DNA of 35,762 nucleotides from a virus. Taxonomy: Duplodnaviria; Caudoviricetes. Under the pieces are notes generated by a model. The model saw only the letters and a list, made by a program, of their open reading frames with translations, had not been told where the DNA came from and did no database searches. The translations under genes were made by a program, and so were the position numbers. The stretch covers positions 1-35,762 of IMG/VR virus record IMGVR_UViG_3300020045_003575; one strand, 5' to 3'. Below, piece after piece: positions 1 to 35,762 of the stretch; position 1 is the stretch's first letter; the number at the start of each line of letters is the position of its first letter.

Positions 1-354
1 GTTACGGAAACAGCTGCAAGAAATATTGAACTTTATGCAAAAACAAATGTAGCTGCTAATTTTGGAAAATTAGGAGGCTCTATTTTAGCAAAGGAAATAA
101 CTCCTACGTATTGGATAGTTAGAGCAGACTCGGACGGATTAGCTCCTTATGCCGCTTATGTTGAATTTGGAACAGGTGGTTTAGTTCAGGTGCCAAATGA
201 ATTAAAAGAGCAGGCTTGGCTATTTAAAGGAAAAGGAATAAAAGAAGTGAATTTAAGAGCAAGGCCTTATTTATACCCTGCTTTGTTGAGAGGGCGCAAA
301 GAATATTTAAAAGCATTAAAAGACTTATTAAAAGAATATGGTAAATCCAAATAA
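1..354 (+). CDS. HK97 gp10-like tail completion/neck protein (5' partial)
   Basis: Open frame from base 1 to TAA at 352-354 (not in ORF track); motifs YAAYVEFGTG and RARPYLYPA; lies before the tail terminator and major tail genes. Confidence 0.8.
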   Translation, partial: VTETAARNIELYAKTNVAANFGKLGGSILAKEITPTYWIVRADSDGLAPYAAYVEFGTGGLVQVPNELKEQAWLFKGKGIKEVNLRARPYLYPALLRGRKEYLKALKDLLKEYGKSK

Positions 355-739
355 ATACATTCGAAAGGCTATTTACGATGCTGTAAATTCGACTTATCCG
401 TGCTTTGATACGCAAGTGACTGGAAATCTAAATCCTACTCAATACGTCATTATTTCAACACAAGATAAAGAGGATATTAATGCAACTAAATGCGGGCATA
501 GGTGGGAAGTGGCTACGTTATTGGATTTGGTTTGTATTTACAACGGTGCTGGAAATGTGGGCAGCCGTGTTGCTAACGATGATATGGAAAACACTATTTT
601 AGGATTAATTGCAAATATTCAAATATCAGGATTTACAGTATTAAATCGTGTTTACGAATTTCCATCTAATTTAGACACAAGTACATCAACTCAAACGGTA
701 TATCGAAATTTTATCCGTTTAGTGCTAACATTGGAATAA
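338..739 (+). CDS. putative tail terminator protein
   Basis: 133 aa; lies between the gp10-like and major tail genes; PCFD...QYVIIS pattern. Confidence 0.6.
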   Translation: MVNPNKYIRKAIYDAVNSTYPCFDTQVTGNLNPTQYVIISTQDKEDINATKCGHRWEVATLLDLVCIYNGAGNVGSRVANDDMENTILGLIANIQISGFTVLNRVYEFPSNLDTSTSTQTVYRNFIRLVLTLE

Positions 740-776
740 TTTAATTATATTTACATAAAATTTAAAATTTACTATT

Positions 777-1220
777 ATGAGCATCAAAGGCGAAAAAGGA
801 ATTATCTACATTTATACAGGTTCGGCCTATAAGCCAGTAGCTTGTTTAACTTCAAACAGTTTAAATACAACTGTTTCAATGATTGAATCACAAACAAAAT
901 GTTATCCGGGTGTTGTTAAAAAAACAGCAGGAACATTTAGTTACACAATCGATGCAGAAGGAGAATATATCGACACCACAACGGTTGGAGGCGATACTGC
1001 TAAACAATCTCACGATGCTTTATTTTTGTTGCAACAAGCAAAAACAAAAGTAGATTGGAAACTTGATACCAATATTGACGATGCAACATCTGTAAAGTAT
1101 TTTGGAAGTGGTTATTTAACTGATTTGAGTGCGACTTTTGGAAGCGGTGATGAAGTTACAACATTTAGCACAACCATTGATGGAGATGGGACAATTGTAT
1201 TAACAGACCCTCACGCCTGA
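777..1220 (+). CDS. major tail (tube) protein, TP901-1-like
   Basis: YKPVACLTSNSL...YTIDAEG...YFGSGYLTDLS...TFSTTIDGDG; precedes chaperones and tape measure gene. Confidence 0.8.
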   Translation: MSIKGEKGIIYIYTGSAYKPVACLTSNSLNTTVSMIESQTKCYPGVVKKTAGTFSYTIDAEGEYIDTTTVGGDTAKQSHDALFLLQQAKTKVDWKLDTNIDDATSVKYFGSGYLTDLSATFGSGDEVTTFSTTIDGDGTIVLTDPHA

Positions 1221-1279
1221 ACTAGCGTTTTTGATGAGACATTTGGAGATGAATTTGCATAACCTTAAATAAAATAAAA

Positions 1280-1726
1280 ATGGATAATACAGCATTAAAG
1301 GCGCAATTTGACAGCCAGATTACCAACAAAACGACTATAAAAAGCATAACTCCGACTGATGTTGGAACTAATTTAAAATCAATAGTTGACTACGTTGACC
1401 AACAAGCACCTGAAAAAACAGCAGGATCTATAAGTGCTACAAATGTTTCTCCGTATCCTGAATTAACTTATAGTTTAAATACAGTAGATACCAGTGGAGC
1501 AAGCGACAAAGTTGTTTTACCAACAGTTACAAAGGTAGGTGTTGAAGTATTAGTTTTTGCCTTGAATAATGCTAATGCTTTCACCGTAAGAGGAAATCAG
1601 TCAGGAACGGCAGTTTTATCACCAAATGGAGTAGCAAGTCAGTCATCAAGTGTTTCTGTCGCTGCAAATATATCTTATAGATTTATTCATTTAGGAAGTG
1701 GTTATTGGAAAGCTGAATTAATTTAA
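1280..1726 (+). CDS. putative tail accessory/decoration protein
   Basis: 148 aa, S/T/V-rich and beta-strand-like, inside the tail operon. Confidence 0.45.
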   Translation: MDNTALKAQFDSQITNKTTIKSITPTDVGTNLKSIVDYVDQQAPEKTAGSISATNVSPYPELTYSLNTVDTSGASDKVVLPTVTKVGVEVLVFALNNANAFTVRGNQSGTAVLSPNGVASQSSSVSVAANISYRFIHLGSGYWKAELI

Positions 1727-1730
1727 TTTT

Positions 1731-2087
1731 ATGAAAAAAATAAACTTATTTATAGGTAATGAATACCGAGATTTTTATTTCGGACTTGGTTTCTTGGGTA
1801 ATCTTTTGGAAAAAGAGGGTTTAATGGTTCACCAAATTGATGAAAAGATTAAAGAAAATCCATTCAAATGGGTGCCCTTGATTATGTTTTATTCAGCAAC
1901 ATTTGCCTATACTCGTAAAAATGAAAACGCTCCTTTTGATGCGTTTGATGTTTCGGAATGGATTGATGGTTTAGAATCAAATAGTACTGTAATTGTTGAT
2001 TTCTTTGAAGCGTTTAGAAACTCTTTACAAAAAGATGTACCGATGCAACAAGAGGAACAAACTAAAAAAAAAGTGACGAAAAAATAA
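1731..2087 (+). CDS. tail assembly chaperone (lambda gpG-like)
   Basis: Between major tail and tape measure genes; ends in an A-rich slippery tract. Confidence 0.7.
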   Translation: MKKINLFIGNEYRDFYFGLGFLGNLLEKEGLMVHQIDEKIKENPFKWVPLIMFYSATFAYTRKNENAPFDAFDVSEWIDGLESNSTVIVDFFEAFRNSLQKDVPMQQEEQTKKKVTKK

Positions 2088-2407
2088 ACTGGAGCGAAGA
2101 TGTGATAAGTTTCGCTTTGGGAGAGCTTAAATGTCCTGATTTGAATTTCGTTTACGATATGACGTGGGCAGAATTTCAAATCAGGCTTTTTTCGTATAAA
2201 AGACAGGATTTATATAAATGGCAAATGTTAAGAGAGATGATGTGGACAAGTTATATTGCACCTCATCAAGACCCTAAAAAAATGGTAAAAAGAAAAGAAA
2301 GTTTCTTACCTTTGAAAGGGGATAAAAAAGCAATAGCAAGTGTTACCCAAGAGCATAAAGATAATTTTATAAAAGCATTCCAAAAATGGCAACAGGAAAC
2401 AAGTTAG
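2066..2407 (+). CDS. tail assembly chaperone extension (gpT-like), probably reached by -1 frameshift
   Basis: -1 frame open from 2066 (after TAA 2063-2065) to 2407; YDMTWAEF motif; A9 run at 2064-2072 and G AAA AAA at 2078-2084. Confidence 0.65.
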   Translation, partial: KKSDEKINWSEDVISFALGELKCPDLNFVYDMTWAEFQIRLFSYKRQDLYKWQMLREMMWTSYIAPHQDPKKMVKRKESFLPLKGDKKAIASVTQEHKDNFIKAFQKWQQETS

Positions 2408-4164
2408 AAGTAGGTATAGGAGCTGATATTTCAGAATTAAAAGCAGGAATTACCGAAGCCGTAATAGCTTTAGAAAAATTACGCCAACAAAAATCTGCTA
2501 ATTTAAAGGTCGGTATTGATGTTTCCGCTTTAAATACTCAAATAGCTTCTGCAAAAGAAAAACTTGCTAGTTTACAAAAACAGGCTTCTTCGACTGCTCC
2601 AGCAATGGATAAACTTGGTAAAAGCACTGCAAATGGGTCAAATGCTTTGATGCAGTTTTCCAGAATCGCACAAGATGCTCCATACGGTATTATTGGTATC
2701 GGAAACAACATCACGGCTACTACAGAAGCGTTTGGTTACTTGAAACAACAAACAGGCTCAACTGGTGGCGCATTAAAGGCTTTAGCAAGCTCTTTAATGG
2801 GTAGTGGGGGTGTTTTGTTGGCCGTATCTTTGCTTACTACAGGACTTACTTTATTATCGCAATCTGGGTTGAGTGTCGGGGATGTTATTGATAAAATTAC
2901 AGGTAATTTTGATGAATTTGGAGGTGCGATAAAAAAAGCAAGTGAAGAAGGAGCAAAAGCGGCAGGAAAAGAAGTTGAAAGTTTACGTGAATTAGTTGCA
3001 ATTGCTCAAAATGATAATATAGCTAAAAAAGATAGGCTTATAGCAGTTGAAAAACTACAAACGCAGTTTTCTGCTTATTATGGAAATTTGTCAGCTGAAA
3101 AGATAATGTATTCAGATTTAACCAAAGAAACGAATGCGGCAACAAATGCAATATTAGCAAAAGCAGTAGCTGAAAAATTAGGCGCAAAAGCTGGAGATAA
3201 GTTTATAGAACGATTAAATGCTCAACAAAAATTTAATGATACTAAAAAAGCGCTTGATGCTTTAGAAAAAAAACAAGAAAAAGAATTGTTTAACTTAAAA
3301 AATGCTTCGGCTTCTCAAGTAGCAATTATACAAGCCAAACAATTAAATGCGAGACAGAATTTATTAGACCAAGCCGAAGAAGAAAGGCAAGCTGTTATTA
3401 GTTTAGTAAAAGAATATGACAAATTTGGAAAAGTAATTGATAAATTAAATGAAGTTGGAGCTCCATTAGATAGAAAAGCTACGAAACCAAAAACAACTAA
3501 AACATTTGATACGCCACAAGTTAGTGGTGCTTCTTCATTGATTCCTATTGATTTAGTGGTATCTCCTATAAATACCACTCCAATAGCTACGGCATTTACA
3601 GGAATAAGGGAAGTTGTCGGTCAAGAAATGATAGCAACAATGGAGTTGCTTTATAATTTCAATAATGATGTAAATGATTTGGTAACAGGTAGCTTAACAT
3701 CTACATTTGACACGTTAGGTGCTTCAATTGGAGAAGCGTTATCTACAGGAGGAAATGTGTTTCAAGCTATTGGTAATTCGTTATTAGCAAGCTTGGGGTC
3801 TTTTATTTCGGATATGGGTGGTCTTTTGATAAAATATGGAGTTTTAGCAGTTGCAAAAGGACAGCTTGATATAGCTATAGCGACAGGGGGGCCAATAGCA
3901 GTGGGAGCAGGGATTGCCGCTATTGCTGTAGGTATTGCATTGAAAGCTGTAGGTGGAGCAATTAGTGCAAAAGCAAAAGGGGGTCAAAAAAATACATCAT
4001 CATCAACAGGTTCAAATGCAAATAATTCATCATCAACATCAACAAGCGGTTATTCTGGAGGGTCTGGTTATGGCACAGTAGTTTTTGAAATAGCAGGAAC
4101 ATCTTTAATCGGTGTATTGAATAACACAACAGATAGAAACTTAAGAATAGGAGGTAGAACATAA
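2386..4164 (+). CDS. tail tape measure protein
   Basis: 592 aa, Ala/Gly-rich helical and coiled-coil with hydrophobic segments; follows the chaperones. Confidence 0.85.
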   Translation: MATGNKLEVGIGADISELKAGITEAVIALEKLRQQKSANLKVGIDVSALNTQIASAKEKLASLQKQASSTAPAMDKLGKSTANGSNALMQFSRIAQDAPYGIIGIGNNITATTEAFGYLKQQTGSTGGALKALASSLMGSGGVLLAVSLLTTGLTLLSQSGLSVGDVIDKITGNFDEFGGAIKKASEEGAKAAGKEVESLRELVAIAQNDNIAKKDRLIAVEKLQTQFSAYYGNLSAEKIMYSDLTKETNAATNAILAKAVAEKLGAKAGDKFIERLNAQQKFNDTKKALDALEKKQEKELFNLKNASASQVAIIQAKQLNARQNLLDQAEEERQAVISLVKEYDKFGKVIDKLNEVGAPLDRKATKPKTTKTFDTPQVSGASSLIPIDLVVSPINTTPIATAFTGIREVVGQEMIATMELLYNFNNDVNDLVTGSLTSTFDTLGASIGEALSTGGNVFQAIGNSLLASLGSFISDMGGLLIKYGVLAVAKGQLDIAIATGGPIAVGAGIAAIAVGIALKAVGGAISAKAKGGQKNTSSSTGSNANNSSSTSTSGYSGGSGYGTVVFEIAGTSLIGVLNNTTDRNLRIGGRT

Positions 4165-5957
4165 TGGAAAAGTATTTCATAAGAAACGACCAAACAGGTT
4201 ATTTAGTTCAGATTTTTGAAACAGGTTTTAGCGGAACATCTACAGAAATATTTGGCAAAATTTCATTTGATAAAGGAAAAGCCGATAATATTCTTGATAC
4301 CATAAGAGGAACGGGATTGAATCTACAATTAGAAGCAAATGTAAATCTAACTTTTGATGAATTTTCCGAAGCTGACGAACAAACATATAAGACAATAGTA
4401 ACCAAACACGGTATTATTGTTTTTAATGGATTTCTAAAGCCTGATGGCGTAATACAGTCTTTTGTTAGGGATGAATGGGTTGTTGAGTTGGATTTTATAG
4501 ATGGTTTAGGAACATTAAAAGATTTATCTTTTGTAAAATCTGACGGTTTTAATTATACTGGCAAAATGTCATTTTACGAAGTTATTGAGGCTTGTTTAAA
4601 AAGAACAGGTTTATCAATGACAATTAATTCATCTATTGATGTTTATTATATTGGATATACCGGAACAAACATTTTGAAAGATGTTTATGTAAATTCAGAA
4701 AGGTTTTTTAAAATAGATGATGATACAATAATGACGTGCGAAGAGGTAATGAATTCAATACTCAATCTATTGTCAGCTTGCATTACTCAACAAGATGGAC
4801 AATGGTGGGTATATAGACCAAACGACTTTGTAAAGAATGTTGTATTTACTGATAATATTTTAAATACAACATTTACGAAAAATTTATACAGAAAAGTAGG
4901 TTCTCAAATTGATAATTATTATCCACATCATAGCGGAGGTAATCAACAAATTCAAACAAAAGGAGCTATTTCTGCTTATAGATTAAATTATAAATATGGT
5001 TTTAAAACAGGTATGTTTACAAATCCAAATTTAAAACACGATGCATATTTAAATTTTACAGACTGGACAAAAGCCGCAGACCTGCACGGAATATTTTTAA
5101 TAAACGACCCATTAGACACGATGGGACTAAAAATGATGACTAAATTTGTGAATCCTGTAGAAATATTGCGATCACAAAGTTATGCAGTTATAGCAGGTAG
5201 TCAATTAGATTTGAAAGCAGAACTTGTAAATGAGGATAACGGAGTTACATTTTTTTACTTCAATGTGGTTAGGTCAGATGGATTCTATGCCGATAGTAAT
5301 GGAATATGGAGTAGTTCTTATAAGGTAGCGCAAACATCCGTAAATGGTTTTGGTTCTGCAAATTGGACATTAAAAATAGAGCCAGTACCAGATAATTGTA
5401 CTGTTTATGTAATAATTAGGTCGGCTGTTCATTCTGGTACATCTGTATCTCATCCAGTAGAAATTCAATCTTGTCAACTTATAAATAATTTTAATTATGA
5501 TGGTAGGATAGGGGAGTTTCATACTGTACAACGAAATAACGCACCAAGTTCAATTGTAAAAGAAAATCAAGAAGTTTATAACGGAGATAGTATTGACCAA
5601 ATTTTTATTGGTGCTATTTATAAAAGCGACAAAACAAGTCTTACAACTATTTGGACACGTAAAGATAAATTAGAAGAAAAAAGTTTATTGAGAATAAGTG
5701 CCGAAGACGATATGAGAATACAACAAAAACCAATAAAATGTTTTTCAGGTAGTTTTTTTGGAGAGATTGATTATCTTTCTATAGTTGAAATAAACAACGT
5801 AAGCGGATTATTTATGTTTGTAGAATATAGTTATGACACTGATGCTAATATAACAACTGGTAAGTTACAACAGTTCTATATTGACGAAGTTGCGGATTTA
5901 AACTATTCTTTAACTTTTGATTATGGAAAAACAGTAAAACCATCAATTCGTTCATAA
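4164..5957 (+). CDS. tail tip/hub structural protein
   Basis: 597 aa directly after the tape measure gene; DGLGTLKD...ITQQDGQWWVYR pattern. Confidence 0.6.
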   Translation: MEKYFIRNDQTGYLVQIFETGFSGTSTEIFGKISFDKGKADNILDTIRGTGLNLQLEANVNLTFDEFSEADEQTYKTIVTKHGIIVFNGFLKPDGVIQSFVRDEWVVELDFIDGLGTLKDLSFVKSDGFNYTGKMSFYEVIEACLKRTGLSMTINSSIDVYYIGYTGTNILKDVYVNSERFFKIDDDTIMTCEEVMNSILNLLSACITQQDGQWWVYRPNDFVKNVVFTDNILNTTFTKNLYRKVGSQIDNYYPHHSGGNQQIQTKGAISAYRLNYKYGFKTGMFTNPNLKHDAYLNFTDWTKAADLHGIFLINDPLDTMGLKMMTKFVNPVEILRSQSYAVIAGSQLDLKAELVNEDNGVTFFYFNVVRSDGFYADSNGIWSSSYKVAQTSVNGFGSANWTLKIEPVPDNCTVYVIIRSAVHSGTSVSHPVEIQSCQLINNFNYDGRIGEFHTVQRNNAPSSIVKENQEVYNGDSIDQIFIGAIYKSDKTSLTTIWTRKDKLEEKSLLRISAEDDMRIQQKPIKCFSGSFFGEIDYLSIVEINNVSGLFMFVEYSYDTDANITTGKLQQFYIDEVADLNYSLTFDYGKTVKPSIRS

Positions 5958-5977
5958 ATTTTTATTACTTTTACAAT

Positions 5978-6490
5978 ATGGAATATTACAAAGGAGAAAG
6001 TAGAATTTTATACATTAAAGTAATTGGTAGTTACCTACCTATTGCTTGTCTTACAGATAATCCATTTAGCGAAACAAGCGAATTTATAGACACAACAACA
6101 CGTGATAATAAAGGATGGAATACGTCAAGGCCAACAAATCAAAGTTATACCATATCATTTAACGGCTTACAACTAAATACAAGTGTTATAGGTGGCAATT
6201 TTTCAGTAGTCAGTTACGATACATTAAAAAAACTAAAGAGGACTAAAGCTCTTTTAGAATGGAAAATAGAAGGAGATTTTCCTGTAGTTGATTATGGAAA
6301 AGCCTATATTAGTGAAATTTCAGAAGCCAATGCGGTTGAAGAATTTTTAACTTTTTCGGGAACAATGATAGGTTTTGGAATTCCACTAATAACAACTAAA
6401 GGAGTTACTGTTTTAAATAATGGAGACCCTAATGTAGTAGTGGTTACAGACCCAAGTGCAACACAAATAATTAGAACTAAACAATTATGA
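5978..6490 (+). CDS. second tail-tube-like protein (paralog of 777-1220)
   Basis: YLPIACLTDNPFSETSEFIDTTTRD aligns by eye with YKPVACLTSNSLNTTVSMIESQTK; also YGKAYISEIS vs FGSGYLTDLS and TFSGTMIGFG vs TFSTTIDGDG. Confidence 0.7.
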   Translation: MEYYKGESRILYIKVIGSYLPIACLTDNPFSETSEFIDTTTRDNKGWNTSRPTNQSYTISFNGLQLNTSVIGGNFSVVSYDTLKKLKRTKALLEWKIEGDFPVVDYGKAYISEISEANAVEEFLTFSGTMIGFGIPLITTKGVTVLNNGDPNVVVVTDPSATQIIRTKQL

Positions 6491-7053
6491 GTATAAATCC
6501 AGCAAACATAACGACAGTAAGAGTTGACGAGTTAACACCTGATTCAATAGGTTTAACAGATTTATTACCTTTTGAAACCATTGGAGACCAGACTTTGAAA
6601 AAAGCAACTTTTCAAGAGTTGGTTAATTTTATGAATATTCATTCAGCTGCTTTTCAATATGAAATAAAAGAAATGGCAGTTAATCAATCTTACATTGATG
6701 CAAATTTTGATATTACAGGTTTAGGGATTAATTTATGTACTGGTTTTGCAATTTGTAATGGTCAAAACGGAACACCTAATTTAGATGGATTGACAACAAT
6801 TGCCTTTGGAAGTACCTATACTAATATAGGTGGATTTGGAGGTGAAAAAACACATTTATTAACCGCTAATGAAATGCCAGTACATACGCATACTATTTCA
6901 TCACAATCAAACAGCGATACTGGCTCTGGTAAAGTTTCAGTGGGTGGGCAAACTTCGGAAGGAGTTAACCCTGTTACTGATTCAGCAGGTGGAGGATTGG
7001 CTCATAATAATATGCAACCTTATGTTGTACACTTAAAAATGATGAAACTATGA
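6487..7053 (+). CDS. tail collar / short fibre-baseplate protein
   Basis: GFAICNGQNGTPNL, GGEKTHLLTANEMPVHTH and GGGLAHNNMQPY motifs typical of collar/short fibre proteins. Confidence 0.75.
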   Translation: MSINPANITTVRVDELTPDSIGLTDLLPFETIGDQTLKKATFQELVNFMNIHSAAFQYEIKEMAVNQSYIDANFDITGLGINLCTGFAICNGQNGTPNLDGLTTIAFGSTYTNIGGFGGEKTHLLTANEMPVHTHTISSQSNSDTGSGKVSVGGQTSEGVNPVTDSAGGGLAHNNMQPYVVHLKMMKL

Positions 7054-7721
7054 TAGATCCGAATACTATAACCACAATACAGGTAAGCCAATTAATAGAG
7101 GATATATTTGGTTTAAATGATAATATACCTCACGAAGTAAATGGGGTTTTAAAACGTGGAAAAATAAGTGATTTTGCTACATTTTTAGGTGGAATCATAG
7201 GGAGTTCTAGTGCTTTAGCTTTTTTGCCTATAAATGTAGTTGATGGTCAAACATTACCAAATACGACAACTAACGAATGGTTTTTAGCAGGTAAAGGAAT
7301 TTATCACCAAACAGGGGGGTATTCGGATATTGTATGCACAAAAGATGTTAACGCAATTATTGGAAATGGTTTATTTTGGTCATTAGGTGTTGAAGTAGAT
7401 ATACCACCTCCAAAGGCTATGATTAGCCAATCTATAACACAAGGAGTTATTAACTATTCTCCAAGTGAAGATGCAGTCTATAATTTTGGACTAACTAAAG
7501 TATCAAGTATCGCCTCAAAACGCTTCGCCGGTTCAGGACAAATATACACATTACCAACAGGCGCAACGGGGGCAACAGCATACATTGATGGATATATTCA
7601 ATACTTGGAAGACCCATTATTTACTGCAGACTTAAATACATTCACGCAAACAGGGAACGACATAACTTTTAAAACGACAATCGAAACTGGATCACAAATT
7701 TTAATTCAATATTACTTATGA
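7050..7721 (+). CDS. putative tail structural protein
   Basis: N-terminus MIDPNTITTIQVSQL resembles MSINPANITTVRVDEL of the preceding gene; tail module. Confidence 0.5.
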   Translation: MIDPNTITTIQVSQLIEDIFGLNDNIPHEVNGVLKRGKISDFATFLGGIIGSSSALAFLPINVVDGQTLPNTTTNEWFLAGKGIYHQTGGYSDIVCTKDVNAIIGNGLFWSLGVEVDIPPPKAMISQSITQGVINYSPSEDAVYNFGLTKVSSIASKRFAGSGQIYTLPTGATGATAYIDGYIQYLEDPLFTADLNTFTQTGNDITFKTTIETGSQILIQYYL

Positions 7722-10120
7722 AAAAACTAATTTTATTTTTATTACTATCAATCACGGCATTTGCACAGGGTCCACTTACTCCACCTTACGGCATTAAAAA
7801 CAATGTAGAAACAACAAATTCTACACCTGCTTATTTCGTAACACACGAATCGAATAATCTTTATACAAAAACACCTGCTGCAAATGTTGAGGTAACGGCA
7901 AATAAAGTAACCACAATCACTGGTTACGATACGGCTAAATACCCAAACGAAAAAGCAGCACACGATGCATTAGATTTAAAGCTAAACATTTCAGATTTAC
8001 CTACTAACCTAACCCTTTATCCAACTACTACAGCAAGCGATGTAAGTGGATATGTTGTAATGGTAAAGGATATTCACGATGTAAGATATAATACCACAGC
8101 AGTTGATGTAAGTACACCAACAGTTACAACGACTGACCAATTGGTGTCCCAAAGAATTTCTGACGCAGGCGTTTTAATAGGACAACCTGGAGTATTCAAT
8201 ATTACCACTTTCGGAAATATTCGACATTTAAGCGGTTCGGGAACAGCTACATTCTATTTTAAAGTTTTCCATAGAGACGCTGCAGGAGTTGAAACATTAA
8301 TCTGTACTTCGAGTGTTTCAGCACCCGTAACCGATGGCGGTTATTCAGAATTCACAGCATCAGGCGTGTGGAACGATGGCGATTTTGAAGCAACAGATAG
8401 AATAGTAATTAAGAGTTACGCTAATCGTATAGCGGGAGGTTCTGACCCAATTTATCAATTTCAATTTGGTGGCGTAAGTCCTGTTCGCACTTTGCTGCCT
8501 GTTCCTTTTTCGGTAGTCGATGCGGGTTATGAATTGGGCGCAAATAAACAGAATAGTTTAGCGGTTGATGGTACTGGCACTAAATATCCTACGGTTGATG
8601 CGGTTAATGCGGCACTTCCGAAAGATTATGCTAAAGTGGTATATGTTAATTCAACATCACCAAATACGGCAACAATATTTGACTTAAATAACCCACCAGT
8701 TACGAATGATAATAGTTTAAAATTAGATACAGCAAATTTATATATTGGTACAGAAGCAAGTACTTGGGTATATAACGGATCTACTTATATTACAAAGATA
8801 GTTCCGAATACTTCTAACTATTATTTAGAAGGCACTTTGACTGATGCAGGAAATAATAAAACAGCCAATATACAAAGAGGCGGAGGTGCTATATTTGGGA
8901 ACTATTTATACTCCTACGGCGAAATTGTTTCTAAAAAAGGTTCTTCTGATACTGTTCTATCAGGAAGTAATTTTAGATTGTTTAATAACGCAGGATCGGA
9001 TGGAAATATTTTTCAATTAAACGCCTCAAATGGTGTTGATTTATGGAATTATTCAAGCGGGATTTGGAATAAAAGATTTACTTTTTCAAGCACAGGGAAG
9101 TTTGGCATTGGCACGTCGTCACCAAGTGCGAATTTAGATTTAGGGAATGTTTCTGGGAATCTGATTCATATTGGCGATAGTACAACCGATAGCTATATTT
9201 CTCCAAGCTACTGGGATGCCTATAATACCGATTTCAGCTTTAATACCCATGGAGTATTTAATATAGTTTTTAACCCGCAGGGTACTGGTGGCTCTGTTTT
9301 CGCAAAAGGAGCTGTAAAAATAACAGACGCTCCAGTAACATCAGCAGGCTCTTACGATATTTTAACGCGAAACACAAGTAGTGGAGTTGTTGAGAAGGTA
9401 TTAAGTAATACCGTAGTTGGTAGTTTGGAGTTTGATAATTATAATAAATCTATATGGAATAACGGAAGCGGAAATATAGGAACAAATACTTCATTTGGCG
9501 AAGGTGCTTTAGTTTCAAATTCTACAGGTGGAAATAATTCAGCATTCGGACAATATGCCTTAGCATTTAACACTGATAATAGCAATTCTGCTTTTGGTCA
9601 CGCTGCATTATATGTTAATAGTTCAGGTAGTGATAATGCAGCTTTTGGAAACACGGCAATGACAGCTAACACAACAGGTAGTAAGAATTTAGCAATAGGA
9701 ACATCATCTTTAAGCACTAATGTATCAGGTAGTAACAATACAGCCATAGGCTACGTGGCAGGAACACACTTAAACGATAAATCTAGCAGTGCTGGAAATC
9801 CAAATAATTGTGTTTTTATTGGATATGATTCCAGCGCATTGTCTGCAAGCGATACTAATGAAACGGTTATAGGTTATAGTGCAAACGGGAATGGCAGTAA
9901 CACAACAACTATAGGAAATTCAAATGTTACTAAAACGATAATTCAAGGAATTGTAAATACTCCTAAAACATATACTGTAGCCACACTCCCTGCTGGTGTT
10001 TTAGGAGATTTTACAATAGTTACAGATGCCCTTGCTCCTGCATATCTTGGTGTATTAGTCGGTGGAGGTTCAGTAGTTTGTCCAGTATTTTATAACGGTA
10101 CAGCATGGATAGCACATTAA
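7718..10120 (+). CDS. tail fibre / receptor-binding-like protein with N-terminal signal peptide
   Basis: 800 aa; MKKLILFLLLSITAFA-Q leader; GKFGIGTSSPSANLD motif; ~17-aa N(S/T)AFG repeats; last gene of tail module. Confidence 0.7.
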   Translation: MKKLILFLLLSITAFAQGPLTPPYGIKNNVETTNSTPAYFVTHESNNLYTKTPAANVEVTANKVTTITGYDTAKYPNEKAAHDALDLKLNISDLPTNLTLYPTTTASDVSGYVVMVKDIHDVRYNTTAVDVSTPTVTTTDQLVSQRISDAGVLIGQPGVFNITTFGNIRHLSGSGTATFYFKVFHRDAAGVETLICTSSVSAPVTDGGYSEFTASGVWNDGDFEATDRIVIKSYANRIAGGSDPIYQFQFGGVSPVRTLLPVPFSVVDAGYELGANKQNSLAVDGTGTKYPTVDAVNAALPKDYAKVVYVNSTSPNTATIFDLNNPPVTNDNSLKLDTANLYIGTEASTWVYNGSTYITKIVPNTSNYYLEGTLTDAGNNKTANIQRGGGAIFGNYLYSYGEIVSKKGSSDTVLSGSNFRLFNNAGSDGNIFQLNASNGVDLWNYSSGIWNKRFTFSSTGKFGIGTSSPSANLDLGNVSGNLIHIGDSTTDSYISPSYWDAYNTDFSFNTHGVFNIVFNPQGTGGSVFAKGAVKITDAPVTSAGSYDILTRNTSSGVVEKVLSNTVVGSLEFDNYNKSIWNNGSGNIGTNTSFGEGALVSNSTGGNNSAFGQYALAFNTDNSNSAFGHAALYVNSSGSDNAAFGNTAMTANTTGSKNLAIGTSSLSTNVSGSNNTAIGYVAGTHLNDKSSSAGNPNNCVFIGYDSSALSASDTNETVIGYSANGNGSNTTTIGNSNVTKTIIQGIVNTPKTYTVATLPAGVLGDFTIVTDALAPAYLGVLVGGGSVVCPVFYNGTAWIAH
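9480..9765 (+). repeat. ~17-codon protein repeats (beta-solenoid-like) in the fibre gene
   Basis: NTSFGEGAL/NSAFGQYAL/NSAFGHAAL/NAAFGNTAM/NLAIGTSSL/NTAIGYVAG; bounds approximate. Confidence 0.7.
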
Positions 10121-10311
10121 TATTATTACAATCCTCAATAGTCGCAAGTGGATGCGCAACTTATACGGTTGGCGAAACATTTCCTATTATGCAACAAATT
10201 GAAAAAGAAAAATCGGTATCTTTGAGCGCGCCAAAGTTCGAACAGATACCGATTATTAAAACGAAAAAACTAACATTTTGGCAGAAACTTTTAAAACTAT
10301 TTGGATTATGA
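10105..10311 (+). CDS. hypothetical protein
   Basis: 68-aa ORF overlapping both neighbours; amphipathic C-terminus. Confidence 0.5.
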   Translation: MDSTLILLQSSIVASGCATYTVGETFPIMQQIEKEKSVSLSAPKFEQIPIIKTKKLTFWQKLLKLFGL

Positions 10312-10538
10312 AAAATTGGAAAACTACATTGGCTGGACTTGTTACAGGACTACCATTTTTAATTGATGCCGTTATGCAAGCCTATACGGCTGGTTATTTT
10401 ACAGACCAAAAAGGATGGCAATTATTCGGTTCTATTGCTTGGATTGTTGTAACTGCTTTAGTCAAGGACCACGACAAAGACAATAATAGTGATGCGCAAT
10501 CAATATTAGGTACCGACCGCCCCGATGATAGACCGTAA
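10308..10538 (+). CDS. putative holin
   Basis: ATG at 10308 gives MKNWKTTLAG, two hydrophobic segments and a charged tail; lysis module. Confidence 0.6.
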   Translation: MKNWKTTLAGLVTGLPFLIDAVMQAYTAGYFTDQKGWQLFGSIAWIVVTALVKDHDKDNNSDAQSILGTDRPDDRP

Positions 10539-10812
10539 ACTAATATTATATTTTGCTTTAATATTTGCCGTGCTTGCTGATATGGCGCACGGCTTTTATT
10601 ACATTGGAACAGCATTCTTTTTTATGCTAATTTCTTTGTATATTTTTATTGGTGATAGGTTTAGTTTTATTAAATTTGTGTTGTTGTGGCTTTCGGTGTG
10701 GAACTTATTTAAGGAATTATTTTTAGACCCGTTGCATTTCACGGCAAAAGAAATGATTATTATTTTTATAGTCATTATTGCAAGATTATTTTATAAACAA
10801 AAAACCTATTAA
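10525..10812 (+). CDS. multi-pass membrane protein (lysis-associated?)
   Basis: 95 aa, almost entirely hydrophobic. Confidence 0.5.
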   Translation: MIDRKLILYFALIFAVLADMAHGFYYIGTAFFFMLISLYIFIGDRFSFIKFVLLWLSVWNLFKELFLDPLHFTAKEMIIIFIVIIARLFYKQKTY

Positions 10813-10816
10813 AATT

Positions 10817-11221
10817 ATGGTTGAATATATTGCATTTATGGGTGCAGTACTTGGTTATCCTTTAGCTTGGTACTTTGGAGGAAAAAGAAAAACAGAATCA
10901 GAAGCAAAGAAAAATGATGTTGATGTAGTGACGGCAATTTCTGAAATGTATAACACTTTTCTTGTCCAATATAAAACCCGAATGGAGGAAATGCAAGTTG
11001 AAGTTACTTGCGTGAAAGACCATTATAAAGCAATTCAACTACAGTTCAACGATATGAGTTTAGCTTATGGCAGAGAGGTTGAGGTTTCTCAAAATTGGGA
11101 AAAATTACACAAAGAACTCAAAGAAAAATACGATGAACTTGAAAGGAATTACAACACCTTAAAAAAGGATCACGATGCTTTGAGAAAGGATTACGAGAAA
11201 TACAAAAAAAGTGCGCAATGA
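10817..11221 (+). CDS. membrane-anchored coiled-coil protein (holin/antiholin-like)
   Basis: Likely start ATG 10817 (MVEYIAFMGAVLGYPLAWYFGG); N-terminal TM then coiled coil; directly upstream of endolysin. Confidence 0.55.
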   Translation: MVEYIAFMGAVLGYPLAWYFGGKRKTESEAKKNDVDVVTAISEMYNTFLVQYKTRMEEMQVEVTCVKDHYKAIQLQFNDMSLAYGREVEVSQNWEKLHKELKEKYDELERNYNTLKKDHDALRKDYEKYKKSAQ

Positions 11222-11778
11222 AACTTTACGAAAAATACAAATCATTATTCGAAAAATACCAACTTAACACACCGTTAAGGATTGCGCATTTTATGGCTCA
11301 GATTGAACACGAATCAGGTTTAAATCCAGTTAGTGAAAATTTGAATTATAGTGCAAAAGGACTGTTGACTACTTTTCCAAAATACTTTAATAATGAAACC
11401 GCTTTGTTATATGCAAAACATCCACAATTGATTGCAAATAAAGTATACGCCAACCGTATGAGTAATGGCTCGGAAGATAGTGGCGAGGGCTGGAAATATA
11501 GAGGCCGTGGATTTATTCAAATTACAGGCAAAGAAAACTATTTTAGATTGTCAAATGATACTGATATTGATTGCTTAAAAAACCCTGATTTGCTTTTGCA
11601 AGAACCCAACGCAATGATTTCCGCTTTATGGTTTTGGGACTTAAAAGGATTGAATGCTTTAGCTGACAAAGACGATATTAAAGCAATAACAAAAAAAATT
11701 AATGGAGGTTATAACGGCTTGGTAAGTAGAACACAATTTCTTGAAAAATGGAAAATTATTTTAGAAAACACTCTTTAG
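11218..11778 (+). CDS. endolysin, glycoside hydrolase family 19
   Basis: RIAHFMAQIEHESG, ENLNYS, GWKYRGRGFIQITGKENY and ITKKINGGYNGL motifs. Confidence 0.92.
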   Translation: MKLYEKYKSLFEKYQLNTPLRIAHFMAQIEHESGLNPVSENLNYSAKGLLTTFPKYFNNETALLYAKHPQLIANKVYANRMSNGSEDSGEGWKYRGRGFIQITGKENYFRLSNDTDIDCLKNPDLLLQEPNAMISALWFWDLKGLNALADKDDIKAITKKINGGYNGLVSRTQFLEKWKIILENTL

Positions 11779-12182
11779 AACTGGCATTAATTTTAGCAAT
11801 AACATTGCTTATTTTTTTATTTTACGGTTGCGGTGGAACTCGAAGCGTCACAACCGAAAAACAATCTAATATTACAGTTTCAAATAATTACCAAGAAGGC
11901 TCAAAAATAGTTTTAGGCAATAGTTTTACATACACGCCATTTGATAGCGCAAAACCTATGATAATTGATAGTATAGTGTATAAAAACGTCATTATTAAAA
12001 GCACGAATTTAAAAGTAGTTGAAAAATGGAAAGACCGGAACATCATAAAAACAATTTCAATTGAAAAAAACAAACAAACAGAAAAAAAAGACAATACTAT
12101 TTTATGGATAGGATTGTCTTTCGTGATTTGTTTATTTGTGTTTTTGTGGTTTTATCTTAAAAAGGACAATATTTTTTTTTAG
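11748..12182 (+). CDS. putative unimolecular spanin (lipoprotein with C-terminal TM)
   Basis: Hydrophobic leader ending LFYGC (lipobox-like) plus C-terminal TM; follows the endolysin. Confidence 0.6.
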   Translation: MENYFRKHSLELALILAITLLIFLFYGCGGTRSVTTEKQSNITVSNNYQEGSKIVLGNSFTYTPFDSAKPMIIDSIVYKNVIIKSTNLKVVEKWKDRNIIKTISIEKNKQTEKKDNTILWIGLSFVICLFVFLWFYLKKDNIFF

Positions 12183-12342
12183 GTTTCGGTATTAAATTAG
12201 CGTATTCTTTTTTAATCTTCTCGGCTATTGCATCCCTGATGAATTGCCCAACATCAACATTATATGACTTCATTTTTTGAAGGATTAACAATTGATTTTC
12301 TGAAATACGAATAACCTTTGTTTTTATTAGTAGTTTAGCCAT
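12157..12342 (-). CDS. small ribbon-helix-helix-like DNA-binding protein
   Basis: Likely start ATG 12342: MAKLLIKTKVIRISENQLLILQKMKSYNVDVGQFIRDAIAEKIK; strand (KVIRIS) plus two helices, CopG/Arc-like pattern. Confidence 0.55.
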   Translation of the reverse strand: MAKLLIKTKVIRISENQLLILQKMKSYNVDVGQFIRDAIAEKIKKEYANLIPKPKKKYCPF

Positions 12343-12358
12343 TTTGTAATACAATTTA

Positions 12359-12385
12359 TGCGTGTAGCGGATAGTTATAGGCAAC
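12359..12385. repeat. terminal half-site (attI-like or truncated attC-like) at left end of array
   Basis: TGCGTGTAGCGGATA-GTTATAGGC; core at 12374-12382 is the reverse complement of GCCTATAAC at 12934-12942. Confidence 0.55.
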
Positions 12386-12397
12386 CTTGCGAAAATC

Positions 12398-13009
12398 TTA
12401 AAAGTGGTCGATTTGATTCCCAAATTGAAACCAACCTTCTCTTTTTTCTCGACTGAAAACATCAATCTTATTTTCGTTTGGATATAACGCTTCAATCATT
12501 TTGTAGGCGTATTCAGGTTTACGACTATGCTCCCTTGCTTTTTCTGAAAATACAGTCATAAATTTACCTCTTTGTTCTTTTGCAATAGGTAACATCTTTT
12601 CTTTGTAGTACCATATCAAATATTCGTGAGAATACCGAACAGTAAAAGCGGGAGCAACTCCGTTAGTTTTATCCCAAATAAATCTACAATGCCTTCTGTA
12701 TCCTCTTTTCTCCATATAATTATCACAATCATTTAGATATTGTTCAATAGTCCACATAAATACGGCGTGATTTTCAGCAGTGTTGTTGAGTATTTCTGTA
12801 TCCAACAAATCAAATATTTCAATAGTAGGCATAGTTTTGTAATCTAAACTTCTTCCTTGGTTTGGTCTTGCTTTTCTTAAACCACCTTTCTTTTTTAACC
12901 AAGGGTGATCAATCACCAAAACAGAAAAAAGCTGCCTATAACACGTGCTATAAGAAATAGCGGGTTCTGTGCTTTCTGAAAGTTCGGGTGTATTTGTAAA
13001 ATCTGTCAT
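12398..13009 (-). CDS. MT-A70 family adenine methyltransferase
   Basis: VIDHPW (normally DPPW), VFMWT, FIWDKTNG, REHSRKPE and KIDVFSREKREGWFQFGNQ motifs. Confidence 0.88.
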   Translation of the reverse strand: MTDFTNTPELSESTEPAISYSTCYRQLFSVLVIDHPWLKKKGGLRKARPNQGRSLDYKTMPTIEIFDLLDTEILNNTAENHAVFMWTIEQYLNDCDNYMEKRGYRRHCRFIWDKTNGVAPAFTVRYSHEYLIWYYKEKMLPIAKEQRGKFMTVFSEKAREHSRKPEYAYKMIEALYPNENKIDVFSREKREGWFQFGNQIDHF

Positions 13010-13067
13010 AAATTTAAAGTTTAGTTTTTATTAATCCGCTACTTCTTATAGCACCATACGTTATCAC
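12934..13067. repeat. attC-like palindromic site
   Basis: GCCTATAAC-acGTGCTATAAGAAATAGCGG ... CCGCTACTTCTTATAGCAC-catac-GTTATCAC. Confidence 0.8.
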
Positions 13068-13280
13068 TCATTTTACAGAACGTTTACTGATAACGAGTTC
13101 AGATTTCCTGATAATACAAATTTCATTCTCAAAAGGCGTTTCAAAATTCCATCTGTCAAGTGTAAATTTTGATATTCCAATTTCGTGAGTATTGCATAAA
13201 ATTGTCAAATCTCCGTAGTAAAAATGCTTTTCGTTTTCGATTGCATTTTTAAATTCAATGTGAAATAATTTTTTATTCAT
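13068..13280 (-). CDS. hypothetical protein (cassette)
   Basis: 70-aa ORF whose stop codon abuts the GTTATCAC core. Confidence 0.65.
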   Translation of the reverse strand: MNKKLFHIEFKNAIENEKHFYYGDLTILCNTHEIGISKFTLDRWNFETPFENEICIIRKSELVISKRSVK

Positions 13281-13424
13281 ATCTTAATGATTTTGGAAAC
13301 ATATTACTTTCTTCTGCTTTAGAATCAAACCATTTTACACAAAGCAATCTCCATTCAATTAACTAAATGTGTTTTTTTATTTGTTGGGAGATGTATTTTA
13401 CTTTATGTGTTTGTTCTTTTTTAC

Positions 13425-13494
13425 TTTGGTCTTGAACTGAAAGGTTCGGGATTTATCCTGCCGAAAATCCTCGCAAAGCCACGATACGTTAGCC
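13425..13494. repeat. truncated attC-like site (right arm only)
   Basis: ...CCTCGCAAAGCCACGATAC-GTTAGCC resembles the right arm of the 14414 site (CAAAGCCGCAGGAC-GTT); no left arm found; left bound approximate. Confidence 0.6.
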
Positions 13495-13501
13495 AATATT
13501 A

Positions 13502-14461
13502 TCACGAAACCTCGTTATAATCGACAAATGACTGCTGATAATTAATTTGTGAAACTTGTTGGTAATTAATTTCTTTTTCAGTTTGGTTTGGTTCTAAATC
13601 ATTTGCCGAACAAAATCCGTTACATTCAAATAGTGGTTTAACTGGAATTTCTTTAAAGTCAAATAAACTTTTGTTGTTCGGAAATTGCTTATTTGGAACA
13701 AGAAAAACTAAATCTGCTTTTGGTATTTTTTTAGCTTTTGCAATCGCTTCTTTACTTTGGTCTTTTAACATCGTTACAGCTTCTCCAGATAATTCAGTTA
13801 ATTGTTTTTCAACAACTGCCATTCGTAAATAAGTCATTTTTCTTTCTTTCCACATTTTTTGCCAATAACCCATCCCACCTTGAACGCAACCAGTTTTTAA
13901 ACAATTGTTATTATGAAATCCTAACCAGTAAGCTAATGGAATTGCAATAAATTCATATTTCAAAATTTCAATGCAATCATTTTTTGATAATGCGTGAAAT
14001 AACAAAGGAAATACTGGTTTACTTTCGGGAACATTCCATTTCATTCCTAATGCACGTTTATTTTCTGAAATATCAAATCCAAAAACTTGATGCGTGAACT
14101 TATTTTCTTTTTCCCATTTTTCACGAACTTTTCTTTTTAATTCACTTGAACAAATTGCACCAGTAGCAACATTTAAAGATTTAAACTTATACCAAACATC
14201 TTTTATTTTTTTGTAATCGCTACCAATTCTAGTAATAGTTTCAATTTGTATTCCATACCATTTTTCACAATCAGCTTTAAATCGGTAAGTATCATCATCT
14301 TCATTAAAAGTATCAATGAAAATAATTCTAATACGTTCTTTTCCATAAATCTGAATTGCTAACCAAATTGCAACTGCGGAAGTAACACCTCCAGACCACC
14401 AACAAATAACATCGGCTAACAGTGGTTTTGAGCAAGCGGGTATTTGGTTTAATTCAGTCAT
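13502..14461 (-). CDS. PAPS-reductase-like / PP-loop adenine nucleotide alpha hydrolase family protein
   Basis: WWSGGVTSAVA PP-loop, IFIDT, CSSELKR, LGFHNNNCLKTGCVQGG and ECNGFC cysteine clusters. Confidence 0.8.
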   Translation of the reverse strand: MTELNQIPACSKPLLADVICWWSGGVTSAVAIWLAIQIYGKERIRIIFIDTFNEDDDTYRFKADCEKWYGIQIETITRIGSDYKKIKDVWYKFKSLNVATGAICSSELKRKVREKWEKENKFTHQVFGFDISENKRALGMKWNVPESKPVFPLLFHALSKNDCIEILKYEFIAIPLAYWLGFHNNNCLKTGCVQGGMGYWQKMWKERKMTYLRMAVVEKQLTELSGEAVTMLKDQSKEAIAKAKKIPKADLVFLVPNKQFPNNKSLFDFKEIPVKPLFECNGFCSANDLEPNQTEKEINYQQVSQINYQQSFVDYNEVS

Positions 14462-14543
14462 TGTTTTGTATTTTTATTATTAGTGATTAATTCAATTATT
14501 AAGTTTTATTTTCCCGCCTGCACAAAGCCGCAGGACGTTATAT
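14414..14543. repeat. attC-like palindromic site
   Basis: GGCTAAC-aGTGGTTTTGAGCAAGCGGG ... CCCGCCTGCACAAAGCCGC-aggac-GTTATAT. Confidence 0.8.
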
Positions 14544-14572
14544 TCCAGCTTCGAGCAACTTTCTGGCGAAAG

Positions 14573-14821
14573 CTACTCTGGCTGTTTTTTGTATTTTTCA
14601 AGCCATTCATTATAAACCATTTCAGTTGAATATCCATTATTAAAATGGTCTTTACCGTTTCTGATATATTTTGAAAATTCAATACATTCTTGTTTTTTAT
14701 TTTGTTTCTCTTTTTCTAAAAAAGAATCTTCAATTAATCCTAAAACGCACAATAAATCATAATCGCCTCCATTCTCCGTCATACGTTCAATCATTCCTTT
14801 TAATTCCTGCATTGCTGTCAT
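14573..14821 (-). CDS. hypothetical protein (cassette)
   Basis: 82-aa ORF with ATTATG start context. Confidence 0.65.
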   Translation of the reverse strand: MTAMQELKGMIERMTENGGDYDLLCVLGLIEDSFLEKEKQNKKQECIEFSKYIRNGKDHFNNGYSTEMVYNEWLEKYKKQPE

Positions 14822-14826
14822 AATTT

Positions 14827-14922
14827 CTATTTTTTATAAATAAATTTTGCTATTGTAAATCCTATAAATCCACTTAATATCGATAATATTATTGAGTTTA
14901 TAATTGTATTGTATTCGTTCAT
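14827..14922 (-). CDS. small single-TM protein (31 aa)
   Basis: Read manually: MNEYNTIINSIILSILSGFIGFTIAKFIYKK*, ATTATG start. Confidence 0.45.
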   Translation of the reverse strand: MNEYNTIINSIILSILSGFIGFTIAKFIYKK

Positions 14923-14946
14923 AATTCGTGATGTTAAAAAATATAC

Positions 14947-15078
14947 CTACAACAATATATTGTACTTATAGCTAGATTTTGGTTTAATTTTTTGATTTGT
15001 AATTCTTGTTATTATTGGTCTTAACCCGTTACATTGTGACTTATCATTCGCTACAAGTACAATAAATCGACGTTAGTA
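14947..15078. repeat. attC-like palindromic site
   Basis: CTACAAC-aataTATTGTACTTATAGC ... GCTACAAGTACAATA-aatcgac-GTTAGTA. Confidence 0.75.
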
Positions 15079-15084
15079 GCAAGA

Positions 15085-15291
15085 CTACGATTCAATTTCG
15101 ACAGGAACATCTTTCCAGTCTCTATGCCCTAAATTACTTGTATGTAACTGCTGTAATATTTTTTCTGTTTTAGATGGTAACAAATGAATATTTTCGGGTT
15201 GTACATCCTTTTTTACAAATCTTAATCGCACACTTGGCTCCCATACTTCATCAACAGTTATAGTTGCATAATTAATCTTTTCTTTTTTCAT
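15085..15291 (-). CDS. hypothetical protein (cassette)
   Basis: 68-aa ORF filling one GTT...AAC unit. Confidence 0.65.
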   Translation of the reverse strand: MKKEKINYATITVDEVWEPSVRLRFVKKDVQPENIHLLPSKTEKILQQLHTSNLGHRDWKDVPVEIES

Positions 15292-15337
15292 TTTATTTAG
15301 TTTTTATAATTTAATATTCATTTTAAATTGCCGTCCA

Positions 15338-15475
15338 GCTACTAACATTTGCTAGTAAAAATGGCTTTATGGTTTTGCGTTTGAGTTATTAAGGAGTACT
15401 TAAGTACTGGTTTTTTCTTGCTGGCATCGGTGATTAATTCACACCACTTCTACTAGCAAAATACCGTTACTGGCT
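15338..15475. repeat. attC-like palindromic site
   Basis: GCTACTAAC-aTTTGCTAGTAAAAATGG ... CCACTTCTACTAGCAAA-atacc-GTTACTGGCT. Confidence 0.8.
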
Positions 15476-15869
15476 ATGTTGCGTGAGTCCTATTAAGATC
15501 AATATTCAAATGACAACTATTTCTTCTTGAAATTTCAATCTCATTTGATTCTAAAGCCTTTAAGATTTCTTTAGCATCTTTTTTTATAGTTTTTCTTTCA
15601 ATTCCGTAACCCCAAGAATTATGAGTTCCTTTCACGTTGTTTTTAAAGTCTAAAATTGAATAAACAATACTCTTTTTTAGTTGATTATACGTTTCTGTAA
15701 ATGATGAGAAATTTTCTTTTGCTTCATATTTTATTAAATCCGCATCGTACCATCTATGCAAATCCCTTGTGCATATTGCAAAATTTTCATTAATTTCATT
15801 TACTATCATTGGTGATTTTTCTCCAATAAAATAAACTTCTTGACCTTGTTTTAATTTTTTATTTTCCAT
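15474..15869 (-). CDS. hypothetical protein (cassette)
   Basis: 131-aa ORF whose stop codon overlaps the core GTTACTGGCTA. Confidence 0.7.
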   Translation of the reverse strand: MENKKLKQGQEVYFIGEKSPMIVNEINENFAICTRDLHRWYDADLIKYEAKENFSSFTETYNQLKKSIVYSILDFKNNVKGTHNSWGYGIERKTIKKDAKEILKALESNEIEISRRNSCHLNIDLNRTHAT

Positions 15870-15891
15870 TTTGTTGTGGATTAAAAAACAC

Positions 15892-16029
15892 AGCCAGTAA
15901 CATATGCTACATAATAGCTGGGTTTCGGGTTAAATTTAAAGTTTGTTTTGCACCTAAATTATTAGTCTTAAATCGATACTTTGGTGTGTGCTTTTCCCAT
16001 CCATCGTGTAGCATTCGCCGTTATGCCTA
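15892..16029. repeat. attC-like palindromic site
   Basis: AGCCAGTAAC-atATGCTACATAATAGCTGGG ... CCCATCCATCGTGTAGCAT-tcgcc-GTTATGCCTA. Confidence 0.8.
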
Positions 16030-16032
16030 ATA

Positions 16033-16227
16033 CTACAATATGAATTGTTCATCAATTTCTTTCTCATCAATTTCGTCTAAACTTTGAGGATATTCTTTTT
16101 TTAATTTAATCCATTCTTTTTTAGTCAATACCATTGCCGTAATTAGTCCAATAACATCAGTTCCGTACCATTTTCCGTGAGCAAATCCAATTAATTGTGC
16201 ATCTGCTAAATCCAATTTAGTTGCCAT
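16033..16227 (-). CDS. hypothetical protein (cassette)
   Basis: 64-aa ORF in the promoter-proximal unit. Confidence 0.65.
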   Translation of the reverse strand: MATKLDLADAQLIGFAHGKWYGTDVIGLITAMVLTKKEWIKLKKEYPQSLDEIDEKEIDEQFIL

Positions 16228-16268
16228 AATTTATATTTTTATTTATTTAGTTAATATTTGTTTTTGCC

Positions 16269-16292
16269 GTACTAGGCATAACAGGGCTACAG
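16269..16292. repeat. terminal half-site at right end of array
   Basis: GTACTAGGCATAAC (13/14 complementary to GTTATGCCTAATAC at 16020) followed only by AGGGCTACAG. Confidence 0.6.
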
Positions 16293-16307
16293 TTTAAAAG
16301 TTTAAAG

Positions 16308-16315
16308 CAAAGATA
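16308..16315 (-). promoter_or_regulatory. Bacteroidota -7 promoter box driving the cassette array
   Basis: TATCTTTG on the minus strand matches TAnnTTTG, ~25 bp from the first core. Confidence 0.65.
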
Positions 16316-16335
16316 TAACTTATTTTGATATAAAT

Positions 16336-16389
16336 AACCACCACCACGATAATTTATACTAATTCTAAATTAAGTCTGTGGTGGTGGTT
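16336..16389. promoter_or_regulatory. operator region: 12-bp inverted repeat around a 19-bp palindromic box
   Basis: AACCACCACCAC (16336-16347) / GTGGTGGTGGTT (16378-16389); ATTTATACTAATTCTAAAT (16352-16370). Confidence 0.6.
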
Positions 16390-16406
16390 TATTCAAATAA
16401 CATCCT

Positions 16407-16414
16407 TATATTTG
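16407..16414 (+). promoter_or_regulatory. Bacteroidota -7 promoter box, rightward early operon
   Basis: TATATTTG 25 bp before ATG 16440. Confidence 0.65.
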
Positions 16415-16439
16415 TCAAACAATTTAAAACATAAAAGTT

Positions 16440-16622
16440 ATGCAAGAAATCAAACACCTTTATAAAATGCTCAAGGACAAAAAAGAATTTTGCCAAGAAC
16501 TATCAAAAGAAGTAGAAACAAGTCCGAGAAGCTTGTATAATCATTGGTTCGGAAGTTTCTGGGCAATTCCGGAGAAGTATCAAAATTTAGTATTAACAAG
16601 ATTAAAAGAAAAACAACAATGA
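16440..16622 (+). CDS. Cro-like helix-turn-helix protein
   Basis: 60 aa, first gene after the divergent promoter; FCQELSKEVETSPRSLYNHW HTH-like. Confidence 0.55.
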   Translation: MQEIKHLYKMLKDKKEFCQELSKEVETSPRSLYNHWFGSFWAIPEKYQNLVLTRLKEKQQ

Positions 16623-17029
16623 AAAGAGCTATAGCCATGCGTTGTACGCAAGAACAATTTGACAGTATTAAGGATAGGATTGAGTTGTCCATTAAATCGG
16701 TTACTGACTTTAAAGAATATCCTTATTTAATAAACTTTGGTGATAAAAAATATATTTCAAATATAGATAAAAGTAACTATTGGGATAATTTTTGGAAACA
16801 AAATCCTAAAATATTCGAAACATTCAACGCTGATATATTTTTAGAAGCGTGTGGTGTTGAGGTTGAGAAACCTATAATGCAGATTTTTTCTTGTGGGGTT
16901 TGGGTTGATTATGCTGGAAAATACCGCCTTAAGCAACAACCAAACTACGAAAAAGAAATCGAAGCCTTGCAACAAAAAGCAAAAGAAAATGGGATGAAAT
17001 GTATAATTAATTTTGAGAAATTATGTTAG
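16619..17029 (+). CDS. hypothetical protein
   Basis: Likely start ATG 16619 (ATGA overlap with previous stop). Confidence 0.65.
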   Translation: MKRAIAMRCTQEQFDSIKDRIELSIKSVTDFKEYPYLINFGDKKYISNIDKSNYWDNFWKQNPKIFETFNADIFLEACGVEVEKPIMQIFSCGVWVDYAGKYRLKQQPNYEKEIEALQQKAKENGMKCIINFEKLC

Positions 17030-17223
17030 ACACTTACGACGAACACTCGCCACTAAACCCAGCCAATATTGATATTCAATTAGACGAACTCGAAGAGAAA
17101 AAACAAGAAAATTTTAAATTAAGAATGCGAATTCAAGATTTAGAAATAGGAATTGCTGAATGCATAGAAATTGTAGAGCAAACTGAAAACGTTTTAATAT
17201 TAAATAAATTGAAAAGATTATGA
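17023..17223 (+). CDS. hypothetical coiled-coil protein
   Basis: Overlapping operon ORF. Confidence 0.6.
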   Translation: MLDTYDEHSPLNPANIDIQLDELEEKKQENFKLRMRIQDLEIGIAECIEIVEQTENVLILNKLKRL

Positions 17224-17414
17224 AAACAATTATAAACAACATCGTTTTTAAAAATCTAATGAAAGAATTAGATATTGAAGTAATTGAACCCGAAATAGTA
17301 ACTACAGAAACAAGAGTTGAAGATTTTTATTCTTGGCTTTTGAAATGTGGAAATATTTATTTAAACAATAATGAAATGGTAGTAAGTGCATTTCATAAAA
17401 TAGCTAATTTTTAA
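17220..17414 (+). CDS. hypothetical protein
   Basis: ATGA-coupled ORF. Confidence 0.6.
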   Translation: MKTIINNIVFKNLMKELDIEVIEPEIVTTETRVEDFYSWLLKCGNIYLNNNEMVVSAFHKIANF

Positions 17415-17418
17415 TATT

Positions 17419-17601
17419 ATGAATCCAATAATTTTAGCACTCGGAATTACCATAGCATTTATGCTATTAGCAATTGTTTTACTGATTAAGTTTTCGGTAG
17501 ATATTAATTGGGAAAACGACAAACTACGAAAAAAAGTAAAAGAAATTGAAACAAGTAAACAAGAATTGATTGAAGCTAATTATAGATTGATTAAGAAATG
17601 A
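17419..17601 (+). CDS. small membrane-anchored protein
   Basis: N-terminal TM plus coiled coil. Confidence 0.6.
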   Translation: MNPIILALGITIAFMLLAIVLLIKFSVDINWENDKLRKKVKEIETSKQELIEANYRLIKK

Positions 17602-17867
17602 AATCAGTGCCAGAAATAGCGCAATTAACAGGAGTAAACCGTTCAGACATACATAAACACGTTTTTAAGCTAAACATTAAACCAGTTAAGCAAATAGGTT
17701 ATAAAAAATGGTTTGATTATTACCAAGTTGAATTAATAATAGATCATTTGTTTTATTTGGGTAAAATAGAATATTTGACTTATGAAAGCTCAATGAATCA
17801 TACTGAACCGTTATACTCAATAAAAGAATTTTTAGAACTTGGACATTTAAAAAGAAAGAAATTATGA
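17598..17867 (+). CDS. HTH DNA-binding protein
   Basis: SVPEIAQLTGVNRSDIHKH HTH pattern. Confidence 0.6.
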   Translation: MKSVPEIAQLTGVNRSDIHKHVFKLNIKPVKQIGYKKWFDYYQVELIIDHLFYLGKIEYLTYESSMNHTEPLYSIKEFLELGHLKRKKL

Positions 17868-18232
17868 AAAAATTAATTAGTAATACGGTGTTTGGAGAAT
17901 ATTTAAACACAAAAAATATACCAGATTATGAATATAGATACTGTAGATTTCAATATGACCAGTTCTTACTTCAACCTTTAGAATTATGGATGTTTGTTCC
18001 TTGTGGTGAAGGTGGGAATGTTTTAGAAGTAGTTGATTGCAATTTAGATATAAGAGTAAGCGAACTAAAACTATACCAACAAGCAAAAGAATCTTGTATA
18101 TTTAATAATAATTTATTATCTTTGACTGTAATTAAAGAGTTAATCTCTAAAAATAAAACAGTTGAATTTTTAATAAATTATCATTATGAAGAAACAGGAA
18201 GTTATTTGGAAACCAATAAGGAATTATTCTGA
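17864..18232 (+). CDS. hypothetical protein
   Basis: ATGA-coupled 122-aa ORF. Confidence 0.65.
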
Positions 18233-18764
18233 ATATTATAAAATAAGTTCAGATGGCCGAGTAAGGTCTTTTGAGAGAGTTGTATTTGATAAAAACGGAA
18301 TAAGGCTAAGGTTAAACAAGCCTAAAGAAATATCTCCAAGGATTGGATTATATAAAATGGTAGGGTTGAACAAAAATCGTATTCAAACTCAAATTTCAAT
18401 ACATAGATTAGTTGCCTTACACTTCGTTTCAAATACAGAAAATAAACCACAAGTTAATCATAAAGATGGCGATAAAATGAATAACAATTATTGGAATTTA
18501 GAATGGGTTACAGCTAAAGAAAATTTACAACACGCTTTTGATACAGGATTAAAAACACCTACTTGGTTAAATAAAAAGTTGTCCGAAGAAACAAGAAATA
18601 AAATGTCTATTTCTAAAAAAGGAAAAACCGCTCATAACAAAGGAAAAAGACAAAAAGAACAAATTCACGGAACATTATACTCTTACAACAATTACAAATG
18701 CAAATGTGATTTATGCAAAAAAGCAAACACAGAATATTGCAGAAACAAAAAACACAAAATATGA
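18186..18764 (+). CDS. HNH homing endonuclease (NUMOD4-HNH-NUMOD3-like)
   Basis: [57 protein letters not shown]; C-terminal CKCDLC. Confidence 0.9.
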
Positions 18765-18789
18765 AAAAACATTATACAATTTTCCTGAT

Positions 18790-18981
18790 ATGCAGAAAAT
18801 AAATTTGGATTCCAAGGCAATGAGTAGGACACAATTATTGGCCAATAAAATTATAAAGTTGTTTATTGATGAAAATATACCTTTATCTATTCAACTTGAC
18901 GCACTCAAATTAGCAAGGCAAAAGATTGATTTTTGTAAAAATACAGCTAAAGAAATGAAACAAAAAAAGTTAGAGTTATGA
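18790..18981 (+). CDS. hypothetical protein
   Basis: Likely start ATG 18790 (MQKINLDSK...). Confidence 0.5.
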   Translation: MQKINLDSKAMSRTQLLANKIIKLFIDENIPLSIQLDALKLARQKIDFCKNTAKEMKQKKLEL

Positions 18982-19157
18982 AAAACTACACTGGCGTAAG
19001 CTGGAATAAACAAAAACAGCGGTGGGTATCTAAAGTAGGCATTTACGATTGTGGATACTATACCGACCAAATTGAAGCCGTAAAAGCACGTGATTTATGT
19101 ATAATAAAACACGGATTGGATTATAAGAAATTACAAATTTTAAAACCTAAAGGATGA
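18978..19157 (+). CDS. AP2-domain-like DNA-binding protein (59 aa)
   Basis: Read manually: MKNYTGVSWNKQKQRWVSKVGIYDCGYYTDQIEAVKARD; ATGA overlaps at both ends. Confidence 0.7.
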   Translation: MKNYTGVSWNKQKQRWVSKVGIYDCGYYTDQIEAVKARDLCIIKHGLDYKKLQILKPKG

Positions 19158-19780
19158 GCCTAACAATAACAAACGAGGATAATATGTTGCTTATGGCAAG
19201 ATATCCTGACAATTACTTTGATTTAGCAATAGTAGATCATCCTTATGGGATTTCCATAAATATGAATATGGGACTTCGAAAAGGCAAAAAGAAAAACCAT
19301 ACTGTTAAAAAATGGGATGACGAAACTCCAACTGCGGAATATTTTAATGAATTATTTAGGGTTTCAAAAAATCAAATTATATGGGGGGGGAATTATTTTA
19401 ATTTACCATTAACAAAGTCTTGGATTTTTTGGGATAAAAAAGTACCTAAAGGTGTAGATTTTGCAGACGGAGAGCTTGCTTGGACTTCATTTGACAAAAC
19501 ACTTGTAAAATTAGAAGTGCCTTATTCAGGATTTCAAGGTATGGATGAAAATGGAAAAATACACCCGACACAGAAGCCTGTGAAGTTGTATAAAAATATC
19601 CTTGATAAATGGAGTGTTAAAGACTTTAAAATACTTGATACGCATTTAGGTTCTGGTTCAATTGCAATAGCTTGCCACGATTACGGATTTGATTTGACTG
19701 CTTGTGAACTCGATAAAGAATACTTCGATAAAGCAATGCAAAGAATAAATAACCACATAGCACAACAAAAATTATTTTAA
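19154..19780 (+). CDS. DNA amino-methyltransferase (N6-A/N4-C, beta-type order)
   Basis: FDLAIVDHPYG (normally DPPY), IIWGGNYF, HPTQKPVKLY, ILDTHLGSGS. Confidence 0.9.
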   Translation: MSLTITNEDNMLLMARYPDNYFDLAIVDHPYGISINMNMGLRKGKKKNHTVKKWDDETPTAEYFNELFRVSKNQIIWGGNYFNLPLTKSWIFWDKKVPKGVDFADGELAWTSFDKTLVKLEVPYSGFQGMDENGKIHPTQKPVKLYKNILDKWSVKDFKILDTHLGSGSIAIACHDYGFDLTACELDKEYFDKAMQRINNHIAQQKLF

Positions 19781-19782
19781 CT

Positions 19783-20016
19783 ATGAAAATATTTTTAACA
19801 TCATTTTTTCAAATTGGCTTGGTAGCCATTAATACCTATTTTATTGGACAATTATTTTGGATAGGTATATTTTTAGCATCATTTGGAATTAGTCTATTAT
19901 GGGCGTTTAATGTTTCCAAGGTTGCAATTTCAACTATTAACCAAAAACTAATTTATGCATTTGGTGCCGGATGTGGTGCTATTTGCGGATTAGTTTTGAT
20001 AAAGATTATATTATGA
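19783..20016 (+). CDS. small multi-TM membrane protein
   Basis: 77 aa, hydrophobic. Confidence 0.6.
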   Translation: MKIFLTSFFQIGLVAINTYFIGQLFWIGIFLASFGISLLWAFNVSKVAISTINQKLIYAFGAGCGAICGLVLIKIIL

Positions 20017-20264
20017 CACCAAAACAAAAATCAATAAAAATGCATCTATTCTACTGCCTTATGCAGTTACTACTCGAATGCCTTGACGAATTAAAAGTAA
20101 CAAACCCACGAATGATTGAACTAAAAAACAATCTTACTGAATTTTGTGAGTTGCTGAATGAAGATTGCAAAAACACTTACACGATTCAAAAAACGACGTA
20201 TTTTCAAGGATTGACTAACCAAATAAATACGATGATGCGCAAGTGTTTTAATCCGGAAATGTAA
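20013..20264 (+). CDS. hypothetical protein
   Basis: Likely start ATG 20013 (ATGA overlap). Confidence 0.6.
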   Translation: MTPKQKSIKMHLFYCLMQLLLECLDELKVTNPRMIELKNNLTEFCELLNEDCKNTYTIQKTTYFQGLTNQINTMMRKCFNPEM

Positions 20265-20270
20265 AAAATT

Positions 20271-20918
20271 ATGAATAAAGTATTAGAAGTTTTTGCCGGC
20301 TCCCGTTCAATAGGAAATAAAGCTGAAGAATTAGGTATGGAAGTTTTTTCAGTTGACTGGACTCCGTATGATAAAATAGATTTGGTTATCGACGTGGAAT
20401 TTATGAATGTAAATCATATCCCATGGATTCCCGATGTGGCTTGGTTTAGCCCTGACTGCACTACTTATACCGTTGCTGCAATTTCAACTCACAGAAATGG
20501 TACAGAGCCAAAAAGTGAATATGCTAAAAAATGTGATAGAGTAAATAAAAATTGGATTGATTTAATATATCAAATGATGTGGCAAAATCCAGATATGGTT
20601 TTCTTTATCGAAAATCCAAGGGGGATGTTAAGGCATATGCCATTTATGAAAGACTTTAAAAGACATACGGTTTGGTATTGCCAATATGGTGATGATAGAG
20701 CAAAGCCCACCGATATATGGACAAATTCAAAAACTTGGATTCCTAGATGCGAATGTAAAAATTACAAATATGATAAAGATGGAAATATCATTGATAAACA
20801 TTGCCATCACGAAAGCGCAAGACGTGGAGCAAAAACAGGAACGCAAGGAAAAAAAGGAAGCTATGAGCGTTCTAAAATTCCAGAACAATTGTGTGAGGAA
20901 ATATTGAAAAGTTTATGA
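20271..20918 (+). CDS. DNA cytosine-C5 methyltransferase-like protein
   Basis: VLEVFAGSRS (motif I), FSPDCTTY (motif IV), FIENP (motif VI), YCQYG..RAKPTDIW. Confidence 0.8.
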   Translation: MNKVLEVFAGSRSIGNKAEELGMEVFSVDWTPYDKIDLVIDVEFMNVNHIPWIPDVAWFSPDCTTYTVAAISTHRNGTEPKSEYAKKCDRVNKNWIDLIYQMMWQNPDMVFFIENPRGMLRHMPFMKDFKRHTVWYCQYGDDRAKPTDIWTNSKTWIPRCECKNYKYDKDGNIIDKHCHHESARRGAKTGTQGKKGSYERSKIPEQLCEEILKSL

Positions 20919-21211
20919 GCATCTTTGAAATTACAGACATCCTACGAAACCATCCAAATCACCCGTTATGGTCTAAACCTAAACCTAAATTCAATCTTTC
21001 AGATTACGTGGAGCTGGACAATCTTAAAACTGGTTACAAAAAGCAAGCATACGGAAAAGGAACTGATAAACGGGTAATGCGAATAAGTGATGGAACAATT
21101 TACGCCAACGGTAAAGAATGCTTTGAAAAGAACGGAATCAATCGAAGTACTTTTTATCATTTGATTGGGGGACGAACAAAAAAATATTGTGATTTTAAAT
21201 ATATTGAATAG
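20915..21211 (+). CDS. hypothetical DNA-binding protein (NUMOD1/HTH-like C-terminus)
   Basis: KRVMRISDGTIYANGKECFEKNGINRSTFY. Confidence 0.5.
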   Translation: MSIFEITDILRNHPNHPLWSKPKPKFNLSDYVELDNLKTGYKKQAYGKGTDKRVMRISDGTIYANGKECFEKNGINRSTFYHLIGGRTKKYCDFKYIE

Positions 21212-21258
21212 TTTATTTTGTTTCTAAACAAAATAAATACTACTTTTACATAACAAAT

Positions 21259-21322
21259 CCGCCAAGATTAGAAACATACGATTCCTCTCTTTGCACTTGG
21301 CGGTCATTGAGGGGAATTTTTA
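21259..21322 (+). promoter_or_regulatory. structured leader (pseudoknot or alternative terminator/antiterminator)
   Basis: CCGCCAAG/CTTGGCGG interleaved with ATTCCTCTC/GAGGGGAAT, followed by a T-run. Confidence 0.55.
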
Positions 21323-21342
21323 ATTTAAAATATTAAGGAATT

Positions 21343-22032
21343 ATGAATGAATTAACAACTACAACAGTAAATGAAACTGTTCAAATGGCAAAGCTTTTTG
21401 CCGAAAGCGGAATGTTTACAGATGCTAAACAAATGTCGCAGGCGTTTGTAAAAGTGCAGGCTGGTAAAGAAATGGGAATCGGTGCATTTGCATCTATGAC
21501 AGGAATTAATATCATAATGGGAAAACCAACATTAGGGGCTGGATTAATTGCAAGTTGTGTAAAAGGAAATGAAAAATACGATTTTAAAGTTAAGGAATTG
21601 ACGGATAAAGTTTGTTCTATTGATTTCTTTCAGAAATCAGTTAATGGAATGGAGTTTATTGGAAACTCAACCTTTACAATTGAGGACGCTAAAAAACAAG
21701 GCACAAAAAACCTTGATAAATTTCCTAAAAATATGTTGTACGCACGTGCAATTAGTAACGGTCAAAAATGGTTTTGTCCAGATGTATTTCAAATGTCTGT
21801 TTATGTACCGGAAGAAATGCCAGAAGTTACAGAAGATGTGCAACACGTGGAAGTAATTATTGAGGAAGTGAAAACACCTAAATTAAACCAAAAACAACTC
21901 GACAAGCTATTGACTTCTGACATTTCCACTATTGAAAAATATTTGGATTTAATCGAACAAAACAAATTAGAAGTTAACGATGTTCAAAAATCACAAATTG
22001 ATATTTATTACGAAACTTTAAAAACTGAATAA
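21343..22032 (+). CDS. single-strand annealing protein (RecT/Red-beta-like)
   Basis: FVKVQAGKEMGIG..SMTGINII.GKP, FTIEDAKK, FPKNMLYARAISNG.KWFCPDV...VYVPEEM. Confidence 0.75.
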   Translation: MNELTTTTVNETVQMAKLFAESGMFTDAKQMSQAFVKVQAGKEMGIGAFASMTGINIIMGKPTLGAGLIASCVKGNEKYDFKVKELTDKVCSIDFFQKSVNGMEFIGNSTFTIEDAKKQGTKNLDKFPKNMLYARAISNGQKWFCPDVFQMSVYVPEEMPEVTEDVQHVEVIIEEVKTPKLNQKQLDKLLTSDISTIEKYLDLIEQNKLEVNDVQKSQIDIYYETLKTE

Positions 22033-22037
22033 AAATT

Positions 22038-23117
22038 ATGAGCAAAGAATTAGCATTACAGCAAACAGAATGGGATTTACACAAAAATCCAGAAACGTTT
22101 ATTCCGTTGGAATTTACAGAAGAAATTAAACCTGATTTATTCGGGTTAGAACTTGCAAAAGCGCAAGAAATGACAAGCGGTTTATCGACTACATTAGCAG
22201 AAAGAGAGGTGTTAAAAAACGCTTACATTGATGTTATTGAACTTGAAATCACGGCAGAAAATTTACCAACGTTCAAAGAATTGCGTTTGAAAATTGTAAA
22301 AAATAGAACACAAGGAATTGAAAAATGGCATAAAACTAATAAAGCTTTTTATCTTGCTGGAGGTCGTTTTGTTGACGCAGTAAAAAACAAAGAAGTTTTA
22401 GTTAACGAAGAAATGGAAGCAAAACTTTTGGATGCTGAAAAGTATTTCGAGAATTTGGAAAAAGAAAAAGCACGTCTATTAAATGAAAGTAGAATTGAAA
22501 GATTAAAACCATATGTAGAAGATGTTAATGGTTTAGATTTTGCTCCAATGAGTGACGAGGATTTTGACGATTATTTGCTTGGTAAAAAAACACGTTTTGA
22601 AAACGAACAAAAAGAACGTGAAGCCGAAGCATTACGAATTGAAACAGAACGTTTGGCAGAAATTGAAAGACAAAAAGCAATTGAAGCTGAAAATGCTAAA
22701 TTAAAAGCAGAAGCAGAAGCAAAAGAAATAGAATTACAAAAAGAACGTGCCGAATCCGAAGCAAAACAAAAAGCAATTCAAGATGAAGCGGATAAAAAAG
22801 CACGTGAAGAAAAAGCTAAACAAGACGCTATTTTAGAAGAACAACGCAAAGAAACTGCAAGAATTGCTAAAGAGCTGCAAGATAAAAAAGATGCCGAAAT
22901 AAAAGCTGAAAATGAACGTTTGGCAAAAATTGAAGCGGACAAAAAAGCCGCTGATAAATTATTGAAAGCTGGTCAAAAAAAACAAATAGAATCTTGGATT
23001 GAAACGTTTCAAATTGAAATTCCAGAACATTTGAAAAACGATAAAATTGCAAATGATATTTTATCTAAATTCTGGTCATTCAAATCTTGGGCAAAAAAAG
23101 AAACTGAAAATTTATAA
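22038..23117 (+). CDS. long coiled-coil protein of the recombination module
   Basis: 359 aa with E/K/A-rich heptads; between the SSAP and SSB-like genes. Confidence 0.6.
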   Translation: MSKELALQQTEWDLHKNPETFIPLEFTEEIKPDLFGLELAKAQEMTSGLSTTLAEREVLKNAYIDVIELEITAENLPTFKELRLKIVKNRTQGIEKWHKTNKAFYLAGGRFVDAVKNKEVLVNEEMEAKLLDAEKYFENLEKEKARLLNESRIERLKPYVEDVNGLDFAPMSDEDFDDYLLGKKTRFENEQKEREAEALRIETERLAEIERQKAIEAENAKLKAEAEAKEIELQKERAESEAKQKAIQDEADKKAREEKAKQDAILEEQRKETARIAKELQDKKDAEIKAENERLAKIEADKKAADKLLKAGQKKQIESWIETFQIEIPEHLKNDKIANDILSKFWSFKSWAKKETENL

Positions 23118-23146
23118 AAAAATAACAATTTAAAACAACAATAATT

Positions 23147-23524
23147 ATGAGCAATCAAAAAGTTTTATCAGGCTCTTTAGCCTTAACCAAATTGCAAAGC
23201 GCAATTATCACAACAAAAAAAGGTGCAAAGTGCATTCTTTTACCAATCGAAAGCAACCATTTTACAGAAAAAGATGGTGCAATTTATTTAAACGTTTCAG
23301 TAATTGTGCGTGAAGAAGCTGACCAATATGGTCAAAATGGATTCATTTCGCAGAAATTGGATACAGCAAAATACAAGGAACTTGGAAAAGAAAAGGCTGC
23401 AGAAATTAAATTACCAATACTTGGTAATATTAAAGATTTTGGACAAAATCAAAACGATAGCGCAGGAGCTACAGAATTGGCTGCGCCAATTAACCCAGAG
23501 GATGCCGATGATTTGCCCTTCTAA
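23147..23524 (+). CDS. SSB-like single-stranded DNA-binding protein
   Basis: Acidic DDLPF C-terminus; DQYGQNG and LPILGN motifs; recombination module. Confidence 0.65.
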   Translation: MSNQKVLSGSLALTKLQSAIITTKKGAKCILLPIESNHFTEKDGAIYLNVSVIVREEADQYGQNGFISQKLDTAKYKELGKEKAAEIKLPILGNIKDFGQNQNDSAGATELAAPINPEDADDLPF

Positions 23525-23578
23525 AAATCAAATGTTAAATTTATTAATAGAAACATTTGATTTGATTATAGAATAATA

Positions 23579-23612
23579 AAAGGCGGTTGATTAATTTTAA
23601 CCGCCATTTTTT
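23579..23612 (+). terminator. intrinsic terminator
   Basis: GGCGGTT/AACCGCC stem followed by T6; A-run on the 5' side. Confidence 0.75.
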
Positions 23613-23650
23613 GCACAAACAAAGTAAAATAATTTACTAAAAATAAAATT

Positions 23651-25264
23651 ATGAAAAAATTTGAATTAAACCCGGAACAACTCGAATTAAAAACTACCCT
23701 TTTGGACTGGATTAAAAATAACAATACAGGATATTTTGGAGTTCTTGGAGCTGGTGGAACAGGAAAAACAACGGTTGTTTGTAATGTACTTGCGGACATT
23801 AAGGAATCAGTTATATTTTTGGGAGCAACAAATAAGGTGGTTACGGTACTTAAAGAAAGTCTTATAAGTAATGGAGTTGACAATCCAACAACAAAAACAA
23901 TTGATTCATTTTTAGGATTTAGAATTGTAAAAGACCACGAAAATAAAAACACAATTACTTACAGATTGCCTTCTGCAAAACAGATTCCAGATATTATTGT
24001 TATTGATGAGGTTTCAATGATAACTTTTCAAAAAATTGAACAGATTGAAAAACTTGCCACAAAATGCAAAATTATTTTATTGGGCGATTATTTGCAATTG
24101 CCTCCAATTGAAGAAGATAAATTTAATGTTGTGAGAAATCCTGATGGATTTTTAATATCGAGGGTATTCACTAAACTTTCAGACACTAATTCATTCACGC
24201 TTACAATCCAAAACCGCCAGCGGATGGATTCCAAAATGGGTCAATTAATTGCAAATTTTCGCAATTTTATGGATAAAAAAATTGACCCTAAACTACTGGC
24301 AAACAAAAAAAATAATGGCTTGGATATACTTTTCTTTAAAACAAATGATAAAAGTCTGAAAGACTACATAAAAGAAAATGATGCAGTTGCGGTGTGTTTC
24401 AAAAACTTAACTGTTTTATCGTTAAATTGGTTAATTGGAAGCACAAAATCAATGCGTAAAGATTATCGATTGAATGAAATTAATATTGGTGATAAATTGA
24501 TGTTTGATCAATTTTATATTCACGAAGAAAAACAAAAGAAAACGCAATTTTACACGTCAAATATAGTTACAGTTAAAAGCATAGTGACAAATTGCGAGGA
24601 GAAATTTAAAATAAAACCAATAATTACAAAAAACATTATTTACAACCGAATAACCGTTATTGATGAGTACGAAAACGAAAGCGAAATTAGATACATACAC
24701 GGAGGATTGTATGGACAAAATGGCGGTGGCGTGAGTAGTTCGGTTTATGGACAAAGAACAACTTATTTAAAACACATAAAAGAAAATAAAAACATTGAGG
24801 AAAATAAAAAATTCCTTAAAGACCTAAACACAAGATTTTCAGACTACCAAAACAGTTTTGCAAAATTAAAACGTCCTTATGCCATCACGTGCCATAAAGC
24901 ACAAGGAAGTACGTATAAAAATGTAATAATACCAGTTTACGATTTTTATTCTTTGAATTACAAAGATGCCAACCAATTGCTTTATGTAGCAATGAGTCGA
25001 GCAAAGGAAAAAATTATTTTTATTGATAAATCTGAACAATTTGATGACACAAGTAAACGTCATTCGTTTTCTGAATTTGAAAAACAATCAATTTGCAGCG
25101 CATACAATTATAAATGCAATGTTTGCCGAACTGATTTAGTAGAAAGAGAGTTCGACATTGACCATAAAATTCAAATCGCTTCTGGAGGTAAAAATAGTAT
25201 TGAAAATTTGCAACCACTTTGTAAAAATTGTCATAAAAAAAAGACTGCATTTGAAAAATATTAG
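23651..25264 (+). CDS. SF1B (Dda/RecD-like) helicase fused to a C-terminal HNH nuclease
   Basis: GAGGTGKT, ATNK, IVIDEVSM, LLGDYLQLPPI, YAITCHKAQGSTY, YVAMSRA; then CNVC...IDHKIQIASGGKNSIENLQPLCKNCH. Confidence 0.88.
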   Translation: MKKFELNPEQLELKTTLLDWIKNNNTGYFGVLGAGGTGKTTVVCNVLADIKESVIFLGATNKVVTVLKESLISNGVDNPTTKTIDSFLGFRIVKDHENKNTITYRLPSAKQIPDIIVIDEVSMITFQKIEQIEKLATKCKIILLGDYLQLPPIEEDKFNVVRNPDGFLISRVFTKLSDTNSFTLTIQNRQRMDSKMGQLIANFRNFMDKKIDPKLLANKKNNGLDILFFKTNDKSLKDYIKENDAVAVCFKNLTVLSLNWLIGSTKSMRKDYRLNEINIGDKLMFDQFYIHEEKQKKTQFYTSNIVTVKSIVTNCEEKFKIKPIITKNIIYNRITVIDEYENESEIRYIHGGLYGQNGGGVSSSVYGQRTTYLKHIKENKNIEENKKFLKDLNTRFSDYQNSFAKLKRPYAITCHKAQGSTYKNVIIPVYDFYSLNYKDANQLLYVAMSRAKEKIIFIDKSEQFDDTSKRHSFSEFEKQSICSAYNYKCNVCRTDLVEREFDIDHKIQIASGGKNSIENLQPLCKNCHKKKTAFEKY

Positions 25265-25272
25265 TATATTTG
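25265..25272 (+). promoter_or_regulatory. -7 promoter box
   Basis: TATATTTG upstream of the replication operon. Confidence 0.5.
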
Positions 25273-25327
25273 AATACCCGATATTATCGGCTTTTTTATT
25301 CAATTTTAATGTAAAAAAATTTACAAA

Positions 25328-25489
25328 ATGACAAAATACGAGGCTACTCAAAAAGTAAAAAAACGAATACAATTATCCACTAAAGAAGAAGTTGCAAAAG
25401 AAATAGGTATTTCAAGACCTACTTTAGACGCTCGTTTACAATGGCATAAATGGAAAATATCTGAAATCGCTTTAATCGAAAAACTATGA
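25328..25489 (+). CDS. small HTH protein (53 aa)
   Basis: Read manually: ...TKEEVAKEIGISRPTLDARL...; ATGA overlap with next gene. Confidence 0.7.
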   Translation: MTKYEATQKVKKRIQLSTKEEVAKEIGISRPTLDARLQWHKWKISEIALIEKL

Positions 25490-25998
25490 AATTATCCGAT
25501 GCTATAAAAAGACTTCGTTTCACAATCTCGAAACAAAACAAACCGAACCAAAATGATGCCGAGGCACTCAATGAAATACTAAATATTCTTAATTTGGAAC
25601 AACAAAAAACAAATCAAGAAAATTTATTATTCGCTAAACTTTACGCATTCACGCTTTACGAATTGTTGCATCATTACACAGATATTGATTTTGCAAATAA
25701 ACAACTCAACACCATTCTTTCAGAACCAATAGAAATCAGAATTGAAAATTTAAAACGTAGTTTGAAATTTATGGAGTTGCAAAATTATTTTAAGCAAAAA
25801 AAAATACTTGATCCATTCCTAAAAGAAAAAACAACGGACGAACTCGAAGAGCTTCACGAACGATACAAAAAACAATTACCAGAACTTAACTCAATGGAAT
25901 TTGCAAAATGCGGAAATAATTGGGATTACAATTCTGTAAAGTATCAATTGGAAACCCAAATTAATCTTTCACTTCAAAACTTTAAAAATAATGTATGA
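25486..25998 (+). CDS. hypothetical protein (replication-associated?)
   Basis: 170-aa ORF coupled to the helicase gene. Confidence 0.55.
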   Translation: MKLSDAIKRLRFTISKQNKPNQNDAEALNEILNILNLEQQKTNQENLLFAKLYAFTLYELLHHYTDIDFANKQLNTILSEPIEIRIENLKRSLKFMELQNYFKQKKILDPFLKEKTTDELEELHERYKKQLPELNSMEFAKCGNNWDYNSVKYQLETQINLSLQNFKNNV

Positions 25999-27112
25999 AC
26001 CAATAAATATTTTAACTCCAGTTGTTGAAGAAAAAAAGATTGATATTAACGATATTAATCGTTTCAAAATTGATATTAATGAGGAAATTCCTTTGCCAGA
26101 AATTGTGCTTTCTATTTGTGACCCTAATGGAGAAAATAAAAGAATGGTAATGACTCGCCAAAATATAAGCTGCGTAACAGCACAAGCAAAAGTGGGTAAA
26201 ACATTTTTAATTAAACTTATAATTTCGGCTTGTTTAAAAAAATCTGTGTTTCAAAATCGCCTACATTCTGAAATGCCGAACGGCAGGGATAAAATTTTAT
26301 ACATCGATACAGAACAAAGCAAATACCACGTTCAACTTGGATTAAAACAAATGCGTGACTTGGTGAATGAAAACGCAACCGACAGCAACAATAATTTCAA
26401 TGCGGTAAAAGATAAAATAGATGTTTACCAATTCGATGCAGTTGGTACAGATGTGCGTTACGACTATGTAAAAGAATTAATCTACAGCAAAACATATTCA
26501 TTAGTTATTATTGATGGTATTTCGGACTTAAGCATTGATACTAATGATTTAAAACTGGCTGACAAACTTGTAACAGATTTGCGAATTTGGGCAACAGAAA
26601 ACGACTTGCACATACTTAATGTTATTCACTTAAACCCAGGGGACTTGTCGCATAAAATGAAAGGGCATTTAGGCACGAAATTAGCCGATAAAAGCGAAAC
26701 TGTACTTGGCGTATCAATTGATAAAGAAAATGGAAATATAAGGCTCGTACAGTCGTTAGCAACAAGAAATAGAAAGCCTGACCCATTCGCATTCGAGATT
26801 TTAGAAAACGGAAACCCAAATATTGTTGATTATGAATTTTCGGAAACAACAATAAAAGAAAGAAAACTATCAAAAAAAGACCTTATTAAAAAGTTTGAAA
26901 TCGACATAATAAATGATTGTTTTTTAGAAGAGGACGAAAAAGGATTTGGATATTCTTTGTTTTTGGATAAGGTTAAAAGATCATTTATAAAATTCACAAA
27001 CGAAACAATAGGCGATAATTACGCAAAAGCATTCATTAAAGAGGCTGTAGAAACTTCAAAAGTATGTTTTGAACCAGCGAGCAAGCGTTATTTTTTGTGT
27101 GAATTTATTTAA
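25991..27112 (+). CDS. RecA-fold / SF4-like (AAA_25) replicative helicase
   Basis: AQAKVGKT Walker A, YIDTEQS, LVIIDGISDL Walker B, VIHLN..., KGHLGT. Confidence 0.8.
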   Translation: MYEPINILTPVVEEKKIDINDINRFKIDINEEIPLPEIVLSICDPNGENKRMVMTRQNISCVTAQAKVGKTFLIKLIISACLKKSVFQNRLHSEMPNGRDKILYIDTEQSKYHVQLGLKQMRDLVNENATDSNNNFNAVKDKIDVYQFDAVGTDVRYDYVKELIYSKTYSLVIIDGISDLSIDTNDLKLADKLVTDLRIWATENDLHILNVIHLNPGDLSHKMKGHLGTKLADKSETVLGVSIDKENGNIRLVQSLATRNRKPDPFAFEILENGNPNIVDYEFSETTIKERKLSKKDLIKKFEIDIINDCFLEEDEKGFGYSLFLDKVKRSFIKFTNETIGDNYAKAFIKEAVETSKVCFEPASKRYFLCEFI

Positions 27113-27119
27113 TAAAATC

Positions 27120-27228
27120 GGTTTAGTCGGTAGTAAACAGGTGTTTTGTTTTAAACTGGTTTACAGTTTAAAAAACCCCCTATAAAGGGGGGTTTAAACT
27201 AAACCGTAAACCGTAAACCACTTTAAAC
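27120..27228. repeat. putative replication origin (TAAAC/GTTTA repeats around a GC hairpin)
   Basis: Several GGTTTA/GTTTA left and TAAACC x3 right of AAACCCCCTATAAAGGGGGGTTT; directly after the helicase gene. Confidence 0.55.
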
Positions 27229-27235
27229 AAAAAAA

Positions 27236-27481
27236 ATGGATAAAATTAAAATAAATAAAGACACAACAATAAACCTAACCTTTGAAATACAAATATCGAA
27301 TTTAGGCAGACCATTTAGAAACTTTGGAACAAAGTACAACCTACAGTTACCAACTAAATGGATTGAAGGTATGGAACGCCACCACGTTATACATCAATTC
27401 ATTTATTTGGATGAGCAAGGAGGTTATTTCGATGTTGAGGTGGACTATTGGGGTAAGTTTGTTGGTTTGGTTAAAGTGTAG
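27236..27481 (+). CDS. hypothetical protein
   Basis: 81-aa ORF. Confidence 0.55.
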   Translation: MDKIKINKDTTINLTFEIQISNLGRPFRNFGTKYNLQLPTKWIEGMERHHVIHQFIYLDEQGGYFDVEVDYWGKFVGLVKV

Positions 27482-27483
27482 TT

Positions 27484-27544
27484 ATTTAGAATAAATATAA
27501 ATTAATACAAAATGTATTTTATATGGTATTTTTGATTATCTTTG
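27484..27544 (+). promoter_or_regulatory. promoter with upstream 19-bp palindromic box
   Basis: ATTTAGAATAAATATAAAT (27484-27502); TATCTTTG (27537-27544). Confidence 0.6.
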
Positions 27545-27575
27545 AATATTGAAAATCACTAAAAAAATAGAAATT

Positions 27576-27791
27576 ATGACAATCACACTATATTTACAGA
27601 AAGAAACGCTTTTAAGAGATTTAGCAACTTTACAACATATATTTAAAAAGAATATTGAAGTAATAGATAGTTTAATAAAACATTATGAACCTTTAAATAT
27701 CTCAACTTGTAACAAAGGAGGAAATTCAGTATCTATACAAGTTAGTCCAGAAGAATTTGCTTTAATTGGAGTTTTTGATAAATTCATTTAA
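27576..27791 (+). CDS. hypothetical protein
   Basis: Likely start ATTATG at 27576. Confidence 0.55.
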   Translation: MTITLYLQKETLLRDLATLQHIFKKNIEVIDSLIKHYEPLNISTCNKGGNSVSIQVSPEEFALIGVFDKFI

Positions 27792-27792
27792 T

Positions 27793-27993
27793 ATGACCCA
27801 ACACCAATCCATCTTAAAAGATCTGATAACCAAATCAGGTCTTTCTAAAAAGCAGTTTTGCGATAAACACGAAATAGCAATCACAAAAATAAATCATTGG
27901 CTTAACGGTACTCGCAATGTCCAATTTTGCACACTTGAACTAATCGCCTTTGATGAAGGTAAAAAAATAACGTTAAAAATTGAGGAATTATGA
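27793..27993 (+). CDS. XRE-family HTH protein
   Basis: LKDLITKSGLSKKQFCDKHEIAITKINHWLNGTRN; likely start 27793. Confidence 0.7.
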   Translation: MTQHQSILKDLITKSGLSKKQFCDKHEIAITKINHWLNGTRNVQFCTLELIAFDEGKKITLKIEEL

Positions 27994-28334
27994 ATAGAGA
28001 AATTAAATTTGAATATGGGTTCGAAAGTGTAAACGGAATAGTAAAGAAAAAATACTATTTACACGAAATACCATTCATACACGACAAATGTGATGTTTGG
28101 AATATGCTCCCTATTGTTTATGTTAGGGAATTCACCGGATTAAAAGATAAAAACGGTGTTGATATTTATGAGGGGGATATTTTAAACCATTATTCTGGTA
28201 AAATAATTATAAAATACGAACCCGATTTTTGTGGCTATAATATCTGTTATTCTATGCACGAATGTACTGTATTGCAAGATGAAATTGAAATAATTGGAAA
28301 CATCTACGAAAACCCAGAACTATTAAACAACTAA
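27990..28334 (+). CDS. YopX family protein
   Basis: MNREIKF, FTGLKDKNGVDIYEGDIL, EIIGNIYENPELL. Confidence 0.9.
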   Translation: MNREIKFEYGFESVNGIVKKKYYLHEIPFIHDKCDVWNMLPIVYVREFTGLKDKNGVDIYEGDILNHYSGKIIIKYEPDFCGYNICYSMHECTVLQDEIEIIGNIYENPELLNN

Positions 28335-28406
28335 CATTATGAAACGAAACGACTATATTTTTATCACAGCAATTATAATAATATCAATAATTTTAATTTT
28401 AGCACA

Positions 28407-28658
28407 ATGAAAAATCAAGAAAGAGAAAAATTACAAGATGCATTTCCAAATGAATATGTTTCAGAAGGAGCAAGAGGAATGACTTTAAGAGATTATTTCG
28501 CTAATTCTTCAGATATCCCTTGGAATGCATTAATCGAAACAATAGAGATTAAAAGTCCAGAATTAAAGGGGAAAGTAACTGTTAGAATGGTATTAGAATT
28601 ACGAGCAGAATACAAATATCTTGAAGCCGATGCAATGCTAAAACAACGTGAATTATGA
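28407..28658 (+). CDS. conserved phage hypothetical protein
   Basis: AFP...GMTLRDYFA...ADAML motif. Confidence 0.7.
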   Translation: MKNQEREKLQDAFPNEYVSEGARGMTLRDYFANSSDIPWNALIETIEIKSPELKGKVTVRMVLELRAEYKYLEADAMLKQREL

Positions 28659-29056
28659 AAACACTAACCCTACTACTATTCACTTCGTTATCATTTAGCC
28701 AAGTACACATAAAAGATAATCAATCATTTCATATTGCCGTTGGAAACGACGGCATAGAAATTGAAACGTCACGAAACTTATACATCAGAGCTGGATTAAG
28801 CACAGACAAAGCCGTTGGTTGTATCGGAATTAACTTGTCCGATAGTTACGATGACCAATGGGTCAATCATTTCGGTATTCGTTTAGGTAAGCTTTATGAA
28901 ACGCCTACAGCAGTATTTGGACTTGAATATGGAGTTGATAAAAAACTAACTGAAAAATTATTTATCGGAGGTCGAATTTATAACGATTGGATTGCAAACA
29001 ATATTAAAACCGAAAAAAAAGTAGGTTTTTGCATTAGATTAGGATTTTATTTGTAA
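28655..29056 (+). CDS. secreted, probable small outer-membrane beta-barrel protein
   Basis: Signal peptide MKTLTLLLFTSLSFS-Q; alternating strands; C-terminal RLGFYL. Confidence 0.55.
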   Translation: MKTLTLLLFTSLSFSQVHIKDNQSFHIAVGNDGIEIETSRNLYIRAGLSTDKAVGCIGINLSDSYDDQWVNHFGIRLGKLYETPTAVFGLEYGVDKKLTEKLFIGGRIYNDWIANNIKTEKKVGFCIRLGFYL

Positions 29057-29065
29057 TTTTGGGTT

Positions 29066-29500
29066 ATGGCATATAGTTTAGAAGAAAAAGAAGAAATAAT
29101 AAAGAAAGTCCTTTCATCTATTGAATCAGGACTTTCTTTGCGTAAAGCTATTTTAGAATTAAATATAGTAAGCCGTGATACTTTTAATGAATGGTTAAAG
29201 GAAGATAAAAATATTTCCGACCAATACGCGCGAGCTTGTGAACAACGAGCAGATACTATTTTCGAAGAGATTTTAGACATTGCAGACGAAACAAGCAAAG
29301 ATACCATTTACACTGATAAAGGAGAAATTCCTAATTCTGAATGGATGCAAAGAAGCCGATTAAGAGTAGATGCAAGAAAATGGATGCTGGGAAAAATGAA
29401 TCCTAAAAAGTACGGTGATAAAATTCAAACAGAACACTCTGGGGAAGTAACTACAAATATAATTTCATTAGGAAATGGAACTGCTCCCGAAACAGAATAA
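29066..29500 (+). CDS. terminase small subunit
   Basis: GLSLRKA, QYARA, EEILDIAD, SRLRVDARKW.LGKMNPKKYGDK. Confidence 0.9.
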   Translation: MAYSLEEKEEIIKKVLSSIESGLSLRKAILELNIVSRDTFNEWLKEDKNISDQYARACEQRADTIFEEILDIADETSKDTIYTDKGEIPNSEWMQRSRLRVDARKWMLGKMNPKKYGDKIQTEHSGEVTTNIISLGNGTAPETE

Positions 29501-30773
29501 TGCGGTTTACTTTCTAAAAGATAAAATAACCAAAGAAATAATTTACGGTGGCGCAGCAGGAGGTGGTAAGTCCGCTTTAGGTTGTTTGTGGCTAATTGAA
29601 CAGTGTCAAATGTATCCCGGTACACGTTGGTTAATGGGAAGGTCTAAATTAAAAACACTAAAAGAAACCACTTTAAATACTTTCTTTGAGCTTACTTCAA
29701 ATCTTAAACTGTCAAATCAATTCAATATTAATAATCAATCAGGGGTTATTTATTGGAACAATGGTAGTGAAATAATACTAAAAGACCTTTACCAATATCC
29801 AAGCGATCCTAACTTTGACAGCTTGGGGTCTCTGGAAATAACAGGGGCATTCGTTGATGAGTGTAATCAAATATCTTACAAAGCGTGGCAAATTGTAACA
29901 TCACGTATTCGTTATAAATTAAATGATTACAATATAGTTCCAAAAATACTTGGTACTTGCAACCCGTCAAAAAACTGGGTTTATTCTAAATTTTATGTGC
30001 CATCTACCAACGGGACAATATCAAACAATAGGAGATTTATTCAGTCATTACCAACAGATAATCCACATTTACATCCTTCTTATTTAGAATCATTATTAGC
30101 ATTAGACGAAACAAGCAAAAGGCGTTTATACTATGGTGATTGGGCGTATGATAATGATCCCGCCTCTTTAATATCATTTGACAAGATAAACGATGTATTT
30201 ACAAATTATTTTGTTATTGAAGGAGATAAATATATTAGTGCAGATATTGCCCGTTATGGAAGTGATAAAATGGTTATATGTGTTTGGTCAGGATTTAGGG
30301 TAATTGAAATATTTACTTTGGATAAATCTAGCATAACGCAAACAGCCGAAGCAATAAGAGGTTTAGCGTTAAAACATAAAGTGCCTAATTCTAATATAAT
30401 TGCAGACGAGGACGGTGTAGGTGGTGGAGTAGTTGATGTATTGTGTTGTAAAGGGTTCGTGAATAACTCAAGAGCATTGAAAGAAGAAAATCAATTGATG
30501 GAATATAAAAACCTAAAAACACAATGTTACTATAAATTAGCAGAAAAAATACAACGTAATGAGGTGTTTATAGATTGCCAAGACGGATACTTGCAAGATT
30601 TAATAACAAAGGAGTTAGAACAAGTAAAAAGGGATAAAATAGATAGCGATGGAAAGCTTAGGATTATACCAAAAGAAAAGGTAAAAGAATTAATTGGACA
30701 CTCTCCAGATTATACTGATGCTTTAATGATGAGATTATGGTTCGAACTATCGCCAAAGTTTTTCACGTTTTAA
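29475..30773 (+). CDS. terminase large subunit
   Basis: YGGAAGGGKS, AFVDEC, GTCNP, DNPHL, SADIARYGSD, SPDYTDALM. Confidence 0.95.
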   Translation: MELLPKQNNAVYFLKDKITKEIIYGGAAGGGKSALGCLWLIEQCQMYPGTRWLMGRSKLKTLKETTLNTFFELTSNLKLSNQFNINNQSGVIYWNNGSEIILKDLYQYPSDPNFDSLGSLEITGAFVDECNQISYKAWQIVTSRIRYKLNDYNIVPKILGTCNPSKNWVYSKFYVPSTNGTISNNRRFIQSLPTDNPHLHPSYLESLLALDETSKRRLYYGDWAYDNDPASLISFDKINDVFTNYFVIEGDKYISADIARYGSDKMVICVWSGFRVIEIFTLDKSSITQTAEAIRGLALKHKVPNSNIIADEDGVGGGVVDVLCCKGFVNNSRALKEENQLMEYKNLKTQCYYKLAEKIQRNEVFIDCQDGYLQDLITKELEQVKRDKIDSDGKLRIIPKEKVKELIGHSPDYTDALMMRLWFELSPKFFTF

Positions 30774-30786
30774 TAAAATAAATTTA

Positions 30787-30794
30787 TATCTTTG
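30787..30794 (+). promoter_or_regulatory. -7 promoter box
   Basis: TATCTTTG upstream of the portal gene. Confidence 0.5.
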
Positions 30795-30810
30795 ATAAAA
30801 ATTAACTATA

Positions 30811-32193
30811 ATGGCAAAAAATAGATTACAGATAGCGTGGAATGTTTTGACAAATCCTAATAAAAACTATTTTAACGAGGCTTTATATAAATTAGTAGGT
30901 GGGTTAACTCAAACTTATAATCCTACTCTTGAAACGCTTATAACAAAAGGTTATGGAGATAACCCGGATGTTAACGCCATAGTTAATCAAATGGCATCAA
31001 AGACAACATCTGTCCCTTTTTGCATTAAAAAAGTGGACGATAAGGAATCTTTAAAGAAATTGAAAAGGTATCCAAACAATCCTACTTTTCAACAAAAAGT
31101 AGCTATTAAAAAACTACAGCAAAAGGCATACGAAACAGATACAGAAATGCCGATGCCTTTAGAGCATCCTAATCCCAATCAAACGTGGAAAGATATTCTA
31201 TTTTTGTATAAACTTTACTTGAAAGTTTGCGGAAATGTTTATTTATACAAAATGTTTCCAAAAGATGGAATGAATGCCGGGCAACCGATGCAATTATATA
31301 TTTTGCCAAGTCATTGGGTTCAGATTGTTTTAAAACAAGAAGCGTCCACTTTAAGCATTGAAAATCCAATTGATTATTTTATATTAGAGCAAGGGAACAA
31401 ATTTGTTAGGTTTGATGTTGAGAATATAATTCACATTAAACGAGCCAATCCATTTTACAATCAAAATGGTTCACATTTATACGGATACAGCGAATTAATG
31501 GCTGCTATACGAAATATTAATAGTTCCAATAGCTTCACAGATACAAATGTTAAAACTTCTCAAAATAGCGGTGTTTATGGATTCATTCACGCTGGAGACG
31601 GTGCAACACCATTAACACAAGACCAAGCAAAAGATCTAAAAGAGCGTTTGGTAGATATGGATAATTCAAGTGAGAAACTTTCTAATATTGCAGGTGCGTC
31701 TGGTAAGCTTGGATTTACTAGAATTTCATTGACAACAGATGAATTAAAACCATTTGACTTTCTAAGCAATGATAGACGCACACTTTGTAATTGTTTGAAT
31801 TGGCCAATTGATTTATTGAATGAAGAAAGAAGCGGAACAGGATTCGGAGTTGATGGAGTTATTGAAGCAAGGAAACGAGCTATTACTGACAACATTAAAC
31901 CTGATTTAGATTTATTTGCAACTTCGTTTAATAAAGAGTTTATTCAAAAATTCAAAGGATATGAGGACGCTGAATTGGATTTTGATATTACGGAATTGCC
32001 AGAAATGCAGACCGATATGGAAACTATGTCTAAATGGGTTAACGCAGTACCTTTGACATTGAATGAACGTAGGGAAGTATTTAATTATGAGGAAGTAGAT
32101 GATGAAATGATGAATGAGATTTACATTCCAAATGGAATAATAAACATTAATGATCCAAGCGTAACCGATATGCAATCAAATGGACAAGCTTAG
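30811..32193 (+). CDS. portal protein (HK97 family)
   Basis: PNPNQTW, GNVYLY, QLYILPSHWV, IIHIK, LYGYS, LTLNERRE; follows TerL. Confidence 0.92.
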   Translation: MAKNRLQIAWNVLTNPNKNYFNEALYKLVGGLTQTYNPTLETLITKGYGDNPDVNAIVNQMASKTTSVPFCIKKVDDKESLKKLKRYPNNPTFQQKVAIKKLQQKAYETDTEMPMPLEHPNPNQTWKDILFLYKLYLKVCGNVYLYKMFPKDGMNAGQPMQLYILPSHWVQIVLKQEASTLSIENPIDYFILEQGNKFVRFDVENIIHIKRANPFYNQNGSHLYGYSELMAAIRNINSSNSFTDTNVKTSQNSGVYGFIHAGDGATPLTQDQAKDLKERLVDMDNSSEKLSNIAGASGKLGFTRISLTTDELKPFDFLSNDRRTLCNCLNWPIDLLNEERSGTGFGVDGVIEARKRAITDNIKPDLDLFATSFNKEFIQKFKGYEDAELDFDITELPEMQTDMETMSKWVNAVPLTLNERREVFNYEEVDDEMMNEIYIPNGIININDPSVTDMQSNGQA

Positions 32194-32908
32194 ACAACGA
32201 CAAGAAATACAAGCCTATCGAATAGTAAGGCGTAATGTGCTGAAAATTGTCAATGCTATTCCGTTTAATAATATGTCTAAAATGACGTATAATGCATTGA
32301 TTTATGCCAATGTTACAGAAGCACAGATAAAAGAAATGTATAATGAAATTTATACAACTTTAGGAAAACCGCATTACAAACGTATTCAAAAAAGCATTAA
32401 AGCCGAAATAGATTTTGAAAGCATTATAAGTACTTGGTTAAATCAAAACGCAGGATTAAGGATTGTTTCGGTTCATCAAACATTAATAGAATCTATTGTA
32501 AAAGTGATTGCTGATGGTTACGAAAATAACTTATCCGTTGCTGACATAACACGTAATTTACAACGACAATTTGGATGGTACAAGGCGCAGGCATTGAGAA
32601 TCGCAAGAACAGAAACCACAACTGCTACAAATGTGGCTACAGTATTAGCTGCTCAAAGTTCTAATTTAGTATTGGAAAAGAATTGGGTATCAGTACAAGA
32701 CAATAGAACGCGTAGAAAAGTATATGACCATTTGGATATGAATGGCCAGAAAGTTGATGAATTCGCACCGTTTTTCGTAGGTGGTGAAAATTTAGAGTAT
32801 CCGGGCGACCCGAAAGGAAGCGCAGGGAATACAATAAATTGCCGTTGTAAAGTAGTATTTACGGTAAAGTTAGATGAAAAAGGAAAACCAATAAGGAAAA
32901 TAAAATAA
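32180..32908 (+). CDS. head morphogenesis protein (SPP1 gp7 / MuF-like)
   Basis: ALRIARTET, KNWVSVQDNRTR..H, YPGDP.GSAGNTINCRC. Confidence 0.9.
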   Translation: MDKLRQRQEIQAYRIVRRNVLKIVNAIPFNNMSKMTYNALIYANVTEAQIKEMYNEIYTTLGKPHYKRIQKSIKAEIDFESIISTWLNQNAGLRIVSVHQTLIESIVKVIADGYENNLSVADITRNLQRQFGWYKAQALRIARTETTTATNVATVLAAQSSNLVLEKNWVSVQDNRTRRKVYDHLDMNGQKVDEFAPFFVGGENLEYPGDPKGSAGNTINCRCKVVFTVKLDEKGKPIRKIK

Positions 32909-32910
32909 CT

Positions 32911-32945
32911 ATTTAGACTAAATTAAAATAATATTAATATATTTG
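32911..32945 (+). promoter_or_regulatory. promoter-like site with 19-bp box
   Basis: ATTTAGACTAAATTAAAAT (32911-32929); TATATTTG (32938-32945). Confidence 0.45.
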
Positions 32946-32949
32946 TATT

Positions 32950-33609
32950 ATGGAATTCAAACAATTATCATACGATTTAAAAGAGTTAGACGATTCTAAA
33001 GGAGTTGTGAAGGCTTATGCAAATGCATACGACAATGAAGATTCAGATAAAGATATTTCTGTTTACGGTTCATTCGATAAAACAGTAAGCGAAAACTTTA
33101 AACGGATTCGAGTATTAAAAGACCACAATCCTACAATGATGATAGGTGTTCCATTGGTTATTGATACAAAAGATAGATTTGGACTTCTTACAACTACTCA
33201 GTTTAATATGAATAAACCATTAGGTAAAGATATGTTTACTGATGTTAAATTGATGCACGATAGCGGAATGAGTGCCGAATTATCTATTGGGTATAAAGTA
33301 ATGCAAAGAGATATTAAAAATAAATCTCGAATTATTGAATACAAATTAATGGAGTATTCGTTTTTATCCAGTTGGGGAGCAAACCAATTATCAACAGTAC
33401 AAGATATAAAATCGATAAAATCCCATTACGGAATAATGGAATTAATCGAAAAATCATACAATTTAGATTATTCAGACGAAAGATTAAGACAAATTGAAAC
33501 GTTATTAAAAGCACTTACCGATGAGCCGTCAGAAACTGACACTTTGATAAATGAGCCGCTTACACTTGAAACATTAAAATCATTTACAAACTCATTAAAA
33601 ATCAAATAA
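32950..33609 (+). CDS. HK97-family prohead protease
   Basis: GVVKAYANAYDNEDSDKD, LKDHN, ELSIGY, KLMEYS...GAN. Confidence 0.92.
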   Translation: MEFKQLSYDLKELDDSKGVVKAYANAYDNEDSDKDISVYGSFDKTVSENFKRIRVLKDHNPTMMIGVPLVIDTKDRFGLLTTTQFNMNKPLGKDMFTDVKLMHDSGMSAELSIGYKVMQRDIKNKSRIIEYKLMEYSFLSSWGANQLSTVQDIKSIKSHYGIMELIEKSYNLDYSDERLRQIETLLKALTDEPSETDTLINEPLTLETLKSFTNSLKIK

Positions 33610-33610
33610 A

Positions 33611-34759
33611 ATGGACGAAAAATTACTTGCCGAATTGGCAAACATCAAAGCAGGCTTGGAAACAAAAACAGCCGCAGAAGTAAAAAGCGCAATCGATGCG
33701 TTTGAAACTAAATTATCAACATCTAACAAAAATCAATTTGAAGCCGAATTGAAAGCTGTTACTGATGCAATGGAATTGAAATTGCAAGCTGTACAAGCAC
33801 ACGCAGACAAACTTGACGTTAAATTGCAAGAAAAAGGAGCAGAAACCAAAAATGAAGATTCTTTGGTAAAATCAATCAAAGATAATTTTGATGGTATTAA
33901 AGATGTTCGTAAAGGAAACGCACTTCAATTTAAAGCGGTTGGAGATATGACCTTGGGGGCAAATCTTACAGGCGCACAACCAAAAGACTACAACTTCAAT
34001 GTTGTAATGATTCCGGGACAAATGCTAAATGTTTCTGACTTGGTTGGAAGCGTTACTATTTCAGGAGGTACTTATACCTATCCACGTGAAGGAGCTGGAG
34101 AAGGGTCTATTGCTGCTCAAACAGAAGGGTCTTCTAAATCCCAAAGAGATTACGATTTCACAATGGTTGACTTAAATACTGACTTTATTGCAGGATTCAC
34201 TCGCTATAGTAAAAAAATGGCAAATAACTTGCCTTTCTTGACTTCATTCATTCCTAATGCATTGAGACGTGATTATGCAATTGCTGAAAATACAGCATTT
34301 AACACTGTATTGGCTGCTGCTGCAACTGCATCTGCTCAAATCATAACAGGAAAAAACAAAATTGAAATGTTGTTGAATGAAATCGCAACACAAGAAGCCG
34401 CAAACTTCCCTGTTAATGCTATCGTTGTAAGACCGGCAGACTATTGGGACATCTTGAAAACTGAAAAATCAACAGGAGCAGGATACGGATTACCGGGTGT
34501 TGTAACTTTGGAAGGTGGTCAATTGAGAATCAACGGTATTCCGATTTTGAGAGCTAACTGGTTAGCTGCTAACAAGTATTATGTTGGTGATTGGTCAAGA
34601 ATCAATAAAATTGTGACTGAAGGACTTTCTTTGGAATTTTCAGAAGTTGAAGGAACTAACTTTGTTAAAAATAACATTACGGCTCGTATTGAAGCACAAG
34701 TAGGATTGGCAGTTGAGCAACCAGCTGCTATTATCTACGGAGATTTTACCGCAGTATAA
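33611..34759 (+). CDS. major capsid protein (HK97 fold)
   Basis: Coiled-coil delta domain; EGSSKSQ, INGIPI, YVGDWS, FVKNNITARIE...P.AIIYGDF. Confidence 0.95.
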   Translation: MDEKLLAELANIKAGLETKTAAEVKSAIDAFETKLSTSNKNQFEAELKAVTDAMELKLQAVQAHADKLDVKLQEKGAETKNEDSLVKSIKDNFDGIKDVRKGNALQFKAVGDMTLGANLTGAQPKDYNFNVVMIPGQMLNVSDLVGSVTISGGTYTYPREGAGEGSIAAQTEGSSKSQRDYDFTMVDLNTDFIAGFTRYSKKMANNLPFLTSFIPNALRRDYAIAENTAFNTVLAAAATASAQIITGKNKIEMLLNEIATQEAANFPVNAIVVRPADYWDILKTEKSTGAGYGLPGVVTLEGGQLRINGIPILRANWLAANKYYVGDWSRINKIVTEGLSLEFSEVEGTNFVKNNITARIEAQVGLAVEQPAAIIYGDFTAV

Positions 34760-34781
34760 TTTTTAAAATGAAAGGAGAATT

Positions 34782-34814
34782 AAACCGATACATTAATTTG
34801 TATCGGTTTTTTTT
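34782..34814 (+). terminator. intrinsic terminator after capsid gene
   Basis: AAACCGATACA/TGTATCGGTTT stem plus T-run. Confidence 0.85.
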
Positions 34815-34815
34815 A

Positions 34816-34823
34816 TATCTTTG
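34816..34823 (+). promoter_or_regulatory. -7 promoter box
   Basis: TATCTTTG immediately after the terminator. Confidence 0.5.
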
Positions 34824-34844
34824 AATAACTTTAAAAATTACATT

Positions 34845-34997
34845 ATGAAATACGAAGTATTAAAACCGTTTTTTAAATTGTCAGAACAAAAGAATTACGA
34901 AATAGGTTCTGTAATTGAGTTATCAAAAGAAGATGCAGAAAATATGGTAAAATATGATTTGGTAAAAGAAATAAAAGAAATTAAAACTAAAAAATAA
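34845..34997 (+). CDS. small post-capsid protein (50 aa)
   Basis: Read manually: MKYEVLKPFFKLSEQKNYEIGSVIELSKEDAENMVKYDLVKEI...; TAATG coupling. Confidence 0.7.
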   Translation: MKYEVLKPFFKLSEQKNYEIGSVIELSKEDAENMVKYDLVKEIKEIKTKK

Positions 34998-35449
34998 TGA
35001 ATACCTATTTAGATGTTATTAGTTTAGATCAAGCCAAGTTATACTTGAAAATCGATACGCTTCAAACTGAAACGGACAACGAGATTACAAGTATGATTAA
35101 TAGTTCTTTGTCGTTTATCGAAAAACGTACAGGACACCATTTTAAAACAAAGAATAAAACATTTTATTCGTGTGCCTTGGTGAATAGTGTAATTGTTTAT
35201 GATTACCCGATTATTGATGTCCCGGCAGGAACACAAGTAAGACAGCTTAATTCTATTGTTCCAACTGTTGACGGGTCAGTAGTTTTAGAACTTGGATATG
35301 CTTCATTGGAAGATATTCCAAGCGAGTTGATAGATGCCGCTTTGCAAATCATTAAAGTTTGGTTTTACGAAAGTGAAAAACAAGAAAACACATCGTTGAT
35401 ACCCTTATCGGTATTACAAGCAATTGATGCTAACCGTAGATTTATATGA
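34997..35449 (+). CDS. head-tail connector (HK97 gp6-like)
   Basis: ISLDQAKLYLKID...D.EITSMINSS..FIEKRT; IPSELIDAALQIIKVWFYE. Confidence 0.85.
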   Translation: MNTYLDVISLDQAKLYLKIDTLQTETDNEITSMINSSLSFIEKRTGHHFKTKNKTFYSCALVNSVIVYDYPIIDVPAGTQVRQLNSIVPTVDGSVVLELGYASLEDIPSELIDAALQIIKVWFYESEKQENTSLIPLSVLQAIDANRRFI

Positions 35450-35496
35450 GCAAGCAAAAAGAAAAAGAATTTAAGTTGTTTGGAATTATTATTTAT

Positions 35497-35605
35497 GTTC
35501 AATATTTCTTGCAGCTGTTTCCGTAGCATCTTCAATATCTTTTTCCGCTTCTTTGCCGTATTTTTTAAGATTGGAAATTACTTTATCAAGTCCTTTGAGT
35601 TCCAT
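35497..35605 (-). CDS. N-terminal part of the gp10-like gene (inverted; continues at window base 1)
   Basis: MELKGLDKVISNLKKYGKEAEKDIEDATETAARNIE; 35497-35525 is the reverse complement of bases 3-31. Confidence 0.75.
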
Positions 35606-35762
35606 GTACTTCAATATCAATATTGTTCAAATCCTTGTTTAAAATCGAATCGATATTATAAATCAATCCATTGTATTTTATGAAATTTTCTTCCACGCTT
35701 AAATCAATATCATATCTATTTCTAATGGTAAATACGGTTTGAACAAAGTTATCATTCTGACC
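35586..35762 (-). CDS. head closure protein (SPP1 gp16-like), 3' part, inverted
   Basis: GQNDNFVQTVFTIRNRYDIDLSVEENFIKYNGLIYNIDSI...; overlaps the gp10-like start as expected for neck genes. Confidence 0.7.
   Translation of the reverse strand, partial: GQNDNFVQTVFTIRNRYDIDLSVEENFIKYNGLIYNIDSILNKDLNNIDIEVHGTQRT

Follow-up and report, generated by a model that had tools for sequence, protein, structure and literature searches.

Organisation of a probable integron-like cassette platform in a phage whose closest relatives infect Flavobacterium

Layout of the cassette array

The window, i.e. the whole stretch of 35,762 nucleotides that was analysed, belongs to a phage whose closest relatives infect Flavobacterium. 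The locus consists of an anchor gene, a docking site, seven gene-sized units (U1 to U7) and six hairpin sites (S1 to S6, each measured from AAC to GTT), with the following features:

12157..12342, minus strand: 61-aa anchor gene, likely encoding a ribbon-helix-helix DNA-binding protein; found at 74 viral loci with 64-95% identity
12345..12353, no strand assigned: near-palindrome TGTAATACA, which may be the operator bound by the anchor protein; present once as an exact copy in the window
12354..12383, plus strand: attI-like docking site, predicted crossover G|TT between 12374 and 12375
12375..13060, plus strand: cassette U1 with site S1 (12940-13062); MT-A70-family DNA methyltransferase gene 12398-13009 (minus)
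13061..13488, plus strand: cassette U2 with decayed site S2 (13362-13490); 70-aa gene 13068-13280 (minus)
13489..14537, plus strand: cassette U3 with site S3 (14418-14539); PAPS-reductase-domain gene 13502-14461 (minus)
14538..15072, plus strand: chimeric unit U4 with site S4 (14951-15074); 82-aa gene 14573-14821 and 31-aa ORF at about 14827-14922 (minus)
15073..15466, plus strand: cassette U5 with site S5 (15344-15468); 68-aa gene 15085-15291 (minus)
15467..16020, plus strand: cassette U6 with site S6 (15899-16022); 131-aa gene 15474-15869 (minus)
16021..16292, plus strand: unit U7; 64-aa gene 16033-16227 (minus); site cut short after AAC at 16280
16308-16315, minus strand: TAnnTTTG motif, candidate array promoter; sole minus-strand match in 12100-16500

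A sequence-only reading of this DNA had described seven units starting at GTT cores, five of them with mutually complementary ends, and this description held: all ten core motifs it named were recovered in place, each once in the window. Comparison of the 7 nt after GTT with the complement of the 7 nt before AAC gave 7, 0, 6, 2, 6, 7 and 7 matches of 7 for U1 to U7. Cores matching in at least six of seven positions were found in five of the seven units, which was equalled by 2 of 5040 permutations of the ends, and in these five the AAC and GTT cores are complementary across their own cassette, as in attC sites. The cassette array in the window is real. All seven array genes lie on the minus strand, in line with the co-orientation claimed earlier, and the open frames of the U1 methyltransferase and of the U3 gene begin inside S1 and S3, respectively.

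The six sites measure 122-129 nt, somewhat less than the 125-135 bp first given for the palindromes between units, and the hairpins do carry the 3-4 extra bases reported for the right arm. A covariance model, one of the checks proposed at the outset, recovered the six window sites, and no further hit in the window exceeded 18 bits; five of the six had been included in its training set, and S2, the sole one outside it, scored 26 bits (E 0.002) in spite of a decayed left arm. Folding of single sites on both strands, also proposed, gave a mixed outcome against shuffled sequences, being clear for S1 (z -3.8 top, -3.0 bottom), showing a weak excess for S3 (z -2.2 bottom) and remaining weak for S2 and S4-S6. 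A search against Rfam returned three chance-level matches, none relevant, a generic repeat finder did not resolve the sites, and an Rz-like gene used as probe found no relatives.

For the single promoter that had been proposed at 16308-16315, the motif is unique on its strand in the region; TAnnTTTG is a Bacteroidota promoter element, which would make it a candidate promoter of the array. The motif is present in the corresponding region of the related loci L048 and L036/L084 and absent from that of L085, L027 and L180. Scans for sigma-70 promoters and terminators stayed at chance level.

Not all units are intact. The ends of U4 match in 2 of 7 positions, the left end resembling that of L046 and L016 and the right end that of L086, L187 and L074; judged from these ends, U4 is a chimera of two cassettes. 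Since S2 is decayed and U4 chimeric, the window array also changes by other routes. U7 is the oldest unit in the array; its ends match in 7 of 7 positions, a copy in contig run X6 starts at 16019 behind another arm, and the last sites of L048 and L036 are similarly cut off.

The docking site and cassette turnover in related phages

The docking site and the anchor gene had been overlooked by the sequence-only reading. The anchor gene occupies the position where related phages carry a cassette recombinase. Its protein was modelled with a strand-like N-terminus and two helices (pLDDT 85, monomer), and ribbon-helix-helix proteins were mostly on top in two fold searches in which all matches were weak (E at least 0.9; Z at most 3.9). 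Together with a weak RelB-type match, this points to a likely ribbon-helix-helix protein. Regulators of this group (CopG, Arc, omega, ParD, RelB) share with the anchor their size, a predicted strand-helix-helix pattern and an adjacent palindrome; unlike them, the anchor holds a fixed place beside a docking site, and its matches are all weak. A profile search against PDB sequences gave nothing meaningful. No similarity was seen between the anchor protein and the N-terminal extension of the host integrase, and the 61-aa gene is unrelated to the integrase. With the query used, the genome collection yielded only two anchor loci and hence no chromosomal anchor family.

The near-palindrome is conserved at 85-98% per position across 61 distinct loci; in the window there is one exact copy, and the count of one-mismatch copies is below chance. 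Behind it, GTT(A/G) follows in 67 of 75 anchor loci, the docking motif being missing in the other 8, and the spacing from palindrome to GTT is 29 nt in 60 of the 61 distinct loci. By comparison of loci, the docking site is a fixed non-hairpin site with a G|TT insertion point, as is attI, and its layout is that of host and phage-integrase docking sites. After GTT, 55 of the 61 distinct docking sites continue with different sequences, and seven groups of identical docking sites have different cassettes behind them. Among 68 anchor loci with 800 nt upstream, 61 carry a site there (control loci: 6 of 69); 146 sites at anchor loci lie upstream in the expected orientation and 8 elsewhere.

The earlier proposal of a shufflable platform, to be checked by comparing the locus in related phages, was borne out. 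In nine records of 6H-like F. psychrophilum phages the anchor is common and the sequences diverge after GTTA. D35 differs from D15 by a single additional 390-nt unit at position 1, the D15 units stand in another order in L018, and phage 6H repeats one unit at position 1. In related Flavobacterium phages, gain, loss, duplication and reordering of cassettes all take place precisely at GTT. Units of the window were found in other contexts as well. An 88% copy of U1 starts at 12374 behind other sequence, and a site 97% identical to S1 sits on a different gene in L050; an 86% copy of U2 in L189 has the same GTT start and another neighbour. A homologue of U5 is the first cassette behind the docking site in L038, and in contig runs U5 has other left and right neighbours. 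Near-copies of U6 (99% identical, 3-4 differences over 408-447 nt) include contigs beginning at 15465 in two runs, and elsewhere S6 is followed by other cassettes. No match was found for U1 among GenBank phages or for S3 among plasmids. In the relatives, cores matched in at least five of six positions in 49 of 74 units (2000 shuffles: mean 3.7, maximum 11).

Excised circles, which the sequence-only reading had suggested looking for, were sought via contigs and none was seen in eight runs. One joint in X8, leading from 14541 back to 13566, was read as a U3 circle and rejected: in the X8 variant the site body after 14430 is a different one, which makes a neighbouring S3-like site the better explanation for the joint. 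The lack of a circle, the lack of a recombinase in the contig, the decay of S2, the fusion in U4 and the truncated last site would all fit a stalled relic, that is, a platform real in the lineage of which this phage keeps a leftover without site-specific recombination. We regard this as improbable given that the docking site is intact and has been kept in relatives without an integrase, where first cassettes differ even behind identical docking sites, and that U6 occurs almost unchanged elsewhere in contigs beginning at its GTT.

Recombinases linked to the sites

That no recombinase is visible in the genome was upheld: six frames of this linear contig gave no match to PF00589, in a record 91% complete, of which about 9% may be missing. 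Nineteen relatives are near-complete, and 13 of these, including two with terminal repeats, likewise gave no tyrosine recombinase (PF00589); the other six carry one, mostly of about 400 aa and in one case of the short type. As no recombinase gene was found in the phage, it likely uses a simplified integron-like enzyme of the host or of another phage, and such borrowing is plausible. The 177-aa 'integrase' of phage 6H was rejected as the cassette enzyme, since it represents the C-terminal half of a prophage integrase that is cut in two by the record ends, and lies far from the array.

The custom site model was, as had been advised, run on host-type chromosomes, and matched 79 of 141 genomes of one order. 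Thirteen genomes have a listed site within 12 kb downstream of the Xer-like gene and on its strand, and three of the arrays were inspected. In 34 of 36 chromosomal units the gene is in sense orientation. At 22 phage loci with this Xer-like enzyme, all 48 sites lie upstream in antisense orientation, which equals the geometry of the anchor gene. The cassettes of the window were not found in 401 genomes of the host-type order (two candidates scored per genome), and an antisense cassette of the chromosomal array L202 had no homologue among the phage loci examined.

The linked enzyme is not of the IntI type that had been assumed. All four array-linked enzymes score 180-223 bits, in two stretches, against the TIGR02249 cut-off of 265, and the I2 insertion between the catalytic boxes is lacking; the L216 enzyme has 16 residues there versus 58 in VchIntIA. 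Their scores of 161-192 bits also stay far below the NCBIfam equivalog cut-offs for XerC/XerD (330-335). The closest solved relative by sequence is an archaeal XerA-like protein.

A different trans-acting enzyme might be considered, namely host XerCD, a true IntI, a prophage integrase or the product of a gene in the unassembled part of the genome. The incomplete record and the recombinases of the six relatives would allow for it, and IntI1 recombined attC2 of Polaribacter phage P12002L (Qi 2023, PMC9892861). Still, it is the short Xer-like family that is physically linked to the sites in chromosomes and phages, host docking sites resemble that of the anchor, most relatives lack any tyrosine recombinase, and hardly any complete integrons were reported from Bacteroidetes by IntegronFinder 2.0 (PMC9024848), which makes such an enzyme very improbable.

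Hairpin polarity and a proposed mechanism

Among 52 pairs of sites at least 90% alike, the left neighbour alone was shared in 11, the right alone in 0, both in 3 and neither in 38. A hairpin moves together with the unit to its left. With no pair sharing the right neighbour only, exchange at the AAC end was rejected as the main route and kept as a minor one. Among pairs with the same gene start, one of seven has an unrelated site body, and U3 variants about 94% alike differ in site body after 14430, the switch lying inside the left arm. This switch, the U4 chimera, the 38 pairs of similar bodies on unrelated genes and a RecT-like gene at 21343-22032 would suit a shuffling by homology, in which a RecT-like annealing protein or host RecA swaps units via similar hairpins with no site-specific enzyme. 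As the general explanation this is highly improbable, because insertions occur at a docking site without hairpin homology, breakpoints fall at GTT to the base and the polarity is 11 to 0; it may act as a secondary route.

Because the hairpin belongs to the left-hand unit and the docking site and the proposed promoter are at opposite ends of the array, the phage genes are antisense to those of classical cassettes. The gene is antisense in 102 of 105 phage units, and 43 of these 102 frames start inside the site. Ungapped stem registers over 17 positions are Watson-Crick in 849 of 1003 and 981 of 1258 cells, and among held-out sites folding favours the bottom strand in 47 of 59 and 59 of 74. The pairing statistics are inflated since the sites were picked by a stem finder or by a model trained on them; at least as many stem pairs changed on both sides arose in 106 of 500 shuffles. 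With the same selection bias, the imperfect palindrome is conserved by structure over sequence. The bias towards A.C (top) / G.T (bottom) is equal in phage and chromosomal sites. The strand that folds better has the sense of the mRNA in phages and the opposite sense in chromosomal arrays. Least probable of all is that the hairpins are mRNA structures for processing or translation control and recombination uses only short double-stranded cores, as the phage strand and frame starts could suggest, for in chromosomal sites the wobbles (59/59 and 55/59) and the bottom-strand bias (47/59) persist, evidence not fully independent because the site model was trained on wobble and folding features. An added RNA role for the hairpins may exist.

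We consider it rather probable that the locus is a non-autonomous integron-like platform, with hairpin-bounded cassettes behind an attI-like site by a likely ribbon-helix-helix gene; a Xer-like tyrosine recombinase provided in trans by the host or a co-infecting phage would probably excise and insert them at G|TT. Comparison of loci places the breakpoints at GTT and new units directly behind the docking site, defines the cassette as TT-core, antisense gene, core-AAC, hairpin body and G, and finds the same sites beside an I2-less recombinase in chromosomes and other phages. The enzyme would act on the folded minus (bottom) strand, chosen through the asymmetric 3-4 nt spacer and two fixed G.T wobbles and not through extrahelical bases, and excision would give a circle whose two cores pair fully. 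The array may be transcribed from its far end, so that new cassettes would come last in the transcript. For many genes, start codon and N-terminal leader would come from the gene's own hairpin, the small protein may bind the palindrome near the docking site to regulate its own gene or access to the site, and cargo such as methyltransferases could help against host restriction.

The assignment of the units to integron attC cassettes stands for the cores and the conserved structure, and not for the extrahelical L-box bases or the IntI-type enzyme. The arm of an attC site that lies opposite the cleaved AAC has two or three extrahelical bases near L'' (PMC5027507), whereas here stems are ungapped and 2-4 extra bases sit in the spacer of the crossover-side arm. 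Like the integrons of class 1 and Vibrio cholerae, the system has a G|TT crossover, AAC/GTT hairpins, core complementarity across the cassette, a fixed non-hairpin insertion site, a probable bottom-strand bias, a gene divergent from the docking site and homogeneous sites in chromosomal arrays. Unlike them, it has antisense phage genes, a linked recombinase without I2, a 61-aa non-enzyme in place of intI beside attI, and a candidate promoter at the far end instead of a Pc upstream of attI with co-oriented genes. It would work like an integron yet fall outside the definitions of IntI and attC. Host Xer-type enzymes without I2 do act on folded single-stranded DNA of CTXphi, according to passages of PMC7790495; such IMEX integrate the phage at dif, while here gene arrays are built inside the phage genome.

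A wider reading, which we put forward tentatively and with some doubt, is a second integron lineage common to flavobacteria and their phages. I2-less Xer-like enzymes would recombine folded single-stranded sites without extrahelical bases, small phages would keep no enzyme and an active docking site gated by a dedicated ribbon-helix-helix protein, and the system would be reversed, the hairpin supplying start codon and N-terminal leader. If true, this lineage would preserve, in living form, the stage that preceded I2 (or followed its loss). The I2 helix is thought to let integron integrases handle single-stranded hairpins, a role for which, in the same passages, direct proof is lacking because deletion of I2 kills IntI1 (PMC7790495). 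This role becomes testable with a naturally I2-less enzyme that has a hairpin family of its own, and the system is relevant to the proposal that integrons have a viral and Xer-like origin. Given site matches in 79 of 141 genomes and the few integrons reported with IntegronFinder 2.0, a large gene-exchange system may escape standard tools. It would also explain mechanistically the variable regions, rich in methyltransferases, that Flavobacterium phages carry, those of the 6H-like phages of a fish pathogen among them.

Our literature search found phage CALINs already published (Qi 2023) and no paper on this platform or enzyme. Qi 2023 (PMC9892861) described CALINs in virulent phages, including P12002L, with 2-4 predicted sites per phage, and suggested illegitimate capture. 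Like the present array, with its site cluster and no intI in the contig, these are phage-borne attC-like clusters without integrase and with methyltransferase cargo; neither attI, anchor gene, turnover, antisense rule nor cognate enzyme was described for them, whereas the window phage has a fixed docking site and, by comparison, GTT turnover. P12002L_attC1, the only one among six sites that IntI1 failed to recombine (PMC9892861), has the architecture of the window sites, and its 'bottom' strand as named in Qi 2023 is the strand proposed here.

Array units, hairpin sites and polarity

The array belongs to a real and, judged by comparison of loci, active integron-like system, which by the IntI and attC tests is not a member of the integrons. 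All ten core motifs (10/10) that the sequence-only reading had placed at unit ends were found in place. The end-to-end complementarity it had described in five units was also recovered, five of the seven units (5/7) having ends that agree in at least 6 of 7 bases, a result equalled by 2 of 5040 permutations. The units (U1-U7) are separated by six hairpin sites (S1-S6) of 122-129 nt each. Folding energy was lower on the bottom (minus) strand for S3-S6, and AAC was paired with GTT on the bottom strand in S1, S4, S5 and S6 and on the top strand in no site; shuffles were beaten by single-site folding only for S1 and, weakly, S3. S2 has lost its left-arm pairing, and U4 consists of the left end of one cassette joined to the right end of another. 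The U1 product is an MT-A70 methyltransferase; that of U3 contains a PAPS-reductase domain and weakly matches SspD. The cargo may serve DNA modification against host restriction.

Stem covariation over 37 sites scored 0.597 against 0.165 for shuffled and at most 0.112 for slid alignments, a value inflated by selection, as most of the set was picked by a stem finder. This finder scores A.C and G.T equally, and A.C on the top strand outnumbered G.T by 101 to 32 in these sites, with two nearly fixed A.C positions (35/37 and 34/37). In held-out sites, the same positions were A.C in 59/59 and 55/59 chromosomal and in 72/74 and 61/74 phage sites; the right arm carries 2-4 extra bases in every one, and the stems pair without a bulge. 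In classical attC sites, two or three bases are extrahelical in the arm that faces the cleaved triplet (PMC5027507); the present hairpins have no such bases.

Pairs of sites that are at least 90% alike number 52. In 11 of these the left neighbour alone is common to both members, in no pair is this so for the right neighbour alone, 38 pairs have neither neighbour in common and three have both. Since left-only pairs number 11 and right-only pairs 0, the site moves with the unit on its left and the crossover is at the right-hand GTT, the plus strand being the top strand; the 38 pairs sharing neither neighbour show that one site body is reused on different genes. With the plus strand as top, the phage genes are antisense to their cassettes, as found in 102/105 phage units. 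In 43 of these 102, the site contains the first ATG of the reading frame, U1 and U3 being such cases in the window (candidate starts). Chromosomal array genes are sense in 34/36 units. A lone cassette of antisense orientation (L202:4882-5331, G016:C14), which encodes 103 aa and has a short site, lies in an otherwise sense chromosomal array beside an integrase; it had no homologue among the collected loci, though it is phage-type in look. Second arrays of opposite orientation were seen in the same phage contigs at L036:957-2680, L071:3564-4443 and L074:2-1069. The L036 genome has terminal repeats but lacks a tyrosine recombinase; on the L074 contig there is, in addition, a short Xer-like gene accompanied by a docking-like site of its own (L253).

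Anchor gene, docking site and cassette turnover

A 61-aa anchor gene (12157-12342, minus strand), missed in the sequence-only reading, lies just left of the array start set there. Its relatives in viral contigs number 74. In 67/75 loci (window included), TGTAATAC and then GTT(A/G) come after the anchor start in top-strand reading, the distance being 29 nt in 60/61 distinct loci with enough sequence. Over the 61 distinct loci, the first 13 positions of the left side of this docking site are 85-100% conserved, and 55 different 12-mers follow GTTA; in seven groups of loci the left 30 nt are identical and the cassettes differ. Hairpin sites were found upstream of the anchor gene in 61/68 loci having 800 nt available, and their place and strand were as expected in 146 cases and otherwise in 8. 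Endolysin-selected control loci without the anchor gene had a site in 6/69. The array of Muminvirus mumin6-1 is headed by a distant anchor homologue with a similar junction. The anchor protein is likely a ribbon-helix-helix protein, its matches being weak but consistent.

The docking motif was absent in 8/75 anchor loci, in one of them due to the contig end. In seven loci without the motif (L014, L034, L044, L073, L078, L080, L081) another gene abuts the anchor and sites are still present upstream; these arrays have possibly lost the docking site. All first cassettes (61/61) have an A at the seventh base after GTTA, which suggests, for the three kinds of docking site and for cassette starts, a core longer than GTTRRRY. 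In L268 and L284 position 1, immediately after the docking site, is taken by a short palindromic insert in which no gene is obvious, possibly a gene-less cassette.

The check proposed in the sequence-only reading, a search of related phages for gain, loss or reordering of units exactly at GTT, came out positive for the 6H-like F. psychrophilum phages. Different unit orders stand behind one common anchor and BLAST blocks end inside GTTA. Units were gained at position 1, and others were lost, reordered or duplicated.

Unit orders in 6H-like phages (some sites were missed by the splitter, so a few units are merged)
D15: units ABCDEFG
D35: units HABCDEFG
2A: units LMBEFG
F7: units MEFGNO
L018: units DEFCPBG
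6H: units G..EGIJK
23T: units G..IJK
L019, L020: first units differ from the other 6H-like phages

U2 recurs in L189 with the same borders, and in L038 a U5 homologue is the first cassette after the docking site. U1, U4, U5, U6 and U7 were found in contigs of 8 public runs, which start or change at the unit GTT; no excised cassette circles were seen in these contigs.

Recombinase supply and relation to integrons

No integrase is among the annotated genes of the window, and a six-frame search with PF00589, the tyrosine recombinase profile, gave 0 candidates in this record, estimated to be 91% complete, with 14/14 positive control genomes matched. The same profile was run on L093 and on 49 records with the anchor gene, 45 from the set of 74 relatives and 4 others. 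Where such a record reached 90% completeness, a match was absent in 13/19, among them the two that have terminal repeats; the other six had four enzymes of about 400 aa, one cut by the contig end and one short 269-aa frame. Because docking sites are intact and diversifying with no match in 13/19 near-complete records, supply of the recombinase in trans would be the simplest reading. The 177-aa 'integrase' of phage 6H (L003:11-544 with 46338-46978) was rejected as the cassette enzyme, since the ends of the record cut its gene in two and it represents one part.

The covariance model of the sites matched 79/141 genomes of the order of G001, a genome including a contig titled Crocinitomicaceae; we take this order to be Flavobacteriales. 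In three of 20 stretches around chromosomal matches (L202, L203, L216), a Xer-like gene lies directly upstream of, and co-oriented with, the array, many fetched arrays and genes running into contig breaks. With the L216 enzyme as query, 72/141 genomes matched at E 1e-60 or better, and in at least 13 of these 72 a site lies no more than 12 kb downstream of the Xer-like gene and shares its strand (among the matches listed, 150 of 308). Relatives of the phage enzyme of L093 were found in 22 phage loci, 17 of them with sites; 48/48 of their sites are upstream and antisense, which is the anchor-gene geometry. A TA-rich box about 5 bases before GTT is common to anchor, host and phage-enzyme docking sites; a candidate host docking site was found in 16/22 host loci, several near the anchor type. 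In L219 (8794-9921 and 13292-14415; G026:C1), a tyrosine recombinase gene for 310 aa is present in two identical copies, both directly adjoining a site match, possibly a mobile element using or carrying these sites.

The scores of the four array-linked enzymes tested were all under the cut-offs of TIGR02249 (integron integrase), XerC and XerD, and a stretch that spans 58 residues in VchIntIA is reduced to 16 in the L216 enzyme. The system resembles integrons in function but departs from them in enzyme and site. Qi et al. 2023 described 17 phage CALINs, Polaribacter phage P12002L among them (PMC9892861); attC1 of P12002L is a site of the present architecture, and IntI1 recombined attC2, not attC1 (PMC9892861). 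No Flavobacterium phages are named in the available part of their supplement (PMC9892861). In the literature searched, which takes in a minority of subscription papers, no description was found of the anchor, of antisense cassette genes as a rule, or of an enzyme without the IntI insertion I2.

Genome setting

The record is linear, with terminase, portal, capsid, tail, glycoside hydrolase 19 endolysin, RecT-like protein, helicase and methyltransferase genes. Since 48/59 records among its best DNA matches are Flavobacterium phages, the host is probably Flavobacterium-type. The array is the single minus-strand gene block of the window, with lysis genes on one side and early genes on the other. 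Outside the array, the regions 19154-20918 and 23651-25264 contain two more DNA methyltransferase genes and a helicase that ends in an HNH domain. A long inverted repeat at 16329-16395 (arms ACCACCACC / GGTGGTGGT), upstream of a 60-aa gene, is flanked by two TAnnTTTG motifs that point away from each other, one on the minus strand at 16308 and one on the plus strand at 16407. It is a candidate operator of an early switch and is retained in L048 and L036/L084.

Follow-up and report, generated by a model that had tools for sequence, protein, structure and literature searches.

Putative start codons in the loops of recombination-site hairpins, and probable exchange of the leaders they encode, in an integron-like gene array of a phage

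Introduction

Two enzyme genes of a tailed phage appear to begin inside DNA palindromes, which raises the question of whether a site for gene shuffling can also supply the start of the gene that it moves. An earlier note on this DNA had placed the ATG codons of an MT-A70 family methyltransferase gene (MT-A70) and a PAPS-reductase-like gene (PAPS) in the loops of attC-like palindromes, and both codons do fall between the arms (Table 1). The N-termini are encoded by the palindromes as proposed: loop, stem and core read MTDFTNTPELSESTE-PAISYST-CY in MT-A70 and MTELNQI-PACSKPL-L in PAPS, giving leaders of 24 and 15 residues, respectively. It is also true of both genes, over the first 150 in-frame codons, that no ATG lies between the core and the first motif.

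The window (the whole stretch of DNA analysed) is an entire tailed-phage record of 35,762 bases with genes for terminase, portal, capsid, helicase and a chitinase-type lysin. The contig is 91% complete and has a G+C content of about 32%. Because of this G+C content and the organisms that carry the same sites, the host is probably a Flavobacterium-like member of the Bacteroidota. The contig ends carry a perfect 29-base inverted repeat (3-31 and 35497-35525) that is probably an assembly effect.

The system of hairpins with putative loop starts is real and widespread. Clusters of attC sites in phages, with methylases, are already published (Qi et al. 2023, PMC9892861, in the portion available); a search of open-access papers found no description of the loop starts, of the exchange of leaders or of this Bacteroidota system.

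The cassette array

The array (12374-16282, minus strand) is bordered by the lysis genes on one side and by a divergent promoter region on the other, and consists of seven cassettes separated by AAC...GTT hairpins of about 123 nt. The core that adjoins the 5' end of a gene is referred to as the inner core and the far one as the outer core. Five hairpins of 122-125 nt are whole (AAC to GTT on the plus strand) and are accompanied by one half hairpin and two lone cores. Three sites with at least 16 of 20 paired bases are found in 12001-17000 versus none in each of 10 dinucleotide shuffles. Only two of the six window cassettes that have an inner core use a loop start (MT-A70 and PAPS); the other four begin at an ATG of their own on the near side of the gene, below the core (14922/14821, 15291, 15869 and 16227).

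Table 1. Features of the array and its flanks
Positions	Strand	Feature	Remarks
12340..12386	+	Lone outer core without hairpin, GTT at 12374	Flank pairs at 10/12 bases with 5' flank of MT-A70
12398..13009	-	MT-A70 family methyltransferase, 203 aa	Pfam MT-A70
12940..13062		Hairpin site 0, 123 nt	Inner core 12940-12942, outer core 13060-13062; loop ATG at 13009
13068..13280	-	Cassette gene, 70 aa, own ATG	No Pfam match
13455..13490		Outer arm and core (GTT at 13488)	Inner arm unrecognisable
13502..14461	-	PAPS-reductase-like protein, 319 aa	Pfam PAPS_reduct
14418..14539		Hairpin site 2, 122 nt	Loop ATG at 14461
14573..14922	-	Two small ORFs (14573-14821, 82 aa; 14827-14922, 31 aa)	Starts below core
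14951..15074		Hairpin site 3, 124 nt	Without loop start
15085..15291	-	Cassette gene, 68 aa, own ATG	
15344..15468		Hairpin site 4, 125 nt	Without loop start
15474..15869	-	Cassette gene, 131 aa, own ATG	Frame open across core, no in-frame loop ATG
15899..16022		Hairpin site 5, 124 nt	
16033..16282	-	First cassette gene, 64 aa (16033-16227), and lone inner core 16280-16282	Core without hairpin
16308..16315	-	TAnnTTTG match pointing into array	Only minus-strand match in 12200-16500

The lone core at 12374, with which the array closes distally, is a candidate for an attI-like entry site, and a lone core with a similar short sequence and a small gene also closes the arrays of L047, L049, L088 and L099. 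At the other end, the TAnnTTTG match is what we take to be a Bacteroidota -7 promoter element, a predicted one. Between 16280 and 16415, divergent matches to this element at 16315 (minus strand) and 16407 (plus strand) enclose an inverted repeat (16336-16389) that could be an operator. The region 13367-13490 has lost its inner arm, and contigs from other runs show the same region with a different outer arm, so that this cassette may be fixed in place. A search of Rfam with window positions 12200-16500 gave no match above the gathering score, and eight related loci gave only a tRNA.

The gene and its 5' hairpin as the usual cassette

The earlier note offered two possibilities, that each gene travels with the site on its 5' side or that shuffling swaps leaders, and both are partly true. 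Flanks on both sides could be compared for 185 sites, most of which came from one search pattern (118 loci). Hairpin pairs with at least 90% identity have the downstream gene in common in 401 of 526 cases and the upstream neighbour in 1, although one family, with 27 members and the same gene throughout, contributes most of these pairs. Counted by family, 90 copies of 13 hairpin families are associated with 36 downstream genes and 89 upstream neighbours. Since the downstream gene is common, the upstream neighbour varies, and the similarity of pairs with the same hairpin sets in at the outer core, the usual cassette is a gene plus its 5' hairpin. All cassette genes of the window lie on the strand opposite to that of the canonical gene-then-attC layout, and they usually travel with the hairpin on the 5' side.

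The two ends of a gene also pair with each other, at 7.4 of 10 bases (n=83) versus 4.2 for the flanks of the site itself (n=201). Within the window the values are 54/72 and 18/60 (2 of 5040 permutations), and the cassette at 14573..14922 is the only one whose ends do not pair. In two other gene clusters the ends co-vary, with all seven variant positions matched at both ends. The pairing was considered as proof of crossover at the outer core alone, an argument that was dropped because these flanks accompany the gene in a crossover at either core. The ends of MT-A70 (12374-12386 and 12928-12942; L143) co-vary among relatives too, and pairing is kept even where a residue of the protein changes.

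Probable exchange of leaders at the inner core

Near-identical hairpins precede unrelated genes. Between their two cores, site 0 and the hairpin of L001 are 95% alike, and the sequences outside the cores are unlike on either side; the 12 copies of the site 0 family head six genes, including those for a C-5 methylase and a PAPS-reductase-like protein. Site 2 has 11 relatives (85-95% identical), which come in two frame variants distinguished by a single loop base; they stand before nine other bodies, all joined in frame and none of them the gene found in the window, and the PAPS hairpin heads 10 genes among 12 copies. Pfam assignments confirm that unrelated bodies (MT-A70, C-5 methylase and PAPS_reduct) stand behind the same leader. 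Conversely, near-identical bodies carry different hairpins: the MT-A70 bodies of L144, L145 and L147 are 98-99% identical and their hairpin regions are 57-73% alike. Together these two patterns support the earlier proposal that shuffling swaps leaders.

The breakpoint lies at the inner core. Where the same gene has different hairpins (16 comparisons), identity is 88-100% at positions +1 to +12 and 44-69% at -2 to -6, against a background of 27-41%; where the same hairpin has different genes (50 comparisons), identity drops at +2. Contigs assembled independently from four public runs agree, with matches to the MT-A70 body ending at 12944-12945 and matches to the PAPS body at 14421-14431, and hairpin-only pieces in these contigs span 12938-13056 and 15898-16023. 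The best share of window words in any of the public sequencing runs was 0.09, and no RNA run was among those listed. Assembly chimeras were rejected as the source of the swaps, as many pairs have only about 5 bases in common at the join and the same pairs recur in several contigs, one of them in an isolate genome (L213). The swap is likely to be a site-specific event at the inner core. Second-strand exchange at the inner edge of the spacer was considered as its route and is disfavoured by the seven same-gene pairs in which position -2 differs; such exchange is excluded for attC x attI, according to the available part of PMC3458562.

An alternative is that the loop start is genuine and the hairpin-gene cassette is fixed and crossed only at its outer core, with the mixed pairs generated by homologous recombination or gene conversion in the conserved arms through a phage annealase or RecA. 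Several swap pairs have 10-22 nt of the arm above the core in common (a feature partly forced by the search pattern), the hairpins of L145 and L147 are mosaics with only part of the loop in common, and the 27-member family keeps its gene, all of which would fit such exchange within the arms. However, seven pairs (L013/L024, L014/L029, L014/L033, L014/L053, L074/L086, window/L003 and window/L004) already differ at position -2 or -1, which leaves about 4-5 common bases, presumably too few for homologous exchange. Homologous exchange within the arms probably adds some swaps; that it accounts for all of them is unlikely.

It is less likely still that the hairpin was copied or grafted once, when a cassette was created, into a GTT-like target of a phage gene, and that this happened many times independently rather than by shuffling. 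One hairpin would then head many unrelated genes, as observed, and near-identical sites do flank different genes in L213. Species-specific attC repeats in chromosomal integrons likewise precede many unrelated genes. A single graft is difficult to reconcile, however, with bodies that are 98-99% identical and have the same 5' flank and different hairpins, which would need replacement after creation, or with the co-variation of the gene ends.

Reading frame of the joins

All three frames are used (45, 23 and 23 of 91), and random re-pairing of hairpins and genes would be in frame in 23.5 of 63 cases (37%). Nevertheless, all 25 surviving joins are in frame. They belong to nine gene clusters with multiple hairpins, three of which carry hairpins of different frames. 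The cleanest mixed-frame case, L013/L024, has an indel 15 bases below the core, and frame mismatches appear to be repaired by indels. The 25 of 25 joins in frame point to selection on the joins rather than to a standing on/off switch.

The proposal that shuffling turns genes on or off by frame therefore found no support. A reversible switch, in which joining to hairpins of the wrong frame would silence and reactivate methylases among the phages of one population, would profit from the use of three frames, from the low yield of random re-pairing and from the mixed frames in three of the nine clusters. Off-state joins amount to at most 1 of 37 and 0 of 25, in assemblies, which drop rare variants and may therefore conceal a minority off state. 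Changes of frame come with compensating indels, both in L013/L024 and in the relatives of site 2 with a single-base difference in the loop. Such a switch is very improbable.

The loop ATG as a probable start codon

The evidence for the start is comparative. The test set comprised 125 distinct hairpin-gene combinations with enough downstream DNA, in 72 of which the frame is open for 80 codons from the core. An in-frame loop ATG is present in 63 of these 72, versus 8.8+-2.8 (maximum 17) when the loops are shuffled, and in 36 of the 37 combinations whose first 25 codons below the core include no ATG. Among 61 variants in nine hairpin families the loop ATG is kept in every one, and no stops occur. 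The leader sequence itself is hardly conserved (pN/pS = 0.57, p=0.054), a ratio which suggests that the frame matters more than the leader peptide. The bases at -13 to -11 of the loop starts are A in 73-77%, and words resembling a Shine-Dalgarno sequence are found in 0 of 62; the A-run matches that described for F. johnsoniae in the available part of PMC6847099. At -3, A is found in 37% of the loop starts versus 78% of 36 window genes. This scarcity would predict weaker initiation at the loop starts. Judged from sequence comparison, the loop ATG is very probably the start codon, and the same comparison lends good support to the suggestion that the site also acts as a translation-initiation module.

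Homologs whose genes lack the hairpin mostly lack such a leader as well. The MT-A70 homologs compared were the best 120 of 861, with the motif located by pattern in 107. The 16 closest ones listed have leaders of about 10 kinds, which end in CY, CC or RY, and among the matches listed, 84 of the 91 more distant motif-bearing proteins without a hairpin begin 2-14 residues before the motif. Two distant homologs, P0101 and P0116, have long leaders of another type, which perhaps stem from a different hairpin family. Among 20 PAPS loci, hairpin and leader occur together in 8 (two of these read by eye from the DNA) and the other 12 are without an arm-encoded leader. Leaders without palindromes, the outcome that would have spoken against the earlier note, did not occur in the loci whose DNA was seen.

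Apart from M1, the in-frame ATG, GTG and TTG codons among the first 150 of MT-A70 are TTG31, GTG32 and then M60. TTG31 and GTG32, which the earlier note did not list as non-ATG candidates, directly precede the motif I33-D-H-P-W; close homologs carry ATG at residue 32, and seven homologs are called from there. That the loop ATGs are unused, with translation beginning instead at non-ATG codons past the core and the long frames being artefacts of gene calling, would suit these two codons and the weak A at -3 and is nonetheless extremely unlikely, given the enrichment of the loop ATG, the loss of F28 (invariant in 17 of 17 aligned proteins) in a start at 31 or 32, and PAPS, where M1 and M140 are the only ATG, GTG or TTG codons in frame in the first 150.

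The methyltransferases encoded at 12398-13009 and 19154-19780 both read DHP(W/Y) at the catalytic motif instead of DPPW, which may reflect inactivation or sequence error. Among the matches listed, 102 of the 107 homologs with the motif have DPPW and none has DHPW. The AlphaFold model of MT-A70 is unusable (mean pLDDT 37.9).

A proposed mechanism for joining and exchange

The reading favoured here, and a probable one, is that bodies without a start are joined in frame to a hairpin that serves an integron-like system as a recombination site, with crossover possible at both of its cores. Each hairpin of about 123 nt would supply the ribosome-binding region, the ATG and a leader of 15-24 residues. 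In the common event, a tyrosine recombinase would cut the folded coding strand at the AAC of the outer core, and the gene would move together with its 5' hairpin. Less often, the other strand would fold and be cut at the inner core, so that the gene would receive another hairpin and leader. About two thirds of the joins at the inner core would be out of frame and would be purged or mended by a small indel, leaving survivors in frame. The enzyme would be a SAM4-type recombinase without the IntI insertion, provided by the host or another phage. A single promoter near 16315 would transcribe the array, and the loop start, with its A-run, mostly no A at -3 and a surrounding stem, would lead to modest expression of DNA-modifying enzymes.

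A more tentative extension is two-part gene assembly, in which the non-IntI recombinase uses both cores on purpose, reordering cassettes at one and grafting start-leader modules at the other, and grafts at the inner core give birth to new cassettes. If so, phages of Bacteroidota would build and retune methylases and other genes combinatorially. How a gene first joins a cassette recombination site is, to our knowledge, a long-open question in integron biology. The join between hairpin and gene leaves its mark in the reading frame, lies at a core of 3 bases and has in some pairs arisen recently, so that a simple frame reporter could score it. Hairpin leaders would also account for the odd N-terminal leaders on many phage methylases.

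Relationship to integrons and other systems

The site system works like an integron but does not belong to the attC class. Like attC, the sites are imperfect inverted repeats with AAC and GTT cores that fold on one strand, the gene strand having the lower folding energy in 84 of 93 site families, and comparison of breakpoints places the putative cassette boundary between the G and the TT of the outer (R') core. The attC boxes follow the consensus RYYYAAC (R'') and GTTRRRY (R'); the former is found in 7 and the latter in 8 of the 93 families. GTTRRRY is the R' consensus given in PMC9892861, in the portion available. The extrahelical bases that attC has opposite the cleaved AAC are replaced by 3-4 extra bases on the gene-strand AAC arm in 192 of 204 sites, in a scan that itself allowed 2-5 extra bases, and site 0 folds with no single bulge in the stem and no L-box extrahelical base. 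The likeness to attC that the earlier note had seen thus holds, whereas membership does not, for want of the box consensus and the L-box base. Having at least two sites in a row and no integrase nearby, the array does qualify as a CALIN. The hairpins are mainly 121-126 nt long, and a smaller group measures 83-88 nt.

The closest published relatives are the phage CALINs of Qi et al. (2023, PMC9892861), which, in the portion available, are likewise single-gene arrays with imperfect AAC/GTT hairpins, methylase cargo and no phage integrase. One of their sites, P12002L_attC1 of a Polaribacter phage, has arms that are unequal by 3 bases in the same way and is placed between two methylase genes on the coding strand; of six sites, it alone was not recombined by IntI1. 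Scanning P12002L did not reveal any long site; the supplement gave the positions of the two published ones, of which attC2 falls short of a full hairpin of the window class. The window differs from integron attC sites and CALINs in general in its boxes and missing L-box base, its antisense genes and its starts in the loop. Loop starts and leader exchange go unmentioned in the available text of PMC9892861, where 'start codon' and 'antisense' occur 0 times. A blastn search of annotated phages with site 0 gave no match.

For a start supplied by a recombination site, the closest precedent is ORF-11 of attI1 (PMC8876359, in the portion available). In ORF-11, ORF-17 and ORF-18 of attI1 and in short ORFs of attC, a start carried by the site crosses the crossover point and helps cassettes that have no initiation region. 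Unlike the loop starts, those starts lie in the fixed attI, where ORF-11 has a Shine-Dalgarno sequence, or on the sense strand, and serve mainly the first cassette, through translational coupling; in the present system every mobile hairpin has a putative start of its own on the antisense strand, fused in frame to the gene. Crossover in the AAC triplet of the other arm is documented too, as top-strand (R'') recombination of attC (Nivina et al. 2016, PMC5027507, in the portion available). It is known there as a rare error that inverts cassettes, whereas here it would swap leaders and leave a selectable in-frame join. The motif in PMC5737381, as far as its available text shows, is a different attC-like one.

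Phages of the T4 type contain PeSL (promoter-stem-loop) repeats, in which repeated hairpins separate small swappable genes. The window hairpins differ in not being near-identical (there is no long repeat family in the window), in having one minus-strand promoter match in the array instead of one per hairpin, and in having their junctions at a 3-base core.

A candidate recombinase and arrays in host chromosomes

No PF00589 tyrosine recombinase was detected in the contig, and the enzyme is therefore taken to be supplied from outside. IntI (TIGR02249 above cut-off) was found in none of five site-carrying genomes, the best matches skipping profile positions about 180-230. The best recombinase matches in site-carrying genomes are PF13495+PF00589 proteins of the SAM4 type. 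In a scan of one of 64 parts, with groups assigned by record titles, a site lay within 3 kb of a candidate recombinase locus in 7 of 36 Bacteroidota, 3 of 8 viral and 0 of 43 other loci, the last being a weak control since the sites are lineage-specific; the remaining 29 of the 36 Bacteroidota loci had no site. The SAM4-type recombinase is thus linked to the sites by association. In the phages L323 (2880-3756) and L328 (2820-3756) the array ends at a lone core just before a tyrosine recombinase gene of about 270 aa on the same strand, whereas in the chromosomes L256, L260 and L299 the array follows the 3' end of the recombinase gene. These observations point to a widespread integron-like system of Bacteroidota that tools based on IntI would likely miss.

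Bacteroidota chromosomes also contain these sites, there in the gene-then-site order. The chromosomal arrays next to SAM4-type recombinases (L213, L256, L260 and L299) have hairpins of the same family and length, but their genes mostly precede the site on the same strand and have their own starts. In Flavobacterium croceum (L213, 5443-6205), one antisense methylase cassette of the phage type lies inside a canonical chromosomal array. This suggests traffic between phage and host arrays, and a route by which phages could trade anti-restriction genes with the arrays of their hosts.
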